The translations under genes and the position numbers were made by a program. A DNA stretch of 50,013 nt from a phage, in the sequence record OZ346186.1; one strand, written 5' to 3'. Every line of letters begins with the position of its first letter. Positions within the stretch are counted from its first letter, which is position 1. The notes beneath the pieces are model-generated. The model had not been told where the DNA came from, ran no database searches, and saw only the letters and a program-made list of their open reading frames with translations. This document shows, in pieces, positions 1-50,013 of this stretch.

Positions 1-1569
1 ATGCTGATTTGGGAAGACTTAACAGCGGCGCAAAAACGCGCCGTTAAGGAAATGAGCGAATATTCATTCGAAAAGATGATCCGCATTTGGTTTCAACTTC
101 TCCAGGGGCAAAGGTTCTTAGGAAACTGGCATTTCAGTTACCTATGTAGCGAAGTTGAAAAAATCATCAAAGGAGAGTCACAGAATGTAATTTTCAACAT
201 AACGCCAGGCAGTGGTAAAACAGAGATATTCTCGATCCACATGTCACCTTATGCGTCATTGAAAAGTAAGAAGGTGCGAAATCTTAATCTTTCGTTTAGT
301 GATGGCCTTGTCCAGCAGAATAGCAACCGAATTAAGGAGATTATTGGTTCTCCAGAATGGCAGGAGCTATGGCCTGGAAAGCTGGCAAAGGCGAGCGCAA
401 AGGATTTGATTGTAACCGATGGCGGCAAGGTTAAATTACAAGTTAACTCGCGTTCTATCGGTGGTCAGGTTACTGGTCTGCGTGGCGGATACATGGACGA
501 TGGATTTACTGGTATGCTGGTTCTTGATGATCCAGACAAACCGGATGACATGCTTTCTAAGGTAAAGCGAGAAGCCGGACACATGCGGCTAAAGAACACG
601 GTTCGATCGCGTCGAATGAAGGACACCACGCCAATTGTGATGGTTCAGCAACGCCTACACGTCAATGATTCAACATGGTTCATGACAAACGGCGGCATGG
701 GCGGTATCAAGTTTAAGGTGGTTAGTATTCCGGCGCTCGTTACTAAGGAATATCGCGAAACACTTCCTGATTGGTTAAAGCCTGAGTTTGATCGCGATGT
801 TTTGTCCAGTAAGCCAGTGATGATTGATGGAGTTGCTCATTATTCATTCTGGCCTGCTAAGGAAAGCGCGGAGGAATTGCTTGCGCTTCGAAATGCTGAT
901 CCGTACACGTTCGCTAGTCAGTATCAGCAACAGCCTGTTGCGCTTGGCGGTAACGTGTTTAAAACAGAGTGGTTTCAGTATTACGGCAGCAGCGAGAAAT
1001 GCACGCTACCAAAACCGGATCGCTTTGAATATACATTTATCACGGTTGATACCGCACAGAAAACAGGGGAGCTTAACGACTACTCCGTGATCTGTTATTG
1101 GGGGATGTATAAAGATCGCGTTTACTTCATTGATGGTGTTCGCGGAAAATGGGAAGCACCAGACCTTGAGACTAATTTTGTTGCGTTCGTTAATCAGTGC
1201 TGGAAGCGCAATAAAGAATGCGGAACGTTGCGAAGGATTCATGTTGAAGATAAATCGTCTGGCACTGGTTTGATTCAGAGTGCAGCGAAAAAAATAATGA
1301 TCAAGATCAATCCCGTTCAGCGCGATAAAGACAAGGTTACTCGTGCAATGGACGCAGCGCCAGTAATGCGCGCCGGACGCGTAGCACTTCCAGAATCCCA
1401 CCCTATGCTGGCTGAGATACTGGCTGAAGTTGCGGCGTTTACATTCGATGATTCGCATCCTCATGATGATATTGTTGATAACATCATTGATGCTGTTAAC
1501 ATTGAAATGAACATGGCAGATGATCCGGTAGGAAGAATGAAAAAATTGGCAGGTTTGCGGAACAAATAG
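1..1569 (+). CDS. terL: terminase large subunit
   Basis: 522-aa ORF at head of late operon, directly upstream of portal; window begins at its ATG, which overlaps the stop of the terS ORF at the window end if circular. Confidence 0.8.
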   Translation: MLIWEDLTAAQKRAVKEMSEYSFEKMIRIWFQLLQGQRFLGNWHFSYLCSEVEKIIKGESQNVIFNITPGSGKTEIFSIHMSPYASLKSKKVRNLNLSFSDGLVQQNSNRIKEIIGSPEWQELWPGKLAKASAKDLIVTDGGKVKLQVNSRSIGGQVTGLRGGYMDDGFTGMLVLDDPDKPDDMLSKVKREAGHMRLKNTVRSRRMKDTTPIVMVQQRLHVNDSTWFMTNGGMGGIKFKVVSIPALVTKEYRETLPDWLKPEFDRDVLSSKPVMIDGVAHYSFWPAKESAEELLALRNADPYTFASQYQQQPVALGGNVFKTEWFQYYGSSEKCTLPKPDRFEYTFITVDTAQKTGELNDYSVICYWGMYKDRVYFIDGVRGKWEAPDLETNFVAFVNQCWKRNKECGTLRRIHVEDKSSGTGLIQSAAKKIMIKINPVQRDKDKVTRAMDAAPVMRAGRVALPESHPMLAEILAEVAAFTFDDSHPHDDIVDNIIDAVNIEMNMADDPVGRMKKLAGLRNK

Positions 1570-1595
1570 CACGAATCGACAAACCAATATATAAT
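1566..1595 (+). promoter_or_regulatory. degenerate box copy (ATAGCACGAATCGACAAACC) + TATAAT after terL
   Basis: stop TAG embedded; TATAAT 1590-1595; immediately followed by terminator hairpin. Confidence 0.3.
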
Positions 1596-1596
1596 C

Positions 1597-1622
1597 AAAG
1601 GCTGGTAAATCCAGCCTTTTTT
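1597..1622 (+). terminator. rho-independent terminator-like hairpin + T-tract after terL
   Basis: aaaggctgg..ccagccttt stem then TTTTT. Confidence 0.5.
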
Positions 1623-1637
1623 ATTGGAGGAAAGATA

Positions 1638-2918
1638 ATGAGTAAATCACGAATCGTTAAGGCTGACGGCTATAACGAGATCTTTAAAGGCGAGAATTGC
1701 AAATCGCGAGTAGAGCAACCATTCTACATGCAATCAATGCCATACAAGACACTTGCTGACTTTTACGAAAAAGATGGCCTGGCAAAAAGGATTATTGACG
1801 TAGTACCAGAGGAAATGGTTTCCCCTGGCTTTACTGTTGACGGCGTGGCAGACGAGGCGGCATTCCGTTCTTTGTGGGATGAGAAGCGATTGAATGCAAA
1901 AATCATTGATGCGCTTTGCTGGTCGCGTTTGTTTGGCGGATCTGCAATCATTGCTCTTGTTCAGGATGGGCGAGCGCTCAAATCACCTGTAAAGCCTGGA
2001 GCTATTCTGGAAGATGTGCGCGTTTATGATCGTTATCAGATTCGCGTTGAAGCGCGCGAAACTAATCCCCGCAAGGTTCGCTATGGTGAGCCAGTGCTTT
2101 ACACTGTAACGCCAGGCGGAGACTTGCCGGAATACCAGGTACACTACACGCGTGTTTGCATTATCGACGGTGAGCGGATACCTAACGCAAAGCGACGCAG
2201 CAATGATGGATGGGGTGAGTCAGTTCTTAACAAGAGACTTGTTGAGTCCATTGTTGATTATAACTATTGTGAAACATTGGCAACGCAATTATTGCGGCGG
2301 AAGCAACAGGCAGTATGGAAAGCTAAAGGACTCGCTGACTTGTGCGATGATGAGGAGGGAGTTAGCGCGGCACGCCTGAGACTTGCGCAGGTTGACGATG
2401 AGGGTGGAGTAGGCAAGGCCATTGGTATTGATGCTGAGGATGAGGAATATGATGTTCTTAACTCTGATATTAGCGGCGTTGATTCTTTTCTGGAAAAGAA
2501 AATGGATCGCATCGTTTCCCTTTCAGGTATTCATGAAATCATCCTGAAAAATAAAAACGTTGGCGGCGTTAGCGCAAGCCAAAACACGGCGCTTGAAACA
2601 TTCTATAAACTGATTGAACGAAAGCGCATTGAGGATTACAAGCCTATCCTTGAATTTCTATTACCGTTCATCATTAGTGAGCAGGAGTGGAGCATTGAGT
2701 TCTCACCTTTGAGCGTACCTAGCGATAAAGATCAGGCTGAAATTCTGAATAAGAATATCGACTCAATCAGCAAGGCTATTGATGGTCAGTTCCTTGATGT
2801 TGAAGAAGCGCGAGACACGTTGCGAGCAATCGCCCCAAGCGTTAAACTAAAGGACACTAATAAAATCAAGCTGCCGGAGCCAGCGGAGCCGGAGCCAGGC
2901 ACACAGGGGAATGAGTAA
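1638..2918 (+). CDS. portal protein
   Basis: 426-aa ORF after terL; SD ggagg 8 nt upstream of ATG; position and size typical of siphovirus portal. Confidence 0.75.
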   Translation: MSKSRIVKADGYNEIFKGENCKSRVEQPFYMQSMPYKTLADFYEKDGLAKRIIDVVPEEMVSPGFTVDGVADEAAFRSLWDEKRLNAKIIDALCWSRLFGGSAIIALVQDGRALKSPVKPGAILEDVRVYDRYQIRVEARETNPRKVRYGEPVLYTVTPGGDLPEYQVHYTRVCIIDGERIPNAKRRSNDGWGESVLNKRLVESIVDYNYCETLATQLLRRKQQAVWKAKGLADLCDDEEGVSAARLRLAQVDDEGGVGKAIGIDAEDEEYDVLNSDISGVDSFLEKKMDRIVSLSGIHEIILKNKNVGGVSASQNTALETFYKLIERKRIEDYKPILEFLLPFIISEQEWSIEFSPLSVPSDKDQAEILNKNIDSISKAIDGQFLDVEEARDTLRAIAPSVKLKDTNKIKLPEPAEPEPGTQGNE

Positions 2919-3682
2919 TGAAAGTGAAGGGCGTCGTTAAACAATGGCGCTTTCCTGAAGCAAGCGAGCGGCAATTTAGCCGCTCAATTCAGGAGGCAAT
3001 TAGAGATCTTGTGGTTCTCATGCGCAAGCGAACAAAAGCGATGAAGTTTGACGCAGCAGATAATGAGATCAACAGCGCAGAAGATGAAATTAACAGCCTG
3101 GCAACTGACCTTATAGCTGGCATTGTTTCAACTCTTCCTGCAATCGCGTTGACCATTTATAAATTCAATGCGAAGCAGTTTATCAATGTTGCCAAGTCAA
3201 CTGGCGGAAAGGATAACACGGCGGTAATTGTTTTGATCGCGATTGGCGCTAACGCTAACGAGGAGTGGTATCAGACGCTTTACGGTCAATGGCACGGCCT
3301 TACAGAATCATCGCTAAGGAAGTTATTCACAAATATTGTGTCTGACTGGTCAACAAACATTCGCAATGCAAACTTTCGCGGAAGCAATGATAAACAGGTT
3401 AATGATCTTGCAGAAAAGAGATTTGCTGTTTATAGCTCCTGGGGTAAAACTAGATCAGAAAACATTATCGGCGCGTGGAATAGTCGCCTGATGCGCCAGC
3501 GCCTTTATGATGCTAAGGTGACTCATTATTTCTGGCATGGGATGTTAGATGATAGAGAGCGATTGCAGCATGTGTTATGGGAAGGTAAAAGAATAGCGCT
3601 TGATGCAATTCATGATTTCCCTGGTGAGCCGTGGGGTTGCCGTTGCTGGGCGATTCCAGATTGGAATAATAAAGGAGAGTAA
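2918..3682 (+). CDS. head morphogenesis / minor head protein
   Basis: 254-aa ORF, ATG overlaps portal stop (TAATG); position typical of SPP1 gp7 / Mu F-like proteins. Confidence 0.5.
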   Translation: MKVKGVVKQWRFPEASERQFSRSIQEAIRDLVVLMRKRTKAMKFDAADNEINSAEDEINSLATDLIAGIVSTLPAIALTIYKFNAKQFINVAKSTGGKDNTAVIVLIAIGANANEEWYQTLYGQWHGLTESSLRKLFTNIVSDWSTNIRNANFRGSNDKQVNDLAEKRFAVYSSWGKTRSENIIGAWNSRLMRQRLYDAKVTHYFWHGMLDDRERLQHVLWEGKRIALDAIHDFPGEPWGCRCWAIPDWNNKGE

Positions 3683-3685
3683 TTA

Positions 3686-4798
3686 ATGAAGGCAAAACAA
3701 AGATTTGATAGCGTCCAGGTTAAGGCGCATTTTGATGATAATGGCTTTTTAGTGGATCGCCCAATTGTGGCGCGAATTGGCTTGCAGGAGTACCGCACAC
3801 CGTATGGAATCAGACGAGAGTTCCGTCCAGCGTCAGAGGTGTTCAAGGCTGATTCTCTTGCTACGTTCGCAGGTAAGCCGATCACTATCGGTCACGTCAC
3901 AGTGACGCCAGATAATGCGGATCAGGTTGTTGTCGGTTCATGCGCTGGTGCTGGTGTTCCAAATGGCGTTGGCGTTGAAGTTCCGTTAAGCATTTACTCA
4001 AAGCGAGCAATTGAGAGCGCAAAAAAGAAAGATACGGCTGAAATTTCAGTTGGTTACACATCAATTGATATTGATAAGCCAGGCTGGGGCAACAATAAAA
4101 CTGGTGATTACTTATTTGAGGAAGACATTAAAGAAGACTGGAAGCCGGATTCTCCTGATTGGGTTAAATTTGACGCCATTCAGACGAATATTCGCGTTAA
4201 TCACATTGCGCTTGTCTTTCGTGGTCGTGCTGGCATTGCCAAATTAAATCTTGATAGTGAACAAGATTTTCCGTATAGTGACGAGGTTCTAAATGACAAA
4301 GGAGATGAGGAAATGACAGTAAAAATTAAACTTGATGGCGCGGTAGAATTTGATGTTCCAAAGGCCGTTGCTGATCATATTGAGGCGTTAAAGGCAGATG
4401 CAAAAGCTGCAACCGAAAAAGCTGATGGCCTTGAGGCCGAGCGCGACGCCCTGAAAACTAAAGTAGATGGCATTCCGGCGCAGATTGCAGAAGCTGTTAA
4501 GAAGGCAAAGACTGACGCAGAAGAACATGCCAAGCTGGTTGCAGATGCAACTGAAATTGGCATCAAGTGTGACGGCTTGGACGCTAAAGCGATCAAGGTT
4601 GCTTACGTCAAAGAAGTCACTGGCGCTGATATTTCAGAAAAAGCCGATGCATATATTGAAACAGCTTTTGACCTTGCGAAGCAGTCTGATAAAATGGCGG
4701 CGCAGCGTAAATCTGTTAAGGGCGATTCTTTCGAATCTGGCAAGAGTGAAAAAACCGACTCCCTTGATCCTACTGCGCGTTTGAAAAAACTTAAATAA
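3686..4798 (+). CDS. scaffold / prohead protease-like protein
   Basis: 370 aa; C-terminal half Ala/Lys/Glu-rich and coiled-coil-like; sits between portal/morphogenesis genes and capsid. Confidence 0.45.
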   Translation: MKAKQRFDSVQVKAHFDDNGFLVDRPIVARIGLQEYRTPYGIRREFRPASEVFKADSLATFAGKPITIGHVTVTPDNADQVVVGSCAGAGVPNGVGVEVPLSIYSKRAIESAKKKDTAEISVGYTSIDIDKPGWGNNKTGDYLFEEDIKEDWKPDSPDWVKFDAIQTNIRVNHIALVFRGRAGIAKLNLDSEQDFPYSDEVLNDKGDEEMTVKIKLDGAVEFDVPKAVADHIEALKADAKAATEKADGLEAERDALKTKVDGIPAQIAEAVKKAKTDAEEHAKLVADATEIGIKCDGLDAKAIKVAYVKEVTGADISEKADAYIETAFDLAKQSDKMAAQRKSVKGDSFESGKSEKTDSLDPTARLKKLK

Positions 4799-4810
4799 GG
4801 AGAAATAAAC

Positions 4811-5323
4811 ATGGCTACAATTGGAGCAAGCTACTTTGCTGTAATGTCTCGTGCGTTACCTGGTCAGGTTTCTGACACTTCAGCTTATAATATTGATGGC
4901 GCTTGTGTTCTTGAGAATGCGTCAGGCAGTCAGAATCAGTCTGTTTTTGTTGGTGTGGCGGTCCAGCATGGCGGCGTTGATGCGATGGGTAATAAACTGA
5001 TCAAGCCTATGGCGGCAAGCGGCAAGGCTTACGGCGTTGCAATTCGTTCTCACTTTCAGACAACTTCGTCTGACGGTCGAATGATTTATGAATCTGGCAG
5101 CGGAATCAACGTAATGACTGAGGGGCGTGTTTGGATGTTGGCTAAAGACGCTTCCGCGCCAGCTTTCGGCACTGCAATCAAACTGTCTGATGATGGTCAG
5201 GTTGATACCACGTCTGGCACTATCGAAACAAACTGGATCGCGACTGGTGATTTCACCAAGTTTCAAGACTTGAAGCTGGTAGAGGTTCAGGTGCAAAAAG
5301 TTCCCGCAGTTTCAGCAGGTTAA
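4811..5323 (+). CDS. head structural protein (paralog of next gene)
   Basis: 170 aa; SD aaggag; followed by rho-independent terminator; shares sequence pattern with 5369..5803. Confidence 0.5.
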   Translation: MATIGASYFAVMSRALPGQVSDTSAYNIDGACVLENASGSQNQSVFVGVAVQHGGVDAMGNKLIKPMAASGKAYGVAIRSHFQTTSSDGRMIYESGSGINVMTEGRVWMLAKDASAPAFGTAIKLSDDGQVDTTSGTIETNWIATGDFTKFQDLKLVEVQVQKVPAVSAG

Positions 5324-5330
5324 TAAATAT

Positions 5331-5354
5331 GGCGCTCACTGAGCGCCTTTTTTA
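5331..5354 (+). terminator. rho-independent terminator
   Basis: ggcgctc act gagcgcc + TTTTTT. Confidence 0.65.
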
Positions 5355-5368
5355 TATTTGGGGTTATC

Positions 5369-5803
5369 ATGAGTGATTATTCAGTCATTGTTGGCGCTGA
5401 GTCGCCAGGGTGCATGGTCGATTCTTCAATAATGGTGATTAACGGATCTTTCGTGTGCGGAGATGAATTTATTGCGCCAGGTAAGATTGTGCGACTATCA
5501 CATATAACAAATGGATACAAAATAGCAAGTGTTAATGGGGATCTCGTTATTGGCGTGGCAGTAAGGCCGCCGGACTCGTGCATATATGAGGAGGGCGATC
5601 CAGTTAATGTGGTTAGTCGAGGTAATGTTTGGTGCTTAACTTATGAGAGCGAAGCGCCAGAATATGGAGATAAAGTATTTGTAACGCAAGATGGAGATGT
5701 GGCATACAGTGAAGGCGACTTGCTGATTGGTTGGATCTTTACTGGCGAACATGTAAAGGTTGATCATGATTCATATATTGTCGGGGTAAGCATTGACCCA
5801 TAA
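5369..5803 (+). CDS. head structural protein (paralog of previous gene)
   Basis: 144 aa; similar Gly/Val-rich pattern to 4811..5323. Confidence 0.5.
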   Translation: MSDYSVIVGAESPGCMVDSSIMVINGSFVCGDEFIAPGKIVRLSHITNGYKIASVNGDLVIGVAVRPPDSCIYEEGDPVNVVSRGNVWCLTYESEAPEYGDKVFVTQDGDVAYSEGDLLIGWIFTGEHVKVDHDSYIVGVSIDP

Positions 5804-5815
5804 CACAAAATTATG

Positions 5816-5843
5816 TTGCACGTTTAACAAAAAATGCTATCAT
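5816..5843 (+). promoter_or_regulatory. sigma70-like promoter TTGCAC-16-TATCAT upstream of major capsid gene, with an inverted box copy in its spacer
   Basis: -35 5816-5821, -10 5838-5843; box reverse complement 5822-5840. Confidence 0.4.
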
Positions 5844-5886
5844 TGGTCCGTTACATACTAACGACCTTTATATATGGAGGAAGAAA

Positions 5887-6861
5887 ATGGAAAAAGAAAA
5901 ATTTGATCAGCTAGATGCGGATATTGTTTCTAGCTATCTGGCTACTCGCGGCGTTAAAGGTGATGCGTCAGATATGGGTATTTGGGCCGCTCAAGAACTG
6001 CATAAGATTCGCTCTAATGCTTACGAGAAAGAATATCCGGCAGGTTCAGCGCTTCGTGTATTCCCTGTAACTAATGAGCTTTCTGATACTGATAAGACTT
6101 TTGAATATCAGATGTTTGACAGAGTTGGTTACGCAAAAATTATCGCTGATTACACCGACGACCTGCCGACCGTTGACGCGCTGATGTCTAGCGAGTTCGG
6201 TAAAGTATTCCGCCTGGGTAACTCGTTCTTGATCTCCATTGACGAAATCAAGGCTGGTCAGCGCACTGGTAAGAGCCTTTCCACTCGCAAGGCAAACGCA
6301 GCGCAAAACGCTCATGATCAGGAAGTTAACCGCCTGGTGTTTAAGGGTTCAAAGCCGCATAAGATTCTTTCGGTGTTTGAACACCCTAACCTGACAAAGA
6401 TCGTGTCAACTGGTTGGTTAAGTGCTGATGAAAACACTAAGTTCCCGCAGGCAGCATCTGATGAACTGGAAAAGGCTATTGAAACCATTCAGACCATCAC
6501 CAATGGTCAGCACCGCGCAACCAATATCTTGATTCCGCCGTCTATGCGCAAGGTTCTTTCCGTTCGAATGGAAAACACCACTGAAAGTTATCTGGAATAC
6601 TTCCAGAAACAAAACAGCGGAATCACCATCGACTCAATCGCAGAGCTTGAGGATATTGATGGCGCTGGAACGAAAGGTTGCCTGGTATATGAGAAAGACC
6701 CGATGAACATGTCGATCGAAATTCCAGAAGCATTTAACATGCTTCCGGCGCAACCAAAAGATCTGCATTTCAAAGTTCCGTGCACTTCAAAATGTACCGG
6801 CCTGACGATTTACCGTCCGTTTACGCTAGTACTTATTACTGGCTTGAAAAAATCAGGTTAA
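5887..6861 (+). CDS. major capsid protein
   Basis: 324 aa; own promoter-like element upstream and strong terminator downstream; position between head accessory genes and connectors. Confidence 0.6.
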   Translation: MEKEKFDQLDADIVSSYLATRGVKGDASDMGIWAAQELHKIRSNAYEKEYPAGSALRVFPVTNELSDTDKTFEYQMFDRVGYAKIIADYTDDLPTVDALMSSEFGKVFRLGNSFLISIDEIKAGQRTGKSLSTRKANAAQNAHDQEVNRLVFKGSKPHKILSVFEHPNLTKIVSTGWLSADENTKFPQAASDELEKAIETIQTITNGQHRATNILIPPSMRKVLSVRMENTTESYLEYFQKQNSGITIDSIAELEDIDGAGTKGCLVYEKDPMNMSIEIPEAFNMLPAQPKDLHFKVPCTSKCTGLTIYRPFTLVLITGLKKSG

Positions 6862-6874
6862 TCGTATAACATTT

Positions 6875-6902
6875 GGGAATCCTTAACTGGATTCCCTTTT
6901 TT
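6875..6902 (+). terminator. rho-independent terminator after major capsid gene
   Basis: gggaatcc..ggattccc + TTTTTT. Confidence 0.7.
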
Positions 6903-6917
6903 ATTGGAGGTTATGAA

Positions 6918-7190
6918 ATGGCTAAAGAAAAAACTGTAACGTTAAAGGTTTCCGGTGTGTGCCTTATCATTGTTGATGGCGAGCATTATCATCCAGGTAA
7001 AGAGTTTGATGTAGAAGAGTCAAAATTGAAAACAAGCGCGTTTGAATATCTAATTGCAAAAGGCGATCTTGAAGTTAAAGACAACTCCGCATTGAACGAA
7101 GAAATTAAACAGAGCGCAGCAAGCAAGCGTAAAAAAGACCCGCGAGAGGGCAAGAGCAAAGCCGAACTTGAAGACGGCGGCATCTATTAA
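6918..7190 (+). CDS. hypothetical head-associated protein
   Basis: 90 aa from ATG 6918 with SD ggagg; the longer track ORF from 6873 would read through the terminator hairpin. Confidence 0.5.
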
Positions 7191-7195
7191 TAAAG

Positions 7196-7220
7196 AGGGC
7201 GCTTATAGCGCCCTTTGTCA
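7196..7220 (+). terminator. terminator-like hairpin
   Basis: agggcgc ttata gcgccct + TTGT. Confidence 0.45.
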
Positions 7221-7237
7221 TATCTGGAGGAAACACA

Positions 7238-7654
7238 ATGGTTGATGAATTTTTCACTGACGCAGAAATCACGCAGCAAATCGTGAAATTAGCTCCACCG
7301 ATGAAGCAGATTGATCCAGATTTAATGGTGGCATGGATTGAGCTTGCAAAGGAATTTGTTTGCAAGAAGCGGTTTAAAGAATCATATCCTAAAGCGGTCG
7401 CTCTTTATACGTTGCACCTTATGACGCTTGACGGAGCGATGAAACAGGAAGGGGAAAGCGTAGATAGTTACTCGCGGCGCGTGGCGTCATTTTCCCTGAC
7501 TGGTGAATTTAGTCAGACATTTGATCGTGTGTCCGGCGATTCAAGCGGAAAAGAGATAAGGCAAACTCCGTGGGGTAAAATGTATGAAACGTTAAATCGC
7601 AAAAAAGGCGGCGGATTTGGTCTTGTTACTGGATTTAGGAGACGTTGCAAATGA
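7238..7654 (+). CDS. head-tail connector/adaptor (putative)
   Basis: 138 aa; SD ggagg; position between capsid and tail genes. Confidence 0.45.
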
Positions 7655-8022
7655 ACTATAACGAGATCGCAAGAATGGCAACCGAAGGAATTAACTTCTT
7701 TAGTGATGGCAACGGTGAGTTTAAGTGCATAACGCAGCGTGGAAGCGTTGAAATCATCGGAGGCGAAGAAGTAGAAAAGCCAGAGATCAGTGTAATGATT
7801 AAGGGTTTAATTCGCTCCCCAAAAGTCCGCGAGATTGACGGCGAGACAATACGAGTAACCGATAAGTTGGGAGTTTTTAACAATAAAGTTGAAATTAAGA
7901 ACGGGTATCATATTGATGTTGATGGTGAATTATATGTTGTAGTTGAAGCAAGACCAATCAGACAAACCAATGTCACTGTTGCTTATCGGCCTATTTTGAG
8001 AAGGATTTCTGTACATGGCTAA
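7651..8022 (+). CDS. head closure / neck protein (putative)
   Basis: 123 aa from ATG 7651 (SD aggaga 8 nt upstream); overlaps previous stop. Confidence 0.45.
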
Positions 8023-8458
8023 AAACTACACGATAAGGGAATTTCACGGCAACATTGATGCGTGGATAAACGCCGTTGATAATGGCCTGAAAGATTGCGT
8101 GGAGTTGTTCGCCGAAAAAGTGCATACAGATCTTGTTAAGCGTTCTCCGGTAGATACTGGTCGTTACCGTGGAAACTGGCAGGTAACAGCAAATAAGCCG
8201 CCATTGTATGCGCTTAACCAGTACGATAAGCACGGCGACAAAACGATAGCGGAAGGAAAACGCGCCATATACGCAATATTACGAGGTGGCGGAGCGGTAA
8301 GGGCCATTTATTTTTCAAATATGCTTATTTACGCTAACGCGCTTGAATACGGTCATTCAAAACAAGCGCCAGCGGGTGTGCTTGGTATTGTTGCCGTGAA
8401 GTTGCGTTCATATATGGCTGAAGCAATAAAAGAGTCGAGGGCTAAAAATGCACTATGA
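8015..8458 (+). CDS. HK97 gp10-like neck/tail completion protein
   Basis: 147 aa; motif PVDTGRYRGNW resembles the HK97 gp10 family signature. Confidence 0.5.
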   Translation: MAKNYTIREFHGNIDAWINAVDNGLKDCVELFAEKVHTDLVKRSPVDTGRYRGNWQVTANKPPLYALNQYDKHGDKTIAEGKRAIYAILRGGGAVRAIYFSNMLIYANALEYGHSKQAPAGVLGIVAVKLRSYMAEAIKESRAKNAL

Positions 8459-8846
8459 ATTAATGCTATCGGCGCGTAAGGCGCTGGCGACTGAATACGA
8501 GAGCAGATTCACGATCGCTTATGAAAACGTAGAGTTTACGCCACCTGGTGACGGTTCGCCGTGGTTGAAGTTTGACTATGCCGAAGTTGACACAGAATAC
8601 TTGTCATTGGATCGAAAATGCGTTTCATATATCGGAATGATTCAGGTTGGCATTGTGTTTCCACCAGGTTACGGAACTGACAGGCCGCGCGTTCTAGCTA
8701 AAGAGATTGCGCAATTCTTTTACGATGGTAAAATGCTGGAGCATGGTTATATATATGAGGGTGCAAGAGTTCACAAGCCGCTCAAGAGTGAAAGCGGTTG
8801 GATTCTCCCAATAAGGTTTTATGTTCGAATTGAAACAAAGGAGTAA
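8448..8846 (+). CDS. tail terminator (putative)
   Basis: 132 aa, immediately upstream of major tail protein. Confidence 0.45.
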   Translation: MHYELMLSARKALATEYESRFTIAYENVEFTPPGDGSPWLKFDYAEVDTEYLSLDRKCVSYIGMIQVGIVFPPGYGTDRPRVLAKEIAQFFYDGKMLEHGYIYEGARVHKPLKSESGWILPIRFYVRIETKE

Positions 8847-8851
8847 AAATT

Positions 8852-9514
8852 ATGCATTTACCAAATGGATCGCAAATTTTCGTTGAGAGCAATCGCGGAA
8901 GCGCTATTGAGGCAACGGCAGTATCAAACGCTAAAGATCCTGTATTCACCGTTGCATCTGGCGGTACTGCGTACAAGAAAGGTGATTATGTTATCATCAC
9001 TGCGTCCTCCTGGGGCAAGCTGATTGATCGTGTTATGCGTGTAAAGGCTAACGGTGAAGAAACAAGCGTGACTCTTGAGGGTGTTGATACTACCGATCAG
9101 AACGTGTTCCCGACTGGCGGCACTGCATCTTTTGCCAAGATTGATGCATGGACTGAGATCCCTTGCGTTCAGGATTTGTCGCAGGACGGCGGAGAACAGC
9201 AATATTACACTTATCAGTGTTTGGCGGACGACCAGGAGCAGCAGTTACCTACCTATAAGAGCGCCGTTTCTCTGACCTACACTTTTGCGCACGAATACGA
9301 TAACGCGATCTATCCGTTACTTCGTGCAGCAGACGAATCCGGTGAGGTGACCGCGCTTCGCATGTATGTACCGAAAGCGAAAGAGATGCGTTGCTGGGCT
9401 GGTGTCCTTTCGTTTAACGAGATCCCACAAACGACCGTTAACGAAATGGAAACTGTTTCCCTGTCTGTATCCCTGAAAGGTCGATTCACCTTCCTACCTT
9501 CTCAAGTAGCATAA
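8852..9514 (+). CDS. major tail protein
   Basis: 220 aa; SD aaaggag; strong terminator after stop; directly upstream of chaperone/frameshift and tape measure. Confidence 0.6.
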   Translation: MHLPNGSQIFVESNRGSAIEATAVSNAKDPVFTVASGGTAYKKGDYVIITASSWGKLIDRVMRVKANGEETSVTLEGVDTTDQNVFPTGGTASFAKIDAWTEIPCVQDLSQDGGEQQYYTYQCLADDQEQQLPTYKSAVSLTYTFAHEYDNAIYPLLRAADESGEVTALRMYVPKAKEMRCWAGVLSFNEIPQTTVNEMETVSLSVSLKGRFTFLPSQVA

Positions 9515-9520
9515 TCACAA

Positions 9521-9544
9521 GGGGCGTTGCGCCCCTTTTTTTGT
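9521..9544 (+). terminator. rho-independent terminator after major tail gene
   Basis: ggggcg ttg cgcccc + T9. Confidence 0.7.
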
Positions 9545-9581
9545 TACTGTACAATCATGCTACACGATTCATAATCAATTC

Positions 9582-9600
9582 TTTTAACAAAAAGTGCTAT
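9582..9600 (-). promoter_or_regulatory. box copy in orientation opposite to the late operon
   Basis: plus strand reads TTTTAACAAAAAGTGCTAT between terminator and chaperone gene. Confidence 0.35.
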
Positions 9601-9613
9601 CAAGGAGAAAGAA

Positions 9614-9931
9614 ATGTCAAAAATGAAATTGACGATTGGGCCGCTTCCTGACTTTAAATTACCAGTGAAATTTGCAATGCCTAACGGAGAAGATCAAACG
9701 ATTATCTTCACAGTTCGCCACCGCAAAACAAGTGAGATTCACGAGCGATACACGTCAGATACTCCAATGGGCGATGTTGAAATGATCACCTTCCTTGCTT
9801 CAGGTTGGAATCTTGATGATGAATTTAACGAAGAAAATATTAAACAGCTTCTTGATTACTACCCAGCAACAGCAATCGGATTAACTAGCGCATACATGAA
9901 AGCGCTTGCGGGGCAGCGAGTAAAAAACTAA
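9614..9931 (+). CDS. tail assembly chaperone (lambda G-like, short form)
   Basis: 105 aa between major tail protein and tape measure; ends VKN* with slippery A_AAA_AAC at 9922-9928. Confidence 0.7.
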   Translation: MSKMKLTIGPLPDFKLPVKFAMPNGEDQTIIFTVRHRKTSEIHERYTSDTPMGDVEMITFLASGWNLDDEFNEENIKQLLDYYPATAIGLTSAYMKALAGQRVKN

Positions 9932-10242
9932 AAAGGGCGGTTTACCTGTTTTATCAGAAACCGCCGACAGATGCAGAGCTTGAGGCCGTTGGCCTTACAA
10001 GGGCAGACTATGAAGGAGAAGATCCGCCAGAGGTTATATTTGATGAAAGCATGATGCAATCATGGGATATATTTTGCGCAATGCAAACGCAATGGAGATG
10101 TTCTGGCGGTGGCGCTTACGGATTTGATTATAATGTCTTGCCTATGCTTTTTGAGATTTACAAGGTTGAGGATCGCGAGATGGCGCTAAACGACTTGCGA
10201 ATCATGGAGCAAAAAGCACTTGAAATGATGCATTCAAAATAA
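9614..10242 (+). CDS. tail assembly chaperone, -1 frameshift fusion (lambda GT-like)
   Basis: -1 frame after the slippery heptamer is open from 9928 to stop at 10240-10242 (hand translation, no stops); canonical position. Confidence 0.6.
9922..9928 (+). other. programmed -1 ribosomal frameshift slippery heptamer AAAAAAC
   Basis: X_XXY_YYZ heptamer in zero frame, 1 codon before stop of chaperone ORF. Confidence 0.65.
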
Positions 10243-10264
10243 GCGCCTACGGGCGCTTTTTTAT
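10243..10264 (+). terminator. rho-independent terminator before tape measure gene
   Basis: agcgcc tacg ggcgct + TTTTTT. Confidence 0.65.
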
Positions 10265-10281
10265 TACCTGGAGGATTAATA

Positions 10282-12954
10282 ATGTCAGAACAATACGCAG
10301 GTTTGACGCTTGGGGTTGACGTTTCTCAACTCAACAATGCTGTAAAGTCTTTGCAGCAATTCAAGAAGGCAAACGACGACGCAAAGGGGAGCGTTGAGAG
10401 TTTTGTTGATTCAGAGGTTGTTGCAAGACAAAGAGCCAAACAACTGGCTGAGGAATTGGCAAAGCAGAAGCAAGAATTTAAAGCAATTCAGTCGGCAATA
10501 GATCCGACAGCAAGCAAAATGGATAAGTTGCGCCAGGCTGCGACACAGCTTGATGCGCTTTGGAAAAAAGGAATTGTGCCGGATGATACATTCTTTGAGT
10601 TAGGATCAATTCTTGAGACGCAGCAAAATAAACTGATCGCAACTAAAAAGGCACTAACTGAAGAAGGCCGCGCAGCGCTTGAGGAAGCAAAAAATAAGGC
10701 AAGAGCAGAGGCTGAGGCAAGAAAGTTCATTGCGGCATTGCAGGCGCAAGCTGACGCAGCGGAAAAAACAAAATCAGAGCTTGTAGAAATGAGAGCCGCA
10801 CAACTTGGAGTTAGTGCAGAGGCCGCGCCATTTATTGCAAAAATGAAGGAGCAGGAAAAACAAGCCTCAAAACTTGGCGTTTCTATGGGGCAGTACAAGC
10901 AAGCAATGGCGCAATTGCCAATGCAGATCACTGACGTTGTTACTTCTCTTGCTTCAGGTATGCCAGTATGGATGATCGCAATCCAGCAGGGCGGGCAAAT
11001 CAAGGACTCATTTGGCGGTGTTGCTAACACGTTTAAAGCGCTAATGACATTTGTCACGCCTTTAAGTGTAGGAATGACGGCGCTGACTGGTGCTCTTGGT
11101 TATGCTGCATATAATGCATACAAAGCAAATGCACAACTGAAGGAGATCACAAAAACCGTTCAGGAGGCAACTGGTCTTTCTGGTGATTTTGCGGAGCGGA
11201 TTGCAACTGGAATCCAGGCGCTATCTGACAAGACAGGTGAGAGCGCCGATAATCTGGCAAAGGCATACATAAGCACTAAGGATGGAGCAACCGAGGCCAT
11301 ACAAAAACTCGTCGATGTTGGGTTTACCTATGACGAAGCAAAGGTAAAGGTAAACGAATACAAGAATGCATCAAGTTTTGTAAGTCTCAACAATGAGATT
11401 GCTGATCACAAAAACAAGGTTCTTGAGCTTGGCGATTCGTGGTATGAAGTCTTAAAAGCGAAGAATGATTATGCTTCACCGTCCGGCGGGCTGTTGGGGA
11501 AAGAGCTTGGTTATGTAAATCCTATGTTGCAATTTGCGAAGAACACCTATGAGGATATAGGAAAGATCGTAAAAGATGCTAATAAGGATATGGCGGAACG
11601 AGCAGCACGCATCGACAGAGAAAATCTTTCCTTAAACAGAGTTCGAGCGGCGCAAGAGGCTTTAAACAAAGCCATAGAGGATCAGAAAAATGTAGCAAGG
11701 ACAGCAGACGAAGAGTTGAAAAAACGAGCAGCCGAGAACGTTGAGTTCAGGCGAAAAGAGCTTGAAGAGGCGAAGAAGGCACAGCAGCAAAAGGAGAAAG
11801 TTGGCGGAGTTGTAAAAGCACCAACAGAGCAGCTTGATAAGGAGCTATATGTGCTCAAGGCGCAACTTGAAACGCTGAAAGAGCACCGAACTGTAAATGA
11901 TGTTATTTCACGCCAGAGGCAATCTTTGTGGAGTATTGAAAAGCAGATCCAGATCCTAGAGGAAGCGCAAAGCAAACGTAAGCTGACAAAAGCTGAACAG
12001 GCGTTACTAAACGAGCAAAAAACAGTTCTTGCTATGGCAAAAGAAAAGGCAGAGATAGGCGATCAGATTGTTTTGCAACAGAGAAAGAACAAGCAATACC
12101 AGGAAGGGCTAAAGTTCATTCAGCAAACTTCAGATGCCATTGATGCTATGAACTTGCGACAGTCTGGAGCTACAGATCTGCAAATCCAGCGAGAGCTTGA
12201 GTTGAAGAAGTTGCGAACTGATTATGTTGCTGGTGGCGGTAGTATCGACGATGAAATTTATCAGCAGATGGAAGCAAAGCTGAAAGAGTATTACGCCACT
12301 GAGGATCAGCTTCGAAATAACTGGATTGCAGGAGCAAAAAACGCTTGGGAGGTTTACGGACAAGATGCAATGGATATGTACGGCAACGTGCAAGATATTG
12401 CAAGCGAGGCGCTCAATGGTCTAACCAATCAAATGGCTACATTCCTTGCAACAGGTAAGGCAAACTTTAAGAGCTTCGCAACGTCAATCATCCAAATGAT
12501 TATTCAGATGATCACAAAGATGGTTATCTTTAATGCCATATCTGGTGCGATTGGAGGTGACACTTGGACGATTGGAAGCCTTCTTAAAAATGTTGGATTT
12601 GCAACAGGTGGATACACTGGCGACGGCGGGAAGTATGAGCCAGCAGGTGTTGTCCATAAAGGCGAGTTTGTCATGACGAAGGAGGCCACGAAACGGATCG
12701 GAGTTGGAAATCTTTACAAAATGATGCGCGGTTATGCAAATGGCGGCGTTGTTGGCGGCACTTCATACACTGGCGGCGGAGTTTCATCTGGAGCAACAAA
12801 TCTTAATATTGGCGGGATCAGCGTTGATATTAACAACGGAAGCGATCCGAAAGGGTTGGAGACTGGTGTAAAAATGATTTTCACTGATATGATTAAGCGT
12901 TCCTGTACGCAGGGTGGGGAAGTTTACGAATTTGTTATGTCTAAGCGGGGGTGA
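10282..12954 (+). CDS. tape measure protein
   Basis: 890 aa, coiled-coil-rich N-terminal half, Gly-rich C-terminus; follows chaperone frameshift. Confidence 0.85.
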
Positions 12955-13010
12955 TAGTGAAACTTGAGCAATTCAAATGGTGCACGCAAACGCAAGGAGG
13001 CGGCGGCACT

Positions 13011-13307
13011 ATGACCACATCGAATAACGACAGGGAAATCTCATTTGGCAATGGTTACACGCAGGTTGCTTCAGGAGGGTTTAACACGGTACGCAGGGAG
13101 TTTCCCATTGTCTATGTTGGCAAGGATTACAGAGACGTTGTTGACTTCCTGAATGGACACAGGCTGAAGCCGTTTTTATGGTTTATGCCTGACGGTCAAC
13201 CTGGTCTATTCAGGGTAAAATCTGGTAGCGTTGGATTAACTCCAATATCAGCAACCGTTCAGGAAGTGAAAGCAACATTTACTGAACAATTTACATCAAT
13301 GCAATAA
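13011..13307 (+). CDS. minor tail protein (lambda gpM-like)
   Basis: 98 aa from ATG 13011 (SD aaggagg); motif ISFGNGYTQ matches the gpM conserved FGDGYSQ region. Confidence 0.65.
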   Translation: MTTSNNDREISFGNGYTQVASGGFNTVRREFPIVYVGKDYRDVVDFLNGHRLKPFLWFMPDGQPGLFRVKSGSVGLTPISATVQEVKATFTEQFTSMQ

Positions 13308-13311
13308 TTCA

Positions 13312-13336
13312 AGCCGCCTTTGTGCGGCTTTTTTAT
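13312..13336 (+). terminator. rho-independent terminator
   Basis: agccgc ctttgt gcggct + TTTTTT. Confidence 0.65.
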
Positions 13337-13368
13337 TGATGATACAATGTACGAAAGGAGGTGCAATT

Positions 13369-14130
13369 ATGGCTAATGAAACAACAGGTCGCGCGGATCT
13401 TGAAAATTGTCTGCAAAGCCTTTACCCTGGCGAGATTATCACGCTAATTGAAATTGACGGAACAAAGTTTGGCGCAAACATTTACCGCATACACAATGAG
13501 AACATCTCATACACTGCGGAAGAATTATTGCAGGCGCGAGAAACTGGAGTTCTTCCGCCGAAAGAGATTACATTCCGTGGTGAGGTTTACGGCGCGCGCC
13601 CGTTCGGAATATCAGGTATCAACTTCACAAGCAACGGAAAGGCTGATAAGCCACAATTGATACTGTCAAACCTTGACAGCCAGGTGAGCGCGATGATTCG
13701 CAACTTTAACGGCATGATGCAAGCTAAGGTTACAATCTGGATCACGCCAGCAGAATTAATGGGTAAAGATGGCAGCATTAAAGATGGCGCTTCAAGAAAG
13801 CTGGTTTATTACATTGAGCGCCCAAGCCATTACAATAGAATGATGGCAAAGTTTGATCTTACATCGCCTTATGATATGGATGGAATAATGATTCCTCCGC
13901 GAATAACTCAAAGCGTTTGTTATTGGGCGCAGCGTGGATGGTATCGAAGCGGAAAGGGTTGCGGATACAATGGATCGCGAATGTTTGACAAAGACAACAA
14001 TCCTGTAACCGATCCATCTCAAGACTTTTGCGCCGGAACTGTAACAGCGTGCAAACTTCGTTTTGGTGCAGATCAGCAGCTTGATTTTGGCGGTGCGCCA
14101 GTAGCAAGCCTGTTAAGGAGAAATCAGTGA
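13369..14130 (+). CDS. minor tail protein (lambda gpL-like)
   Basis: 253 aa; Cys-rich C-terminal region CxYxG...C...C resembling gpL; order M-L-K-I-J. Confidence 0.7.
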   Translation: MANETTGRADLENCLQSLYPGEIITLIEIDGTKFGANIYRIHNENISYTAEELLQARETGVLPPKEITFRGEVYGARPFGISGINFTSNGKADKPQLILSNLDSQVSAMIRNFNGMMQAKVTIWITPAELMGKDGSIKDGASRKLVYYIERPSHYNRMMAKFDLTSPYDMDGIMIPPRITQSVCYWAQRGWYRSGKGCGYNGSRMFDKDNNPVTDPSQDFCAGTVTACKLRFGADQQLDFGGAPVASLLRRNQ

Positions 14131-14861
14131 TGATTAGTGCAAAAATAAAACTTGAAATAATGCAGCACGTAAAAGATGAATACCCGCGCGAGGCGTGCGG
14201 TGTTATCACTCAAAAATCACGCGTGCAAAAATACCGCCGCATAACCAACGTACATGATGATCCTGAAAATCATTTTGAGATGGACGCAATTGAATACGTT
14301 GAAGCGTGCGAAAGTGGCGAGCTTATTGCTGTTGTGCATAGCCACACTGGAGACGGGGCAAGTACAATTCCAAGCGCCCATGATACATGCATGTGTGATG
14401 AAATGGGTGTTTCATGGGTTATTGTGTCATGGCCCGAAGGTGATATGAGAATCATTGAGCCTGAATCTCGTCCTCTGATTGGTCGCCCGTGGTCGCTTGG
14501 GGCGTATGATTGCTGGGGGCTTATTATGGCATGGCATAAGCAACATGGCGTTATCCTGAATGACTTCAGGAAACCATATGAATGGTGGAAGCCTGAGCAC
14601 GGTGAAAATCTTTATCAAGAAAATTATCTGAAAGAGGGCTTTATTGAAACAGGAGAGCCGCCAAAACCTGGTGATATGGTTATCTTTCAGCTTTCCGCGC
14701 CAGTGTGGAATCATGCAGGTATTTATCTTGGCAACAACCAATTGCTCCATCATGCCTTTGGCAAGTTGTCAAGTGTTGATTTGTATTCTGGATGGTATCA
14801 GGAACATGCAAAAATGGTTTGTAGACATAAGGATCTAAAATATGACTTTGAAGGTAATTAA
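14130..14861 (+). CDS. tail tip protein (lambda gpK-like, MPN/JAMM + NlpC/P60)
   Basis: HSHTGDGASTIPSAHD (JAMM HxH...S..D motif) plus downstream DCWGL Cys; ATG overlaps upstream stop. Confidence 0.8.
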   Translation: MISAKIKLEIMQHVKDEYPREACGVITQKSRVQKYRRITNVHDDPENHFEMDAIEYVEACESGELIAVVHSHTGDGASTIPSAHDTCMCDEMGVSWVIVSWPEGDMRIIEPESRPLIGRPWSLGAYDCWGLIMAWHKQHGVILNDFRKPYEWWKPEHGENLYQENYLKEGFIETGEPPKPGDMVIFQLSAPVWNHAGIYLGNNQLLHHAFGKLSSVDLYSGWYQEHAKMVCRHKDLKYDFEGN

Positions 14862-15438
14862 ATTATCTGGATCTTTAGGCCGAAGATTTGGAGTATTTCA
14901 TAAGCTGGCTGTTGATTCATACCCAGAAGCAATACGCGCACTATCTTCGCAGGTGGAAGGATTCAAGGACTACATGCAAAGCGAAGTAGGATCGCGTATG
15001 CGTTACGCTGTATTTGTTGACGGTAAGAATGTAGGACAGCACGATGAAAAAGCGTGGCAATGCGCAAAGGAAGTGAGGATTATTCCAATCCCAACAGGTT
15101 CAAAGTCTGGTGGGTTGTTTCAGGTTGTTCTTGGGGCGGTTATTATGGCGACTGCATTTTTCACTGGCGGCGCTTCACTTGCGTTGATGGGTGCTTTTGC
15201 ATCGTCTGCTTTCATGATGGGTGGTGCTATGGTGCTTGGCGGCGTAATGCAAATGATTTCACCACAGCAAGGCGGGTCGCGGCTATCATCCCAATCAGCA
15301 GAGAATAAGCCGTCTTACGCTTTTGGCGGTGCAGTTAACACAACGGCGGCAGGATACCCAATACCATTGCCATACGGTCAAAGGACCGTCGGCGGAGCTA
15401 TCTGGTCGGCTGGTAGTTATGCAGAAGATAAGGCTTAA
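14842..15438 (+). CDS. tail assembly protein (lambda gpI-like)
   Basis: 198 aa with Gly/Ala-rich hydrophobic C-terminal half; position after K-like gene. Confidence 0.65.
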   Translation: MTLKVIKLSGSLGRRFGVFHKLAVDSYPEAIRALSSQVEGFKDYMQSEVGSRMRYAVFVDGKNVGQHDEKAWQCAKEVRIIPIPTGSKSGGLFQVVLGAVIMATAFFTGGASLALMGAFASSAFMMGGAMVLGGVMQMISPQQGGSRLSSQSAENKPSYAFGGAVNTTAAGYPIPLPYGQRTVGGAIWSAGSYAEDKA

Positions 15439-15447
15439 TATAAAAGA

Positions 15448-15472
15448 GTCGCGCGTTGCGCGGCTTTTTTTT
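15448..15472 (+). terminator. rho-independent terminator before J-like gene
   Basis: GC-rich hairpin + T8. Confidence 0.6.
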
Positions 15473-15517
15473 GCCCGTATAATTCAACAAATCAAATAGC
15501 ACAAAAGGTGAAAAAGC

Positions 15518-18500
15518 ATGGCTGAAAATATGATAACGGGCAGTAAGGGTGGATCATCAAAACCTTATGTTCCGAAAGAGATGGAAGATAACCTGATCTC
15601 AATCAACAAAATCAAAATACTTCTTGCCGTTTCCGATGGTGAGTGCGATCCAAGTTTTACACTTCGCGATCTGTATCTTGATGATGTTCCGGTAATTGCA
15701 GACGACGGAACTGTTAACTACCAGGGTGTGAAAGCTGAATTTCGACCTGGAACGCAGACGCAAGATTACATCCAGGGATTTACTGACACATCAAGCGAAG
15801 TGACGCTGGCGCGTGACATTACTACATCAAATCCTTATGTAATTTCTGTAACCAACAAAACATTATCGGCTATCAGAATCAAAATGCTAATGCCAACAGG
15901 CATTAAGCAAGAGGATAACGGCGATCTTGTCGGCGTTAAGGTTACTTATGCTGTTGATATGGCTGTTGACGGAGACTCTTACAAAGAAGTATTGCTAGAC
16001 ACCATCGAAGGTAAAACGCGTTCCGGTTACGACAGAAGCCGAAGGATTGACCTTCCGGCATTTAATGATCGCGTATTGCTTAGGGTTAGAAGGGTTACGG
16101 CAGACAGCGCATCCTCTCGCGTTACTGATCTGATTAAGCTACAAAGTTACGCTGAGGTTATTGATGCAAAATTCCGTTATCCTCTGACTGGTCTTGTATA
16201 CGTTGAATTTGACAGTGAGTTGTTCCCTAACCAGATCCCTAACATTTCAATCAAGAAGAAATGGAAGTTAATTAATGTTCCGAGCAATTACGATCCGGTA
16301 ATGCGAGAGTATCACGGTTCATGGGATGGTACTTTCAAGAAAGCGTGGTCGAACAATCCGGCGTGGGTTCTTTATGACATTATCACAAACCAGCGATACG
16401 GATTAGATCAGCGAGAACTTGGCGTGCAGGTTGACAAATGGAGTCTTTACGAAGCGGCGCAATACTGCGATCAGAAAGTGCCGGATGGAAAAGGCGGTAC
16501 AGAGCCGCGTTATCTATGCGACGTTGTGATTCAAAGCCAGATTGAGGCTTATCAGCTTATTCGTGATATTTGCTCAATCTTCCGAGGCATGAGCTTTTGG
16601 AATGGCGAGAGCTTGTCAATCGTCATTGATAAGCCGCGCGATCCGTCGTACATCTTCACCAATGACAACGTTGTTGATGGTGATTTTCAGTACACAACAG
16701 CAAGCGAAAAGAGCATGTACACGCAGTGCAACGTGACGTTCGACGACGAACAAAACATGTACCAACAGGACGTAGAGGGCGTATTCGACACCGAGGCAGC
16801 ATTGCGATTTGGATACAATCCTACAAGCATAACAGCGATTGGATGTACACGCAGGAGTGAGGCTAATCGGCGCGGTCGATGGATACTAAAAACTAACTTG
16901 CGCAGCACTACGGTAAACTTTGCTACTGGACTGGAAGGCATGATCCCATCAATAGGTGATGTGATTGCTATTGCTGACAACTTTCACAGCAGCAACCTTA
17001 AGTTAAACCTATCAGGGCGCGTGATGGAAGTTTCAGGCTTGCAGGTGTTCGCTCCGTTTAAGATTGACGCGCGACCAGGTGATTTCATTATCATCAACAA
17101 GCCAGACGGGAAGCCAGTTAAGCGCACAATCTCAAAAGTAAGCGGTGACGGAAAAACCATTGAGCTAAATATTGGGTTTGGATTTGAGGTTAAACCTGAC
17201 ACGGTTTTTGCAATCGACCGCACTGATATTGCATTGCAGCAATACGTTGTAACGAGTATCGGCAAAGGTGATGATGATGATGAATTTACATACTCCATCA
17301 CGGCTGTTGAATATGACCCGAACAAATACGACGAGATTGATTATGGAGTAAACATTGACGACAGGCCAACTTCAATTGTCCAGCCTGACACAATGGCAGC
17401 GCCTGAAAATGTGCAAATATCCTCCTACTCGCGAATTGTCCAGGGTGCAAGCGTTGAAACAATGGTTGTGTCGTGGGATAAAGTACCTTACGCATCGCTG
17501 TATGAAATGCAGTGGCGAAAAGGTGATGGCAACTGGCTGAATACACCACAGACTGCAAACAAAGAAATTGAGGTTGAAGGTATTTATTCAGGAAACTACC
17601 AGGTAAGGGTTAGATCTGTTTCTGCTTCAGGTTCGACGTCGCCGTGGTCCAGAATTGTAACAGCTTCACTGACTGGTAAGGTAGGAGAGCCAGGCGCGCC
17701 AGTTAACTTAACTGCATCCGACAATGAGGTGTTTGGCATTCGTGTTAAGTGGGGGATGCCAGAAGGCAGCGGAGACACGGCATACATTGAGCTTCATCAG
17801 TCGCCGGATGGAACGGCTGAAAACTCAAGCCTGTTAACTCTGATCCCATATCCACAATATGAATACTGGCACGGTACGCTTCCGGCTGGTCATGTTGTAT
17901 GGTATAGAATCCGCAGTGTTGACAGAATCGGCAACGTTTCCGGATGGACTGATTTTGTTAGAGGCATGGCTTCAGATGATGTGGAGGCTGTTTTAGGCAA
18001 TATTCTTGATAAGATTTTTGATACCGAAGCAGGGAAGGATCTGAAAGAGAATGCCATTGATAGCGCAAACAAAATCAAGGATCAGGCGCAAAGCATCATT
18101 CAAAACGCATTGGCGAATGATGCAGACGTTAGGATTATGAGGAAGGAAAACGGAAAACGCAAAGCCGAATTCAGGCAATCAATACAGTTGATCGCAGATG
18201 AAACTGAGGCGCGCGTTACCGCAATGACGCAACTCAAGGCTGAATTTGACGAGGAAATAACTAGCGAAGTAACGAGGCTTGATCAGGCAATTGCAACAGA
18301 ATCGGAAACGCGAGCAACAGCCATTGAGGAATTGAAATCACAGATTGGAGATGATATTCAGGGGCAGTTAACGAGAGTTGAGGAGGCGATTGCAAGCGAA
18401 ACAGAGGCGCGCGTTTCTGCTGACACAGCATTAACAGCGAAGTTTGGAGATGTTGAATCAGCGTTGACGGAAAAACTTGATTCATGGGCTGGCGTTAATG

Positions 18501-18943
18501 GAGTTGGCGCACAGTACGCAATGAAACTTGGATTGACATACAACGGTCAGAAGTACAGTGCTGGTATGGTGATGCAGCTTTCGCAGGGTTCATCCGGCCT
18601 TATTTCGCAGATTTTGTTTGATGCGAACAGGTTCGCTATCATGACAAGTTCGACCGGAGGGTCGTATACATTGCCTTTTGTGGTTGAAAATAACCAAGTT
18701 TTCATTAACAGCCTGTTAGTGAAAAACGGATCAATCACAAACGCCATGATCGGTAACTTCATCCAATCAAACAATTACGTTTGGAATCAAACAGGATGGA
18801 GGCTGGATAAAAACGGAACGTTTGAAAATTATGGTTCTACTCCTGGAGAGGGGGCCATGAAAATGACAAGCGAAACGATCAGCGTTAGGGATGCAAACGG
18901 CGTTTTGCGTGTTCAGATTGGTAGGCTTACTGGTACGTGGTAA
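15518..18943 (+). CDS. central tail fibre / host specificity protein (lambda gpJ-like)
   Basis: 1141 aa, last gene of the M-L-K-I-J block; FN3-like segment and coiled-coil repeats near C-terminus. Confidence 0.8.
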   Translation: MAENMITGSKGGSSKPYVPKEMEDNLISINKIKILLAVSDGECDPSFTLRDLYLDDVPVIADDGTVNYQGVKAEFRPGTQTQDYIQGFTDTSSEVTLARDITTSNPYVISVTNKTLSAIRIKMLMPTGIKQEDNGDLVGVKVTYAVDMAVDGDSYKEVLLDTIEGKTRSGYDRSRRIDLPAFNDRVLLRVRRVTADSASSRVTDLIKLQSYAEVIDAKFRYPLTGLVYVEFDSELFPNQIPNISIKKKWKLINVPSNYDPVMREYHGSWDGTFKKAWSNNPAWVLYDIITNQRYGLDQRELGVQVDKWSLYEAAQYCDQKVPDGKGGTEPRYLCDVVIQSQIEAYQLIRDICSIFRGMSFWNGESLSIVIDKPRDPSYIFTNDNVVDGDFQYTTASEKSMYTQCNVTFDDEQNMYQQDVEGVFDTEAALRFGYNPTSITAIGCTRRSEANRRGRWILKTNLRSTTVNFATGLEGMIPSIGDVIAIADNFHSSNLKLNLSGRVMEVSGLQVFAPFKIDARPGDFIIINKPDGKPVKRTISKVSGDGKTIELNIGFGFEVKPDTVFAIDRTDIALQQYVVTSIGKGDDDDEFTYSITAVEYDPNKYDEIDYGVNIDDRPTSIVQPDTMAAPENVQISSYSRIVQGASVETMVVSWDKVPYASLYEMQWRKGDGNWLNTPQTANKEIEVEGIYSGNYQVRVRSVSASGSTSPWSRIVTASLTGKVGEPGAPVNLTASDNEVFGIRVKWGMPEGSGDTAYIELHQSPDGTAENSSLLTLIPYPQYEYWHGTLPAGHVVWYRIRSVDRIGNVSGWTDFVRGMASDDVEAVLGNILDKIFDTEAGKDLKENAIDSANKIKDQAQSIIQNALANDADVRIMRKENGKRKAEFRQSIQLIADETEARVTAMTQLKAEFDEEITSEVTRLDQAIATESETRATAIEELKSQIGDDIQGQLTRVEEAIASETEARVSADTALTAKFGDVESALTEKLDSWAGVNGVGAQYAMKLGLTYNGQKYSAGMVMQLSQGSSGLISQILFDANRFAIMTSSTGGSYTLPFVVENNQVFINSLLVKNGSITNAMIGNFIQSNNYVWNQTGWRLDKNGTFENYGSTPGEGAMKMTSETISVRDANGVLRVQIGRLTGTW

Positions 18944-18950
18944 AATCAAA

Positions 18951-18973
18951 GCGGGGCATTTGCCCCGCATTTA
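18951..18973 (+). terminator. terminator-like hairpin after J-like gene
   Basis: gcggggca tt tgccccgc then ATTTAT. Confidence 0.5.
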
Positions 18974-18986
18974 TGGAGGTTTAATA

Positions 18987-19292
18987 ATGGCTGAATATGG
19001 TGTTTCAACGTGGGATGCTAACGGGAAGTATAACAACTACGGAATCAAGCCAGTTTCCGTTGTTGGTGTCATTAGCCTTGCGGCTGGTCAGACAAGCGGA
19101 TCGTGGAGCTTTAGCATTCCAAGTGGTTTTAAGGTTGGGTATGTTGTTTCGCTTGATGAGGGTGCTAGAGGGGTTGGAAGGGAAATAGTAGCATCTGGAA
19201 ACACAATAAGAATCAGTCCTACATCTTCAGTTGGTGCAAATAGATATTCTTCTTCAAAGTGTGAGTTAGTTGTTTTTCTTGAGAGGGCTTAA
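18987..19292 (+). CDS. hypothetical tail-associated protein (MAEYG N-terminus)
   Basis: 101 aa from ATG 18987 (SD ggagg); AGG/AGA/ATA-rich codon usage. Confidence 0.5.
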   Translation: MAEYGVSTWDANGKYNNYGIKPVSVVGVISLAAGQTSGSWSFSIPSGFKVGYVVSLDEGARGVGREIVASGNTIRISPTSSVGANRYSSSKCELVVFLERA

Positions 19293-19293
19293 A

Positions 19294-19935
19294 ATGGCTG
19301 AATATGGAGCAATGTTATCTTTATCAAATGGGAATCCATTTATCACACCAAAATCAACGCCATTTTGCTTATATGGCAAGTACACTTATTCATCTTCTGG
19401 CACTTCTGCCTATCATAGCGCAAGCGCAAATATACCATTGAATCAATCTTATCCATGTATGGCATTTATAAAAACAACAAACACACAGCAGCCAACTGCA
19501 TTAATAGCTTACAGGAATGGTGGCAACATTTATGTAAACGGAGGCAATCCATACGGGCAATCATTTACAATGACTGTTTATATATTTGCCATATTCCCTC
19601 AAACTCTACCCAAATATGGTATGGCTATATGGGATGCAAGCGGCAAGTTGGTTTTAACTAATGAAAGCAGGGTGCTAACAGATCTTGTTACAATTGGTAC
19701 TCCTGGTTCTTCAGGTGGAACGAATATAGATCAAACGTTATCTGGTTCTTATGCCGTTTGCCCTTCAAGGCTTGGTGCGGTTGTAGGCATGGGTGCTTCT
19801 GACATATATACATCATGCAGGTATGATGGTTCAAGCACAAGGATAGGTGCAGCAAGGACAACGCCAGGAACAGGATCTATAACAAATAACGGAAATTCAA
19901 TAATTGCAATAAGGACTGATATTTACGACCAATGA
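19294..19935 (+). CDS. hypothetical tail-associated protein (MAEYG N-terminus, paralog-like)
   Basis: 213 aa; shares MAEYG start and a YG.AIWDASGK segment with previous gene; AT-rich. Confidence 0.5.
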   Translation: MAEYGAMLSLSNGNPFITPKSTPFCLYGKYTYSSSGTSAYHSASANIPLNQSYPCMAFIKTTNTQQPTALIAYRNGGNIYVNGGNPYGQSFTMTVYIFAIFPQTLPKYGMAIWDASGKLVLTNESRVLTDLVTIGTPGSSGGTNIDQTLSGSYAVCPSRLGAVVGMGASDIYTSCRYDGSSTRIGAARTTPGTGSITNNGNSIIAIRTDIYDQ

Positions 19936-19960
19936 AAAAGGGGCTTTCGCCCCTTTATTT
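19935..19960. terminator. bidirectional terminator between late operon and Cor-like gene
   Basis: A-tract, ggggc tttc gcccc, T-tract. Confidence 0.6.
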
Positions 19961-19964
19961 TTAT

Positions 19965-20192
19965 TTACATACTGCAATCAGCGTTTTTAAAGTTATCAAT
20001 ACTTACCCACTGAAAATTAAACGGATATCCAGCCTTAACAAGAGTGCGGTCGCCAACTCGTTTTACTCCAAAAATAGCAACTGAATACTGCATACCGCTA
20101 TTTTCATAAATAGCCGTGCATTCACGCTTAGGCATATTTGCGCAACCAGTCAGGGTTGCGGCTGCAATCAAAACGGCGATTAATTTTTTCAT
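19965..20192 (-). CDS. lipoprotein, Cor-like superinfection-exclusion candidate
   Basis: 75 aa, lipobox LTGC after 16-aa signal peptide; located just after tail genes as cor is in T1/phi80-type phages; preceded by box promoter. Confidence 0.5.
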   Translation of the reverse strand: MKKLIAVLIAAATLTGCANMPKRECTAIYENSGMQYSVAIFGVKRVGDRTLVKAGYPFNFQWVSIDNFKNADCSM

Positions 20193-20223
20193 CTTGGTAT
20201 CTCCTTAGTTGTTGTTGGTTGCA

Positions 20224-20267
20224 ACTATACACGATCTTGCGGCGGTCGTTTAGCAAAAAGTGCTATT
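20224..20267 (-). promoter_or_regulatory. conserved box (variant) + TATAGT, promoter cassette for Cor-like lipoprotein gene
   Basis: minus-strand box 20249-20267, -10-like 20224-20229, 18-nt spacer. Confidence 0.5.
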
Positions 20268-20340
20268 CTGTTCTTTTTGTTTTCCTGCGTTCTCAAATCT
20301 GCGGAGGCGTAAATTTAGCGCAAAAAGTGAGCAACAATAG

Positions 20341-20520
20341 AGCGTAATAAATACAGATAAATATATATATATATATATAAATCAATAAGTTAGCAGTATA
20401 TATATTTATATTTGTTTTTTCTTGTTATCTATGTTTTGTGTGATTTTGTGTGTCTGGTAATTTTATGTGGTTGTGTATGTGTCAGTGATTGTGTGTGTCT
20501 ATATATCTATATACGGCGCA
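20341..20520. repeat. AT-rich (TA)n and GT-rich low-complexity region with IHF-like site AATCAATAAGTTA; homolog of 40501-40720
   Basis: (TA)9 at 20361-20379; 15-mer aaatcaataagttag at 20379-20393; TGTG-rich 20431-20500. Confidence 0.6.
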
Positions 20521-20635
20521 AATGGAGGAACAAGAGAACAAAAAGACAACAAAGATATTTATCAATCACTTACATGTAAATTTTGTTATCCGATTCGCCT
20601 GGAACGTTGTTAGAACAGAAAAAACAAAATAACTG

Positions 20636-20663
20636 TTGACTAAACGCATTAAATAGCTAAAAT
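20636..20663 (+). promoter_or_regulatory. sigma70-like promoter TTGACT-16-TAAAAT upstream of exonuclease gene
   Basis: hexamers read directly at 20636-20641 and 20658-20663. Confidence 0.45.
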
Positions 20664-20692
20664 GCAGGCATACCAACAAACGAGGGCAAATA

Positions 20693-21754
20693 ATGAATAA
20701 GTTTATGGCGTACACCAGCGAAGAAATGAGCAACGAGCTTTATCACGATCCAGAAGCGTGGACGGCTGATTATGTTAGCGGTTCAAGCCTGGCAGAGATT
20801 TACAGCACATGCCCGGCAGCGTGGAAGTTCAAGCCGCGTGACGATAAGAGCAAGGCGCTAGTTTTTGGTACGCAGTCGCATACCAACTTTGAAAGCAAGG
20901 AGCTTTTCGAAAAAACTTATCGCCGTGCGCCAGCGCCAGAAGACTTTAAGGATCTGATAACCAGCCAAACGGCGCTTGCTGCAAAGCTGAAATCATTTGG
21001 CCTGAAAGGTACAACCGGAAAGACTTACCCCGAACTTATAAAAATGATGGTTGACTGCGGAGAAGACCTTAACGTCATGTGGTTAATCGACATGATCGCA
21101 GAAAGTCAGGCCAGGGCCGATGGGGTTCAGTTAATCGAGGCTAAAGATTACGATTCGTGCGTGGCAATGCGCCAGGTTCTGGAATCAATACCGGAACATA
21201 ACGCATGTATGAATAGCAAGACGGCACAGCGTGAATTATCGTTGTTCGGTGAAATTAACGGCGTAAAAGTCAAAGTGCGATGCGATCACGTTGACGTAAC
21301 AAAGAACGTCACCGCAACGCTGATTGATGGTTACGATGAAAAAGGCCAGCCGATTTGCCGCGATATTATTTATCCAGAGGCCATTGTGATCACAGACTAC
21401 AAAACTACAATGAGCGCGAATCCGGCTGAGTTTATGCGCCTGGCTTACAATCACGGCTATTATTTGAAAATGGCGTTGCAATGTGATTTATTCAGAAAAG
21501 CGTATCCAGAAGAAAAGCGACCTATAGTTGTGCGACTGTTAGCGCAAGAGAAGAAAGAGCCTTATTTGCCGTTGGCTTTCCGCATGAATAGCGAGCAGTT
21601 GAAGATCGGGCGCATTCAGTACATGAGCGTGATTAACCAGTTTGCCATGTGCCAGCAACATGACGTTTGGCCTTCGTATTCAAACGGTGAGCCTGAGGTT
21701 TGCCTTGATACTCCTGATTGGGTGCGCCGCCAGTTTAAGCAATATCTTATTTAA
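20693..21754 (+). CDS. recombination exonuclease (PD-(D/E)xK, RecE/lambda-Exo-like, putative)
   Basis: 353 aa; ITDYK motif; adjacent to Erf and SSB genes. Confidence 0.45.
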   Translation: MNKFMAYTSEEMSNELYHDPEAWTADYVSGSSLAEIYSTCPAAWKFKPRDDKSKALVFGTQSHTNFESKELFEKTYRRAPAPEDFKDLITSQTALAAKLKSFGLKGTTGKTYPELIKMMVDCGEDLNVMWLIDMIAESQARADGVQLIEAKDYDSCVAMRQVLESIPEHNACMNSKTAQRELSLFGEINGVKVKVRCDHVDVTKNVTATLIDGYDEKGQPICRDIIYPEAIVITDYKTTMSANPAEFMRLAYNHGYYLKMALQCDLFRKAYPEEKRPIVVRLLAQEKKEPYLPLAFRMNSEQLKIGRIQYMSVINQFAMCQQHDVWPSYSNGEPEVCLDTPDWVRRQFKQYLI

Positions 21755-21835
21755 ACAGCACAAATAGCTAAACAAATGAAAAATGCGGTGTTATAATTCA
21801 CCGCACAAGTTAACAACAAGCGTGAGGAAATAAAC

Positions 21836-22114
21836 ATGGAAAACAAGCAAGTGTCAGAGGTGGCAGTTCATATCAACAATTTTGCAACTGGCATGGCTAT
21901 GTTGCTTCGTGACTTTGTGGCGCCACTTGATCCAACTGCAGGCGAAGAAGAAATGGAGTACATCAGAAAAGTAATTGATGCGGTCGATAACGTCGTACTT
22001 ATTGCAACAATGAGCGAAGACAACGATGAAGCAATCAAGGCGGTAAAAGAAAGTTCTGATCGCATGATGGAAAATCTGATTAAATTACACACCAAAGAAG
22101 AAACAAAGCACTAA
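21836..22114 (+). CDS. hypothetical acidic protein
   Basis: 92 aa, Asp/Glu-rich; SD gtgagga; lies between exonuclease and Erf. Confidence 0.55.
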   Translation: MENKQVSEVAVHINNFATGMAMLLRDFVAPLDPTAGEEEMEYIRKVIDAVDNVVLIATMSEDNDEAIKAVKESSDRMMENLIKLHTKEETKH

Positions 22115-22159
22115 CAGCAATAAGGCGGCGAAAGCCGCCATGAATTATGGGAATTAATC

Positions 22160-22816
22160 ATGAAACTATCAGAGCAATTCGACAAGGTTTTACCAGCGCT
22201 GCATAAGGCTCGCAGCTTGTTTGTGAAGGTCAAAAAGGACAAGCAAAACACTCACCTTAAAAATCGTTACGCAACGCTTGATGCAGTTCTTGATGCAATC
22301 ACTCCGGCATTGAATGATAACGAGCTAATGTTGATGCAGGACATGATTGAAAGCGAACAACCTAACCGCATCAAAGTTGAGACAACCGTTCTTCATGTTT
22401 CCGGTCAGTGGGTGAAATTTTACGCAGAGCTACCAATCGTTAAAAACGATCCTCAAGGTGTCGGATCTGCATTCACATACGCGCGTCGTTATGCAGCCGC
22501 AGCCGCATTTGGCTTAAGCCAGGCAGACGATGACGCACAGATTGCCGTTAAATCTGCAAACGACTGGAAGCGTGACATTGAGAAATGCGAAAGCGTAAAC
22601 GAATTACAAGAAGTGCTCAAATCAGCATGGAAGGCAAGCGATCCGGCAAGCAAGCAGGTAATTAAAGAGCATTACGAAAAACGCAAAGCAGAGCTTGAGA
22701 TCGGAAAAGCACGAGGATTTAATCCGGCGCAACCACGGCAAAATCTCGCCACTACAGAAGTTGACATAAAAAACGACGAGCAAGTAAAATCACAAAGCAT
22801 AACTGATTTTGAATAA
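22160..22816 (+). CDS. Erf-family single-strand annealing protein
   Basis: 218 aa with [12 protein letters not shown] segment typical of ERF; followed by SSB. Confidence 0.65.
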
Positions 22817-22823
22817 TTGACAT

Positions 22824-22845
22824 GGGGCGCTTGCGCCCCTTTCTT
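22824..22845 (+). terminator. terminator-like hairpin after Erf gene
   Basis: ggggcgc..gcgcccc + TTTCTT. Confidence 0.5.
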
Positions 22846-22860
22846 ACAGGAGAATAAATA

Positions 22861-23301
22861 ATGCATATTATTACTGGTGAGATCAGAAAAGAGCCGCGAG
22901 TAAAACAAATGCCTAACGGCAGCACACTTTATGTGGTTGAGCTTTCAGAGCGATACAAAGATAAAGATGGAAACTGGCAATATACAAACTACAGTTTCTT
23001 TTTTAATGCCAAAACAGAAGGTCTTAATGGTTGGTATGCTGAGGCGTTTCAGGTTGGAAAGGTTATTTCTGTATCTTGCGATACGCTACGCATAGAAACG
23101 CGTGAATATAACGGAAAGATGTATTCAAGTTTAATGCCTGGTGGATTCGCAAATCTTATATTCAGCCAGCGCGGAGAAGGCCAGCCGCAACAGCAACAAC
23201 AAGGAGGATGGGGCCAGCCACAGCAACAGAATCAACAGCAACAACAACCCAAACAAAGCAATCAGCCTCCTATGGACTTTGACGACGACATTCCTTTCTG
23301 A
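22861..23301 (+). CDS. ssb: single-stranded DNA-binding protein
   Basis: 146 aa; Gln/Gly-rich linker and acidic C-terminal tail DFDDDIPF typical of SSB. Confidence 0.8.
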   Translation: MHIITGEIRKEPRVKQMPNGSTLYVVELSERYKDKDGNWQYTNYSFFFNAKTEGLNGWYAEAFQVGKVISVSCDTLRIETREYNGKMYSSLMPGGFANLIFSQRGEGQPQQQQQGGWGQPQQQNQQQQQPKQSNQPPMDFDDDIPF

Positions 23302-23306
23302 TCAGC

Positions 23307-23330
23307 AAAGGGGCATTACGCCCCTTTTTC
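23307..23330. terminator. bidirectional terminator between SSB and minus-strand gene
   Basis: AAA ggggc attac gcccc TTTTT. Confidence 0.6.
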
Positions 23331-23573
23331 ACTTTCAGCCATTCCAAGCACGGCAATAACCTTAACAGCAATTCTCTTTGCAAGTTCAGTTTGATGAGCG
23401 TTCAGCTTTCCAGTGGTCATTATTGACAACATTCCGCTCATACTTCCAAGCCCGTTAAAATCTGACATTGCCGATTTCATTATTGATATTGGCGAATGAC
23501 CTTCATCAGCTATTTTGTGCGCTCTCTCTGACAGGTCTTTAACTACCTGATCTATTCCTTCACTTTTCGTCAT
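23316..23573 (-). CDS. hypothetical protein
   Basis: 85 aa; SD aagga upstream of ATG at 23573. Confidence 0.5.
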   Translation of the reverse strand: MTKSEGIDQVVKDLSERAHKIADEGHSPISIMKSAMSDFNGLGSMSGMLSIMTTGKLNAHQTELAKRIAVKVIAVLGMAESEKGA

Positions 23574-23609
23574 TTACTTTTCCTTCAGGAGTTGATTGCT
23601 GTTCTGGCA

Positions 23610-23699
23610 TTACAGGCCACCAACAGCACCACCAAGTCCAGCCGCGCCAGCTTCGCCACCAAAACCACCACCAGTAGGGAGTAAAGTCATATCTGACAT
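23610..23699 (-). CDS. Gly-rich 29-aa peptide (MSDMTLLPTGGGFGGEAGAAGLGGAVGGL)
   Basis: hand-translated; SD gaggaa 6 nt upstream of ATG; not in ORF track (below 60 aa). Confidence 0.35.
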   Translation of the reverse strand: MSDMTLLPTGGGFGGEAGAAGLGGAVGGL

Positions 23700-23834
23700 A
23701 GTAAATTCCTCTTTGACGTTAAGAAAATTAAAAAAAATTTGCAACATTTATGTTACGACAAAGAGTATGCGCCTAACTGTCAGGAATAGATATAAAGCAT
23801 TTGTAAGCGATATGTAAGCAACTAGCATAAAGAC

Positions 23835-23862
23835 GAAAAAAAGCGCAGCATGAGCCGCGCTT
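23835..23862 (-). terminator. rho-independent terminator after tail fibre gene
   Basis: minus strand aagcgc..gcgctt followed by T-tract (plus-strand A-tract 23835-23840). Confidence 0.5.
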
Positions 23863-23877
23863 TGGTTAAAAATATTG

Positions 23878-26073
23878 TTATTTATTGAGCAGTGCAGCAA
23901 CAGCCGCCTTTAATTCGTCTATCTCCTTTTGCTGGTTTTCGATCATTCCTCCCATGTAAACCATAGCGCAAGCCATATCAGCCATGATAACGTTATTGTC
24001 AAGCGCTAATGTATCATCTGCTTTGTCAACAACAATTTGACGATCCACATATTCTTCACCTTCATCATTAACGCCTATAACATCTGCAAAAATGTCCCCG
24101 CCAGGTACTAGTTTTACATATTCAGGATCTATTTTTAGCAGATCCTGAGCTATCATCCCGAATCGCTGGATGTTGCTTCCATTGTATTTAAACATTGTAG
24201 GCAGCCACTGCATAACGCGATCATAGCTTTCTTTTCCATCTGTATAAATTATATCGTGCTTTAAATCCCTGTCAGAGTTAGCGGCCTTTTGAAAAATGAA
24301 ATTTCCACTTGATGACCATGTAGTTATATCGTTTGATGCTGGCTGGAACTGGAAGTTACAGAAAAAATTACCATCACCACGAAGCCTTAACGAGCAAAAA
24401 GGCCATGCATTATTTCCTTGTGGAATAAGACCCCAAGTTGCGCGAATAGGATAGCCACCAGTTGACTGTGTTCCCCATGAAAGACCTGGCGCCCAACCAC
24501 CGTCATTGTTAGCAACAATCTCACCCCAAACAAGAGCATTACCCCAATAATTTGGATCGTCCCACCCCATTTGTTGAGTTCTTCCGGTGTATTGAGCAGA
24601 ATGCGTTCTGCCGTCAGGGTAAAACTTGTGCATATAGCTTTGAACACCATGCTTATACAGTTCAATCCCAAAAGACTCAATTTGGGCAGTATCACCTCTG
24701 ATCAAACCTGCGATAGCGTAATCGTTATACCAGTTGTAACGACTTACACCAGTCCATGTGTTTATCGGCGGGTTCATAATTGAAAATAGTTGTGACGGAT
24801 TGTGTTCATTTCCTTCAGCATAAAAACCAGCCCCAGGAGCTAAGGAAATACTTTTCGCCCCTGAAAAAGTACCATTTTCATTAAACTGATAATACTGTGA
24901 TGCACCATTATGAAATACGCCTATTGTATGCTTTCCTACGCCTACTTGAGTCTCAAAATAAGACTGAGAAGATCCAATATCTTCACCTTGTGTACTCTTT
25001 AGTTTTGAATGGTATATACCTGCGTTTGCAGTATTTGCATTTTCCGTTTCATTTTCAACATTAAGGCTTAGAAATTTTGGTGCATGTTTTTCGCCAAGCC
25101 CTATATTGTTTCTGATGCCATTTGCGTCAATAGCTCCAGTACCACCAGAAGAAATAGCTAAAGGCACAGTTTCAAATGAGCCAGATCCTGAAGTGTCTCT
25201 CTGAAAAACAAGAAGACCATCATTTCTGATAACAAGCCTATATTCTCTATTTCTAGAGTACAAGATAGTATGCACGTAATCCTGAAAAAATGAATCAATG
25301 CTAAGCGTCTGGCGAGCAGATTCGATGTCAGAAAGATCTTTAAGGTTCTGATCCTTATGCAATAGATTTTCAGGATTTACCTGTTGCGCCCACTGGCGAG
25401 CTTCATCACGCGCAGTTTCAGCGCCAGCCTTTGCATTATTTGCCTCAACGGCATGATTTCCAGCAGTATCACGCGCCAATTCAGCCTGATCGCGAGCACC
25501 GAAAGCCTCTTGTTTAATGGCTTCCGTTTCGATTATAGCTGAATCTTTAATCTGTTGCGTTTGCGCCTTGATTGCGTCAGTGTCTGATTTAATCTGGTTT
25601 GTTTCAGCAACAGCAGAATCCTTTATCTGCTGAGTGTTGTTTTTCAGTTGTTCAGTAGCAGCACGATCATTGGCCGTTTTCTCTGCATCACCTTTAACCT
25701 GATTAGCCAGATCTTGCAACTGTTTCAGGTCAAAGTTTTTGAAAAATTCAATAGCTTCCTCGATCTGAGTTTCTTTGCTTTGGTAGTAGCGCAGAGTTTC
25801 CGCAACATCTTGCGCCAGGCCGTCAACCGTGATTGAGTCATGCAGCAAAATAATGTAATTGCTTCGCCCAATTTCAGCTCCTCCAGTTGTGATGGCGCGG
25901 ATTTGTGTATCGCTGATAACTTCACTGATCACAGCCGCTTGGAATGGTGCATCAATGAAAAAGATTGTTGCACCAGGACGAATGAGCGTTAGTTGCTCTC
26001 GCCATTTCGTTTCGTATCCAGTTATATAACCTTGAGCGTCCATTGACGCCTGTCCGGTTCTGTAAATTGCCAT
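23878..26073 (-). CDS. tail fibre with C-terminal intramolecular chaperone (peptidase S74-like) domain
   Basis: 731 aa from ATG 26073 (SD gggaga); C-terminus LKHDIIYTDGKESYDRVMQWL...GMIAQDL resembles S74 chaperone domain; repeats in N-terminal third; track ORF start at 26172 reads through terminator. Confidence 0.75.
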   Translation of the reverse strand: MAIYRTGQASMDAQGYITGYETKWREQLTLIRPGATIFFIDAPFQAAVISEVISDTQIRAITTGGAEIGRSNYIILLHDSITVDGLAQDVAETLRYYQSKETQIEEAIEFFKNFDLKQLQDLANQVKGDAEKTANDRAATEQLKNNTQQIKDSAVAETNQIKSDTDAIKAQTQQIKDSAIIETEAIKQEAFGARDQAELARDTAGNHAVEANNAKAGAETARDEARQWAQQVNPENLLHKDQNLKDLSDIESARQTLSIDSFFQDYVHTILYSRNREYRLVIRNDGLLVFQRDTSGSGSFETVPLAISSGGTGAIDANGIRNNIGLGEKHAPKFLSLNVENETENANTANAGIYHSKLKSTQGEDIGSSQSYFETQVGVGKHTIGVFHNGASQYYQFNENGTFSGAKSISLAPGAGFYAEGNEHNPSQLFSIMNPPINTWTGVSRYNWYNDYAIAGLIRGDTAQIESFGIELYKHGVQSYMHKFYPDGRTHSAQYTGRTQQMGWDDPNYWGNALVWGEIVANNDGGWAPGLSWGTQSTGGYPIRATWGLIPQGNNAWPFCSLRLRGDGNFFCNFQFQPASNDITTWSSSGNFIFQKAANSDRDLKHDIIYTDGKESYDRVMQWLPTMFKYNGSNIQRFGMIAQDLLKIDPEYVKLVPGGDIFADVIGVNDEGEEYVDRQIVVDKADDTLALDNNVIMADMACAMVYMGGMIENQQKEIDELKAAVAALLNK

Positions 26074-26130
26074 GCGTTTTCTCCCATGTTGCATGTTAAT
26101 GTCAATGCAGATAATAGCATTTGATAAGGC

Positions 26131-26154
26131 AAAAAAAAACCCCGCAATGCGGGG
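26131..26154 (-). terminator. rho-independent terminator between primase and tail fibre genes
   Basis: minus strand ccccgc att gcgggg + T9. Confidence 0.65.
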
Positions 26155-26172
26155 TAAAAGTAGCAGTGACAT

Positions 26173-27105
26173 TTAGAGAAGAGATTCAGGTTTGTAAACC
26201 TTCCTCTCTATCCCTTGCCTGTAATTATCATTAATCGGCATCATAATTTCAAGACCTCTTTCCTCAGCAGCAATGATCGCGTCACGGTCTGTACTCTTAC
26301 AGACAACTCGCATTCTTCTGTTGCCTTTATACCTGTAAGCTACAATCTCAATGTTAGTTGCATCAAAGCAGGCCCAAACCTCTTGACCAGTTGCAAGGTG
26401 AATATGTTGCGCATCAATCCAGTCAACGCAAAGATAGATCGTCTTATCTGTGCTTCCTGTTCTCACAATTGACCCGCGCGTGTAGTCCTTTGCGAGAAAA
26501 GACTTATTACCTTCTTCATCAATGAAAAGCACATTGCACATTTCATCATCAATTTCATCTGAATGTACCAGGTAACATGGGAGCGCGTGAATGTATCGAC
26601 CATCTTTAACGCCGCATTCATAATGACCATCTTCAGGCGGGTATATTCCTTCATATGTGCTTAACGGCGTGCGATCAAATTTTAGTGTTTTTGACATAAC
26701 GCGATCGCAGCATTCATGGCTTGCCTGTTTCCCAAATGAATAACCAGAATCACGAGATACTCGCTTATTTGCCTTGATTCTATAGTCCTGCGGAACTTTT
26801 CCAAGAAAGCGGCCCAAAATATTGATCACTTCGCTGTAAGGTTCTCCGGTTAGTTTCATGATCCAACCAATTCCAGTATCATTACCGCACACGTTGCAGA
26901 TCGCACCGCCATCGCCTTTTTTATCGCCAAGTTTATCCGTCCACCTGAAGCGATCCTTTCCGCCGCAGTGGGGGCAAGATTGATGCTTGCCGTTAAAAAC
27001 TTCATTTGGAAGACCGCAAATACTTTGTAGCGCCTCACGCCATAATCCCTGCATATATGGGAGAACATCTTCCTTTTGATAAACCATAAAGTTTTCGTTA
27101 TTCAT
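26173..27105 (-). CDS. DNA primase (zinc-ribbon type, putative)
   Basis: CPHCGGKDRFRW...CNVCG zinc-binding motif typical of phage primase N-termini; start ATG 27105 preferred over TTG 27120. Confidence 0.5.
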   Translation of the reverse strand: MNNENFMVYQKEDVLPYMQGLWREALQSICGLPNEVFNGKHQSCPHCGGKDRFRWTDKLGDKKGDGGAICNVCGNDTGIGWIMKLTGEPYSEVINILGRFLGKVPQDYRIKANKRVSRDSGYSFGKQASHECCDRVMSKTLKFDRTPLSTYEGIYPPEDGHYECGVKDGRYIHALPCYLVHSDEIDDEMCNVLFIDEEGNKSFLAKDYTRGSIVRTGSTDKTIYLCVDWIDAQHIHLATGQEVWACFDATNIEIVAYRYKGNRRMRVVCKSTDRDAIIAAEERGLEIMMPINDNYRQGIERKVYKPESLL

Positions 27106-27162
27106 ATGCACCTCAAACAAAAAAAAGCCTGACAGATGATAACATCATGCCAGGCATTGTTT

Positions 27163-27636
27163 TTAGCAATTAGTGCTTTCAGGTTTATACAGGAATCCTC
27201 CAGGTTCATAATCTGACATTCTTACCACTCGCAACATTTCACGCTTATCACATCTCTTTGTGAGCGGTTTGCCATTGGAATCAAATCGCAGATCTGGACG
27301 GCAGAATGACGCGCGATAGCCTTGACAACCATATTTCTTGTAATCGTTATGCACCTTTTGAGCGCCAGCGGCTGAAATCATACCGCGAACGCGCCACTGA
27401 TTTACAGTTTGCTGGCTAACGTTAAGACGCTTTGCCATTGCTGACACGCTGCCGTAATACTCAATAAGAATGTCAAGCCGTGCTTTTAGTCCGGCGCGCA
27501 CTTCATCTTTTAAAACATAGTATCCTGTAGGGCGCTTGCGCTTTTTCTTATCTTTACCCCGTCGAGTTCCGTTATTGCCATTAATTGTGCGCTTGTCAAT
27601 CTTGCCTGTTGATACTGCGATTCGCTGTTCTTTCAT
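27163..27636 (-). CDS. HTH DNA-binding protein (putative transcription regulator)
   Basis: 157 aa; basic N-terminus (KDKKKRKR) and helix-turn-helix-like AKRLNVSQQTVNQWR. Confidence 0.45.
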   Translation of the reverse strand: MKEQRIAVSTGKIDKRTINGNNGTRRGKDKKKRKRPTGYYVLKDEVRAGLKARLDILIEYYGSVSAMAKRLNVSQQTVNQWRVRGMISAAGAQKVHNDYKKYGCQGYRASFCRPDLRFDSNGKPLTKRCDKREMLRVVRMSDYEPGGFLYKPESTNC

Positions 27637-27648
27637 TATTCATTCTCC

Positions 27649-27692
27649 AATAGCATTTTTTGTTAAACGATGATTTAATGATTGTGTATTAT
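27649..27692 (+). promoter_or_regulatory. conserved box AATAGCATTTTTTGTTAAAC + 18-nt spacer + TATTAT (promoter cassette for helicase operon)
   Basis: box 27649-27668, -10-like 27687-27692; divergent from HTH regulator gene. Confidence 0.5.
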
Positions 27693-27725
27693 ACACGCCA
27701 AATGGCATTACTCAAAGGTTTTAGA

Positions 27726-29765
27726 ATGATTCCAAACATTGAAAAGCAAATATCAGCACTTGGTGAAGCGGTAATTAAATCCATTCAGGAGCGATTCACT
27801 GTTGGCGAGATTGTGCCTTACCCTTACCAGTGCGTTGCATACGCTGAGATCGCAAAGCGTATGAAAAATTATGAGCATCCATTCTTTGTTAAAGCGTCCG
27901 TATCGGCTGGCAAAACATTGATGTTTGCAATGGTTGCTCACCAGTGCCGGAAAATGGGATTAAAAATGATGGTCCTTGCTCGCCAGGCTGAGATTGTGGA
28001 TCAGGATTCTGAAGAGATAACAAATCTTGGCGTGCCGAACTCAATCTATTGTGCAGGACTGAAGACAAAAAGCGCATACTTTCCGATTGTTGTTGGTTCT
28101 GAGGGCACTGTAGTTAATGGGCTGTTTAAAGCGCTTGGCGACTATGTTCCGCACGTTATCGGGATTGACGAGTGTCACCAGGTGGATTGGGAAGACCTTG
28201 CCGACGCCATAGAGAAAGACGAATCATTTTTACAAATGACAACGAAGAAAGGCGAAAAAGTACCAAATCCAGATTATGACATAACGAGCGATAACGAATG
28301 CGAAGAGTTCCTGATTGGTGAGGATGGCTTACCAATGGAGGGAACAGGCCGCACGCAATACACTGTTATTATCATGGAAATGATGCGACGTTGCAGGAAA
28401 GCATATGGTCATGAACTGCGCATCTTTGGTATGACTGGTTCGGAGTTTCGCGGAGTAGTCCCGATCCTGGTAGAAGACAAAAAACAGAAAGGATTCTGGC
28501 GTGAACAGGTTACTAATATTGACACCAACTACCTGATCAAATTCGGTTCTGTTGTGCCAACAAATTTTGGCGACGTTGGCGATCTAGGGTATGACCTTTC
28601 AGAGTTTGAGGCATCCAGCGAGGATGGCGTCGCAGACTTTGACGCTAAAACGCTTCGCAGGATGGAACAAAAAATTCATGAAGAAGCGACCATGACAAAG
28701 CGCATCATGGCGAAAGTTCACGAGATCTGTAAAAACCGTAACGGCGTACTTGTGACATGTGCAGGAGAAAGGCATTGCAAAGAGGCAGCGGCGGCATTGC
28801 CACCTGGAACGACTTACAGGATCATTACTGGTAAGACTGGCGACAACCAGCGCAAGGAGTGGTTGAAGGAAGCATACGAGGGGAAGGTAAAATACATCTT
28901 CCAGGTTCAGGCGCTAACAACTGGCGTTAACGTGCCGTTTTGGGATACGTCGGTTATATTGCGTAAGATTGGATCTCTTACGTTGCTGATTCAGCTTTTA
29001 GGGCGCGGAATGCGACTACTTAAGAAGTGGCATAAGGAGCAAGGATTCCAGAAAGATGATCATCTCGTCATGGATTTTTCAGGAACGATGGACGAGCTAG
29101 GGGAGCTTTATTTTGATCCGATACTGGAACAGGCGCAGCACCAGAAGCGATTCAGAAATGGTAAAGATCCGAAGCCTTGTCCTATTTGCGGAACTCTTAA
29201 CAGCTATTATGCTCGTCGCTGTATGCACGTAGACGAAGACGGCAACAGATGCGAGTGGTTCTTTAAATTCAGGACATGTGACGATCAGGTTGACCCACGC
29301 ACTAAAAAGATTATTCATCGCGGTTGTGGAACGAAAAATGATATTGCGGCCAGGGTGTGCAGACATTGCGACATGTCATTGATTGACCCTAACGAGAAGT
29401 TGAGCGGAAAGCACTACACAAAAAACGACTGGTTCCAGGTGCAATCTTTCTCGGTTGACATGACGAAAAACCAGAAAGGGATAATATTTAATTATGAGCT
29501 TTCCGATGGCATAGACACTTTCAGGGCGAGAGAGATATTTTTCCCTGAATCTGAGAGCCAAATTTGCCGCGCAAAATGGCGAAGCGTTGCTCTTAAGCAC
29601 ATACCAGATCGCCGCGTTGCTGGCATGGTGGCGAGCTATCGTAATGCACGAAAAATAATGCAATATGTTAATCACATTATGCCGCCATCGCGTGTGACTC
29701 ACCGCAAGACTAGCAAGGGAGAAGATAATTTGTACAAGAAGGAATTTAATTATGGCAATGACTGA
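27726..29765 (+). CDS. SF2 helicase (DEAH-box) with C-terminal Cys-rich zinc ribbons
   Basis: Walker A SVSAGKT, DEcH box GIDECH; start ATG 27726 chosen from spacing to box promoter; track ORF from 27660. Confidence 0.75.
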   Translation: MIPNIEKQISALGEAVIKSIQERFTVGEIVPYPYQCVAYAEIAKRMKNYEHPFFVKASVSAGKTLMFAMVAHQCRKMGLKMMVLARQAEIVDQDSEEITNLGVPNSIYCAGLKTKSAYFPIVVGSEGTVVNGLFKALGDYVPHVIGIDECHQVDWEDLADAIEKDESFLQMTTKKGEKVPNPDYDITSDNECEEFLIGEDGLPMEGTGRTQYTVIIMEMMRRCRKAYGHELRIFGMTGSEFRGVVPILVEDKKQKGFWREQVTNIDTNYLIKFGSVVPTNFGDVGDLGYDLSEFEASSEDGVADFDAKTLRRMEQKIHEEATMTKRIMAKVHEICKNRNGVLVTCAGERHCKEAAAALPPGTTYRIITGKTGDNQRKEWLKEAYEGKVKYIFQVQALTTGVNVPFWDTSVILRKIGSLTLLIQLLGRGMRLLKKWHKEQGFQKDDHLVMDFSGTMDELGELYFDPILEQAQHQKRFRNGKDPKPCPICGTLNSYYARRCMHVDEDGNRCEWFFKFRTCDDQVDPRTKKIIHRGCGTKNDIAARVCRHCDMSLIDPNEKLSGKHYTKNDWFQVQSFSVDMTKNQKGIIFNYELSDGIDTFRAREIFFPESESQICRAKWRSVALKHIPDRRVAGMVASYRNARKIMQYVNHIMPPSRVTHRKTSKGEDNLYKKEFNYGND

Positions 29766-30171
29766 TAAAGGCGATTATCTGGAGTTTTACGAAAGAGATC
29801 CGACAGATACTCTGAAAGAGGAATCGCACCAGATCGGGGCGTTTCAATGGGTAACTTATGCTCATCCTGAATTACTGGCATGGCATACGAAAAACGAGGG
29901 CGACAAGGGAATCGCCACCGCAATGATGGATCAGCAAGCCGGACTCGTTAAGGGCGTAAGTGATTTTATCATCCTGATTGGATTAAAAGGCCGTTACCCG
30001 TTTGCAGCAATTGAGATGAAACGCGTCAATAAGTCAGGCAAGGGGAAGGCTTCACCAGTCAGCAAGGAGCAAAAAGCCTTCTTGCGCCGTGTGCGTGAGC
30101 TTGGCGGATTCGCTGCCGTAACATACGGATATAAGCAATTCATGATCGCGGTAGAATACATGATGAAATAG
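29752..30171 (+). CDS. VRR-NUC domain nuclease
   Basis: 139 aa; D...E.K nuclease core (DFIILIG...AIEMKR) typical of VRR-NUC, commonly paired with phage helicases. Confidence 0.6.
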   Translation: MAMTDKGDYLEFYERDPTDTLKEESHQIGAFQWVTYAHPELLAWHTKNEGDKGIATAMMDQQAGLVKGVSDFIILIGLKGRYPFAAIEMKRVNKSGKGKASPVSKEQKAFLRRVRELGGFAAVTYGYKQFMIAVEYMMK

Positions 30172-30211
30172 CACTTTTTGTTAAAACAGGCGCGAAGGAT
30201 TGCGCCATAAT
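30167..30211 (+). promoter_or_regulatory. conserved box + hairpin + CATAAT (promoter cassette upstream of dam)
   Basis: box 30167-30187 includes stop TAG of VRR-NUC gene; hairpin ggcgc..gcgcc; -10-like 30206-30211. Confidence 0.5.
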
Positions 30212-30245
30212 AACACCAGTTCAACAAGCAACAGGTAATTAAGAA

Positions 30246-30947
30246 ATGAGCAAAGAAACCGAAGTGACATTTGAACAAATAGAACGCGAAACATTCATTG
30301 GCAATGCTCTCGCTACTGGTGGTCATTACCAGGCTGTTAAACCAAATCAATATTTCAAAGTGACTGGCAACCGATATAACGGCAGCAATACGCCGGACAT
30401 TGTGCGCGATTTGTGGTCTACGCCGTATGAGCTTGTCGCATGGATGGAAAGCGAATACGGTGATTATGACATCGACGCGGCGGCAAGCAAAGAAAATGCT
30501 GTATGTGAAAAATTCTACAGCAAGGAAACAAATTGCTTAAAGCGTTGGTGGGGTAGTAATAAGCATATATGGCTGAATCCACCGTACAGCAATATTACTC
30601 CATTTGTTAAGAAGGCGATTGAGCAAATGGAGCACAACAACCAGATCGACATTCTGTTACCTTGCGACACGTCAACAGGATGGTTTTATGAGGCGCAGCA
30701 GCGCGCAGCGGAAATCATCTGGATCACTGGCGAAGTTTACCAGGAGGACGGAACAGAATATTCCCGCACAGGACGCCTTGCGTTTACCTCGGCTCTTACA
30801 GGTAAGCCAGTGCAGGGAAACAACAAAGGAAGCGTTATTTTCATCATGCGCGAACTTAAAGAAGGTGAGCAGCAGAAAACTCGATACGTTAAAATCAGCG
30901 ACATTTGCCCTTCGGTGGCAGACCGTCGCGCACGGAAACGGAGCTAA
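30246..30947 (+). CDS. dam: DNA N6-adenine methyltransferase (Dam-like)
   Basis: 233 aa with NPPY catalytic motif (LNPPYS). Confidence 0.75.
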   Translation: MSKETEVTFEQIERETFIGNALATGGHYQAVKPNQYFKVTGNRYNGSNTPDIVRDLWSTPYELVAWMESEYGDYDIDAAASKENAVCEKFYSKETNCLKRWWGSNKHIWLNPPYSNITPFVKKAIEQMEHNNQIDILLPCDTSTGWFYEAQQRAAEIIWITGEVYQEDGTEYSRTGRLAFTSALTGKPVQGNNKGSVIFIMRELKEGEQQKTRYVKISDICPSVADRRARKRS

Positions 30948-30951
30948 AACC

Positions 30952-31209
30952 ATGCAAAAAGAAAGAAGCGTTTATTTAAATGAAACTGGCGAATGGTTGT
31001 TATTTCGCGCTATGGTATGCGATTCACTTGATAAAAACCCTAACGTGAAAAAGATGATTGATTGCGATCCGTGGGAATTTTCAAGCGCATTAGATATGAG
31101 CTTTGAGGAGACAAAAAAACTCCCGCTTGAAAAATGGAACGAGAAAATCAGAAATGACATGCAAGAATTTGTCGATTCGTGGAATTTTCAGCACGGAATA
31201 ATCCACTAA
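30952..31209 (+). CDS. hypothetical protein
   Basis: 85 aa from ATG 30952 (SD ggag); track ORF 30604..31209 is the same frame extended over dam. Confidence 0.55.
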   Translation: MQKERSVYLNETGEWLLFRAMVCDSLDKNPNVKKMIDCDPWEFSSALDMSFEETKKLPLEKWNEKIRNDMQEFVDSWNFQHGIIH

Positions 31210-31252
31210 TAGCACTTTTTGTTAAAACGCCCGACCTTGTGTCGGGCATAAT
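31208..31252 (+). promoter_or_regulatory. conserved box + hairpin + CATAAT
   Basis: box 31208-31228; hairpin gcccgac..gtcgggc; -10-like 31247-31252. Confidence 0.5.
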
Positions 31253-31284
31253 TATTTCATCAAAACGAACAAGAGGAAAACAAA

Positions 31285-31464
31285 ATGGTTGTTTACGATC
31301 CACGCGCTTTTAAAATTGCTCAAGAAGTTTCACGCGAATCTGTTGCTGGCGGTTCGGTTAACGGCTATCAGTTTGATTGGTCGGCAGCAATGACCTTGCT
31401 TAAGGTTGCATATGGTCACGCGCCAATTGAAACAGCGGAGGCATATTATAAGCATGAAGGTTGA
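31285..31464 (+). CDS. hypothetical protein
   Basis: 59 aa hand-translated; SD aagagga; downstream of box promoter at 31208. Confidence 0.5.
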   Translation: MVVYDPRAFKIAQEVSRESVAGGSVNGYQFDWSAAMTLLKVAYGHAPIETAEAYYKHEG

Positions 31465-31696
31465 ACAAGGTAGGCAGGCTGTATGGAATCACGCAAAGGA
31501 ATGCGGGATCGCAGAAGACATAGCCAGGATAGCGAAATATTTTGATATTGCTGACATAAGCATTATCAGCGGCGACAAAATGACATTTCTCAATGAGCGA
31601 CCGCGCAAAATGCATCGCGTACCTGCAATACCAACAAAGATTGATTTCAAAGAGGCTATGGCGAAAATTCGCGAGCCGCGCAAATACTACAAATGA
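31454..31696 (+). CDS. hypothetical protein
   Basis: 80 aa from ATG 31454 overlapping previous stop. Confidence 0.5.
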   Translation: MKVEQGRQAVWNHAKECGIAEDIARIAKYFDIADISIISGDKMTFLNERPRKMHRVPAIPTKIDFKEAMAKIREPRKYYK

Positions 31697-31707
31697 GGAT
31701 TATTATC

Positions 31708-31782
31708 ATGTGGCGTTTGTTACTTTTGCCCTTACCTGTTATGATGGCGATCTATATTGTATATGTTGTCATAATGAGATAA
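31708..31782 (+). CDS. 24-aa hydrophobic peptide (MWRLLLLPLPVMMAIYIVYVVIMR)
   Basis: hand-translated; SD gagga 8 nt upstream; its stop lies inside SD of the next gene. Confidence 0.3.
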   Translation: MWRLLLLPLPVMMAIYIVYVVIMR

Positions 31783-31794
31783 GGAGAATTTTTG

Positions 31795-32910
31795 ATGAAG
31801 CAAATCAAAATCACAGATGAACAATTTATCAATGAGCGCAAGCAGGGAAAGACATATAAGCAGATCGCTAATGAGTATGGTATGAACGTTCGCAGCATTG
31901 AGCGACGCGCGGCACGATTAGCAAAGCAAGGTAAAGTTACAACCATCGGATCACCTGGTTTTGGTGTTACTGGAGAATCAAAGCTAATTGATAAAGATGG
32001 CAATGTGGTTATGACATGGATTAAGACAAGTAAGGACCGCGAACAGTTAGAAGCATTAATGCAGGCCGCTATGGATGCATTTAGCGAAGAAGTTCCTCGA
32101 CTTGATCCACAGCCAGAATCACAAAAGGATTATAGCGAGACGTTATCACTGTATCCGATCTTTGACATGCACTTGGGCGCAATGGCGCATAAGCATGAAT
32201 GCGGCGAGAATTGGGATACAGCAACAGCAGAGCGCGTAATGAATAATTTCATTGATTATTCCATCCAGTGCGCTCCTGATAGTGAAAAAGCTGTTTTGCT
32301 GATTGGTGGTGATATGCTTCACAGCGACGGACTGGAAGCGGTAACGCCTGCAAGCGGTCACGTATTAGATCAAGATAGTCGATACGCAAAACTTGTTTAT
32401 GTTGCCATCCGGTCAGTGCGTAGAGCAATCACAAAGCTGTTATCAAAACACAAAAACGTCGAGATTCAGATTATTGAAGGAAACCACGACCAAAGCGGCA
32501 TGATCTGGTTGCGCGCAGCAATGGCGGCAGCATATGAGAATGAGCCACGAGTGCATGTTGATGTGTCTCCGCGAGTAGTTCATCACACACAATATGGCAA
32601 AACGTTCCTGGCATACCATCACGGGCATACTATCCGCAAACCTGAAACGTTGCTTATGATGTGCGCGGCAGACTGGCGAGAAGACTTCGGTAATTCAAAA
32701 ATGATGTATGCTCACGTAGGGCACTGGCATCATCAGACAGTAACTGAAACAAGCCTGGGCATTGTTGAAGTGCATAGCACTATGGCGGCAAAAGATGCAT
32801 ATGCGGCGCGCGGTGGATGGCGTTCTCGTCGCCGTGCGGCTGTTATTGTTTATGATAAAGAATACGGAGAAGTAGGGCGATTTATGCATTATCCAGAAAT
32901 GGCTGGTTGA
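31795..32910 (+). CDS. HTH domain fused to Mre11/SbcD-type metallophosphoesterase
   Basis: N-terminal HTH-like KTYKQIANEYGMNVRSIERRAARL; phosphoesterase motifs DMH, GGDMLH, GNHD, GHWHH. Confidence 0.55.
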   Translation: MKQIKITDEQFINERKQGKTYKQIANEYGMNVRSIERRAARLAKQGKVTTIGSPGFGVTGESKLIDKDGNVVMTWIKTSKDREQLEALMQAAMDAFSEEVPRLDPQPESQKDYSETLSLYPIFDMHLGAMAHKHECGENWDTATAERVMNNFIDYSIQCAPDSEKAVLLIGGDMLHSDGLEAVTPASGHVLDQDSRYAKLVYVAIRSVRRAITKLLSKHKNVEIQIIEGNHDQSGMIWLRAAMAAAYENEPRVHVDVSPRVVHHTQYGKTFLAYHHGHTIRKPETLLMMCAADWREDFGNSKMMYAHVGHWHHQTVTETSLGIVEVHSTMAAKDAYAARGGWRSRRRAAVIVYDKEYGEVGRFMHYPEMAG

Positions 32911-32953
32911 ACTTTTAATCATTAAAATATAAATATAAATCATCAATTTAATT

Positions 32954-32983
32954 GGGCGTGGCATTTTGCTTCGCCCTTTTTTT
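32954..32983 (+). terminator. rho-independent terminator before lysis cassette
   Basis: gggcg..cgccc + T7. Confidence 0.55.
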
Positions 32984-33056
32984 ATTCCTTTTTGTGCGTT
33001 CAATGGTTAGGATACAATCAATTAATTGTTGACTTTTATATACAGGAGATCTAATC

Positions 33057-33272
33057 ATGAAAGATTTTTTAAACGCTGCAACTTCCGGCACTGGCGGCGC
33101 GTCAATCACTGGCGCGGTAACTGGTCAAACAACTATCGCAATAGCCAGCTTAGTTTTGATGGCTGCATTTGGTATGTGGGGCGCTTATCTTCGCTGGCGT
33201 GATAGTAAGGCGCTACGTGACGCGCTTGAATGCGGTGATATTAAGAAAGCTATTGAGATCAGAGGTAAATAA
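33057..33272 (+). CDS. holin (single-TMD, pinholin-like)
   Basis: 71 aa, one hydrophobic segment, charged C-terminus, immediately upstream of endolysin. Confidence 0.6.
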
Positions 33273-33760
33273 TGAGTATAAAACAAAGAGTGACCGCTGC
33301 GGCTTTTGGCGTTGCTCTTGCCCTTACTTCTCCGCTACTGGAGGAAATAGAAGGAGTAAAATATAAGCCGTACAAAGATATTGCTGGAATATGGACGGTT
33401 TGCGCCGGAATAACTGGACATGACGTAATACCAGGTAAAACGTACACACAGAGAGAGTGCGATGCGCTACTGGCAAAGCATATCAAGATCGCAAAGGATG
33501 AAGTTGATAAGCGTGTGAAGGTTGACATTCCTGATACAATGCGCGCGGCGATGTATTCATTCACATACAATGCTGGCACTGGCGCTTTTAGAAATTCAAC
33601 CATGCTTAAGCTGATTAATAACGGTCGTTATATGGAAGCGTGCGATCAGTTATGGCGATGGACAAAATACACCAATCCAAAAACAGGAAAGAAAGAAACG
33701 TCTAAAGGACTGCGCAACCGCCGCGCGGTGGAATTTAAATATTGCATTAAGGATCTGTAA
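33272..33760 (+). CDS. endolysin, T4-lysozyme-type muramidase with SAR-like N-terminus
   Basis: E-x8-D-x5-T catalytic spacing ([16 protein letters not shown]); Gly/Ala-rich weakly hydrophobic N-terminal segment. Confidence 0.75.
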
Positions 33761-33762
33761 TT

Positions 33763-34161
33763 ATGCGAAAGTTATCAATAATCGCGATCGCTGTTATTTT
33801 GTCTGGATGTTCAAGCGTTACGCCACTGACCGGATTGATAGGAAGCAAGCCTGAGATAACAGCACAGGCAGGAGCGGAGAACGTAAAGCAGACCGTTGGA
33901 GTTACCGCAAAGCAGGACACCAGCACAAAACAGGAAACTACAATAAAGGAATCTGCGGTTGATAAGGTGGACACTTCCAGCAAGAAGGATTTCACTACGT
34001 CAACCATTCAGGCAAACACCATCAAGGCTGATAAAATCCAGGTTGTGCAGGGTGAGCAAAGGAAGTGGTACGATCCTATAATCTATTGCGCTGCAATTTT
34101 CAGTGGTCTTTTGTCAATGCTTTACTTTTCCTACCGCAAAGGCAACAAAAAGGAGGCTTAA
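33763..34161 (+). CDS. unimolecular spanin (u-spanin)
   Basis: 132 aa; N-terminal lipoprotein signal (lipobox LSGC) and C-terminal TMD; directly after endolysin. Confidence 0.6.
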   Translation: MRKLSIIAIAVILSGCSSVTPLTGLIGSKPEITAQAGAENVKQTVGVTAKQDTSTKQETTIKESAVDKVDTSSKKDFTTSTIQANTIKADKIQVVQGEQRKWYDPIIYCAAIFSGLLSMLYFSYRKGNKKEA

Positions 34162-34177
34162 CGCCTCCTTTGTTTTA
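34147..34177. terminator. bidirectional terminator after spanin gene
   Basis: aggaggc ttaac gcctcct flanked by A- and T-tracts. Confidence 0.6.
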
Positions 34178-34396
34178 TAGTGAATCCATCAAATCTTGAA
34201 AGCTGTTTCCGCTATAATCATTCTCGACAAGAATGTAAGCACCTTTCTTCTTTATATCCCATAACATTTCATTGTATTCGTAACGATTTATTTCAAACGT
34301 GCTGCCATCTTCTCTTGTCGCAGTTCCTTTGTCGTTGAAAACATCAAAAGTTACATTGATGATTTTTGTCTCTTTCTTTGTTACTTTGATAGCCAT
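34175..34396 (-). CDS. hypothetical protein
   Basis: 73 aa from ATG 34396 (SD gagga); downstream of box promoter 34430-34474. Confidence 0.55.
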   Translation of the reverse strand: MAIKVTKKETKIINVTFDVFNDKGTATREDGSTFEINRYEYNEMLWDIKKKGAYILVENDYSGNSFQDLMDSL

Positions 34397-34429
34397 TTTT
34401 AAAATCCTCATATTCGTTTCGATGAAACA

Positions 34430-34474
34430 AATATACCCGATACGAGATCGGGAGTCTTAACAAAAAGTGCTATT
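34430..34474 (-). promoter_or_regulatory. conserved box + hairpin + TATATT (minus strand)
   Basis: box 34454-34474 includes stop of 34470..34664; hairpin cccgat..atcggg; -10-like 34430-34435. Confidence 0.5.
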
Positions 34475-34664
34475 CAATACGCTTTACAGTAACCAACAAA
34501 ACGCCGTCCTCATCACACAAATTATGCTCTGATATATCAAACGCTCGCATGTCAGAATGAATGAGCGTTAACATTGCGTGCATGAAGTCGTCATGTGAGA
34601 TTGAACTTGCGGCGCAGAACTTCAATATTTTGTCTATTAGCATTTGACGTAAACAATTCTTCAT
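34470..34664 (-). CDS. hypothetical ORF overlapping previous gene in +1 frame (possible frameshift partner)
   Basis: stop TAG is embedded in a box copy like other real genes; overlaps 34591..34983 by 74 nt. Confidence 0.35.
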   Translation of the reverse strand: MKNCLRQMLIDKILKFCAASSISHDDFMHAMLTLIHSDMRAFDISEHNLCDEDGVLLVTVKRIE

Positions 34665-34983
34665 CGCTCATTTCTCCGATCCTTAAAACATCCCTTACCC
34701 ATTCGTTTTGCATACCTTCCAGACTGTAAAGTTCAAACGAGAAAGGTCGATTTGCAGACCCTTTCTTACACCAGAACTTTCCACCAACTCCATCAAGATA
34801 ACCAGCGGTCATCATTCTTGCGCAAAACTCTTTTGAAACGGCGGTTGCAAACATTCTCGGCGTAAATCCTGCGGCCCTTGCGAGCCGCTCACATTCTCTA
34901 TGCTGAAATATAAATTTTGCGATATGTTGACGTGTAAACCATTCGAATGACTCACACCAGCGATACAGATCCAGAAGAAACAT
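34591..34983 (-). CDS. hypothetical protein
   Basis: 130 aa; start overlaps stop of replication protein gene. Confidence 0.5.
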   Translation of the reverse strand: MFLLDLYRWCESFEWFTRQHIAKFIFQHRECERLARAAGFTPRMFATAVSKEFCARMMTAGYLDGVGGKFWCKKGSANRPFSFELYSLEGMQNEWVRDVLRIGEMSDEELFTSNANRQNIEVLRRKFNLT

Positions 34984-34985
34984 AA

Positions 34986-36569
34986 TTACCCCAGCAATGT
35001 TGGATTTACGAAAACAACGCCATTAATCACACAAATATAATTTCTTTCTTCAAGCATCGGCAGCAGTTGCGTTTCCATACGCTTCATTACGCCAGCCTGA
35101 CCAACAAACGGCTTAACTTTTCGTGCAGCCTCATATATGGCGCGCACATTCAAGATTCCCTTGTTAGCCTTACCGTGTCGAGTGATAATCTCGATTAGTT
35201 TACCCATTTCAGCATCATCACCAGCATAGCCAGAAGCGTTGGCGGCGCTAATGTATGTTTTGCTCAACTCGCTAAACATCAGCAGTGCTTCTTGAACGGT
35301 TTCAACTTCAATCTCTTTCGACTTCTGAGGGTATCCACCAGGATTAAACCAGTTGCGGATAGTGTGCAAAACCGAAGCAATCCTGATCACCTGCTTATCC
35401 ATTTTGCCAAGAGCACCGCGCAGCATTGTATGCGAATACTTTCCGCCATCGGCAAGGTGCGGTTCCATCTCCTGACGAGCCATGTTAAGAACTCGCATTG
35501 CTGATTTGCTGATCTTAAGCTGGATGTTTGATTCACTCATGATGTTATGGATCAGCTTGAAATATTGGCTTTTCAGTTCTCCATCAACAGGTTCATAAGT
35601 AGAATCACCGTTATCATCAACAAACTTTCTACGGCCTAAAAATGATTCCTCACGCACAAGCAAATAACGCTCACTCACACCGATACCGCGCGATCCTGCA
35701 TCCATGATGGCATTTATTGTTTCATCCTGGGCAATTACCGCCATACAGCCAAGAGCTTTAAAACTCATATTGTTGTCAGCGTTTGCACGAGCTATAGAAA
35801 CATGACCATGATCCCATGCTTTTAGCACAAGTTCGCTGTTGGTTTTACGTTCGCTATTGGCATATGTCAGACCTAAAAGGCTGTTAATACTTGTTGCCTC
35901 GTCTGAAATCACAGCAAAGTTACCCTGGCGATTGTTGATTCTTGCAAGTCCTTCCGGCGTTGTGTCGGACACAGGGAAAACGATGTCACACATCTTTTCC
36001 AGTTTTTCTTCCAGATCTTCTTTCTCCTGGTACAGAGACTCCATATCAGCGCCGGAGCGCTCGCTTTTCATCTCTTTTGCAAGACCTGCCAACTTTGCCT
36101 GAATCTTTTTTCTTTCCTTCTTTCGATGATCATTAATTCTTTCCACTTCAGCAACCATAGGAGCAAGTGCCAGGCTGTTAACGGCAGATTTACCAGTTGA
36201 TGGAGGCTGGCTTGTGACAACGTAAAGAGCGGTTGGTTGATCCGTTCCGTGATACTCAACCGTGAAGCGTCCAAGCATTGCAGCAGATACACAGCCGATA
36301 AAATGCATATATGCCGATGATTCAGGGAATTGAACAGATCGAGCAATGTTTCGCGCCAACTTTCCAACAACATCAACATCATTGCCAAGAGAAATTACAG
36401 GGTAGCGATCGTTTCCGTTATTAACATCATTAACCTCACCCCAAAAGCTGGACGATTGACGGTATCCGTTAGCCTGAATGGACACGCGCACCGGAGACAA
36501 TCCTTGTGCATCAGCTAATTCGATAATTTGTTTTGGTGTTAGTTTATTGGTTTCAAACGAAAAATTCAT
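34986..36569 (-). CDS. P-loop replication ATPase (helicase/primase-associated, putative)
   Basis: 527 aa from ATG 36569 (SD aaggag); Walker A SQPPSTGKS and Walker B-like AVISDE. Confidence 0.55.
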   Translation of the reverse strand: MNFSFETNKLTPKQIIELADAQGLSPVRVSIQANGYRQSSSFWGEVNDVNNGNDRYPVISLGNDVDVVGKLARNIARSVQFPESSAYMHFIGCVSAAMLGRFTVEYHGTDQPTALYVVTSQPPSTGKSAVNSLALAPMVAEVERINDHRKKERKKIQAKLAGLAKEMKSERSGADMESLYQEKEDLEEKLEKMCDIVFPVSDTTPEGLARINNRQGNFAVISDEATSINSLLGLTYANSERKTNSELVLKAWDHGHVSIARANADNNMSFKALGCMAVIAQDETINAIMDAGSRGIGVSERYLLVREESFLGRRKFVDDNGDSTYEPVDGELKSQYFKLIHNIMSESNIQLKISKSAMRVLNMARQEMEPHLADGGKYSHTMLRGALGKMDKQVIRIASVLHTIRNWFNPGGYPQKSKEIEVETVQEALLMFSELSKTYISAANASGYAGDDAEMGKLIEIITRHGKANKGILNVRAIYEAARKVKPFVGQAGVMKRMETQLLPMLEERNYICVINGVVFVNPTLLG

Positions 36570-36596
36570 TGATGATAACTCCTTTTTGATGCGGCA

Positions 36597-36641
36597 ATAA
36601 TACCGCACCAATGCTACCCGCATTTAACAAAAAATGCTATT
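36597..36641 (-). promoter_or_regulatory. conserved box (variant) + TATTAT, upstream of replication ATPase gene
   Basis: box 36621-36641 includes stop TAG of 36637..36858; -10-like 36597-36602. Confidence 0.5.
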
Positions 36642-36858
36642 TTATCCGCTCTATGCTAACTAAGATTTTTTCTGGTTCCTTTGCACTATGGCAATGCGCG
36701 GTTACAGAATCAACAAAATCAAAGTAAAGTGATTTGTGATATGAGAATCCAATCAGCCACCCAACCATCGTTTTCTTTATTGGCCTGACTACATCGCCAG
36801 GCTTGAAGGTTTTTGTTGCTGAATAAGTCACCTTATAGCGATATTCAGTCTTGATCAC
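36637..36858 (-). CDS. hypothetical protein
   Basis: 73 aa; stop TAG embedded in box copy. Confidence 0.55.
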   Translation of the reverse strand: MIKTEYRYKVTYSATKTFKPGDVVRPIKKTMVGWLIGFSYHKSLYFDFVDSVTAHCHSAKEPEKILVSIERIK

Positions 36859-37241
36859 TTATACATAGCCTCAAACAAATGACAGCCACCAGCGGAAAAC
36901 CCTACTTCTTCGCGGTATAGCGTCCAGCGGTCGCCAGCTTCATCAAACACATAACCAGCAACAGCGCCAAGCGCGCGGCCTTGCTCAATCTGGTAGCGCT
37001 TTCCTTCTTTGAAATGCTTTTTACAAGGGATCTTGTGATCTACAAAGGTGCATTTAATTGTTTTTGTCTTGATATGACGATAGTCAGACTCAACAGCGTT
37101 TTGCCACTTACTACCCTTTGTAATGCTCTTTACCTGGAATTGTTCCAACTCGATCACATCATCGCTACCAGCAATTTTTTCGTATACAGCTTTATAACGA
37201 CCGTTCATCAAAACGTTGGTTTTATTGCAGATAACTTTCAT
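36855..37241 (-). CDS. hypothetical Cys-containing protein
   Basis: 128 aa; SD aaggag; downstream of box promoter 37272-37317. Confidence 0.55.
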   Translation of the reverse strand: MKVICNKTNVLMNGRYKAVYEKIAGSDDVIELEQFQVKSITKGSKWQNAVESDYRHIKTKTIKCTFVDHKIPCKKHFKEGKRYQIEQGRALGAVAGYVFDEAGDRWTLYREEVGFSAGGCHLFEAMYK

Positions 37242-37271
37242 CGTTTATTTCTCCTTTCGTTTCGGTGAAGT

Positions 37272-37317
37272 GATTATGCCAGGCTTTTACACCTGGCTTT
37301 TAACAAAAAGTGCTATT
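37272..37317 (-). promoter_or_regulatory. conserved box + hairpin + ATAATC (minus strand)
   Basis: box 37297-37317 includes stop TAG of methyltransferase-like gene; hairpin gccagg..cctggc; -10-like 37272-37277. Confidence 0.5.
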
Positions 37318-38023
37318 TTGCGTTAGCTTCAAAGATTGCGCGAGCAAAACCGCGCGGTGTGAGGGAGCGGATCATCTTTGTACGAGATGATTTTCCGCCA
37401 GTTTTGGCCCAGCCAGGATTATCCTTGTCGTCCTCTTTCGGTAGGATCGTTGCGCGCGGAGGAATAACAAAGCCGTTACCAGTCCAAAGGCATGTTTTCT
37501 TAAAGTACCGATCCCGCGCCGGAATAATATCAGGGAAGTCGGGATGTTTATCATCTTCCGGCAGATAGCCAGCGTAATCGCACGGATGGAACGTATAATC
37601 AGGCTTACGCCATAACGTTGACAGCTTGCCTACAGGATTCTCTATCATGTAAGGAACACCGAAATAATCAGCGATATGCGCGGCTATTTTGCAAGTGTCG
37701 GCGGCCTCATTTTGGAAGTTAGGATTTTCCATGCGCTTTTTAGCCCAATGGCGAGATCCGCTGTTTGCTAATTGTGTGCAAGGTGGGAAGGCCATAATGA
37801 AATCAGGCTTACCCCAATTTTCAAGTTTTGCGGTATATTTGAATAGATCATCAATCCACACATTAACGTAAAAAATGTTATCATGGATTATGCGCACTGA
37901 TTGGTAATCGCCGTGATCGGCATCATCGTAATTAAAGCAAATGCATTTATAACCAGCATCAGCCCAATCTTTAACAGCCTTACCAGATCCATCAAACAAA
38001 GAGAAAATTAAACCTTTATACAT
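37313..38023 (-). CDS. DNA (cytosine-5)-methyltransferase-like protein (short)
   Basis: motifs FDGSG (motif I-like), FPPCTQ (PC motif IV-like), ENPVG (ENV motif VI-like); only 236 aa so target-recognition domain unclear. Confidence 0.4.
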   Translation of the reverse strand: MYKGLIFSLFDGSGKAVKDWADAGYKCICFNYDDADHGDYQSVRIIHDNIFYVNVWIDDLFKYTAKLENWGKPDFIMAFPPCTQLANSGSRHWAKKRMENPNFQNEAADTCKIAAHIADYFGVPYMIENPVGKLSTLWRKPDYTFHPCDYAGYLPEDDKHPDFPDIIPARDRYFKKTCLWTGNGFVIPPRATILPKEDDKDNPGWAKTGGKSSRTKMIRSLTPRGFARAIFEANAK

Positions 38024-38032
38024 TTCATCACC

Positions 38033-38257
38033 TCAAAACGGAAAGCATCGCGGGCAGTTAGGATCAAAATTGCATCCGCAATCATTGACAATCATAGTTG
38101 GATCTGCAAATGCAGCGCCGCATTCATGATCCATATCCATTTCACCCAGCGCATCATCAAGCGTTCTGATCTTATATGCAACTTCAAGCGCTGCCTCTTT
38201 ATTTAATCCGGCATCTTCAGCCATTTGCAGGCGCTCAAAAAATCCGTCCTGACTCAT
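38033..38257 (-). CDS. hypothetical Cys-rich protein
   Basis: 74 aa with CGCNFDPNCPRC. Confidence 0.5.
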   Translation of the reverse strand: MSQDGFFERLQMAEDAGLNKEAALEVAYKIRTLDDALGEMDMDHECGAAFADPTMIVNDCGCNFDPNCPRCFPF

Positions 38258-38367
38258 TTCATAATCTCCTTTATAGCAACCAAAATAATAGCAAGACCAG
38301 CAGTGACAACAAAAAGACCAGCAAGGACAATCATCACTACAAATAAAATATCAAGAAATTTCATCAT
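38254..38367 (-). CDS. 37-aa single-pass membrane peptide
   Basis: hand-translated MMKFLDILFVVMIVLAGLFVVTAGLAIILVAIKEIMK; SD aaggtga; stop overlaps next ATG (ATGA). Confidence 0.35.
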   Translation of the reverse strand: MMKFLDILFVVMIVLAGLFVVTAGLAIILVAIKEIMK

Positions 38368-38414
38368 TATTATCACCTTTATTTAAAGGGAGGCGGAAAC
38401 CTCCCATTGGTTAA

Positions 38415-38642
38415 TCATACAGCCTTCCAGCTTTCAATAAACATGCTGTTTTCTTCCAGCAGTTTAATCAATTCTTCGCGCGTGTATTTGCGGATTTTAC
38501 TACCTGGATGTGAGCCAACAACAAACACACCTTTACCACTCGTGATTGTTAACTGGTTGATTCCGCAAGATTTATCCATCTTAATTGCGACGCGGTGATG
38601 TGCATCAACAGTGTTCATGATGTTAGTAACTTTAGCTTTCAT
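38415..38642 (-). CDS. hypothetical protein
   Basis: 75 aa from ATG 38642 (SD gagga); downstream of box promoter 38673-38715. Confidence 0.55.
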   Translation of the reverse strand: MKAKVTNIMNTVDAHHRVAIKMDKSCGINQLTITSGKGVFVVGSHPGSKIRKYTREELIKLLEENSMFIESWKAV

Positions 38643-38672
38643 TATGCAATCCTCATTATATTTGGTGTGATA

Positions 38673-38715
38673 ACTATACCAGGTTTGAGAAATATTGTTT
38701 AGCAATTCGTGCTAT
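38673..38715 (-). promoter_or_regulatory. conserved box (variant ATAGCACGAATTGCTAAAC) + TATAGT (minus strand)
   Basis: box about 38697-38715; -10-like 38673-38678. Confidence 0.45.
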
Positions 38716-38816
38716 CAGTTGAAATAGCTATGGCGCTTTGCTCGCTTGCCGTCTCCGCCATAATGATCATTTGCAACAGCTACCATCCAGGAATTATGGA
38801 ATATTATTAGCTTCAT
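38715..38816 (-). CDS. hypothetical 33-aa ORF
   Basis: hand-translated; stop TGA abuts box copy as in real genes, but no SD. Confidence 0.2.
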   Translation of the reverse strand: MKLIIFHNSWMVAVANDHYGGDGKRAKRHSYFN

Positions 38817-39098
38817 CTAATTAATGCCAACAACGTTAAAACTTACAGCTTTTGTTGCGCTAAATACATACGCTTCAACAGCCTCACCAAATACACGAAT
38901 TTTTCCATAGCCGTACTGCGAATTCATATTGCGCCAAACCGTCCTGTTAGAACAGAACGCGTTACCAGTCTTGATAAGATTATCCATCTCTTTTCTTAGG
39001 TCATGATAATCAAGCCAGAATCTATAAGCGCGTTGTTTAATGAGTTGCGCCTTGATTGTTTCGGCTGAGTTTTTAAAATCGCTGTTTTTGTATGCCAT
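38817..39098 (-). CDS. hypothetical protein
   Basis: 93 aa; start overlaps upstream stop. Confidence 0.55.
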   Translation of the reverse strand: MAYKNSDFKNSAETIKAQLIKQRAYRFWLDYHDLRKEMDNLIKTGNAFCSNRTVWRNMNSQYGYGKIRVFGEAVEAYVFSATKAVSFNVVGIN

Positions 39099-39292
39099 TA
39101 CACAACCTCCATAAAAGTATTGAATCCACGCAGTTTGAAAGCATTGCCATGTTTAACAACGTTCCATGTCAGGCCGGAGTGATACGCAACCATATCCTCA
39201 AGATCAATTGTGATGATAGCGCCTTTCTTAAAGATTCCTTTCTCGTGAGTGGTGTCACGCTGTACAACTTTAACATCAACCTGATTTTCCAT
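39098..39292 (-). CDS. hypothetical protein
   Basis: 64 aa from ATG 39292 (SD gagga); downstream of box promoter. Confidence 0.5.
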   Translation of the reverse strand: MENQVDVKVVQRDTTHEKGIFKKGAIITIDLEDMVAYHSGLTWNVVKHGNAFKLRGFNTFMEVV

Positions 39293-39322
39293 TTTTTTAA
39301 TCCTCGTTCGTTGTCGATGCGC

Positions 39323-39369
39323 ATAATATACCAATCAGAGGCGCATCGGTTTTAACAAAAAGTGCTATT
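39323..39369 (-). promoter_or_regulatory. conserved box + TATTAT (minus strand)
   Basis: box 39349-39369 abuts stop TAA of 39369..39635; -10-like about 39323-39328. Confidence 0.5.
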
Positions 39370-39635
39370 TAGTCCAGGAATTCGATTTCGCGCTCGCCAG
39401 TTAACGGATCTTTAATCCAGAATCCGAGCGCCTCACCGTAAATACCGCCATAGAATCCAAGCGCCGACAGATCCTCACCTTTAACAAATACCAGATCCCC
39501 GCTACGGCTTACGTGAGATACGTTAACGATAACCGGAAAGGTGCGATCCTTAAATGCAGGCCGCAGGGCGTAACACCCGTTATTGAGCAAACGTGCTTTG
39601 CGCTTAACTGGAATAGGTGCATTGATTCGCGCCAT
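39369..39635 (-). CDS. hypothetical protein
   Basis: 88 aa; stop TAA fused to box copy. Confidence 0.55.
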   Translation of the reverse strand: MARINAPIPVKRKARLLNNGCYALRPAFKDRTFPVIVNVSHVSRSGDLVFVKGEDLSALGFYGGIYGEALGFWIKDPLTGEREIEFLD

Positions 39636-39648
39636 CTTTATTTCTCCT

Positions 39649-39894
39649 TCATTGTTGATCGTGTTTAACTGCCATCAGAATATCACATGACTCGTTAATA
39701 AATTTTGCCATGCGCTTATCATCCCCATCAGGGATTAGCGCGTTAAACTCGCGTTTGCTACTGAACACAGTCACTTTATGGAATGATGCGAACGGCATCG
39801 ACGGGAACTCGACGGTTTGCGTCAAGATCCGCAATCCCATCTTTTTGGCCCTTACTTGGGCCTCAGCGAGTTCAAAATCCACTTCATTAATCAT
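39649..39894 (-). CDS. hypothetical protein
   Basis: 81 aa. Confidence 0.5.
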   Translation of the reverse strand: MINEVDFELAEAQVRAKKMGLRILTQTVEFPSMPFASFHKVTVFSSKREFNALIPDGDDKRMAKFINESCDILMAVKHDQQ

Positions 39895-40163
39895 TTCTTG
39901 ATCTCCTCAGCGATAAACTTCAGGACTTTGCGCAAAAACACTTCATTATTGATGGTCGCTGGCAATTCTTCTTTTACTTCTTGCGGCAGGTAAACGTTGC
40001 CATGCCAGGTTAAGCAATCGTAGTTGATACGATAAGAGCAAAGCCACTCGCAATCGTTATCCGCTTCCCAAATGCAGAGTTGCAGAACATCACCGAAATC
40101 CTCAACAGTCAGATCCAGACCGTGACGCTTTGCAAAGTTGAAAGTGGTTTTGCTGATGTTCAT
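39891..40163 (-). CDS. hypothetical protein (first gene of leftward early block)
   Basis: 90 aa; SD caggag; downstream of box promoter 40201-40246. Confidence 0.55.
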   Translation of the reverse strand: MNISKTTFNFAKRHGLDLTVEDFGDVLQLCIWEADNDCEWLCSYRINYDCLTWHGNVYLPQEVKEELPATINNEVFLRKVLKFIAEEIKK

Positions 40164-40200
40164 TTGCTTTCTCCTGATGGGTATCTCGTTTCGATGTGTG

Positions 40201-40246
40201 CATTATGCCGAATCCAGTCAGGCACGTTTTAACAAAAAGTGCTATT
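40201..40246 (-). promoter_or_regulatory. conserved box + ATAATG (minus strand), first promoter of leftward early block
   Basis: box 40226-40246; -10-like 40201-40206. Confidence 0.5.
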
Positions 40247-40260
40247 TGCTTACTGGTCAT

Positions 40261-40300
40261 TATTCCATCTATTCCATTAATCAGGAATAACAGGAATAAC
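40261..40300. repeat. short tandem direct repeats (attccat x2; caggaataa x2)
   Basis: tattccatctattccatt and caggaataacaggaataac read directly. Confidence 0.5.
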
Positions 40301-40500
40301 TCATTCGCGATCACCTGGATTGGGAGACTTTGAGTTTGGTCAATTTTAATCAAGTGATTAACTTTTTGTGTGGAGGGGATAGAGAAACGCGGCCTCTTGC
40401 GTCCTTTCCGGCAATCCTGGCGCGCACATCTGTTATTTTTGTTCCCCATGTTATCTCAAATAAGCCTCCGCACTTTTAGATAACAGAATCGGCGTTCATA

Positions 40501-40720
40501 AACAAAAAGAACAAAATAAAATTTATATATATACCCATAAAATCAATAAGTTAGTTATATATGTATTTATATTTGTTATTTACTGTTGAGCTTGTTATAT
40601 GGGTATATGGTGGGGTGGTATTGTTTGTGGTGATATGTATGTGTGATTGTATATTTTTTAATCAATGGTGATGTGTGGTGATTTTTGTATGTATATATAT
40701 GGGTATGGAGCAATCCTCCG
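40501..40720. repeat. AT-rich and GT-rich low-complexity region with IHF-like site; homolog of 20341-20520
   Basis: same 15-mer at 40540-40554 followed by similar tatat..tatttatatttgtt and GTG/TGG-rich stretch. Confidence 0.6.
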
Positions 40721-40899
40721 TCAACCAAGTCAACAAGGTCATTTTTAACAGAAAAACCAATGACTTAACTGAAGCATTTTGTTATCTTTAAACGCGCCAC
40801 ATGACAAAAATTGTTATTAAAACACAAAAATACATTGACACGTATGAAAGGCAAGGCAATAATGCATCCAGTTTAAACGCAACAAAAGGAGTAGACGCC

Positions 40900-41385
40900 A
40901 TGAGCGAAGAAAATATTAGCACCATGTCGCGTAGTGAGTTCTGCGATATGCTTCGCAGCCTGGGTGCGGCAATTGGTAGCGGCGAGCGTAACAATGTATT
41001 CATGCCAGCACTTTTCTTGTGCGCTAACGTGGAGAACGGCGACGCAATTACAGCATCGTACATGCGCCAGGTTGTAAACCGCGTACCAGAAGTGAAGCAA
41101 AAAGGCGTGATCAGCATTAAGCGAAAGGTGACTGATGAGGGTGATGGCTTTGTGTTTACGCTCACAGAAGCCAAAAGCAAGCCACGCGTTCTGACTGGTG
41201 AAGAAATCGACGAGATCGCAGAAAAGCGCGCAGAGAAGGCGGTAAGCAAAATTCTTAATCACCTGGTAAGCGTAATGCCAAATATCACAGACCTGGAAGG
41301 CGACAAACTTGCTGGAGCGTGTGAGGCTATCGGGCGCTACCAGGATATGATTCGTAAACTCGCTGGAGGAAAAGAGGATGAATAA
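40900..41385 (+). CDS. hypothetical protein (first gene of rightward block)
   Basis: 161 aa from ATG 40900 (SD aaaggag); track ORF from 40801. Confidence 0.55.
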   Translation: MSEENISTMSRSEFCDMLRSLGAAIGSGERNNVFMPALFLCANVENGDAITASYMRQVVNRVPEVKQKGVISIKRKVTDEGDGFVFTLTEAKSKPRVLTGEEIDEIAEKRAEKAVSKILNHLVSVMPNITDLEGDKLAGACEAIGRYQDMIRKLAGGKEDE

Positions 41386-41638
41386 GGCATTAATTGGAGT
41401 TTTGATTGCAATTGCTACCCTGACCGGATGCGAAAAGGCATCGGAATCAACGGTTGTCGTAGGCGTGGAGTCAGATTTCAAAGTCGGTCGCCTGTTCACT
41501 GTTGACGGATGCACAGCATACAGATTCTATGATAACGGTCGCGCGATCTATTACACCAATTGCAAAGGCGCAACGGATAGCACGTACAACAGCGGAAAGA
41601 ACGTAATGCACCAGCAAGTCACAACAGATATTAAATAG
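41378..41638 (+). CDS. lipoprotein
   Basis: 86 aa; signal peptide MNKALIGVLIAIATLTGC nearly identical to that of the Cor-like gene; stop TAG embedded in box. Confidence 0.55.
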   Translation: MNKALIGVLIAIATLTGCEKASESTVVVGVESDFKVGRLFTVDGCTAYRFYDNGRAIYYTNCKGATDSTYNSGKNVMHQQVTTDIK

Positions 41639-41678
41639 CACTTTTTGTTAAAACGCCAGGCGCAAAACCTGGCATAAT
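41634..41678 (+). promoter_or_regulatory. conserved box + hairpin + CATAAT
   Basis: box 41634-41654 includes stop TAG; hairpin gccagg..cctggc; -10-like 41673-41678. Confidence 0.5.
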
Positions 41679-41710
41679 AGCCTCATCGAAACGAGATTGA
41701 GGAAAACAAA

Positions 41711-41896
41711 ATGGCACGTCGCATCACCAAAGACCTTAAAGTCCTGAACAAAGAAAACGTAGTTAAAATTCTGGTTATCTGGGGCTACAACGAAGAAACA
41801 GCAAAGCAGAAGGTAGAGGCAGGTTATGACCTGGCTGTAAAAGCAATGCCAAACGACGACGCCAAAGGAATTGCAAACTATGTAGCTTTCTTTTAA
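41711..41896 (+). CDS. hypothetical protein
   Basis: 61 aa; SD gagga; conserved leader. Confidence 0.5.
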   Translation: MARRITKDLKVLNKENVVKILVIWGYNEETAKQKVEAGYDLAVKAMPNDDAKGIANYVAFF

Positions 41897-41911
41897 TTAG
41901 CAGGTGAATAA

Positions 41912-42097
41912 ATGAAAACGAAATTAGTCCATAAATCAGAAATCAAGATCGGCGATACTGTGATTCACAACGGAGAGCTTAGAACGGTTGGCAAAGAGTC
42001 AATAAGCCACGATGAATTTATGGGGATTTTGTTGTTCGGTGACTCTTATCGTCTTGGTTACAAGATGGTTGAGCTTGTGGAAGAAGTGAAATTCTAA
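41912..42097 (+). CDS. hypothetical small protein
   Basis: 61 aa; SD aggtga; pattern SEIKIGDTV...G.LRTV shared with 42345..42527. Confidence 0.5.
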   Translation: MKTKLVHKSEIKIGDTVIHNGELRTVGKESISHDEFMGILLFGDSYRLGYKMVELVEEVKF

Positions 42098-42141
42098 ATA
42101 GCACTTTTTGTTAAAACTCAAAAACGATAACCAGGCATAAT
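42097..42141 (+). promoter_or_regulatory. conserved box + CATAAT
   Basis: box 42097-42117; -10-like 42136-42141; followed by about 200-nt leader. Confidence 0.5.
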
Positions 42142-42344
42142 AAATCACATAGACGGGCGGCAAGGATTGCTGCGGGAGAGGAGCAACGCAGGGGCTTGAT
42201 CGAAGTGTCATGATTCCCAACCGTTAGGCCAGAACTATCACACTCGCCACCAGGCAGAACGCTAGATAGGTCACTGAGCTGAGGCTACCGACGAAGTGAA
42301 GCCCGTCACCAAAGATTAAACGATTATTTATGTGAAAGGGGTTA

Positions 42345-42527
42345 ATGATGGATAAGATCATCAAAATGAGCGAAGTCAAGCCGGGAATGATGGTTAAGTT
42401 TGCTGGCAAATATCGCCTGGTACTGGATAACTGCCGAAAAGAGAACATTCTCACCATTCGCGTTAACGGCAAGGCGCAGCTATTCGCCCCCACCTCAGAT
42501 ATTAATGTTGAGGTCAGAATTAAGTAA
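42345..42527 (+). CDS. hypothetical small protein (paralog-like of 41912..42097)
   Basis: 60 aa; possible start at 42348; preceded by about 200-nt leader. Confidence 0.5.
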   Translation: MMDKIIKMSEVKPGMMVKFAGKYRLVLDNCRKENILTIRVNGKAQLFAPTSDINVEVRIK

Positions 42528-42595
42528 TAAGCCAGGGCCGGATTTCCGGCCTATAACAAGAAATAATTTTGTTAAACCAATCAGGAGAAATCACC

Positions 42596-43501
42596 ATGTT
42601 AAAACTTGCTGACATTAAATTCCCGATCACCTTCGAATCTCGCGGCGTTGGTCATTTCATGTTTACCGACGAGAAGACATGCACTAAGTTTAACGAATAC
42701 GGAAGTCCAAACGCTTCAACAATGGAGATTGAACACTTCATTGAAGCGCACAATAAACACTACAACTCACTCAGAGACTACGGTTACGCAATGCCAGGCT
42801 ACACTTGCTTGCACTATAAGCCATACAGGGGCCAGGTGTTACCAGTGCGCTCACCGGAACGCGCAGAGATTCCGATGGTCCATATGAAAACCTGCGACTA
42901 CAAAAAGCTGTGGTGCTTAAGTGTGGACAATATCAAGTATCCGATCACGTTCCATACGACTGGTAACTCAACGATTCGCTTCACATCACGCGACAATGGC
43001 GTTTATAGCGATGGTACGAAATCAGAGTTGAAAGTTGATTTCTTTGTTAATGGTCACAACAAATTCAATCCACACAATGAAGAGGATAAGGTGTACTACG
43101 TGGAAGATATTACAAAACACTTGTTTGGAGAAACACCATTCGGCGGCGGAAAGACGTCAATTCAGAAAATCATTGGCGAGGAGATCCACAAAGCTGCTAC
43201 CGAAATGAAAGCGCCTGGAGGCTGTAAGATTGATAAAAGCGACCTTGTCACCATTCGTTCAAAGATTGGCGGAGTTGAATACGAGGGCGCAATTGAAAAA
43301 ATGCCGCTCGGCGCTTCAATCATCGGCATCAAAGACGACAACGGCGATTGGCATGATGTTTCTTTCCCGATCAAGCGTATCGAAGTGCACGACGACTTGA
43401 TTTGCCTCCTGGCGCATCATGGTAGCTATAAGAACAATCCGTTCTCCGCAGAGCTAAACATCAAGCGCGGAACGATGGTTAAGTGGAAGGTTAAAGTGTA
43501 A
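42596..43501 (+). CDS. hypothetical protein with internal tandem domain duplication
   Basis: 301 aa from ATG 42596 (SD caggag); two repeats each containing IKFPITF / IKYPITF. Confidence 0.55.
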   Translation: MLKLADIKFPITFESRGVGHFMFTDEKTCTKFNEYGSPNASTMEIEHFIEAHNKHYNSLRDYGYAMPGYTCLHYKPYRGQVLPVRSPERAEIPMVHMKTCDYKKLWCLSVDNIKYPITFHTTGNSTIRFTSRDNGVYSDGTKSELKVDFFVNGHNKFNPHNEEDKVYYVEDITKHLFGETPFGGGKTSIQKIIGEEIHKAATEMKAPGGCKIDKSDLVTIRSKIGGVEYEGAIEKMPLGASIIGIKDDNGDWHDVSFPIKRIEVHDDLICLLAHHGSYKNNPFSAELNIKRGTMVKWKVKV

Positions 43502-43544
43502 ATAGCACGAATTGTTAAAACTCAAATGTGGGGCCAGGTATAAT
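43501..43544 (+). promoter_or_regulatory. conserved box (variant AATAGCACGAATTGTTAAAAC) + TATAAT
   Basis: box 43501-43521; -10 43539-43544 inside inverted repeat ggcc..ggcc. Confidence 0.5.
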
Positions 43545-43574
43545 GGCCTCACTTTCAACGAAGGGGATAAAACG

Positions 43575-43805
43575 ATGTACATTAACAAGAAGATGAAATG
43601 CATTTCCGTTAACTATGGTTGCTCTGGCATGTTCAAGCCTGGCGAAATCTATATGGCGCAAAAGTTGAAATCATCAACCGGATCTTTTTACGTGAGCAAT
43701 AGTAAGGGGCATCGCATGTTCCTGAACGGCGGTGAAGGCACTAAGGTTATGGCACACGCTATGGTAATTGCTGAATTTGAGGAAGTGAAAGATGAAAACA
43801 AATAA
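43575..43805 (+). CDS. hypothetical protein
   Basis: 76 aa from ATG 43575; downstream of box promoter. Confidence 0.5.
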   Translation: MYINKKMKCISVNYGCSGMFKPGEIYMAQKLKSSTGSFYVSNSKGHRMFLNGGEGTKVMAHAMVIAEFEEVKDENK

Positions 43806-44013
43806 GCGCGTCAAGCACAAGTTTATTGATAATCATGGTGATTCACTTGAAGTATATAAGTTCGGAGATCTCGTGTTTATTGATGGCACGTTTGAAGGTG
43901 GACGCAGGCCGGATTTTAGGTCGATACTTACCGTTGACCAGGTGCGCAAGCTCGCGGATAAGTTAAATGATCTGGCAGATGAAATCGAATACAAGCAAAT
44001 CCATTTTAATTGA
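43792..44013 (+). CDS. hypothetical protein
   Basis: 73 aa; SD gaggaag. Confidence 0.5.
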   Translation: MKTNKRVKHKFIDNHGDSLEVYKFGDLVFIDGTFEGGRRPDFRSILTVDQVRKLADKLNDLADEIEYKQIHFN

Positions 44014-44024
44014 TAGGTTTGATA

Positions 44025-44564
44025 ATGAAAAAATACGAATTTGAACTTTGGGGAAGTAAATACCATTTTTCCACGAGCAAGCCGATTGTTATCGTTGACC
44101 TGGACGGCACTTTATCCGATGGAACGCATCGCTTGCACCTGCTACCGACAGAAGATTTGCACCTTACAGAAAGCTGGTCTGAGTTCAATAAGGCGGCTGT
44201 TGGAGATTCGCCGATTAAGAGCACGGTTGCAGTGGTTAACGGATTGTGGATGTCAGGATTTGCCATCGTTATCCTGACCGGACGAAGCGATGAAGTGATG
44301 GAGGACACCTGCAAATGGCTTAACGAAAACGGCATCAAGTACGATGCGTTAATCATGCGCCGCAAGGAAGACAACCGCAAAGACACAATCATCAAAGAAG
44401 AAGTCTTGCGCGCTATCGGCCTAGAAAACATCGTGTGCGCTTTTGATGATTCGCCGAACGTGGTTAAGCACTTCCGCAGCCTGGGAATCACAACCTATCA
44501 GGTCACGGAATACGACAAGCCACATAATCATATCCAATCGCATGGCGTGGAGGAATTGAAATGA
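44025..44564 (+). CDS. HAD-family phosphatase, T4 Pnk 3'-phosphatase-domain-like
   Basis: DLDGTL HAD motif I; C-terminal KDTIIKEEVL...FDDSPNVV resembles T4 polynucleotide kinase phosphatase domain. Confidence 0.6.
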   Translation: MKKYEFELWGSKYHFSTSKPIVIVDLDGTLSDGTHRLHLLPTEDLHLTESWSEFNKAAVGDSPIKSTVAVVNGLWMSGFAIVILTGRSDEVMEDTCKWLNENGIKYDALIMRRKEDNRKDTIIKEEVLRAIGLENIVCAFDDSPNVVKHFRSLGITTYQVTEYDKPHNHIQSHGVEELK

Positions 44565-44722
44565 CCTGGTTACTTTTAATCTTTGTCACAAGTTACAACT
44601 CCGCCGCTATTGAATCGCAAGAGTTCCACGGCGAATCAAGATGCCAGGAAGCACGAAAACAAGTTATTCTCCACATGTCAGATAGTGGGAAAGATGTAAC
44701 AGCGTTATGCGTTCGTAAATAG
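44561..44722 (+). CDS. 53-aa small secreted/membrane protein
   Basis: hand-translated; hydrophobic N-terminus MTWLLLIFVTSYNSAA; ATG overlaps upstream stop; stop TAG embedded in box. Confidence 0.4.
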   Translation: MTWLLLIFVTSYNSAAIESQEFHGESRCQEARKQVILHMSDSGKDVTALCVRK

Positions 44723-44762
44723 CACTTTTTGCAAAAACAGATTGTCGGGCTTGCTGTATAGT
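44718..44762 (+). promoter_or_regulatory. conserved box (variant ..TTTGCAAAAAC) + TATAGT
   Basis: box 44718-44738 includes stop TAG; -10-like 44757-44762. Confidence 0.5.
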
Positions 44763-44793
44763 AAGCCCATCTACAACAAACGAGGATTAAATC

Positions 44794-45057
44794 ATGGCTA
44801 ATAAAGTTGAGTTTTTCAAAGCGGTAGACAAGATTGACGGCGCGCCAAGTTTCTTTGCTATCCATTCCATTGACGGCGAAGACGTTGCATACAACGTGAT
44901 TAGTCGAGACGGTATATCAAAACTTAGTGACCTGGTGGGTTATATTGTGGCGAACGGGAAATGTGCATGGCCCGATTCGCCACGAGAGCCGCGCCGCCGC
45001 GACATGCAAAATCCAGTTCTGCTTTACACGCTGGTAATTGAAGGAGTCAACAAATGA
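44794..45057 (+). CDS. hypothetical protein
   Basis: 87 aa; SD gagga; downstream of box promoter. Confidence 0.5.
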   Translation: MANKVEFFKAVDKIDGAPSFFAIHSIDGEDVAYNVISRDGISKLSDLVGYIVANGKCAWPDSPREPRRRDMQNPVLLYTLVIEGVNK

Positions 45058-45239
45058 TTTGGTTACTTGTATTTTTGGTGGTTTTCTTTTATATTTCAGG
45101 CTTATTCATCTTCTGCGCGCTGGTGAAAACATGCGATTGCACGGATAAAGATCAGCCTCTTGTTCTGATGTTCTGGTTTGTGTGGTTTTGGGTTGCGCTT
45201 TACCAGATTGTACGGGATAAAAGCGGATTCAAGTGGTGA
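45054..45239 (+). CDS. small two-TMD membrane protein
   Basis: 61 aa, two hydrophobic segments; SD aaggag. Confidence 0.5.
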   Translation: MIWLLVFLVVFFYISGLFIFCALVKTCDCTDKDQPLVLMFWFVWFWVALYQIVRDKSGFKW

Positions 45240-45247
45240 TTCTTACT

Positions 45248-45272
45248 ATAGCGCATTCATGCAGTGCGCTAT
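45248..45272. promoter_or_regulatory. perfect 8-bp inverted repeat ATAGCGCA-N9-TGCGCTAT (operator or RNA stem-loop)
   Basis: read directly; half-site resembles the box core ATAGCAC. Confidence 0.35.
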
Positions 45273-45433
45273 GTTGAGATAACAACATGAGATCATGAAG
45301 ATGCGAAACTTCGAAAAAATCGTATCCAAGAAGAAGCGATACAGCTACTACGAGCACCAAGAGATGAATTAACGCTATCGCAAAAAGCGCCAGCGCAAAG
45401 GTAAACATTCCAGTAAACATGGAGAAAATCAAT

Positions 45434-46024
45434 ATGAAACGAGACATTATCATCCTTAACGGACCGCCAGGAGTTGGCAAAGATACGATTGCGGCATACT
45501 TAACGGGTCATCGTTACGCAGCGGTTAAAGCGTCATTTAAACAGCCTATGTTCGATATTGCATTCTCCATGCTTGGCGTTTACCGATATGACGAGTTCAT
45601 TGATCTGTATAACGACCGCGAGCAGAAAGAAAAGCCTCAAGCAATCTTGCAAGGCAAGTCGCCTCGCCAGTTCATGATCTGGATTAGCGAAGAAGTCATG
45701 AAGCCAGCTTTTGGCGAGCAATATTTTGGGGATCGCATGGTTGAGCAAGTACACGAGATGTACAGAGATTTAGCTGTTGTAATTAGTGATGGCGGATTCC
45801 CTGAAGAAATCAAGCCGCTCGTTAAGGCAGGCCATGAAGTTCACATTTGCCGACTGCATCGCGAAGGATTCACGTTTGATGGCGATTCGCGAAACTATAT
45901 TGACCTGAGCGGATACCATCACCGAGTCAAGCATTACGACTTCACAATGACTGATGGCGAGCCAGAAAAGACTGTTGACGAGATCATCAAAACTGTCCAG
46001 TGGAAACACATTAAGATTGAATAG
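45434..46024 (+). CDS. deoxynucleoside monophosphate kinase (T4 Dnk-like)
   Basis: P-loop GPPGVGKDT and QGKSPRQ segment resembling T4 gene 1 kinase; start 45434 has SD ggaga (track start 45419). Confidence 0.6.
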   Translation: MKRDIIILNGPPGVGKDTIAAYLTGHRYAAVKASFKQPMFDIAFSMLGVYRYDEFIDLYNDREQKEKPQAILQGKSPRQFMIWISEEVMKPAFGEQYFGDRMVEQVHEMYRDLAVVISDGGFPEEIKPLVKAGHEVHICRLHREGFTFDGDSRNYIDLSGYHHRVKHYDFTMTDGEPEKTVDEIIKTVQWKHIKIE

Positions 46025-46064
46025 CACGAATTGCTAAAAGCGGGGCGCAATGCCTCGCTATAAT
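46020..46064 (+). promoter_or_regulatory. conserved box (variant ATAGCACGAATTGCTAAAA) + TATAAT
   Basis: box 46020-46039 includes stop TAG of kinase gene; -10 46059-46064. Confidence 0.5.
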
Positions 46065-46094
46065 GCAAACACCAATCAACGAGAGGAAATCATC

Positions 46095-46496
46095 ATGGTA
46101 GAGTTAAACGACATTCGCGTTGGAACAAAATTTCGCGTAACCTGGGCAGATAAATATTGCGGAGTTAGTAAGGGCCAGGTTGTTACTGTGGATAGTATTT
46201 ATCGCGGATGCAGCAAAGACTTTCGCCGCCCACGCATCAAGAATGGCTATATCATTACTCGCCGTTTTGGCTTTGATCATTATTGCGTAGTGGCCACTCA
46301 AGGAGTTTTGATTGAGCTTCAGCGGATCAGCGATCATCGCGGCTGTCATGTCAAAACAACGAAGATACCATCTCAGCGATCGCGATACGATGCGCGCAGG
46401 ATGCGCAGGCTTGCACGAAACGCGATCAAGTTCAAAAAGCCTGGTGGTAACTTTTACCGAATGTACAAAGGGATTGCGCGAAATGCTGGAAAATAA
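46095..46496 (+). CDS. hypothetical basic protein
   Basis: 133 aa from ATG 46095 (SD gagagga); basic C-terminus. Confidence 0.5.
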   Translation: MVELNDIRVGTKFRVTWADKYCGVSKGQVVTVDSIYRGCSKDFRRPRIKNGYIITRRFGFDHYCVVATQGVLIELQRISDHRGCHVKTTKIPSQRSRYDARRMRRLARNAIKFKKPGGNFYRMYKGIARNAGK

Positions 46497-46614
46497 CAAC
46501 AACGCAACCAATCCAAAGCCGCCATTTGATTTTCATGAAATCATGATTGTGTTATTCTTTATTCTCTTAGTTATTTATTCAGTGAGGGCCGCACTATGGT
46601 TTTTAACGCACTAA
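46483..46614 (+). CDS. 43-aa membrane peptide
   Basis: overlaps both neighbours; SD aaggga; hydrophobic C-terminal half. Confidence 0.3.
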   Translation: MLENNNNATNPKPPFDFHEIMIVLFFILLVIYSVRAALWFLTH

Positions 46615-46859
46615 AACGAATCTTTAAACCTGAATACCGGATCGTTGCTTGCACAGAATGCAAGATTTATTATCTGCAACGCCGCCGCGTTATTAGTGGG
46701 GATTGGGAATATCTGACTGATGATGCTTTCGGCTTTTGGGCTATGGAGTTCAATAGCTACAGCGAAGCGCGTGAATACGCTAAAAAGTTGCACAAGTTCC
46801 GACCTTACAAACTGCGTTTGCTGGTTGTCAAAAAATGCGATGTGTGGGATCACGAATGA
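46596..46859 (+). CDS. hypothetical protein
   Basis: 87 aa; SD gaggg. Confidence 0.5.
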   Translation: MVFNALKRIFKPEYRIVACTECKIYYLQRRRVISGDWEYLTDDAFGFWAMEFNSYSEAREYAKKLHKFRPYKLRLLVVKKCDVWDHE

Positions 46860-47035
46860 AAAGAGTAATTATCATTTTTATTGCCGTTATCGCTGGTTGT
46901 TACCTGGCTTATAATTATAGCGGCATTGTTGAGTCAATCGGCGGGTTGATTATCTTCATGGCTGGTGGGTATGCTGGCTATTGTGATGGATTCGAAAACG
47001 GAAAGCGTTACATGCTGACCGGAAAAAAGAAGTAA
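46856..47035 (+). CDS. small lipoprotein/membrane protein
   Basis: 59 aa; N-terminal MKRVIIIFIAVIAGC with lipobox-like IAGC; ATG overlaps upstream stop. Confidence 0.4.
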   Translation: MKRVIIIFIAVIAGCYLAYNYSGIVESIGGLIIFMAGGYAGYCDGFENGKRYMLTGKKK

Positions 47036-47078
47036 TGCTAACCGCGCCGCTTCGGTGGCGCTAAAAGGAGGAAACAAA

Positions 47079-47366
47079 ATGGCTAAAAGCAATCGTAAAA
47101 TGTTGATTAACGCATTCGAAAAGGCGGCGCTTGAGCGTGGTTGGAATGACTCATTTCACACGGCAAACTGTATCCGCCGTTACGGATTCAAGAATTGTCG
47201 CTCATGGGCGCGTCAAATGGCTTCATGGTATGATCTTGATGCGCATTACCTTGATATGGATTGCGCCCTGGTTGAAATGATTGAGCAGGCCGCATTAGAG
47301 GATCGACCATTAACGCAATCTGATTTTGACGATTTTGTGCGCGATGAAATCTATTACATGAGCTAA
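47079..47366 (+). CDS. hypothetical protein
   Basis: 95 aa from ATG 47079 (SD aaaggagg). Confidence 0.5.
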   Translation: MAKSNRKMLINAFEKAALERGWNDSFHTANCIRRYGFKNCRSWARQMASWYDLDAHYLDMDCALVEMIEQAALEDRPLTQSDFDDFVRDEIYYMS

Positions 47367-47409
47367 TAGCACTTTTTGTTAAAACTTCCGCGAGGGCATT
47401 TGTTAAAGT
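47365..47409 (+). promoter_or_regulatory. conserved box + TAAAGT
   Basis: box 47365-47385 overlaps stop TAA; -10-like 47404-47409. Confidence 0.45.
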
Positions 47410-47441
47410 GTCCTCATTGAAGCGAAACAGAGGAAATCAAA

Positions 47442-47654
47442 ATGAAAATTCGAATCACCAGGGTTGACATTGACCGCAACGATGGAAGCATTACCCTTGA
47501 GCAATGCGGGTTCAAAGTTGGTGACATTGTAGAGGTTGACGGATTCTTTCGTGATGGTTCTTACTGCGTGTTAGCAATCCGCAACACAGAAGAAATTCGA
47601 ATCGGTGATAACATCGGCGTAAACCATGACGAATGCGAGGTAGTAGAAGAATGA
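47442..47654 (+). CDS. hypothetical small protein
   Basis: 70 aa; downstream of box promoter. Confidence 0.5.
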   Translation: MKIRITRVDIDRNDGSITLEQCGFKVGDIVEVDGFFRDGSYCVLAIRNTEEIRIGDNIGVNHDECEVVEE

Positions 47655-47914
47655 TCACGATTAACCTTTCAGAAGAGCAAGCACGCATTATGTTAGCGGC
47701 CTTTGGATGGAGAGAAAACATCGGGCTTCAAGCGACGGTAAAAATTTACGAGCCTGTGGCGTGCGAGGTTTTTAAGCAGTTGGAGCACGCTTTCGAGCCG
47801 TCAGGAACAGAACAGGCAGAAACAGCAGCCTGGTTTGGTGAGAACGGATACCGCGATCAGCAGATTGAAGACTGGAAGCGCAAAAACGAGGCTGCGGAGG
47901 AGGCCGGATTATGA
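47651..47914 (+). CDS. hypothetical protein
   Basis: 87 aa; ATG overlaps upstream stop. Confidence 0.5.
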   Translation: MITINLSEEQARIMLAAFGWRENIGLQATVKIYEPVACEVFKQLEHAFEPSGTEQAETAAWFGENGYRDQQIEDWKRKNEAAEEAGL

Positions 47915-48225
47915 TTTACATTCACTACTACCAGATCGGGACAAACGAGAACAAGAAAGAGCATCGTTTCATTCATGATGATTTTGACAAGGCAAAAGCC
48001 CAGCAACAGGTTTTAGGCGGCGTTATTCAGGCTTTTGAGCCAGTGGAAGACATAGAGCACCGAGAGCATTTGAAAGAGATTGTTGTTGATGAAATTTCAT
48101 CACTAATCGACGACATGACAAATCACGGTCCTGGTTCTCCGTGGGAAGAAGCTGGATCGACGGAGTGGGATTGCGCTAAAGTTGCAACGCTTAACAACTT
48201 TCGTGAGTTGCTCGACGATTTTTAA
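47911..48225 (+). CDS. hypothetical acidic protein
   Basis: 104 aa; SD ggaggagg; followed by terminator. Confidence 0.5.
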   Translation: MIYIHYYQIGTNENKKEHRFIHDDFDKAKAQQQVLGGVIQAFEPVEDIEHREHLKEIVVDEISSLIDDMTNHGPGSPWEEAGSTEWDCAKVATLNNFRELLDDF

Positions 48226-48235
48226 TTAAAATTGA

Positions 48236-48282
48236 ATGCCTCATACAGCGAACAGGACGCATTTTGACGAGGCATTTTTTTA
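48236..48282 (+). terminator. terminator-like hairpin + T7
   Basis: atgcctc..gaggcat + TTTTTTT. Confidence 0.5.
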
Positions 48283-48296
48283 GGTAAGGTGATTCA

Positions 48297-48425
48297 ATGG
48301 GTAGCTACATAAAACCGTCGCAATGGTGCGCACAGAAGCAAGAGGAAGCATTAGAGCGCGGCGATACTGAAACAGCAATGCACTATTTCGAGATGTACAA
48401 CTTGTGGAAGGGTAGAGGTCTGTAA
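48297..48425 (+). CDS. hypothetical 42-aa protein
   Basis: hand-translated; SD aaggtga. Confidence 0.35.
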   Translation: MGSYIKPSQWCAQKQEEALERGDTETAMHYFEMYNLWKGRGL

Positions 48426-48655
48426 TGTTTGGAATGAGCGAGGCACAATTCAACGCTGCAAAACGCCAGGCTAAGAAGTGCGGCGAGGCAATGAAGGCGG
48501 ATGTTGAAAAGCGCGGAAAGTATGTTGATGAAGTTATGAAGGGAATTATTGCCGAACATTATCAGCCAGTTGCGCCAATGCTGACAATTACCCAATTCAT
48601 CTGGTTATGTGGTTATCTTCGTGGGCGATGGGGAAACGCGTTTGACCGCGAATGA
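48425..48655 (+). CDS. hypothetical protein
   Basis: 76 aa; ATG overlaps upstream stop. Confidence 0.5.
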   Translation: MFGMSEAQFNAAKRQAKKCGEAMKADVEKRGKYVDEVMKGIIAEHYQPVAPMLTITQFIWLCGYLRGRWGNAFDRE

Positions 48656-48684
48656 TTGACAACGATTTCCTGATTGGTTAACAT
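48656..48684 (+). promoter_or_regulatory. sigma70-like promoter TTGACA-17-TAACAT
   Basis: hexamers at 48656-48661 and 48679-48684; followed by structured leader and terminator-like hairpin. Confidence 0.45.
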
Positions 48685-48747
48685 CTTCGGTGTTTACATA
48701 AGAGCGGCGTTAGTGCCGAACGGGTGGCGCGGTTGCCACGCAACAAC

Positions 48748-48790
48748 GGCGATATGCAGGTTTTTACCGTAAGACGTATCGCCTTTTTTA
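48748..48790 (+). terminator. terminator/attenuator-like hairpin in leader of 48802 gene
   Basis: ggcgata..tatcgcc + TTTTTT, about 60 nt downstream of sigma70-like promoter. Confidence 0.45.
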
Positions 48791-48801
48791 TAGGTGAATA
48801 T

Positions 48802-49035
48802 ATGGAAAAGTACAAATTAACTTTCATGTTTAATGGCATGGTGATGAATCCCCTAAATGGTTACGCTTGCAATAGCTTTTCTGTTACCGTGAATGAGGAT
48901 GAGATTGATGATGATGGCAAATTCATTCGAATTGGTGAATACTTGTACCCAGTTCACAATATCAATTGCATCAAACGCGAGATCGTAAAAGATGAAGTAC
49001 AAGGTAAGATTGACGATCAGGCGAATGGGGCGTAA
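48802..49035 (+). CDS. hypothetical protein
   Basis: 77 aa from ATG 48802 (SD aggtga); longer track ORF from 48724 would read through a terminator-like hairpin. Confidence 0.45.
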   Translation: MEKYKLTFMFNGMVMNPLNGYACNSFSVTVNEDEIDDDGKFIRIGEYLYPVHNINCIKREIVKDEVQGKIDDQANGA

Positions 49036-49173
49036 TTGCTCGTCATGCAGACAAAGTTTTGAATGTGAGGTTGAAGCTCGCGGAGAGCTTGAGGCAGCAG
49101 CAAGAGCAAAAGAGTTGTCCGGCGCTAATCAACACACTCACCAGTTTTCAATAGATCTTGTAAGGAAAATGTC

Positions 49174-49413
49174 ATGAGTTCTGTAATTATTTGTTTGGTT
49201 GCTTTAATCATTGGTGTTCTAATCGGCTTTGTTGCTGTATCTTTCGTGGTGGCTGTTGGTGTTCGCTATAAGTCAAAAAAAGGTGAATTTGCTTTAGCGT
49301 TTTGGGATGAAGATCAGAAAGTTTGGCAGGTTCGCGGTCACTATTTATCAATCGGTGGCAAGATTCACAGCACTATGAAAACAAATCCAGAAAAGGTAAA
49401 ATACAAGTATTGA
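49174..49413 (+). CDS. small membrane protein (N-terminal TMD)
   Basis: 79 aa; hydrophobic N-terminus; SD aagga. Confidence 0.5.
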   Translation: MSSVIICLVALIIGVLIGFVAVSFVVAVGVRYKSKKGEFALAFWDEDQKVWQVRGHYLSIGGKIHSTMKTNPEKVKYKY

Positions 49414-49420
49414 CAAACTA

Positions 49421-49443
49421 CCCGCCAAATGGCGGGTTTTTTA
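49421..49443 (+). terminator. rho-independent terminator before terS
   Basis: cccgcc aaat ggcggg + TTTTTT. Confidence 0.65.
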
Positions 49444-49459
49444 TTGTCTGCAATTTGTC

Positions 49460-49465
49460 TATAAT
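49460..49465 (+). promoter_or_regulatory. TATAAT -10 element upstream of terS without obvious -35 (possible activator-dependent late promoter)
   Basis: TATAAT 27 nt upstream of terS ATG, just after terminator. Confidence 0.3.
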
Positions 49466-49492
49466 GAGGCTTTGTTATAAGGAGGGCGCATT

Positions 49493-50013
49493 ATGGCTAA
49501 AAACGTTGAGCCAGCAGTAAAGGCTTGCAATTTTAAAAAACTATATAATAAACAATATGGCGATATTGCAAAAATGACAAAGGCGCACAAGTACACGCCG
49601 GAACAGGTATTTGATCTGGCTGTACGTTACTTTACGTGGGCTGAGGAAAACCATATACAGGCTGCGGAAACGGCATCCTTTCAAGGTGATGTATACGAAA
49701 GCAAGATTCACAAGCCGCGCGTGTTCACCTTAAATGGATTCCGCTTATTCGCTGGCCTTTCTGCTTCCGTGCTTGAAAAATGGCGACGCGAGCCAGGATT
49801 CAGCGATGTTATGGACTTTATCGACGGCGTTGTTTACGAGCAAAAATTCCAGCTTGCTGCAAACAATATTGTTAACGCCGGATTTATTGGTAAAGAGATC
49901 GGCATTGAAAAGCCAGCCACCGTTACCATTGAGAATAACACAAGCGCCAGCGTTGACGCTGTAACGGCGGAGGAGGTCAAAGAGGCGGTAATTGACATTT
50001 TGGAGAAGATATA
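49493..50013 (+). CDS. terS: terminase small subunit (3'-truncated by window end)
   Basis: ORF from ATG 49493 (SD aaggaggg) open to window end; last 2 nt TA plus window base 1 (A) would form TAA overlapping the terL ATG. Confidence 0.6.
   Translation, partial: MAKNVEPAVKACNFKKLYNKQYGDIAKMTKAHKYTPEQVFDLAVRYFTWAEENHIQAAETASFQGDVYESKIHKPRVFTLNGFRLFAGLSASVLEKWRREPGFSDVMDFIDGVVYEQKFQLAANNIVNAGFIGKEIGIEKPATVTIENNTSASVDAVTAEEVKEAVIDILEKI

Follow-up and report, generated by a model that had tools for sequence, protein, structure and literature searches.

Candidate replication origins in a conserved pair of homologous intergenic regions of T1-like phages

Replication signals divided between two places are known from P4 and SPP1. 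P4 carries two separated non-coding cis elements, ori and crr, that share one short iteron, and its record annotates TGTTCACC in both. Iteron-type origins, e.g., lambda ori and the oriV of pSC101 or R6K, combine iterons with an AT-rich unwinding element, an IHF site, and nearby promoters able to activate initiation. In SPP1, a virulent, pac-type siphovirus of Bacillus, the homologous origins oriL and oriR are located far apart and consist of initiator boxes beside AT-rich DNA; oriL is intragenic, and G38P binds to it. T1 belongs to the seven classical T phages, and T1-like phages have a bad reputation as contaminants of laboratories and fermentations. To our knowledge, the replication origin of the T1 family has never been mapped.

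An origin was sought during the reannotation of TLS, which reported no origin-type repeats and described 21-nt repeats with the consensus aaATAGCACnnnTTGnTAAAA, whose function was left unknown (2024, PMC11447400). The pac site of TLS has been mapped by restriction analysis, and the TLS record begins with the assigned AGATTT (TLS paper). In SU57, the terminus was placed in the corresponding untranslated region (UTR) and no origin was found (SU57 paper). Neither the TLS nor the SU57 paper describes the twin module reported below, i.e., the copy to the right of pac and the copy upstream of recE. We found no description of the twin regions in the literature, and an earlier mention in the genome papers of T1 (2004) or Rtp (2006) is possible.

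Anatomy of the two intergenic regions

The window, i.e., the whole stretch of DNA analysed here, is the complete and circularly permuted 50,013-nt genome of a T1-like phage (Drexlerviridae, Hanrivervirus). It opens at the start of the large terminase gene, and the small terminase gene runs from 49493 to its end. Two long intergenic regions are at issue, the bounds of the second being based on the ORF list, the sequence, and the Pfam/PHROG matches of the flanking genes:

20193-20692, no strand: IG1, between the cor lipoprotein gene (19965-20192, minus) and recE (20693-21754, plus)
40164-40899, no strand: IG2, flanked by a leftward gene (39891-40163) on its left and by the rightward-reading DUF7174 gene (ATG at 40900) on its right

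The start codon at 40900 is indicated by an AGGAG located 8 nt upstream (Shine-Dalgarno sequence at 40884-40888) and by a DUF7174 match from residue 9 onwards; in some relatives, the upstream ATG at 40801 is annotated instead. The closest matches of the studied region come from Hanrivervirus phages, with JLBYU41 at 98% followed by JLBYU09, SFP17, and Henu8, and at least 80% of IG2 is matched by 22 phage records at megablast stringency. The 20-kb segment between IG1 and IG2 encodes recE/erf/ssb, a primase, two helicases, and methylases. An earlier note on this DNA had described the pair as bracketing a 20-kb early region; the bracketing stands, but the segment is not early throughout, as a tail-fibre gene (23878-26172, minus) and a holin/endolysin/spanin cassette (33057-34161) also lie inside.

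The homology of the two regions that the note had proposed is borne out. They are true direct repeats with the same order and orientation across the right two thirds of IG2, and the ordered shared motifs extend over ~20262-20692 and ~40425-40899, respectively. The best local alignment (20359-20492 versus 40519-40650), a 135-nt core with 71% identity, reached a score of 97, compared with 23.2±2.6 (maximum, 34) for dinucleotide shuffles and 37±7 (maximum, 63) for a stricter null of 40-nt blocks that keeps the local composition. Because this score exceeds both nulls and the shared motifs are ordered, low complexity alone does not explain the similarity. In the left third of IG2 (40164-40425), only a 21-nt box has a counterpart in IG1. 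All motifs named in the note were found in place: attccat twice (40262-40268 and 40271-40277), caggaataa twice (40282-40290 and 40291-40299), the 15-mer AAATCAATAAGTTAG at 40540-40554 and 20379-20393 with no other copy in the window, and the shared sequences ATTTTGTTATC (40776 and 20580) and AACAGAAAAA (40747 and 20614), the last two in swapped order between IG1 and IG2. The attccat and caggaataa pairs are mutually inverted (TTATTCC x2 / GGAATAA x2), and divergent transcription units flank both regions, as had been noted for IG2.

On the plus strand, the common order of elements starts with the box promoter, TGTTnn repeats, a small GC-rich island, nnAACA, and a (TA)n-rich core, and continues with one or two TGTTAT, a G+T-rich tract of ~100 nt, two nnAACA-type repeats, TGTTAT(C) copies, and a strong sigma-70 promoter. 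The individual features of IG2 and, at the end, of IG1 are as follows:

40202-40247, minus: leftward "box" promoter, with the 21-nt direct repeat AAATAGCACTTTTTGTTAAAAC at 40226-40247 and the -10 element CATAAT at 40202-40207 (minus-strand reading)
40259-40300, no strand: palindromic array TTATTCC x2 / GGAATAA x2 (spacing, 9 nt), located upstream of the leftward promoter, read from the sequence
40316-40335, no strand: where base 1 of the T1 and TLS records falls in the alignment; area of the mapped pac or first headful cut, placed by homology
40431-40513, no strand: left iteron-like cluster (TGTTAT at 40431, TGTTC at 40440, TGTTATC at 40449, GATAACA at 40479, GAACA at 40509)
40499-40598, no strand: AT-rich core, candidate DNA-unwinding element, holding AAATCAATAAGTTAG (40540-40554) and an IHF consensus (40541-40553)
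40574-40598, plus: TGTTAT pair, 19 nt apart, directly right of the AT-rich core
40599-40705, plus: G+T-rich tract, from a composition scan
40720-40817, no strand: right-hand repeats (GTCAAC x2 at 40720-40738, TGTTATC at 40780, TGTTAT at 40812)
40835-40863, plus: rightward sigma-70 promoter TTGACA-17-AATAAT (11/12 consensus positions), for the DUF7174 gene and small downstream ORFs
20247-20268, IG1: box
20345-20444, IG1: AT-rich core
20379-20393, IG1: 15-mer
~20403-20510, IG1: G+T tract
20636-20663, rightward: IG1 promoter TTGACT-16-TAAAAT, from a promoter scan

The box of IG2 was assigned from the repeat families D1-D5 and I5-I23. Its copy AAATAGCACTTTTTGTTAAAAC is intergenic, is oriented along transcription, matches the consensus aaATAGCACnnnTTGnTAAAA, is 100% identical to the family reference copy, and begins 84 nt upstream of the start codon of the leftward gene (~76 nt in the family description). 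The palindromic array is kept in the relative egaa and in T1 (ATTATTCCA...TGGAATA x2), and other paired repeats take its place in TLS and g049800. The same pair, with 18-19-nt spacing, is also present in IG2 of TLS and g049800 and in IG1 of T1.

According to nearest-neighbour duplex stability in 100-nt segments, the least stable DNA of the genome is located at 20345-20444 (z +5.5), followed by 40499-40598 (z +4.9), and the third-ranking segment reaches only z +3.2; both cores thus show the unusually low stability of an unwinding element. They also represent the top two (TA)n density peaks of the genome, and its two most G+T-rich 80-nt stretches begin at 20403 (0.84) and 40609 (0.82). The 15-mer AAATCAATAAGTTAG includes a perfect match to the IHF core consensus WATCAANNNNTTR, lies in AT-rich surroundings, and is a predicted IHF site. 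Four of the 10 matches to this consensus in the genome (40541, 40348, 20380, and 20560) fall within 2.5% of its length.

Several conventional signals did not appear. The window contains no Rfam match at the gathering threshold and no tRNA, DnaA boxes were not found, Chi sites and GATC clusters are either lacking or not enriched, and a BLAST comparison of the cores with E. coli genomes and plasmids gave no match and therefore no satellite or plasmid copy that would hint at a function. Cumulative GC skew merely tracks gene orientation and is uninformative about an origin. The idea that the AT-rich core is a cluster of promoters was discarded, since sigma-70-like sites are no commoner in the two regions than in shuffled sequences.

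The left third of IG2 is equivalent to the point at which the T1 and TLS records open and carries one copy of the published 21-nt repeat. When the left parts are aligned, the T1 record begins at ~40316 and the TLS record at 40329, where the window reads AGACTT; positions 1-2800 of the T1 record are annotated as a terminal repeat region. The aligned point is located just right of the TTATTCC x2 / GGAATAA x2 array and to the left of, and outside, the twin module. Judging from this homology to T1 and TLS, IG2 most likely also contains pac.

Family-wide conservation and iteron-like repeats

The pair is not a peculiarity of the window. The largest two gaps annotated in T1 (NC_005833), namely the cor-recE interval (29851-30377) and the gap that spans the record end (48675-48836 plus 1-538), likewise contain the top two (TA)n peaks of the T1 genome and its two segments of lowest duplex stability. 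A TA-rich peak is located ~330 nt upstream of recE in 45 of 45 recE loci from IMG/VR, and a TA peak lies 3.5-5 kb upstream of the helicase gene in most of the helicase loci that extend far enough upstream. The local alignment score of IG1 versus IG2 is 50-127 in 17 of 18 genomes, in every case above the dinucleotide-shuffle null (23±3), but only about half of these scores top the maximum of 63 of the stricter block shuffle. Within a genome, the two regions score 97 in the window and 66 in T1, whereas the orthologues of window and T1 score only 40 (IG1) and 42 (IG2). Paralogues that are closer than orthologues across subfamilies point to a concerted evolution of the copies. With respect to sequence conservation, IG1 finds matches in 150 phage records, of which 136 cover at least 80% of its length, and the right part of IG2 is far more variable. 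The most conserved block of IG1 is its promoter (>90% across 45 loci).

Short repeats with a TGTTnn/nnAACA pattern are concentrated in both regions. T1 contains TGTAACA/TGTTACA six times in IG1 plus IG2 and not once in the remaining 47.6 kb, and GTGTAACA four times in the two regions versus zero times elsewhere. The variant in use is lineage-specific and mostly common to both copies, i.e., TAAACA in g049800 and g080888, GTGAACA/TGGAACA in TLS, GAAACA in g032802, and ATAACA in Hanrivervirus; g049800 has seven and six copies of TAAACA in its two regions, and TLS has arrays of GTGAACA/TGGAACA. Across six lineages, the NNAACA usage of IG1 and IG2 from the same genome is correlated with a mean r of 0.64, a value that was equalled by 1 of 720 pairing permutations. 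The repeats also keep their positions relative to the core, with TGTTnn at -85 to -118, nnAACA at -27 to -63, TGTTnn at +19 to +50, and nnAACA at +123 to +188; the G+T tract sits between the last two.

In the window itself, 5 of 19 GATAACA and 4 of 8 AGATAACA fall within the 2.5% of the genome in question, an enrichment that is not robust to correction over all k-mers (7-mers). Its IG1 contains mainly GAACA and its IG2 ATAACA (r = 0.3), which is modest evidence and counts against an origin. The clustering of repeats that characterizes iteron origins is clear in the relatives and weaker in the window.

Replication proteins and comparison with described origins

The phage encodes a Zn-ribbon primase, a Cro/YdaS-type helix-turn-helix (HTH) protein adjoining it, an SF2 helicase, and a DUF3987 helicase, and no DNA polymerase gene. 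Three of these proteins are relevant for the comparison:

26176-27120, minus: P4-alpha-type primase, homologous to the primase domain of P4 alpha (E = 8e-13)
27166-27636, minus: Cro/YdaS-type HTH protein, encoded beside the primase gene
34989-36623, minus: DUF3987 helicase (AlphaFold model with pLDDT 89)

The model of the DUF3987 helicase is MCM-like (Foldseek probability 1.0) and ends in a C-terminal winged helix. When this winged helix was modelled separately and searched for the origin-binding domain of P4 alpha, the top 50 matches were generic winged-helix proteins only. It is not supported as a reader of the repeats, because its helix 3 hardly changes between lineages whose repeats differ. 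The recognition helix of the HTH protein, in contrast, varies among such lineages (VSQQTVNQW, VTHQVIQQW, VSNQTVQGW). This variation is confounded with phylogeny and hence suggestive only.

The HTH-primase-DUF3987 helicase module is also present in four distant phages, whose helicases are 36-39% identical to that of the window and whose HTH proteins match with E = 5e-10 to 4e-5. In each of them, the segment with the lowest stability in the locus falls within a long intergenic region that adjoins the helicase gene or lies at most 5 kb from it (z 3.6-4.9), and in three of them this segment is flanked by strongly enriched iterons of their own, with 7-10 copies versus 0 elsewhere. The iteron of phages L104 and L108 is GGTAAGAT (ATCTTACC occurs 7 times versus 0 elsewhere in L108), and that of L106 is ACACGCCCACG (CGCCCACG, 7 versus 0). 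The corresponding region of L109 comes after the helicase gene and does not represent a divergent promoter region.

The twin element appears to be of an already known sort, namely an iteron/AT-rich origin in two copies, comparable to P4 ori/crr or SPP1 oriL/oriR. With P4 it shares the layout of two elements and a homologous primase, and the TGTTCAC repeat of the TLS lineage matches the P4 iteron at 7 of 8 positions. Unlike P4, the window lacks a TGTTCACC array and uses TGTTATC/GAACA instead, its elements are 20 kb rather than 4.5 kb apart, and its primase and helicase are separate proteins, the DUF3987/MCM-like helicase having no BLAST similarity to alpha and its winged helix no specific match to the origin-binding domain of alpha. 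Moreover, the P4 ori is not the least stable DNA of the P4 genome. The likeness to SPP1 consists in two homologous origin-like sequences far apart, but there is no sequence or protein homology to the window. Iteron-type origins correspond in their iterons, AT-rich unwinding element, IHF site, and nearby promoters; they differ in that the window has no DnaA boxes, two copies per genome, and 6-8-nt repeats that are loosely spaced and convergent on both sides of the unwinding element.

Candidate functions of the pair

Both regions are good candidates for the origin of the T1 family. The earlier note had offered twin regulatory or replication elements as one explanation, and this part of it is favoured by the extreme instability of the cores, the iteron-like repeats, the IHF consensus, the conserved pair, and the distant analogues; initiation itself is our inference. 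That the twin modules are replication-origin-like elements, each joined to an early sigma-70 promoter, seems to us about evenly poised between right and wrong. The interpretation is based on the ordered homology, the position of the least stable DNA, the family-wide occurrence of the pair, the repeat variants shared by its copies, and the analogues of distant phages with fitting replication proteins. It also draws on the absence of ORF, tRNA, Rfam, and RNA-fold signals and on the circumstance that T1-like annotations name no origin.

If the modules are origins, a phage DNA-binding protein would occupy the TGTTnn/nnAACA repeats that flank the AT-rich core, the best candidate being the Cro/YdaS-type HTH protein. 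IHF would bend the DNA at its consensus site in the core, and the (TA)n core would melt under superhelical stress, aided by transcription from the adjacent promoters. The MCM-like DUF3987 helicase might then be loaded, the P4-alpha-type primase would prime, possibly on the G+T-rich strand, and host Pol III would extend, the latter being proposed because the phage encodes no polymerase.

A number of observations count against an origin. Two origins in one virulent phage of 50 kb would be unusual, replication of T1 may be largely recombination-based (recE/erf), DnaA boxes are missing, and the IHF 15-mer of IG1 is not conserved family-wide. The overlap of IG2 with the pac area and the fact that repeats, bent AT-rich DNA, and divergent promoters would equally fit a transcriptional control region weigh in the same direction. 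The pair nevertheless offers two precise and conserved candidate loci with unwinding cores, repeats, and candidate binding proteins, which makes the origin of the T1 family directly testable. The layout of the DNA near pac is clarified as well, and the combination of an iteron/AT-rich element with an HTH-primase-DUF3987 helicase module in unrelated phages could help to locate origins in many uncharacterized genomes.

A role in transcriptional control only is unlikely but has to be taken seriously. Here, operators of the Cro/YdaS-like HTH regulator, together with AT-rich DNA that is curved or bent by IHF, would adjust the divergent early promoters, and the regions would not initiate replication. 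Both copies do lie between divergent promoters, but the module occurs at only 2 of the ~20 promoter regions of the genome. No block of IG1 is better conserved than its rightward promoter, and a TGTAACA/TGTTACA pair overlaps the rightward promoter of IG2 in T1, yet the distance between core and promoter ranges from 206 to 292 nt, so that no fixed helical phase is kept. The recognition helix of the HTH protein differs among lineages with different repeat variants, which would suit operators. Operators, on the other hand, would need no ~200 nt of extreme AT-rich and G+T-rich DNA. The analogous region of L109, which follows a helicase gene, is not a divergent promoter region, and it is mainly this association with the helicase module in distant phages that ranks an origin above a purely transcriptional role.

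By analogy with P4 ori/crr, the two modules might even act as one bipartite origin that is bridged over 20 kb by a phage HTH/helicase complex, with the IG2 copy coupling the starts of replication and packaging. We consider this extension rather improbable. If true, the IG2 copy, 200 nt from pac, would physically tie the start of replication to that of packaging, and the T1 family would possess a kind of hub for replication and packaging that has not been described in tailed phages.

The pac site of SPP1 consists of repeated boxes in bent DNA, and the modules could by the same token serve packaging itself, with the repeats and bent DNA as small-terminase sites of pac and IG1 as a secondary pac or the remnant of one. 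The equivalent of IG2 is where the T1 and TLS records open and where the pac of TLS was restriction-mapped, and the SU57 terminus lies in the corresponding UTR, but the mapped cut aligns at ~40316-40335, outside and to the left of the homologous module. The papers on TLS and SU57 describe a single pac region, yet IG1 is the better-conserved copy, and in distant phages the element adjoins a helicase gene. A packaging function of the twin modules is accordingly improbable.

An unannotated small RNA or small protein is very improbable. Short ORFs of 28 (40705-40791) and 19 codons (20523-20582), which both begin with ATGGAG, and a weak promoter-like site at 40495-40522 would speak for it, but the ORFs lack a Shine-Dalgarno sequence and are missing from T1 and from IG2 of egaa, no Rfam family matches, and a structured RNA was rejected because folding z scores (120-nt windows, both strands) range from -2.5 to +1.8, with none below -2.5.

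Very improbable, too, is the suggestion of the earlier note that the direct repeats are substrates of a recombination that swaps the early module, be it by exchange, inversion, or deletion of the 20-kb segment. The closeness of the paralogues would suggest gene conversion between the copies, but runs of identity in the 71%-identical core do not exceed 15 nt, all relatives examined are colinear through both regions, and a deletion between the direct repeats would take out essential genes for replication and lysis. Recombination has left traces at IG2, but the swapped unit is small. A 1.2-kb cassette at 40455-41632, comprising the core of the twin, the DUF7174 gene, and a DUF4884 lipoprotein gene, has been exchanged among relatives; egaa, g040344, and 2019SD1 carry a diverged version in its place. 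Similarity to these three genomes stops exactly at 40454, and the joints of the cassette are TGTTATC (40449-40455) on the left and the next box (41633) on the right, a pattern indicative of ordinary mosaicism at conserved short sequences rather than of a 20-kb exchange.

Intergenic layout and the HTH protein of the replication module

In four distant phages with an HTH-primase-DUF3987 helicase module, the DNA of lowest stability in each locus falls within a long intergenic region:

9503-10000, long intergenic region of locus L104
6611-7200, long intergenic region of locus L108
2070-2625, long intergenic region of locus L106
8388-8918, long intergenic region of locus L109

Three of these phages carry highly enriched iterons of their own (GGTAAGAT; ACACGCCCACG) flanking it. 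Origins of this replication module may thus be marked in general by such an intergenic layout. In the window, the 9-mer TGCGGAGGC (20300-20308) of IG1, the cor-recE gap, has the reverse-complement sequence GCCTCCGCA (40464-40472) as its counterpart in IG2, the intergenic region at 40164-40899; at this homologous position, other lineages exhibit a small GC-rich island (TCCGGCGT).

27166-27636, minus strand, Cro/YdaS-like HTH protein gene adjoining the primase gene

The encoded protein combines a very basic N-terminal stretch (RRGKDKKKRKR) with a conserved C-terminal motif that includes a Cys (C.GYRASFCRPDLRFDSNGK), and its homologues of 86 to 87 amino acids in distant phages keep the HTH and RPDL parts.

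Mosaic cassette and gene content between the twin regions

40455-41632, mosaic cassette (twin core, DUF7174 gene and DUF4884 lipoprotein gene)
20137-20184 (cor) and 41389-41436 (DUF4884 lipoprotein gene), opposite strands, shared 48-nt signal-peptide stretch
23878-26172, minus strand, tail-fibre gene
33057-34161, plus strand, holin/endolysin/spanin cassette

The mosaic cassette, whose joints are a TGTTATC repeat at one end and the next 21-nt box at the other, has been swapped as one unit in the related phage egaa, IMG/VR contig 3300045988_040344 and Shigella phage 2019SD1. A small lipoprotein gene adjoins each twin region (the homologous modules in IG1 and IG2), i.e., cor at IG1 and the DUF4884 gene at IG2; their common signal-peptide-coding stretch is 79% complementary. 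The replication/recombination half of the genome also houses the tail-fibre gene and the lysis cassette; the segment between the twin regions therefore mixes early and late functions.

Distribution of the 21-nt box

30165, 31206, 41632, 42095, 47363, plus strand, example copies
34454, 36621, 37297, 39349, 40226, minus strand, example copies

Most early and middle transcription units of the window are headed by the 21-nt box AAATAGCACTTTTTGTTAAAAC, oriented along transcription. Two boxes, at 5821-5842 and at 9581-9602, are located in late-gene intergenic gaps and oppose the flanking plus-strand genes; the spacing from box to CATAAT-like hexamer is unlike that of the roughly 15 further copies in the window.

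Follow-up and report, generated by a model that had tools for sequence, protein, structure and literature searches.

What relationship do two small neighboring proteins from the right arm of a phage have to each other, and what separates their genes? The two genes, at positions 41912..42097 and 42345..42527 of a 50,013-nucleotide stretch of phage DNA (sequence record OZ346186.1, analyzed over its full length and herein called the window), had been described from the sequence alone as members of a paralog-like family, each behind its own box promoter and with weaker echoes of a K.G..V motif in 43575..43805, 46095..46496, and 47442..47654. The two proteins are called P1 and P2 in this article, and the coordinates and translations given for them in that sequence-only reading are correct. 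We consider it fairly probable that the interval consists of two independent, box-bounded gene cassettes and not of a pair of recent paralogs. The first cassette would run from the box at 41636 through a DUF7421 gene to P1, and the second from the box at 42099 through a 156-nt structured leader RNA and P2 to a hairpin (Table 1).

The window stems from a T1-like coliphage of the Drexlerviridae, subfamily Tempevirinae, and is 92–96% identical to herni, KarlJaspers, slyngel, and others between 40.5 and 46.5 kb. In related T1-like records, nearly every gene of this segment is labeled "hypothetical protein". Between approximately 40.8 kb and position 49420, where a strong terminator is found, every gene is on the + strand, on which no intrinsic terminator was predicted between 42100 and 49420. 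ARAGORN found no tRNA or tmRNA genes in the window.

Table 1. Features of the two cassettes and of the further motif-bearing right-arm genes; positions refer to the window
Feature	Position	Strand	Remarks
Box promoter, cassette 1	41636..41678	+	19-mer TAGCACTTTTTGTTAAAAC, G+C-rich dyad spacer, -10 hexamer CATAAT at 41673-41678
First gene of cassette 1, 61-aa DUF7421 protein, phrog_7717	41711..41896	+	Pfam E = 4e-42; PHROGs
Protein P1, 61 aa, phrog_3623, second gene of cassette 1	41912..42097	+	Predicted six-stranded small β-barrel
Box promoter, cassette 2	42099..42141	+	Perfect 19-mer; -10 hexamer CATAAT at 42136-42141
Structured leader RNA, 156 nt, seven helices	42152..42307	+	Covariance model, 163 bits
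Protein P2, 60 aa, phrog_8121	42345..42527 (probable start 42348)	+	Predicted small β-barrel, strand order as in P1
G+C-rich hairpin GGCCGG-ATTT-CCGGCC, 3' of the P2 stop codon	42535..42552	+	Without T run
"Echo" gene with FKPGEIYM	43575..43805	+	First after box 43503
Further motif gene with YKFGDLVFIDG	43792..44013	+	Absent from the list of the sequence-only reading
"Echo" gene with IRVGTKFR	46095..46496	+	Behind degenerate box TAGCACGAATTGCTAAAAG (~46023) and TATAAT hexamer
"Echo" gene with two motif copies (FKVGDIVE, IRIGDNIG)	47442..47654	+	First after box 47367

The box promoters share the 19-mer TAGCACTTTTTGTTAAAAC, which occurs in 16 copies in the window at up to three mismatches (0.05 expected). 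Among the matches listed, all but two of the copies are followed by a spacer—usually G+C-rich and often a dyad—and a -10-like hexamer. The distance from TTGTTA to CATAAT is 22 nt, and an RBS and ATG usually follow 35–40 nt further on. A search of the literature by sequence string and keyword found no published description of this box. Right-arm boxes lie at 41636, 42099, 43503, 44720, and 47367, where they stand before 41711, the RNA/P2 unit, 43575, 44794, and 47442, respectively; a degenerate box at approximately 46023, together with its TATAAT hexamer, stands before 46095. Four of the five genes named in the sequence-only reading are thus the first gene after a box (P2, 43575, 46095 with its degenerate box, and 47442), and for these the claim of an individual promoter holds. 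It fails for P1, which has no box of its own and, as the second gene of its unit, starts 15 nt after the DUF7421 gene. P2 is in turn separated from its promoter by a leader of approximately 200 nt, compared with the usual 35–40 nt.

The boxes also coincide with the ends of variable segments. They adjoin the stop codons of the upstream genes, and in an alignment of the window with MatMar and KarlJaspers the indels that separate these two phages from it start at identical boxes. The promoter at 42099 is retained in both relatives, each of which carries only one of the two genes: KarlJaspers has P1 and lacks P2, and MatMar has P2 and lacks P1. P2 is further found in Klebsiella weberviruses in a different context. 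Because the indels of MatMar and KarlJaspers begin at identical boxes, recombination at these sites would shuffle the cassettes, and the identical boxes of 19–22 bp are suggested to be recombination linkers. The small genes noted earlier are borne out as promoter-flanked cassettes that are independently present or absent in close relatives. The hairpin behind P2 lies in the block that is missing from the KarlJaspers alignment; no terminator was called at this hairpin.

P1 and P2 both belong to established clusters of phage proteins, in which they give full-length, high-scoring matches with E ~1e-33 each (phrog_3623 for P1 and phrog_8121 for P2). Neither protein matched an annotated family in Pfam, NCBIfam, or PHROGs. 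Their position in an early region is circumstantial with regard to the putative host-takeover or anti-defence role that the sequence-only reading had attached to such gene sets. The P1 family is large, with 650 clusters at 50% identity from an exhaustive profile search of 1.84 billion proteins. Its members share the signature GDT[VI]xHxG..T..FMG..LFGDSYxLG and occur in stand-alone, tandem, and fused architectures, and some of them lie on Pseudomonas-derived contigs, arrayed with other small genes that carry no annotation. The P2 family, searched by profile for further relatives, comprises 18 proteins from Drexlerviridae only. Alignments contained 15 sequences for P2 and initially 22 for P1, with a 64-sequence P1 profile built later from the search of 1.84 billion proteins. 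The start codon of P2 is probably at 42348 rather than 42345, because the homologues begin with MDK and the Shine–Dalgarno spacing is better.

The similarity of P1 and P2 is confined to a short stretch. By hhalign, residues 3–28 of each protein were aligned (probability 17%, P = 0.0015), which is precisely the stretch that the sequence-only reading had pointed out, but BLASTP gave no alignment at E <= 100. All pairs of 25 right-arm proteins (300 pairs), with profiles built from 20 related phage loci, served as the null. Against these, P1 and P2 reached a Smith–Waterman score of 39 (z = 4.3 versus shuffles), which ranks third among the 300 pairs, and a profile–profile P of 0.0012, which ranks second, with a profile–profile probability of 12–20% across comparisons. 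Hence the pair stands out in the all-versus-all alignment that had been proposed as a check, but neither statistic survives correction for 300 pairs. Richer profiles usually raise the score of a true remote homology; with the 64-sequence P1 profile, the hhalign probability versus P2 drops to 12.5%. Past the first hairpin there is no correspondence between the conserved residues of the two families. PHROGs are clusters of remote homology, and the two proteins are assigned to separate ones.

The shared pattern is a short KOW-like β-hairpin, h-K-x-G-D-x-V-x-x-x-G, which we take to be the first half of the KOW motif; presumably it is comparable with the IKKGDTVIVIAGKDKG carried by L24. The pattern recurs well beyond the two proteins. 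The K.G..V motif is found at seven sites in the 25 right-arm proteins versus 1.2 in shuffles, none of 2000 of which reached seven or more, and per 1000 aa the right arm holds 2.0 sites versus 0.44–0.56 elsewhere in the window. The recurrence described in the sequence-only reading is hence substantiated by a clear enrichment, and at least six right-arm proteins other than P1 and P2 contain the hairpin motif. The highest-scoring sequence pair is 43792..44013 and 47442..47654, with 8 of 16 residues identical (E = 0.001 as a single test), and the best of the 300 hhalign pairs is 46095..46496 and 47442..47654 (P = 2.3e-4, probability 45%). All top-ranked pairs among the right-arm proteins rest on the same short motif. 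Since the enrichment is strong and the pair statistics fall within what 300 tests yield, the pattern is a real, recurrent motif with weak pairwise similarity. The N-terminal motif of P2 also matches the WD40 repeats of LIS1 (E ~0.1) at least as well as it matches P1, which shows it to be a generic β-hairpin of the strand–turn–strand type. The gene 43792..44013 and the leader RNA between P1 and P2 both went unmentioned in the sequence-only reading.

Structure prediction, the other check that had been proposed, gave the same fold for P1 and P2. The best AlphaFold2 models are of moderate quality (pLDDT 79 for P1 and 74 for P2), and for each protein only one of five models exceeds a pLDDT of 70. 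In both models, six strands and two short helical turns follow one another in a near-identical sequence. Compared through their structural matches, the two share their five top PDB chains. The best structural match of both is the N-domain of EF-P/eIF5A, and both models are SH3-like barrels that superpose on EF-P domain I/eIF5A-N. KOW domains of L24 and Spt5 appear lower down in the lists of structural matches. Pfam KOW and EFP_N profiles gave no match to either protein at E <= 1, and searches of PDB sequences with the P1 and P2 profiles returned no EF-P or KOW matches. Among the 64 P1 relatives, three weakly match Pfam EFP_N ("KOW-like domain"), with E of 0.016 or weaker. The echo protein with two motif copies (47442..47654) also has only weak Pfam matches, all to small β-barrel families (DUF5666, CsrA, and FeoA). 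Compared with BFVD by Foldseek, the P2 model yielded 598 matches, many of which are phage proteins of 55–70 aa with TM scores of 0.6–0.67. Few folds are hence commoner than this barrel among small phage proteins.

P1 and P2 would accordingly each be a single small SH3/KOW-like β-barrel, the first KOW-type β-hairpin of which is the pattern that they share. On our reading of the models, the two have a fold class and a hairpin in common, and common ancestry is not demonstrable; the fold, the hairpin, and the rank of two among 300 leave room for a very distant common ancestor. A paralog-like family, as proposed earlier, is not supported by the sequence data. The sensitive profile comparisons gave no significant pairwise similarity—the outcome that the sequence-only reading had itself set against such a family—as seen from the empty BLASTP search and the hhalign probability of 17% and then 12.5%. 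The different PHROGs and the differing sizes and distributions of the two families also speak against paralogy.

Two other explanations bear on this similarity. P1, P2, and the other motif proteins might be true but highly diverged paralogs, arisen by duplication of one ancestral KOW-like barrel gene in T1-like phages and driven apart by arms-race diversification. This would account for the single predicted fold with identical top structural matches, the identical hairpin positions 3–28, the ranks of two and three among 300, the four- to six-fold enrichment of the motif in the right arm, and the position of both as neighboring genes under one promoter type. Significant sequence or profile similarity is nevertheless lacking and becomes weaker with the richer profile, and the PHROGs differ. 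Moreover, the P1 family is large and reaches Pseudomonas-derived contigs, whereas that of P2 is restricted to Drexlerviridae, the conserved residues do not correspond after the hairpin, and the barrel is very common among small phage proteins. We therefore regard such paralogy as unlikely. Still more doubtful is that no relationship exists at all, the similarity being chance together with a generic β-strand–turn–β-strand, and the shared fold being an artefact of moderate-confidence predictions. The LIS1 WD40 repeats, which match the P2 motif (E ~0.1) better than anything related, would fit such an explanation, as would the failure of the pair statistics under the 300-test correction and the low pLDDT of four of the five AlphaFold2 models of each protein. 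It is opposed by the agreement of two independent predictions on strand order and on five top PDB chains and by the motif enrichment in the right arm (0 of 2000 shuffles). Two cassettes whose proteins share a hairpin and a predicted fold class are hence the reading that we prefer.

The leader RNA lies in the unusually long stretch between P2 and its promoter. It starts approximately 4 nt past the inferred transcription start and ends approximately 40 nt short of the P2 start codon, and the covariance model finds it as the sole copy in the window. Alignments of five and then 22 copies consist of long invariant blocks, between which lie segments that change in a compensatory manner. One hairpin, for instance, reads CGCC-ACCA-GGCA, CCG-GAAA-CGG, CCC-GAAA-GGG, or CUC-GAAA-GAG in different phages. 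Seven RNA helices were assigned by hand, after which the covariance model was built and tested. In the model-fitted alignment, 91.5% of cells are paired versus 22–39% with slid partners. Compensatory changes on both sides occur in 18 of the 34 base pairs, and the observed values were reached by none of 500 shuffles. By helix, covariation is seen in 6 of 8 pairs of RNA helix P1, 4 of 6 of P5, 5 of 5 of P6, and 3 of 3 of P7; RNA helices P2, P3, and P4 fall outside this test because they are nearly invariant. The signal persists when eight sequences are aligned by MAFFT only, with 88% pairing and double changes at 15 pairs. From the raw MAFFT alignment, only part of the structure was recovered by RNAalifold, since three helices are out of register between clades, which is why the helices were assigned by hand. 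The folding energy of single sequences was no better than that of shuffles (z = +0.7 and +0.9).

The same alignments bear on coding. Variable columns are distributed over the codon phases as 24/27/24 without periodicity, the clades differ by one- and two-nucleotide indels, and all three + frames across the RNA in the window hold stops. Judged by these signs, the region is non-coding. In several GenBank records CDSs are drawn over the leader RNA, probably spuriously, as with a CDS on the minus strand of MatMar and an Oekolampad CDS whose start has been extended. Variability is concentrated in the helices (71% of paired columns versus 31% of unpaired ones), and approximately half of all nucleotides are invariant, with a concentration in the junctions. 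RNAs with a specific pocket or interface, for instance aptamers, ribozymes, and leaders that bind a polymerase or a protein, typically have invariant junctions surrounded by covarying helices, and we infer a similar arrangement here.

Matches to the leader were found by blastn in 229 phage records, where it is mostly unannotated. It is full length in approximately 21 Tempevirinae and extends over approximately 150 nt at 81–82% identity in HeidiAbel_Bas97 and Serratia phage MQ-4. In dozens of Dhillonvirus genomes the match is a core of 50 nt (92% identity), with a longer stretch (query positions 19–97, 92%) in phage Motto. The covariance model finds 39 full-length copies of 102–186 bits in GenBank, IMG/VR, and metagenomes, and these form three clades: Tempevirinae, Dhillonvirus, and a HeidiAbel/MQ-4-like group. 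A pattern scan of metagenomes gave 15 true copies, all from the known three clades, and 11 chance matches. In one genome for each of 185,579 species, the same kind of scan gave seven matches, six of them by chance; the seventh is a full-length leader RNA on a phage-sized contig of 42.7 kb labeled as a Cereibacter MAG. No match was found in 5,426 complete E. coli genomes.

RNA helix P1 is preceded in all three clades by a -10-like hexamer at a distance of approximately 8 nt, and hence the RNA starts within a few nucleotides of the transcript 5' end. What follows varies. Eleven different downstream genes start 25–61 nt past the conserved 3' block ACCGACGAAG, to which an A/C-rich unstructured linker joins the RBS and start codon, and between the leader RNA and P2 there is no terminator. 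The downstream genes are unrelated and include those for P2, an acidic, lysine-rich protein of 170–180 aa, a lipoprotein, and small proteins of 49–76 aa. In Dhillonvirus the RNA stands at the head of a rightward replication operon of approximately 9 kb with a PD-(D/E)XK nuclease, SSB, DNA polymerase I, a helicase, and Dcm, and in HeidiAbel and MQ-4 it comes after a primase or helicase gene. KarlJaspers keeps the promoter and transcript start and has a short hairpin resembling RNA helix P1 alone, the RNA interior and P2 being absent. As KarlJaspers and most Tempevirinae, in which the RNA is sporadic, do without it, the leader is dispensable in T1-like phages. Taken together, these comparisons demonstrate a real, structured, promoter-proximal RNA that is shared horizontally, lies next to the first gene of an operon in the same orientation, and does not depend on which gene that is.

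None of the 4227 Rfam families matches the leader RNA in five phages. With Rfam 15, nothing reached the gathering score in the window, nothing credible was found at E <= 10 in 42050–42400, and four other carrier phages gave no match to the RNA at E <= 1. A full-text search by sequence string and keyword found no published description. A screen of IMG/VR predicted 10,006 candidate viral structured RNAs, including cis-regulatory ones upstream of phage genes, and the cis-regulatory examples that appear in its main-text headings are just those for GP20 and GP32 (Fremin, Bhatt & Kyrpides 2023, PMC10690425). The leader RNA is present in IMG/VR contigs and may be among the candidates of this catalogue. 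A reading of the 3' block as a TnpB/IscB guide RNA (ωRNA) was discarded, the literature match being a coincidental spacer sequence. A role at the DNA level is unlikely because the base changes are compensatory.

We read the leader RNA as a self-contained module that forms the 5' end of an early-operon transcript and is independent of the gene that follows. It would sense a ligand or host factor, or modify the transcribing polymerase, and thereby control the operon that it heads. A cis-acting leader of this kind, a put-like effect included, is the likeliest role on account of the short, fixed distance to the downstream RBS and the lack of an own terminator, and is put forward tentatively. A broader proposal strikes us as evenly balanced between true and false, namely that the leader is the founding member of a new structured-RNA class confined to virulent coliphages. 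Promoter and RNA would form a portable module that passes between the three clades, with the invariant junctions as binding pocket or catalytic core. The RNA would be a riboswitch or ribozyme of a new kind, or else it would reprogram host RNA polymerase or neutralize a host defence, whatever gene follows.

The genome of phage HK022 carries the put antiterminators putL and putR. A processive antiterminator of this kind would fold in the nascent RNA directly behind the promoter, modify the RNA polymerase that transcribes it, and let the early operon be read through. The leader RNA resembles such an element in being always promoter-proximal, sense-oriented, and at the head of multi-gene operons (among them the Dhillonvirus replication operon), in its indifference to the downstream gene, and in its conservation among phages of enterobacteria, whose RNA polymerase is conserved. 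However, the covariance model matches nothing at E <= 1 across the HK022 genome, the RNA greatly exceeds put in size with its seven helices and 156 nt, the + strand from 42100 to 49420 offers no predicted intrinsic terminator, and most Tempevirinae express the same operon without it; little credence is hence given to a put-type antiterminator as such. An action in trans deserves slightly more weight while still being rather improbable. The RNA would then be released from the 5' end of the early mRNA and persist as a stable species of approximately 160 nt, serving to titrate or decoy a host factor, perhaps in anti-defence or host takeover, or it would be a ribozyme whose self-cleavage processes the 5' end of the mRNA. 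Such roles would suit a mobile accessory module that is sporadic in Tempevirinae, common to unrelated phage groups, and absent from E. coli genomes. They would also suit the clustering of the invariant half of the nucleotides in junctions, as in ribozymes and aptamers, the A/U-rich unstructured linkers after the RNA, and its two CAGGAU motifs, which we take to resemble CsrA sites. Yet the RNA never has its own terminator and always keeps a tight, fixed distance to the downstream RBS, no known Rfam ribozyme family matches it, and GGA motifs are not in excess (approximately 3 observed versus 2.7 expected by a rough by-hand composition estimate). For a metabolite riboswitch, in turn, unrelated downstream genes would be atypical. 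Eleven unrelated genes instead of those of a single pathway follow the RNA, the linkers are A/C-rich and unstructured, and the leader showed neither a conserved expression platform nor an alternative fold that would sequester the RBS. The cis-acting leader hence stays the preferred role.

These results have consequences beyond the locus. A visible motif that is shared by small phage proteins can mean a common fold element, here a KOW-type hairpin, and not recent paralogy. Two unannotated PHROGs, phrog_3623 and phrog_8121, gain a predicted fold assignment. KOW domains bind RNA or components of the transcription and translation machinery. By analogy, we suggest with low confidence that the barrels are active early in infection and bind a macromolecule of the host, the most plausible targets being the same as those of KOW domains. 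As a structured element, the leader RNA is strongly supported and unannotated. The phages that carry it include experimentally amenable ones, such as several members of the BASEL collection (among them Oekolampad and HeidiAbel) and relatives of the window. Because it travels with its promoter and precedes unrelated genes, it offers a clean system for the function of a gene-independent 5' RNA domain in a virulent phage.

Compared with known systems, the proteins resemble the N-domain of EF-P/eIF5A and the KOW domains of NusG/Spt5 and L24 in the small SH3-like β-barrel, which is predicted here, and in the first hairpin h-K-x-G-D-x-V-x-x-x-G. In contrast to EF-P, the modification loop KPGKG is not evident by eye in P1 or P2, and both are stand-alone proteins of 60 aa without further domains. 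The leader RNA shares with riboswitch aptamers the 5' UTR position, the covarying helices around highly conserved junctions, and the closing helix P1; it differs from them by the missing Rfam match, the unrelated downstream genes, and the lack of a recognized expression platform. With HK022 put, EAR, and the rrn leader it has in common that a promoter-proximal structured RNA heads long operons with any downstream gene, which is a positional analogy only. Compared with put, it is much larger and has no sequence or structure similarity to anything in HK022, and the window lacks downstream terminators. The cassettes as a whole are most like phage morons and other promoter-flanked accessory cassettes—small genes with their own promoter that are independently present or absent in close relatives and flanked by repeats. 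Unlike morons, most cassettes described here are missing a terminator of their own, and the flanking repeat is the conserved 19-mer promoter box of the phage itself.

A structured RNA of 156 nt, which lay outside the finding of the sequence-only reading, occupies the leader between a box promoter and the gene of P2, a small right-arm protein. It shows strong covariation, has no match in Rfam, and is common to the window, Dhillonvirus, and HeidiAbel/MQ-4-like phages. A full-length copy scoring 177 bits was also found at 4912-5066 of locus L046 (QFQS01000013.1), a phage-sized contig of 42.7 kb that is labeled as a Cereibacter sphaeroides MAG; having been binned into this alphaproteobacterial MAG, it is probably a mis-binned phage contig. 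The annotated CDSs that overlap the RNA in MatMar, Oekolampad, and HeidiAbel are probably spurious or have starts set too far upstream.

Coordinates of promoter boxes, RNA copies, and associated genes (window positions unless a locus of another phage or contig, L, is named)
Feature	Location	Strand	Remark
Box, example sites	30169, 31210, 41636, 42099, 47367	+	
Box, example sites	40244, 39367, 37315, 34472	-	
Box copies, left arm	9581-9599, 5821-5839, 20247-20265	-	
Structured RNA	42152..42307	+	
RNA copies elsewhere	L024 1509-1661; L025 1507-1660; L026 1479-1632; L027 1507-1662		plus 34 other loci
KarlJaspers counterpart	L001 about 5600-5650		aligns with 42140-42165 and 42560-42580 of the window
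301-aa protein gene	42596..43501	+	next after P2
86-aa protein gene	41378..41638	+	directly upstream of first cassette
MatMar CDS0071	L002 1521-1763	-	GenBank; overlaps RNA
Oekolampad bas18_0048	L080 8412-9125		GenBank; overlaps RNA
HeidiAbel Bas97_0052	L024 1551-1670		GenBank; overlaps RNA

In phages lacking both the RNA and P2, the promoter and transcript start (CACATAG) are kept and are followed by GGGCGGCAC-GGCGTCGCCC. This hairpin resembles the RNA's helix P1 on its own, and it could be either a deletion scar or the ancestral leader.

The promoter box TAGCACTTTTTGTTAAAAC, for which a literature search found no description, occurs at 16 sites in the window and starts at the upstream gene's stop codon. 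Its spacing to the -10 hexamer is an unusual 22 nt (TTGTTA to CATAAT), with a spacer that is usually G+C-rich and frequently a dyad; viewed from the other strand, this dyad with GTTTTAACAAAAAG behind it would look like a terminator. Around the minus-strand boxes of the left arm, composition suggests that the genes lie on the plus strand. About 45 nt past the copy at 9599 (-) comes the hairpin GGGGCG-CAA-CGCCCC, possibly a sign of a short antisense transcript.

P2 contains two adjacent ATG codons (42345 and 42348), of which the second is the likelier start because it lies 6 nt from the Shine-Dalgarno sequence (42338-42341) and homologues begin with MDK. The 301-aa protein encoded next carries an internally repeated segment (IKFPITFESRGVGHFMFTD around residue 7, IKYPITFHTTGNSTIRFTS around residue 112), matches phrog_7116 in two stretches, and closes with the motif IKRGTMVKW. 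Duplication is more evident here than for P2 and its neighbor P1, earlier described as paralog-like. The 86-aa protein weakly matches DUF4884 and contains a lipobox (LTGC); it may be a superinfection-exclusion lipoprotein, a class of proteins carried by T1-like phages.

Follow-up and report, generated by a model that had tools for sequence, protein, structure and literature searches.

The putL and putR RNAs of phage HK022, about 70 nt long and consisting of two stem-loops, act on the host RNA polymerase without a protein partner (PMC9378689). The RNA element described here is, like put, encoded by coliphages and located downstream of an early promoter, lacks a ligand-sensing platform and, in some lineages, stands ahead of long operons containing terminators. 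However, it measures about 160 nt and is built around an internal loop and a three-way junction, whereas put comprises two stem-loops within about 70 nt, and a covariance model of the element found no match at E ≤ 10 in positions 20000-40751 of HK022. HK022 is moreover temperate, whereas the element-bearing phages are virulent. The resemblance to put is therefore one of context and presumed logic, and antitermination by the element is a prediction made by analogy.

Three further groups of structured RNAs share some of its features. Riboswitch aptamers and orphan leader motifs likewise occupy the 5' UTR and possess a closing P1 helix, multi-helix junctions, covarying stems and invariant unpaired nucleotides, but the element differs from riboswitch aptamers in having no expression platform, a stable P1, unrelated downstream genes and no match among 4,227 Rfam models. 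Work from the Belasco laboratory reportedly described 5'-terminal stem-loops that stabilize E. coli mRNAs, for example in the ompA 5' UTR; as in these, a helix lies a few nucleotides from the 5' end of the element and a hairpin-only allele occurs in related phages, although the element adds about 140 nt of strongly conserved, complex interior to such a simple hairpin. Finally, the phi29 pRNA and the bacterial 6S and decoy RNAs are structured RNAs acting in trans, comparable to the element in size (120-180 nt), in the early promoter and in the combination of a closing helix with a three-way junction; in contrast to them, the element is associated with no phi29-type packaging system, lacks its own terminator, always forms part of an mRNA and shows no similarity to Rfam families.

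Searches with Rfam 15 (4,227 models) gave no match at gathering score in the whole window, nothing overlapping the element at E ≤ 10 (positions 41900-42600) and nothing at E ≤ 5 in seven homologous loci. ARAGORN detected no tRNA or tmRNA gene in the window, and a tRNA-like nature was rejected, the ACCA found 3' of P1 in the window being replaced by GCC, ACA, UAC or UAA elsewhere. Literature searches by phage group, topic and sequence strings found no description of the element, the lone sequence match being an unrelated IscB spacer. Since membership of the put class fails on size, architecture and homology, and membership of the riboswitches fails on expression platform and gene coherence, the element is an undescribed orphan RNA family with its own fold, among the conserved structured leader RNAs. 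Complex, strongly conserved RNA folds with no assigned function are rare in the best-studied phage-host system.

The 42097 promoter and its leader

The window, the whole 50,013-nt stretch analysed here (OZ346186.1), belongs to a T1-like virulent siphophage (Drexlerviridae, Tempevirinae, Warwickvirus), and its positions 41633-42531 are about 96% identical to Escherichia phage tunus. It contains 15 copies of a 21-nt box, AATAGCACTTTTTGTTAAAAC, against a chance expectation of 0.02, every one of them followed by a -10 hexamer of the CATAAT/TATAAT type. This excess bears out the promoter that an initial sequence-only reading had placed at 42097-42141 on the plus strand, with its box at 42097-42117 and its -10 hexamer CATAAT at 42136-42141. 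Further examples lie at 30167, 31208, 41634 and 47365 on the plus strand and at 39349 and 40226 on the minus strand. Each box is located about 22 nt upstream of its -10 hexamer, a spacing too long for the TTGTTA within it to serve as a -35 hexamer, and the box may instead be an UP element or be bound by some factor of the phage or the host. Motto, Lumpael and the metagenome contig L354 have a variant of the box, AGCACGAATTGCTAAA, upstream of their elements.

For 13 of the 15 boxes, the first start codon preceded by a Shine-Dalgarno sequence is 72-83 nt away from the first nucleotide of the box, corresponding to leaders of about 24-32 nt, and for one it is 112 nt away (leader of about 60 nt). 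Only for the 42097 box does this distance amount to 248 nt, giving a leader of about 197 nt, in agreement with the earlier view of an unusually long leader (about 200 nt) in a genome where most leaders are about 30 nt. Promoter geometry would place the transcription start at about 42147-42149, 3-5 nt 5' of helix P1. The short box leaders have in common the motif CAUCGAAACGA followed by GAGGA (e.g., 41683-41710, and 40150-40180 on the minus strand), which suggests a common translation-initiation or processing signal.

The same reading had seen no convincing open reading frame before the ATG at 42345, and indeed no plus-strand ORF of at least 20 aa is present within 42090-42344, the window copy of the element carrying stops in all six frames. 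Homologous copies vary in length from 158 to 165 nt, with two invariant anchors spaced by 114, 115 or 116 nt, so that no reading frame is kept. The short ORFs called over the element by some annotators use a TTG located in P4 as start codon and lack a Shine-Dalgarno sequence. A protein-coding reading was thus rejected, given that the frame is not kept and that the changes are helix-compensatory rather than codon-like; a real ORF in the region, which would have argued against a structured RNA, was not found in any consistent frame.

Fold and conservation of the 42150-42310 domain

The fold was drawn by hand from ten divergent copies, and a covariance model was then made on the window sequence. 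Its single match in the window, at 42150-42310 of the plus strand (206 bits, E = 3e-43), delimits a structured domain of about 160 nt with a G+C content of 0.58, against about 0.44 for the window as a whole. The candidate structured RNA proposed from sequence alone, as either a cis-regulatory leader or a stable small RNA, stands, but its extent, given as 42118-42344, does not: positions 42311-42344, the final 34 nt, serve translation initiation as in any ordinary leader, being unstructured and A/U/C-rich, with UUAAAC and the Shine-Dalgarno sequence AAAGGGG at about 42333-42339.

The domain comprises ten helices, arranged as P1, the P2 hairpin, Px, a 6x6 internal loop, P3 and a three-way junction with the P4 and P5-P6 arms. 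P1 is a stable GC-rich helix of 7-8 bp, formed in the window by GACGGGC at 42152-42158 and its partner at 42301-42307, the very complementarity (gacgggc/gcccgtc) that had been noticed at about 42150 and 42300. Compensatory changes affect all seven of its pairs across lineages (GGGCG/CGCCC, GUCGACAG/CUGCCGAC and GACGGGUG/CACCUGUC). The P2 hairpin GCAA-GGA-UUGC (42160-42170) has an invariant GGA loop, and three of its four pairs covary (GCA/UGC, UGC/GCA, UAUA/UAUA). The 5' strand of Px (42171-42173) pairs with 42296-42298 through GC, AU, UA or GU pairs. It is followed by the 5' strand of the internal loop, GGGAGA at 42174-42179, invariant across copies as NGGAGA and facing the equally invariant GACGAA at 42290-42295. 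P3 joins GGAGC at 42180-42184 to GCUaCC at 42284-42289, with A42287 bulged; all of its cells are paired, and its middle pair alternates between A-U (17 sequences) and G-C (16 sequences). The 3' strands of the domain accordingly occupy 42284-42307.

The P4 arm (42186-42224; helices ACG/CGU, GGG/CCC and CUUGA/UCAGG, loop UCGAAGUG) is near-invariant in all lineages over its 39 nt, even at Watson-Crick pairs, while the other stems drift freely. Its rare changes are compensatory, G-C being replaced by A-U in KMI8 and C-G by U-A in contig L354. The P5-P6 arm (42227-42280) consists of P5a (GG, CAG / CUG, CU), P5b (CUAUC/GAUAG) and P6 (GCC-tetraloop-GGC), and contains a conserved internal loop, ACACU / AGAACGC. 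Covariation was recorded in five of five pairs of P5b (100% paired), three of five of P6 and four of five of P5a, one P6 pair being C-G in 19 sequences and G-C in 14.

For quantification, all copies were realigned to the covariance model carrying the window fold, because plain MAFFT misaligns the variable stems. Among the 33 distinct sequences, 95.2% of cells fall in standard pairs, a percentage that the fitting of the alignment to the model inflates in favour of the structure, and 28 of the 45 pairs are changed on both sides, with the sequences forming about six clades, so that fewer independent events underlie the compensatory cells than their counts suggest. When partners were slid by 1-3 columns as controls, only 29-41% of cells were paired and 3-9 pairs were changed on both sides, and none of 500 shuffles reached the observed covariation score. 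The middle pair of P3, the P6 pair mentioned above and all P5b pairs are not alignment artefacts, since invariant flanks anchor them. RNAalifold applied to the model-fitted alignment returned essentially the same fold, with 41 pairs, 23 of them compensated. Comparison of the homologues thus shows that 42150-42310 forms a real, selected RNA fold, upholding the structure conservation expected of the candidate.

The folding energy of the single sequence is unremarkable (z = +0.65; 146 of 200 shuffles fold as well), and the minimum-free-energy fold of the window sequence differs from the comparative one (-45.6 vs -33.9 kcal/mol). A complementarity of 7 nt within 200 nt is about what chance would provide. 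The inverted repeat and the folding energy being ordinary on their own, it is the comparative evidence that makes this leader significant.

Some minor features of the fold may be added. At 42211 and 42225, the window copy differs from nearly all others in having U instead of G; one of these changes creates a U-U mismatch in P4c, and both may reflect sequencing differences or slightly deleterious variation. A further 4-bp helix, GGCY/GGCY (42195-42198 with 42283-42286; alignment columns 48-51 and 146-149), is possible in all sequences, though not at the same time as P3 and P4b; it could represent a second conformer or a mere palindrome effect. A pseudoknot between AGUG of the loop and CACU of the internal loop was rejected, since its sole variant, G to A, is uncompensated and better explained as a U-G to U-A change in the pair closing the P4 loop.

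Distribution and genomic surroundings

A sensitive blastn search with 42142-42344 as query retrieved homologues of 72-98% identity in 172 phage records. About 21 of these are T1-like, with 93-98% identity across the whole leader, and the core is 72-82% identical in unrelated phages. The carriers comprise Dhillonvirus (including SSL-2009a, HK578 and PNS1), Jilinvirus and relatives (Arya, HeidiAbel_Bas97, Lumpael, sortkaff, IME279, MQ-4 and PT1) and other Drexlerviridae (KMI8, PHB17 and Motto). With the covariance model, at least 36 loci and at least 33 distinct sequences were recognized, in some Drexlerviridae, nearly all Dhillonvirus and Jilinvirus-like phages. Since Arya has a contractile tail, the family includes a myovirus lineage besides siphoviruses, and its carriers infect Escherichia, Salmonella, Klebsiella, Enterobacter, Serratia and Sodalis. 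Complete genomes contain one copy each.

Carriage is near-universal in Dhillonvirus, with 134 full-length element matches against 154 genomes possessing the polymerase gene. The element is at least 95% identical in 131 of 170 matching records of this genus, while for the DNA polymerase gene 140 of 158 records show only 90-95% identity; the element is thus better conserved than this essential gene. Homology between phage groups ends at the element edges, with unrelated flanks, and an all-against-all BLAST of ORFs revealed no protein family shared by the three groups within 2.5 kb on either side; the apparently shared ORF families near the element proved to be spurious ORFs overlying the element itself. 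Sequence comparison of element and flanks shows that the element has been exchanged horizontally, on its own, between phages.

No copy was found in 5,426 complete E. coli genomes or in a collection of 72,556 plasmids. Pattern scans, in which most raw matches occurred by chance and the covariance model served as filter, yielded at least 20 true matches in IMG/VR viral contigs, one among 12 matches in genome contigs (a 42.8-kb phage-like contig binned as Cereibacter) and at least three among the 120 metagenome matches listed. Sequences of coliphage type occur in the records of Campylobacter phage A144, Pseudomonas phage Motto and a MAG labelled Cereibacter sphaeroides; these are of the Dhillonvirus, Tempevirinae and Jilinvirus-like types, respectively, and the host or bin labels of all three are probably wrong. 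In the GenBank records checked, the element is mostly unannotated, and some records call short ORFs across it.

The promoter is a constant companion of the element. Recognizable -35 and -10 (sigma-70) hexamers precede it, in sense orientation, in all 23 copies whose flanks were read, and P1 begins 7-11 nt 3' of the -10 hexamer in these copies, which would place the 5' end of the RNA about 0-5 nt from P1. From these promoters we infer that the element is transcribed as the 5' end of an early mRNA. On its 3' side, a linker of 21-48 nt (mostly 24-36 nt) leads to the start codon in 20 copies; it is A/C-rich, often contains UUAAAC and ends with a Shine-Dalgarno sequence. Because this linker has the normal leader length of the present phage, the element resembles an insertion at the extreme 5' end of a standard leader. 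No canonical intrinsic terminator lies between element and first ORF in the 20 copies scanned, the window included, and weak hairpins with no U-tract follow the element in a few other lineages. Neither a conserved anti-Shine-Dalgarno pairing nor a recognizable processing site was found.

More than 12 unrelated families, PHROGs or orphans with no functional annotation, are represented among the first genes 3' of the element. In the window, the first gene (42345-42527, plus strand; phrog_8121) encodes a 60-aa protein with no Pfam or PDB match and a low-confidence AlphaFold model (pLDDT 51.6), and it is gained or lost together with the element in Warwickvirus. It is the last of three consecutive genes of 60-61 aa around the element, the others being 41711-41896 and 41912-42097, both missing in swan01 and ityhuna. 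Downstream of it, a GC-rich hairpin (GGCCGG-AUUU-CCGGCC, 42535-42552, plus strand) that has no U-tract and is not called by the terminator scan is missing in swan01 and FritzSarasin. The leader of the next gene, gaaataattttgttaaaccaatcaggagaaatcaccatg at 42556-42598, closely resembles AAATAATTTTGTTTAACTTTAAGAAGGAG, the leader of T7 gene 10 with its translational enhancer; the motif UUAAAC recurs 3' of the element in many lineages.

The transcription units headed by the element vary among lineages. It precedes a 12.6-kb replication operon in SSL-2009a; in Arya, a unit that begins at the primase terminator and comprises gp42 and the lysis genes, followed on the circular genome map by the morphogenesis genes; and about 25 small early genes followed by terminase in T1-like phages. 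In Dhillonvirus, a conserved strong terminator (GGCCCGC-loop-GCGGGCC plus U-tract) lies 520-760 nt downstream, after the first gene, and leaves no room for a promoter before orf50. Comparable terminators were also found 635-704 nt downstream in Motto, L112 and L153, and strict scans covering 1.5-2.5 kb of downstream sequence revealed no intrinsic terminator for the window copy or for about half of the lineages. In SSL-2009a, the gene directly following the element (36050-36592, minus strand) encodes a K/D/E-rich low-complexity protein and is followed by a terminator at 36022-36041, inside the replication operon; the first-gene protein of Dhillonvirus varies from 71 to 180 aa between isolates.

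About 92 T1-like phages, FritzSarasin among them, have neither the element nor the 60-aa gene and carry at the same promoter only UAGGGCGGCACGGCGUCGCCC, a 19-nt GC-rich 5' hairpin equivalent to a Jilinvirus-type P1 closed by a pentaloop and followed by a standard leader. This hairpin is either a deletion scar or the ancestral hairpin whose loop received the element. As most relatives express the same downstream genes without it, the element is dispensable in Warwickvirus.

Possible roles of the element

The reading tentatively placed first is that of a 5' leader module acting in cis, whatever the gene behind it, which would bind a conserved host machine in a put-like manner and additionally protect the 5' end. 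As the first RNA to emerge from the host RNA polymerase, the element would fold co-transcriptionally and act constitutively, in cis, on its own transcription unit via that machine, the most plausible partner being the transcribing polymerase itself. The predicted effect is a put-like gain in processivity, with read-through of downstream terminators, while the GC-rich P1, about 0-5 nt from the 5' end, would shield the mRNA from 5'-end-dependent decay; no ligand would be sensed to switch the downstream gene. The invariance of the paired P4 arm across host genera points to sequence-specific recognition by a conserved host macromolecule, and action in cis would agree with the strict promoter-proximal sense position where long operons begin, with the terminator of Dhillonvirus and with the hairpin-only allele, as well as with the unrelated first genes, the missing shared protein family and the promoter lying directly upstream in every copy examined. 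However, an accessory RNA acting in trans would explain the patchy, horizontally exchanged distribution and the invariant base-paired arm just as well, the element is dispensable in most Warwickvirus, neither the window nor about half of the lineages yielded a downstream terminator, and a 160-nt fold with two junctions is unlike the 70-nt, two-hairpin put RNA. The cis-acting module is therefore preferred only slightly over action in trans.

In that second possibility, nearly as probable, a stable RNA of about 160 nt would be cut from, or outlive, the 5' end of the early mRNA and, as a decoy, bind or sequester a conserved enterobacterial protein or a small signalling molecule, in host takeover or anti-defence, with the downstream genes as passengers. 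Such a role suits an accessory of T1-like phages (about 21 records with the element vs about 92 with the hairpin only) that is the one thing common to unrelated phage groups (72-82% identity, flanks of no homology), is missing from host genomes and plasmids, and comes first in the transcript of an early promoter, in a region of small variable early genes. The 39-nt P4 arm, invariant at Watson-Crick pairs, again suggests recognition by a macromolecule, and P1, by joining both ends, would make a compact, nuclease-resistant unit. Yet the element has neither its own terminator nor a recognizable processing site, no conserved partner protein is encoded nearby, and the promoter-proximal, sense position of all copies examined would be needless for an RNA acting in trans. 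A classical riboswitch, i.e., an aptamer for a host metabolite or signal with cryptic gating such as Rho-dependent termination or a translational effect, is unlikely: the 5' UTR position, the conserved, covarying, aptamer-like fold closed by P1, the invariant junction and internal-loop nucleotides and the universally possible GGCY/GGCY helix, incompatible with P3 and P4b, would all suit it, but the downstream genes, from more than 12 unrelated families, have no functional coherence, P1 is a stable GC-rich helix of 7-8 bp rather than a marginal switching helix, the generic, unstructured linker carries no conserved terminator or anti-Shine-Dalgarno pairing, and no Rfam riboswitch matches even at E ≤ 10.

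It is a little less probable still that the element is only a 5'-end stabilizer or insulator, possibly self-cleaving, with an interior that is a tolerated ornament or a ribozyme leaving a defined message 5' end. The proximity of P1 to the inferred start (about 0-5 nt) in all lineages, the P1-only hairpin at the same place in about 92 relatives and the resemblance to an insert at the 5' end of a leader of standard length are consistent with this; since a simple hairpin would suffice, however, the interior need not be conserved above the polymerase gene, and no known self-cleaving ribozyme family matches. A function at the DNA level, such as an origin of replication, a packaging site or a signal for single-strand initiation, is very improbable, and so is a small protein gene. 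In Dhillonvirus and Jilinvirus the element does adjoin primase and helicase genes, some annotations place short ORFs over it, and plus-strand frame 2 is open in 25 of 29 copies, but its constant coupling to a promoter in sense orientation, the strand-specific G-U pairs, substitutions that preserve helices rather than codons, lengths and anchor spacings that keep no frame, the stops in six frames of the window copy and its dispensability in T1-like phages all argue against both.

A broader proposal, more unlikely than likely, is that of an RNA-only effector exchanged horizontally among unrelated virulent coliphages that would reprogram or disarm a conserved host machine with no phage protein, either by making RNA polymerase terminator-resistant via a non-put fold or as a decoy or sponge against a host RNA-binding defence or regulatory factor early in infection. 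As a modifier of RNA polymerase, the element would represent a second, structurally unrelated solution to RNA-only antitermination; as a decoy, it would extend the counter-defence repertoire of phages by a class of RNA. Under either reading it merits annotation in records that now leave it blank or carry spurious ORFs. Carriers plating on E. coli K-12 are available (tunus-like T1 relatives, Dhillonvirus of the HK578/SSL-2009a type and members of the BASEL collection) and, together with the natural hairpin-only "knock-out" alleles, make the element experimentally tractable; in FritzSarasin, that hairpin is located at about 1750-1800 of its record.

Follow-up and report, generated by a model that had tools for sequence, protein, structure and literature searches.

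A conserved, structured leader RNA with its own predicted promoter precedes the small terminase gene in phages of the T1 family

Results

Genomic setting of the leader

The window analysed here (the whole stretch of 50,013 nt in record OZ346186.1) is, judged from its sequence, the nearly complete genome of a T1-like virulent siphophage, and megablast assigns it to the Drexlerviridae, subfamily Tempevirinae, genus Hanrivervirus. The interval 48200-49500 matched 74 phage records in the same search, with the best matches, all Hanrivervirus, at 97% identity (Shigella phage ESh4 and Escherichia phages Henu8 and haarsle). The element described below occupies a 146-nt gap between a 76-aa gene on its left (48425-48655), which is a homologue of T1 gene 59 (T1p59), and a 77-aa ORF on its right (ATG 48802). 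The small terminase gene (ATG 49494) begins ~700 bp further downstream. Homologues of the T1p59-type gene were found in 835 phage records across the Drexlerviridae. The 76-aa protein itself had no Pfam or PDB match, a word-index search returned only 3 near-identical proteins, and its AF2 single-sequence model (pLDDT 62) was left out of the fold search. The small proteins neighbouring the leader gave no informative Pfam, PHROG or PDB match, and no RNA-binding domain could be identified in them. The features of the locus, in order along the strand, are as follows.

48656-48661, + strand: -35 hexamer TTGACA, starting right after the stop codon of the 76-aa gene
48670-48677, + strand: conserved octamer CTGATTGG in the promoter spacer; CTGAYYGG or a close variant in most lineages
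48679-48684, + strand: -10 hexamer TAACAT, 17-nt spacer from the -35 hexamer; TAnnnT in the family
48691-48704, + strand: predicted RNA 5' end, conserved 14-nt motif (U/C)GUnnACAnAAGAG, unpaired in the minimum free energy (MFE) and consensus folds
48705-48718, + strand: hairpin H1, CGGC/GCCG with loop GUUAGU; all 4 pairs changed on both sides in the family, loop varying freely
48719-48741, + strand: linker AACG and hairpin H2, GUGGC/GCCAC with loop GCGGUU; 4 of 6 pairs compensatory, loop conserved
48742-48747, + strand: unpaired linker AACAAC; invariant in Hanriver-, Warwick- and Henuseptimavirus-type sequences, not conserved in T1 or TLS
48748-48783, + strand: hairpin H3, 9-bp basal stem GGCGAUAUG/CGUAUCGCC, the terminator stem in this phage; 6 of 9 basal pairs compensatory, 99% paired
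48784-48789, + strand: U6 tract completing the intrinsic terminator; T-run of 5-7 in close relatives, degenerate or absent in other genera
48793-49035, + strand: Shine-Dalgarno sequence AGGTG (48793-97) and 77-aa ORF (ATG 48802), an accessory gene missing from some Hanriverviruses
48992-49413, + strand: two small conserved genes, of 61 aa (phrog_2919) and 79 aa (DUF7299, with a hydrophobic N-terminal stretch)
49420-49443, + strand: strong intrinsic terminator (7 bp, 6 of them G-C pairs, T6; -13.8 kcal/mol), closing the small-gene unit just ahead of the small terminase gene

No promoter for the 77-aa ORF is evident within the 12 nt that separate the U-tract from its ATG. In several genera the gene directly 3' of the leader opens with M-x-W/Y-K-V, as the 61-aa protein does. 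A terminator is annotated at the place equivalent to 49420-49443 in T1, Sazh and G29-2, and the T1 record as a whole carries 11 annotated terminators. Within window positions 1-20 kb, 33 terminator-like sites were counted on both strands against 18.3 ± 3.6 expected, and the + strand carries at least 7 of the strongest of them. A perfect TATAAT stands at 49460-49465, just upstream of the small terminase gene. Neither a tRNA nor a tmRNA gene was found in the window.

Promoter and predicted transcript start

The first-pass annotation of this DNA had read TTGACA-17-TAACAT at 48656-48684 as a sigma70-like promoter. The two hexamers are present as claimed, matching the consensus at 10 of 12 positions, and both they and their spacing are kept in relatives. 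The relatives were compared in a set of 65 distinct sequences drawn from 101 loci, in which TAnnnT lies 12-7 nt upstream of the conserved 5' motif and TTGAC a further 17-18 nt upstream; in ~53 of the 65, TTGAC stands at a constant distance from the RNA start. Variants of the -10 hexamer include TAACAT, TAGCAT, TAACCT, TATCGT and TAGATT, among others, so that A2 and T6 are kept while the middle drifts. The 6-nt discriminator between the -10 hexamer and the 5' motif varies freely and the spacer varies in part. Within the spacer, the octamer takes the form CTGAGYGG in T1-like phages and is not kept in CS01. As a separate observation, CTGATTGG is over-represented across the whole genome as well.

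Conservation sets in at the 7th base after the -10 hexamer in all lineages, and this base coincides with the predicted +1. Since conservation of (C/U)GUnnACAnAAGAG begins where a sigma70 RNA polymerase should initiate, the comparison supports a transcription start near 48691, as originally proposed from the window alone, and we infer a start at 48691/48692. The 5' motif mixes invariant with free positions (CGUnnACRnAnGAG). Single-sequence statistics show no enrichment of promoter-like sites in the region (5 found, 7.9 expected from shuffles). The 2024 reannotation of phage TLS gives three sigma70 promoters, and the leader promoter is not among them. Neither an RNA polymerase nor a sigma factor is encoded by T1-like phages (PMC11447400).

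Predicted structure of the leader RNA

From this promoter, a structured, non-coding RNA of ~95 nt is predicted (93-99 nt). In the ViennaRNA fold of the 100-nt RNA (-32.5 kcal/mol), an unpaired 5' end of 14 nt is followed by three consecutive hairpins, the last of which, H3, reaches -15.0 kcal/mol alone. Two of these hairpins had been picked out in the first reading and both are there: the H2 arms are GTGGC/GCCAC in the DNA (48724-28 / 48735-39), and the H3 arms are GGCGATATG/CGTATCGCC (48748-56 / 48775-83), followed by T6 at 48784-89. The run of T residues ends 12 nt before ATG 48802, again as described; it had also been said to overlap the Shine-Dalgarno sequence, which it only abuts. The base of the H3 stem is GGCG/CGCC, and its loop of 17 nt includes a 3-bp sub-helix, with CCGUAA at 48767-48772 on the 3' side of the internal loop. 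Because this loop is longer than 8 nt, a consensus terminator scan misses H3, and the long loop may lower the efficiency of the terminator.

No alternative antiterminator pairing was seen in the leader: the MFE, centroid and consensus folds agree, and by inspection no conserved segment is complementary to either arm of the terminator. The leader therefore does not qualify as a classical attenuator, in which alternative structures exclude one another. Of the two options initially put forward, a short RNA or a transcription-attenuation leader, both are still viable in general terms, and what falls away is this classical form of the second. Taken by itself, the window sequence is weak evidence for the element, with a fold z-score of -1.9 over 117 nt and 10 of 200 shuffles folding as well; the comparison with relatives is decisive.

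Covariation and strand

A blastn search with 261 nt around the gap retrieved 133 records, with identities as low as 75%. When 18 phages were aligned, conservation between the genes was no lower than in the coding sequence on either side, and compensatory changes appeared in each hairpin. RNAalifold, applied to 17 distinct sequences, returned 20 pairs, of which 4 carried double changes and practically none was broken. We built a seed alignment and two covariance models, R1 for the full length and R2 for the core (5' motif, H1 and H2), the latter from 28 diverse sequences. When 32 distinct full-length sequences were placed on R1, 98.4% of the cells were paired, against 27-55% with slid partners, and 14 of the 20 pairs had changed on both sides. 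The core alignment gave 91.8% against 20-42%, with 8 of 10 pairs changed on both sides, and none of 500 shuffles of the core reached either the observed percentage paired or the observed covariation score. The family consensus of the H2 loop is GCGAUA. H1 is rebuilt from unlike sequences from genus to genus (CGGC/GCCG, GCGC/GCGC, GCUC/GAGC, GUGU/ACAC and GCCC/GGGU).

These alignments also point to the strand. One pair of H3 alternates between U.G and C-G, and there are several further G-U pairs, which on the opposite strand would give A.C. The pairs fit the + strand only, and selection therefore acts on a + strand RNA rather than on a DNA cruciform or a protein-binding palindrome. Conservation and covariation together lend strong support to the ~95-nt structured RNA with an intrinsic terminator that the first-pass annotation had suggested.

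Distribution and lineage variation

We sampled the syntenic region in ten further GenBank genera and in 80 IMG/VR contigs, and R1 matched in the equivalent gap in 7 of the ten genera and in 40 of the contigs. With R2, a single copy was detected in the window (E = 6.5e-13; next best E ~2) and a single one in phage T1, at 7623-7676 between T1 genes 58 and 57 (E = 2.7e-11). A second copy, such as the putL/putR or nutL/nutR pairs would lead one to look for, was found in neither the window nor T1, even with filters off. In most genera sampled, T1 included, each genome has a single 5' core at a constant place, flanked by the T1p59/58 homologue and the genes that come before the small terminase; two genera have divergent forms.

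The 3' part of the leader varies more between lineages. The last hairpin carries a CCGUAA-type motif in most sampled genera (mostly CCGUAA itself, with some single-base variants), on a stem that covaries; no such motif turned up in Webervirus, and none within a hairpin in CS01. In a motif search, the Webervirus (Klebsiella) version was reduced to the 5' motif and H1, after which comes a short hairpin resembling a terminator. Conversely, Sauletekiovirus AAS23 and the IMG/VR contig L142 keep the CCGUAA hairpin and have a different 5' domain. A U-tract after the last hairpin occurs only in Hanriver-, Warwick- and Henuseptimavirus and in some unclassified contigs, ranging in quality from U7 to interrupted runs. 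In T1, SRT8 and the TLS group, the last hairpin is followed by CAAUUCA-AGGAG-AUG without a U-run, and in Braunvirinae and some contigs one to five tRNA genes lie directly 3' of the leader. In A16a, JakobBernoulli and BEK1-23, homology to the window stops at 48788, right after the T-run; these three are without the 77-aa ORF, and their next gene opens with MKWKV like the 61-aa protein. Homology that ends at this very point indicates that the RNA is a module with a sharp 3' boundary.

The conserved unit is a family-wide structured leader RNA rather than a promoter-terminator pair. By sequence comparison, the element is conserved from T1 to Cronobacter phages and shortened in Klebsiella phages. 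A scan of bacteria and archaea with a 20-base gapped pattern, using one genome from each of 185,579 species, gave 2 matches, both of which failed the covariance model, and by that scan the element looks phage-specific. Scanning IMG/VR with TAAGACGTANCGCCT produced 70 loci, of which only 9 were real.

Comparison with known RNA elements

No Rfam family matched the window at the gathering score, and nothing in the region scored better than E = 4; on 17 loci of the family, Rfam detected tRNAs only. A full-text literature search found no earlier description of the leader RNA. Several specific identities were tried and rejected. A put homologue was sought by running R2 over the whole HK022 genome with filters off, where the best E-value was 3.3, and no R2 match fell in the HK022 stretch that, lying ~270 nt downstream of PR, is presumed to be putR. 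The lambda boxA octamer CGCUCUUA does not occur on the transcript; only its reverse complement TAAGAGCG does (48699-48706), that is, on the wrong strand. By inspection, no -10-like pause element (TAnnnT) is conserved in the initial transcribed region, represented by the motif CGUnnACAnAAGAG. The 5' motif is complementary in the window to the CCGUAA loop or the AACG linker, but the variable positions do not covary. Neither an RfaH ops-like element in H1 nor an 11-nt tetraloop receptor in the internal loop of H3 is conserved across the family. Targets of the 5' 16 nt within the phage genome came out as noise-level duplexes only, the best at ~-15 kcal/mol and interrupted.

Discussion

Cis control of read-through as the favoured reading

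The reading that we favour, at a probability of roughly 0.4, is that the leader is a cis-acting RNA controlling read-through of a terminator, with the short RNA as a by-product. The conserved sigma70 promoter at 48656-48684 would start an RNA at 48691/48692, and most transcripts would stop at 48784-48790 to leave the ~95-nt RNA. The fraction that reads through would then provide most or all of the mRNA for the three small genes at 48802-49413, which would depend on it because no promoter of their own is evident. The small-gene unit would end at the strong terminator at 49420, before the terminase genes. The leader would act in cis on transcription elongation: its conserved unpaired motifs (5' motif, H2 loop and CCGUAA) would serve as binding sites for RNA polymerase itself or for some factor from the phage or the host, and this binding would set the share of polymerases passing the leader's own terminator and possibly later ones. 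The terminated short RNA would be a by-product with a possible second role.

Several features of the family weigh towards a role in elongation rather than towards a base-pairing sRNA. Even phages that share a host differ at the free positions interrupting the 5' motif, and such an alternation of fixed and free positions suits recognition by a protein or by polymerase better than it suits a base-pairing seed. In several genera tRNA genes take the place of ORFs after the leader, so its conserved function must act on transcription or processing and not on translation, and any function proposed for it must make sense with tRNA genes downstream. The leader is also present in a single copy, fixed at the entrance of the packaging and structural block, and this late block is rich in co-directional terminators in a family without a polymerase or sigma factor of its own. 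On the other side of the balance, no alternative antiterminator pairing was seen, and no candidate factor stands out among the neighbouring proteins examined. No relation to put was found, the RNA strand carries no boxA, a -10-like pause element is missing too, and a conserved unpaired 5' end with a U-tailed terminator is a layout equally typical of trans-acting sRNAs. Because a perfect TATAAT precedes the small terminase gene, the late operon need not depend on the leader.

Relation to lambdoid late promoters, put, nut and Hfq-type sRNAs

One arrangement close in outline is the lambdoid pR'-qut-tR' unit with its '6S' RNA (StxS in Stx phages). As in that unit, a sigma70 promoter directly follows the preceding gene, a terminator ~100-200 nt downstream yields a short RNA, and the whole stands ahead of late genes (the terminase gene at 49494 here), whose expression needs read-through in the lambdoid case and would do so for the genes downstream of the leader. 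A conserved sequence in the promoter spacer is common to both, at the place where Q binds in lambda. In contrast to the lambdoid unit, a Q homologue is lacking here, the 76-aa protein encoded upstream matches no family, and the initial transcribed region has no -10-like pause element. The leader is, moreover, a covarying multi-hairpin RNA throughout a family of virulent phages, and its terminator is absent in many members.

The putL and putR sites of HK022 are likewise structured RNAs encoded in cis within a few bases of +1, with terminators to follow (48784 and 49420 in the window), in a phage without a dedicated polymerase, and they too have conserved unpaired nucleotides that are potential RNA polymerase contacts. 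They differ from the leader in both sequence and structure, with two long bulged stems (~70 nt) rather than three short hairpins (PMC9378689). The leader is also present in one copy rather than two, and one of its hairpins is itself the terminator. With the lambda nut site (boxA and boxB) and N, the leader shares a short GC-rich hairpin with a conserved purine-rich loop (CCGUAA here), close to the promoter and with terminators downstream. Unlike nut, it shows the boxA octamer only as the reverse complement and is found at one site per genome, and no N-like arginine-rich protein was identified among the neighbouring small proteins, with an AF2 model of low confidence for the 76-aa one. Hfq-type sRNAs, including DicF and StxS, resemble the leader in size (~95 nt), in having their own promoter and an unpaired conserved 5' end, and, in this genus, in a U-tailed terminator. 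The leader departs from them in its discontinuous 'seed', in a U-tail that is missing from many members, in the lack of a target found in the phage genome, and in the genes or tRNAs that lie within 12 nt of it and would depend on read-through.

Alternative explanations

These likenesses translate into other readings of the same element. The leader may be a stand-alone trans-acting sRNA, with the 14-nt 5' end as a seed for host or phage mRNAs, hairpins and U-tailed terminator conferring stability and binding to Hfq or ProQ, and read-through incidental; we regard this as a serious rival, if a somewhat unlikely one. The window phage has every part of such an RNA, namely its own promoter, an unpaired and conserved 5' terminus from +1, hairpins and a terminator with U6, and the AACAAC linker resembles an ARN-type Hfq site. 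Where the U-tract is missing, as in T1, TLS and others, which speaks against an sRNA, the RNA would be freed by processing, either by RNase E in the A/U-rich AUUCA that follows the last hairpin or, ahead of a tRNA, by RNase P. A discrete 3' end after the CCGUAA hairpin is in fact conceivable in every lineage, at a U-tract, an A/U-rich linker or a tRNA 5' end. A precedent exists in Stx phages, whose short, early-terminated transcript downstream of the late promoter PR' is a regulatory sRNA (PMC7547250); as that transcript shows, the roles of cis leader and sRNA can coexist. Less easily accommodated is the 5' motif, which is interrupted by free positions even among E. coli phages (T1, TLS and Hanrivervirus) and would be unusual for a seed with a fixed target, and the phage's own genome offers no convincing complementary site. 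A processive antitermination element with an unrelated fold, either put-like (RNA alone) or nut-like (RNA with a factor), seems to us unlikely. Here the nascent leader would stay on RNA polymerase and make it resistant to the terminator within the leader, to that preceding the terminase gene and to some ten more in the 20-kb late operon. This reading extends the favoured one to a stronger effect over a long range. Its position immediately after the promoter, as for putL (PMC9378689), fits this well, as do its standing as the sole copy in the genome at the head of the packaging and structural genes, the many co-directional terminators downstream and the lack of a known phage RNA polymerase or sigma factor in the family. 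The tRNA clusters that follow the leader in some genera, being untranslated and exposed to Rho, fit as well. The covariance model, however, finds nothing in HK022, the presumed putR stretch included, and three short hairpins are unlike the two long bulged stems of put (PMC9378689). That boxA CGCUCUUA is present only as its reverse complement also tells against it, and the TATAAT before the terminase gene, together with the T1 'transcripton' model, suggests internal late promoters.

Two further groups of explanations stand lower. The RNA could serve as a module for processing or stability of an mRNA or tRNA precursor, as an autoregulatory site for the small downstream proteins, or as a decoy for a host protein, any of which we find distinctly improbable. 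Conserved loops on variable stems are typical of protein-binding RNAs, the cargo genes for phrog_2919 and DUF7299 are conserved together with the leader, and the last hairpin directly abuts a Shine-Dalgarno sequence or a tRNA 5' end. A 14-nt unpaired 5' end is nevertheless the opposite of a stabilising 5' hairpin, the neighbouring proteins have no identifiable RNA-binding domain, and these roles leave the U-tract variants unexplained. Highly improbable, finally, is that no RNA is involved and that the conserved stretch is a DNA site (pac, origin or operator) or encodes a protein N-terminus, by extension from GTG 48724 or as a 32-aa ORF at 48674-48772. The stretch does lie 700 bp upstream of the small terminase gene, the ORFs 48674-48772 and 48724-49035 are open in the window, and their equivalents are annotated in ESh4, SFP17, G29-2, herni and JakobBernoulli. 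Against a DNA site stand the compensatory helices and the U.G pairs, which would be A.C on the other strand; against pac in particular, the T1 terminal repeat, and hence pac, is at coordinate 1, 7.6 kb from the element. As to a protein, differences of 1-2 bases in the length of T-run and loop among close relatives shift the frame (Henu8 +1, 2019SD1 -2), which rules out both the GTG 48724 extension and the 32-aa ORF, and most records start the downstream gene at ATG.

Significance for the T1 family

T1 belongs to the classical set of seven T phages, and the Drexlerviridae comprise many hundreds of sequenced genomes. Comparative evidence indicates that a structured RNA family, undescribed in the literature and the Rfam collection that we searched, is conserved across this phage family. 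The kind of element is already known, as a promoter-proximal phage leader or a short RNA; its fold and motifs are new. The alignment and models supply a new RNA family for databases such as Rfam, and the element corrects public annotations in which protein starts or small ORFs have been placed over the RNA. It is doubtful that the leader represents a new class of cis-acting processive antitermination RNA, put-like with an unrelated fold and perhaps in need of a small phage protein. If that were true, it would explain how late genes are expressed past some ten terminators of the late operon without a polymerase or sigma factor of the phage's own. A single, strongly covarying, promoter-proximal RNA at the entrance to the packaging and structural genes offers a testable handle on the regulation of transcription in the T1 family.

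Gene start and cargo downstream of the leader

In several GenBank records (ESh4, SFP17, G29-2, herni and JakobBernoulli), either a small ORF or a GTG start placed too far upstream has been drawn over the leader, the ~95-nt structured RNA that precedes the 77-aa ORF. The positions concerned, in the window and in loci of related phages (L-numbers), are as follows.

Window: 48674-48772 and 48724-48801
L001: 2033
L002: 974-1072
L003: 525
L007: 532
L010: 484-591

Indels across the RNA that shift the frame, together with the pattern of covariation, point to mis-annotation in these cases; the true gene start is the ATG equivalent to 48802.

In A16a (labelled a Campylobacter phage), JakobBernoulli and BEK1-23 (L009-L011, at ~589), similarity to the window extends precisely as far as the last base of the T-run (48788/48789), and the 77-aa ORF is missing. 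The leader terminator thus marks a boundary of recombination, and the 77-aa gene has the look of an accessory insertion. Some 20 near-identical records carry the label "Campylobacter phage", although they are typical coliphage-like Hanriverviruses. Directly after the CCGUAA hairpin, the last hairpin of the leader, Braunvirinae and some IMG/VR contigs have between one and five tRNA genes instead of the small ORFs.

L095: 2015-2092, tRNA gene(s)
L142: 1907-2551, tRNA gene(s)
L160: 2102-2186, tRNA gene(s)
L177: 2119-2301, tRNA gene(s)

The interval from the leader to the pre-terminase terminator behaves like a slot for cargo.

Terminators and promoters in the window

A second terminator-like hairpin at 48236-48296 (AATGCCTC ... 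GAGGCATT, with a 26-nt loop, then T7) lies directly upstream of a Shine-Dalgarno sequence and the ATG at 48297, and shares with the leader the order of terminator, then ribosome-binding site. Given this layout at both places, polymerase seems to read through intrinsic terminators as a matter of course in this phage. In the stretch 49420-49493, ahead of the small terminase gene, a perfect TATAAT (49460-49465) directly follows the strong terminator at 49420; it has no recognisable -35 and is a possible factor-dependent late promoter.

The octamer CTGAYYGG, which occupies 48670-48677 in the leader promoter spacer, occurs 31 times in the whole window (~20 on the plus strand, 11 on the minus), in excess of the 3.75 +/- 2.2 expected from dinucleotide shuffles (maximum 10).

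Example sites: 767, 4155, 5723, 14475, 28311, 39338 (minus strand) and 48670

CTGATTGG by itself accounts for 15 copies and ranks among the commonest 8-mers in the window. Density is comparable in other T1-family loci (0.57 per kb over 257 kb), where many copies are the leader-promoter one. In about half of its copies the octamer reads in frame as Leu-Ile/Thr-Gly codons, so coding may account for some of the excess; copies outside this class include ones in promoter spacers. The octamer is not Chi.

The window has 22 copies, with up to three mismatches, of a 19-21-nt repeat, ATAGCACnnnTTGnTAAAA, against 2.8 expected; this repeat has been reported in phage TLS (PMC11447400). Examples from its roughly 20 sites are given below.

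Plus strand: 30168-30186, 31209-31227, 41635-41653, 42098-42116, 47366-47384
Minus strand: 37298-37316, 39350-39368, 40227-40245

The early half of the genome contains most of these copies, and hardly any are found on the plus strand of the late region. Because the repeat is followed at 39338 and 40221 by CTGAYYGG and then a -10-like hexamer, the arrangement suggests that ATAGCACnnnTTGnTAAAA is the -35/UP portion of the main early promoter class.
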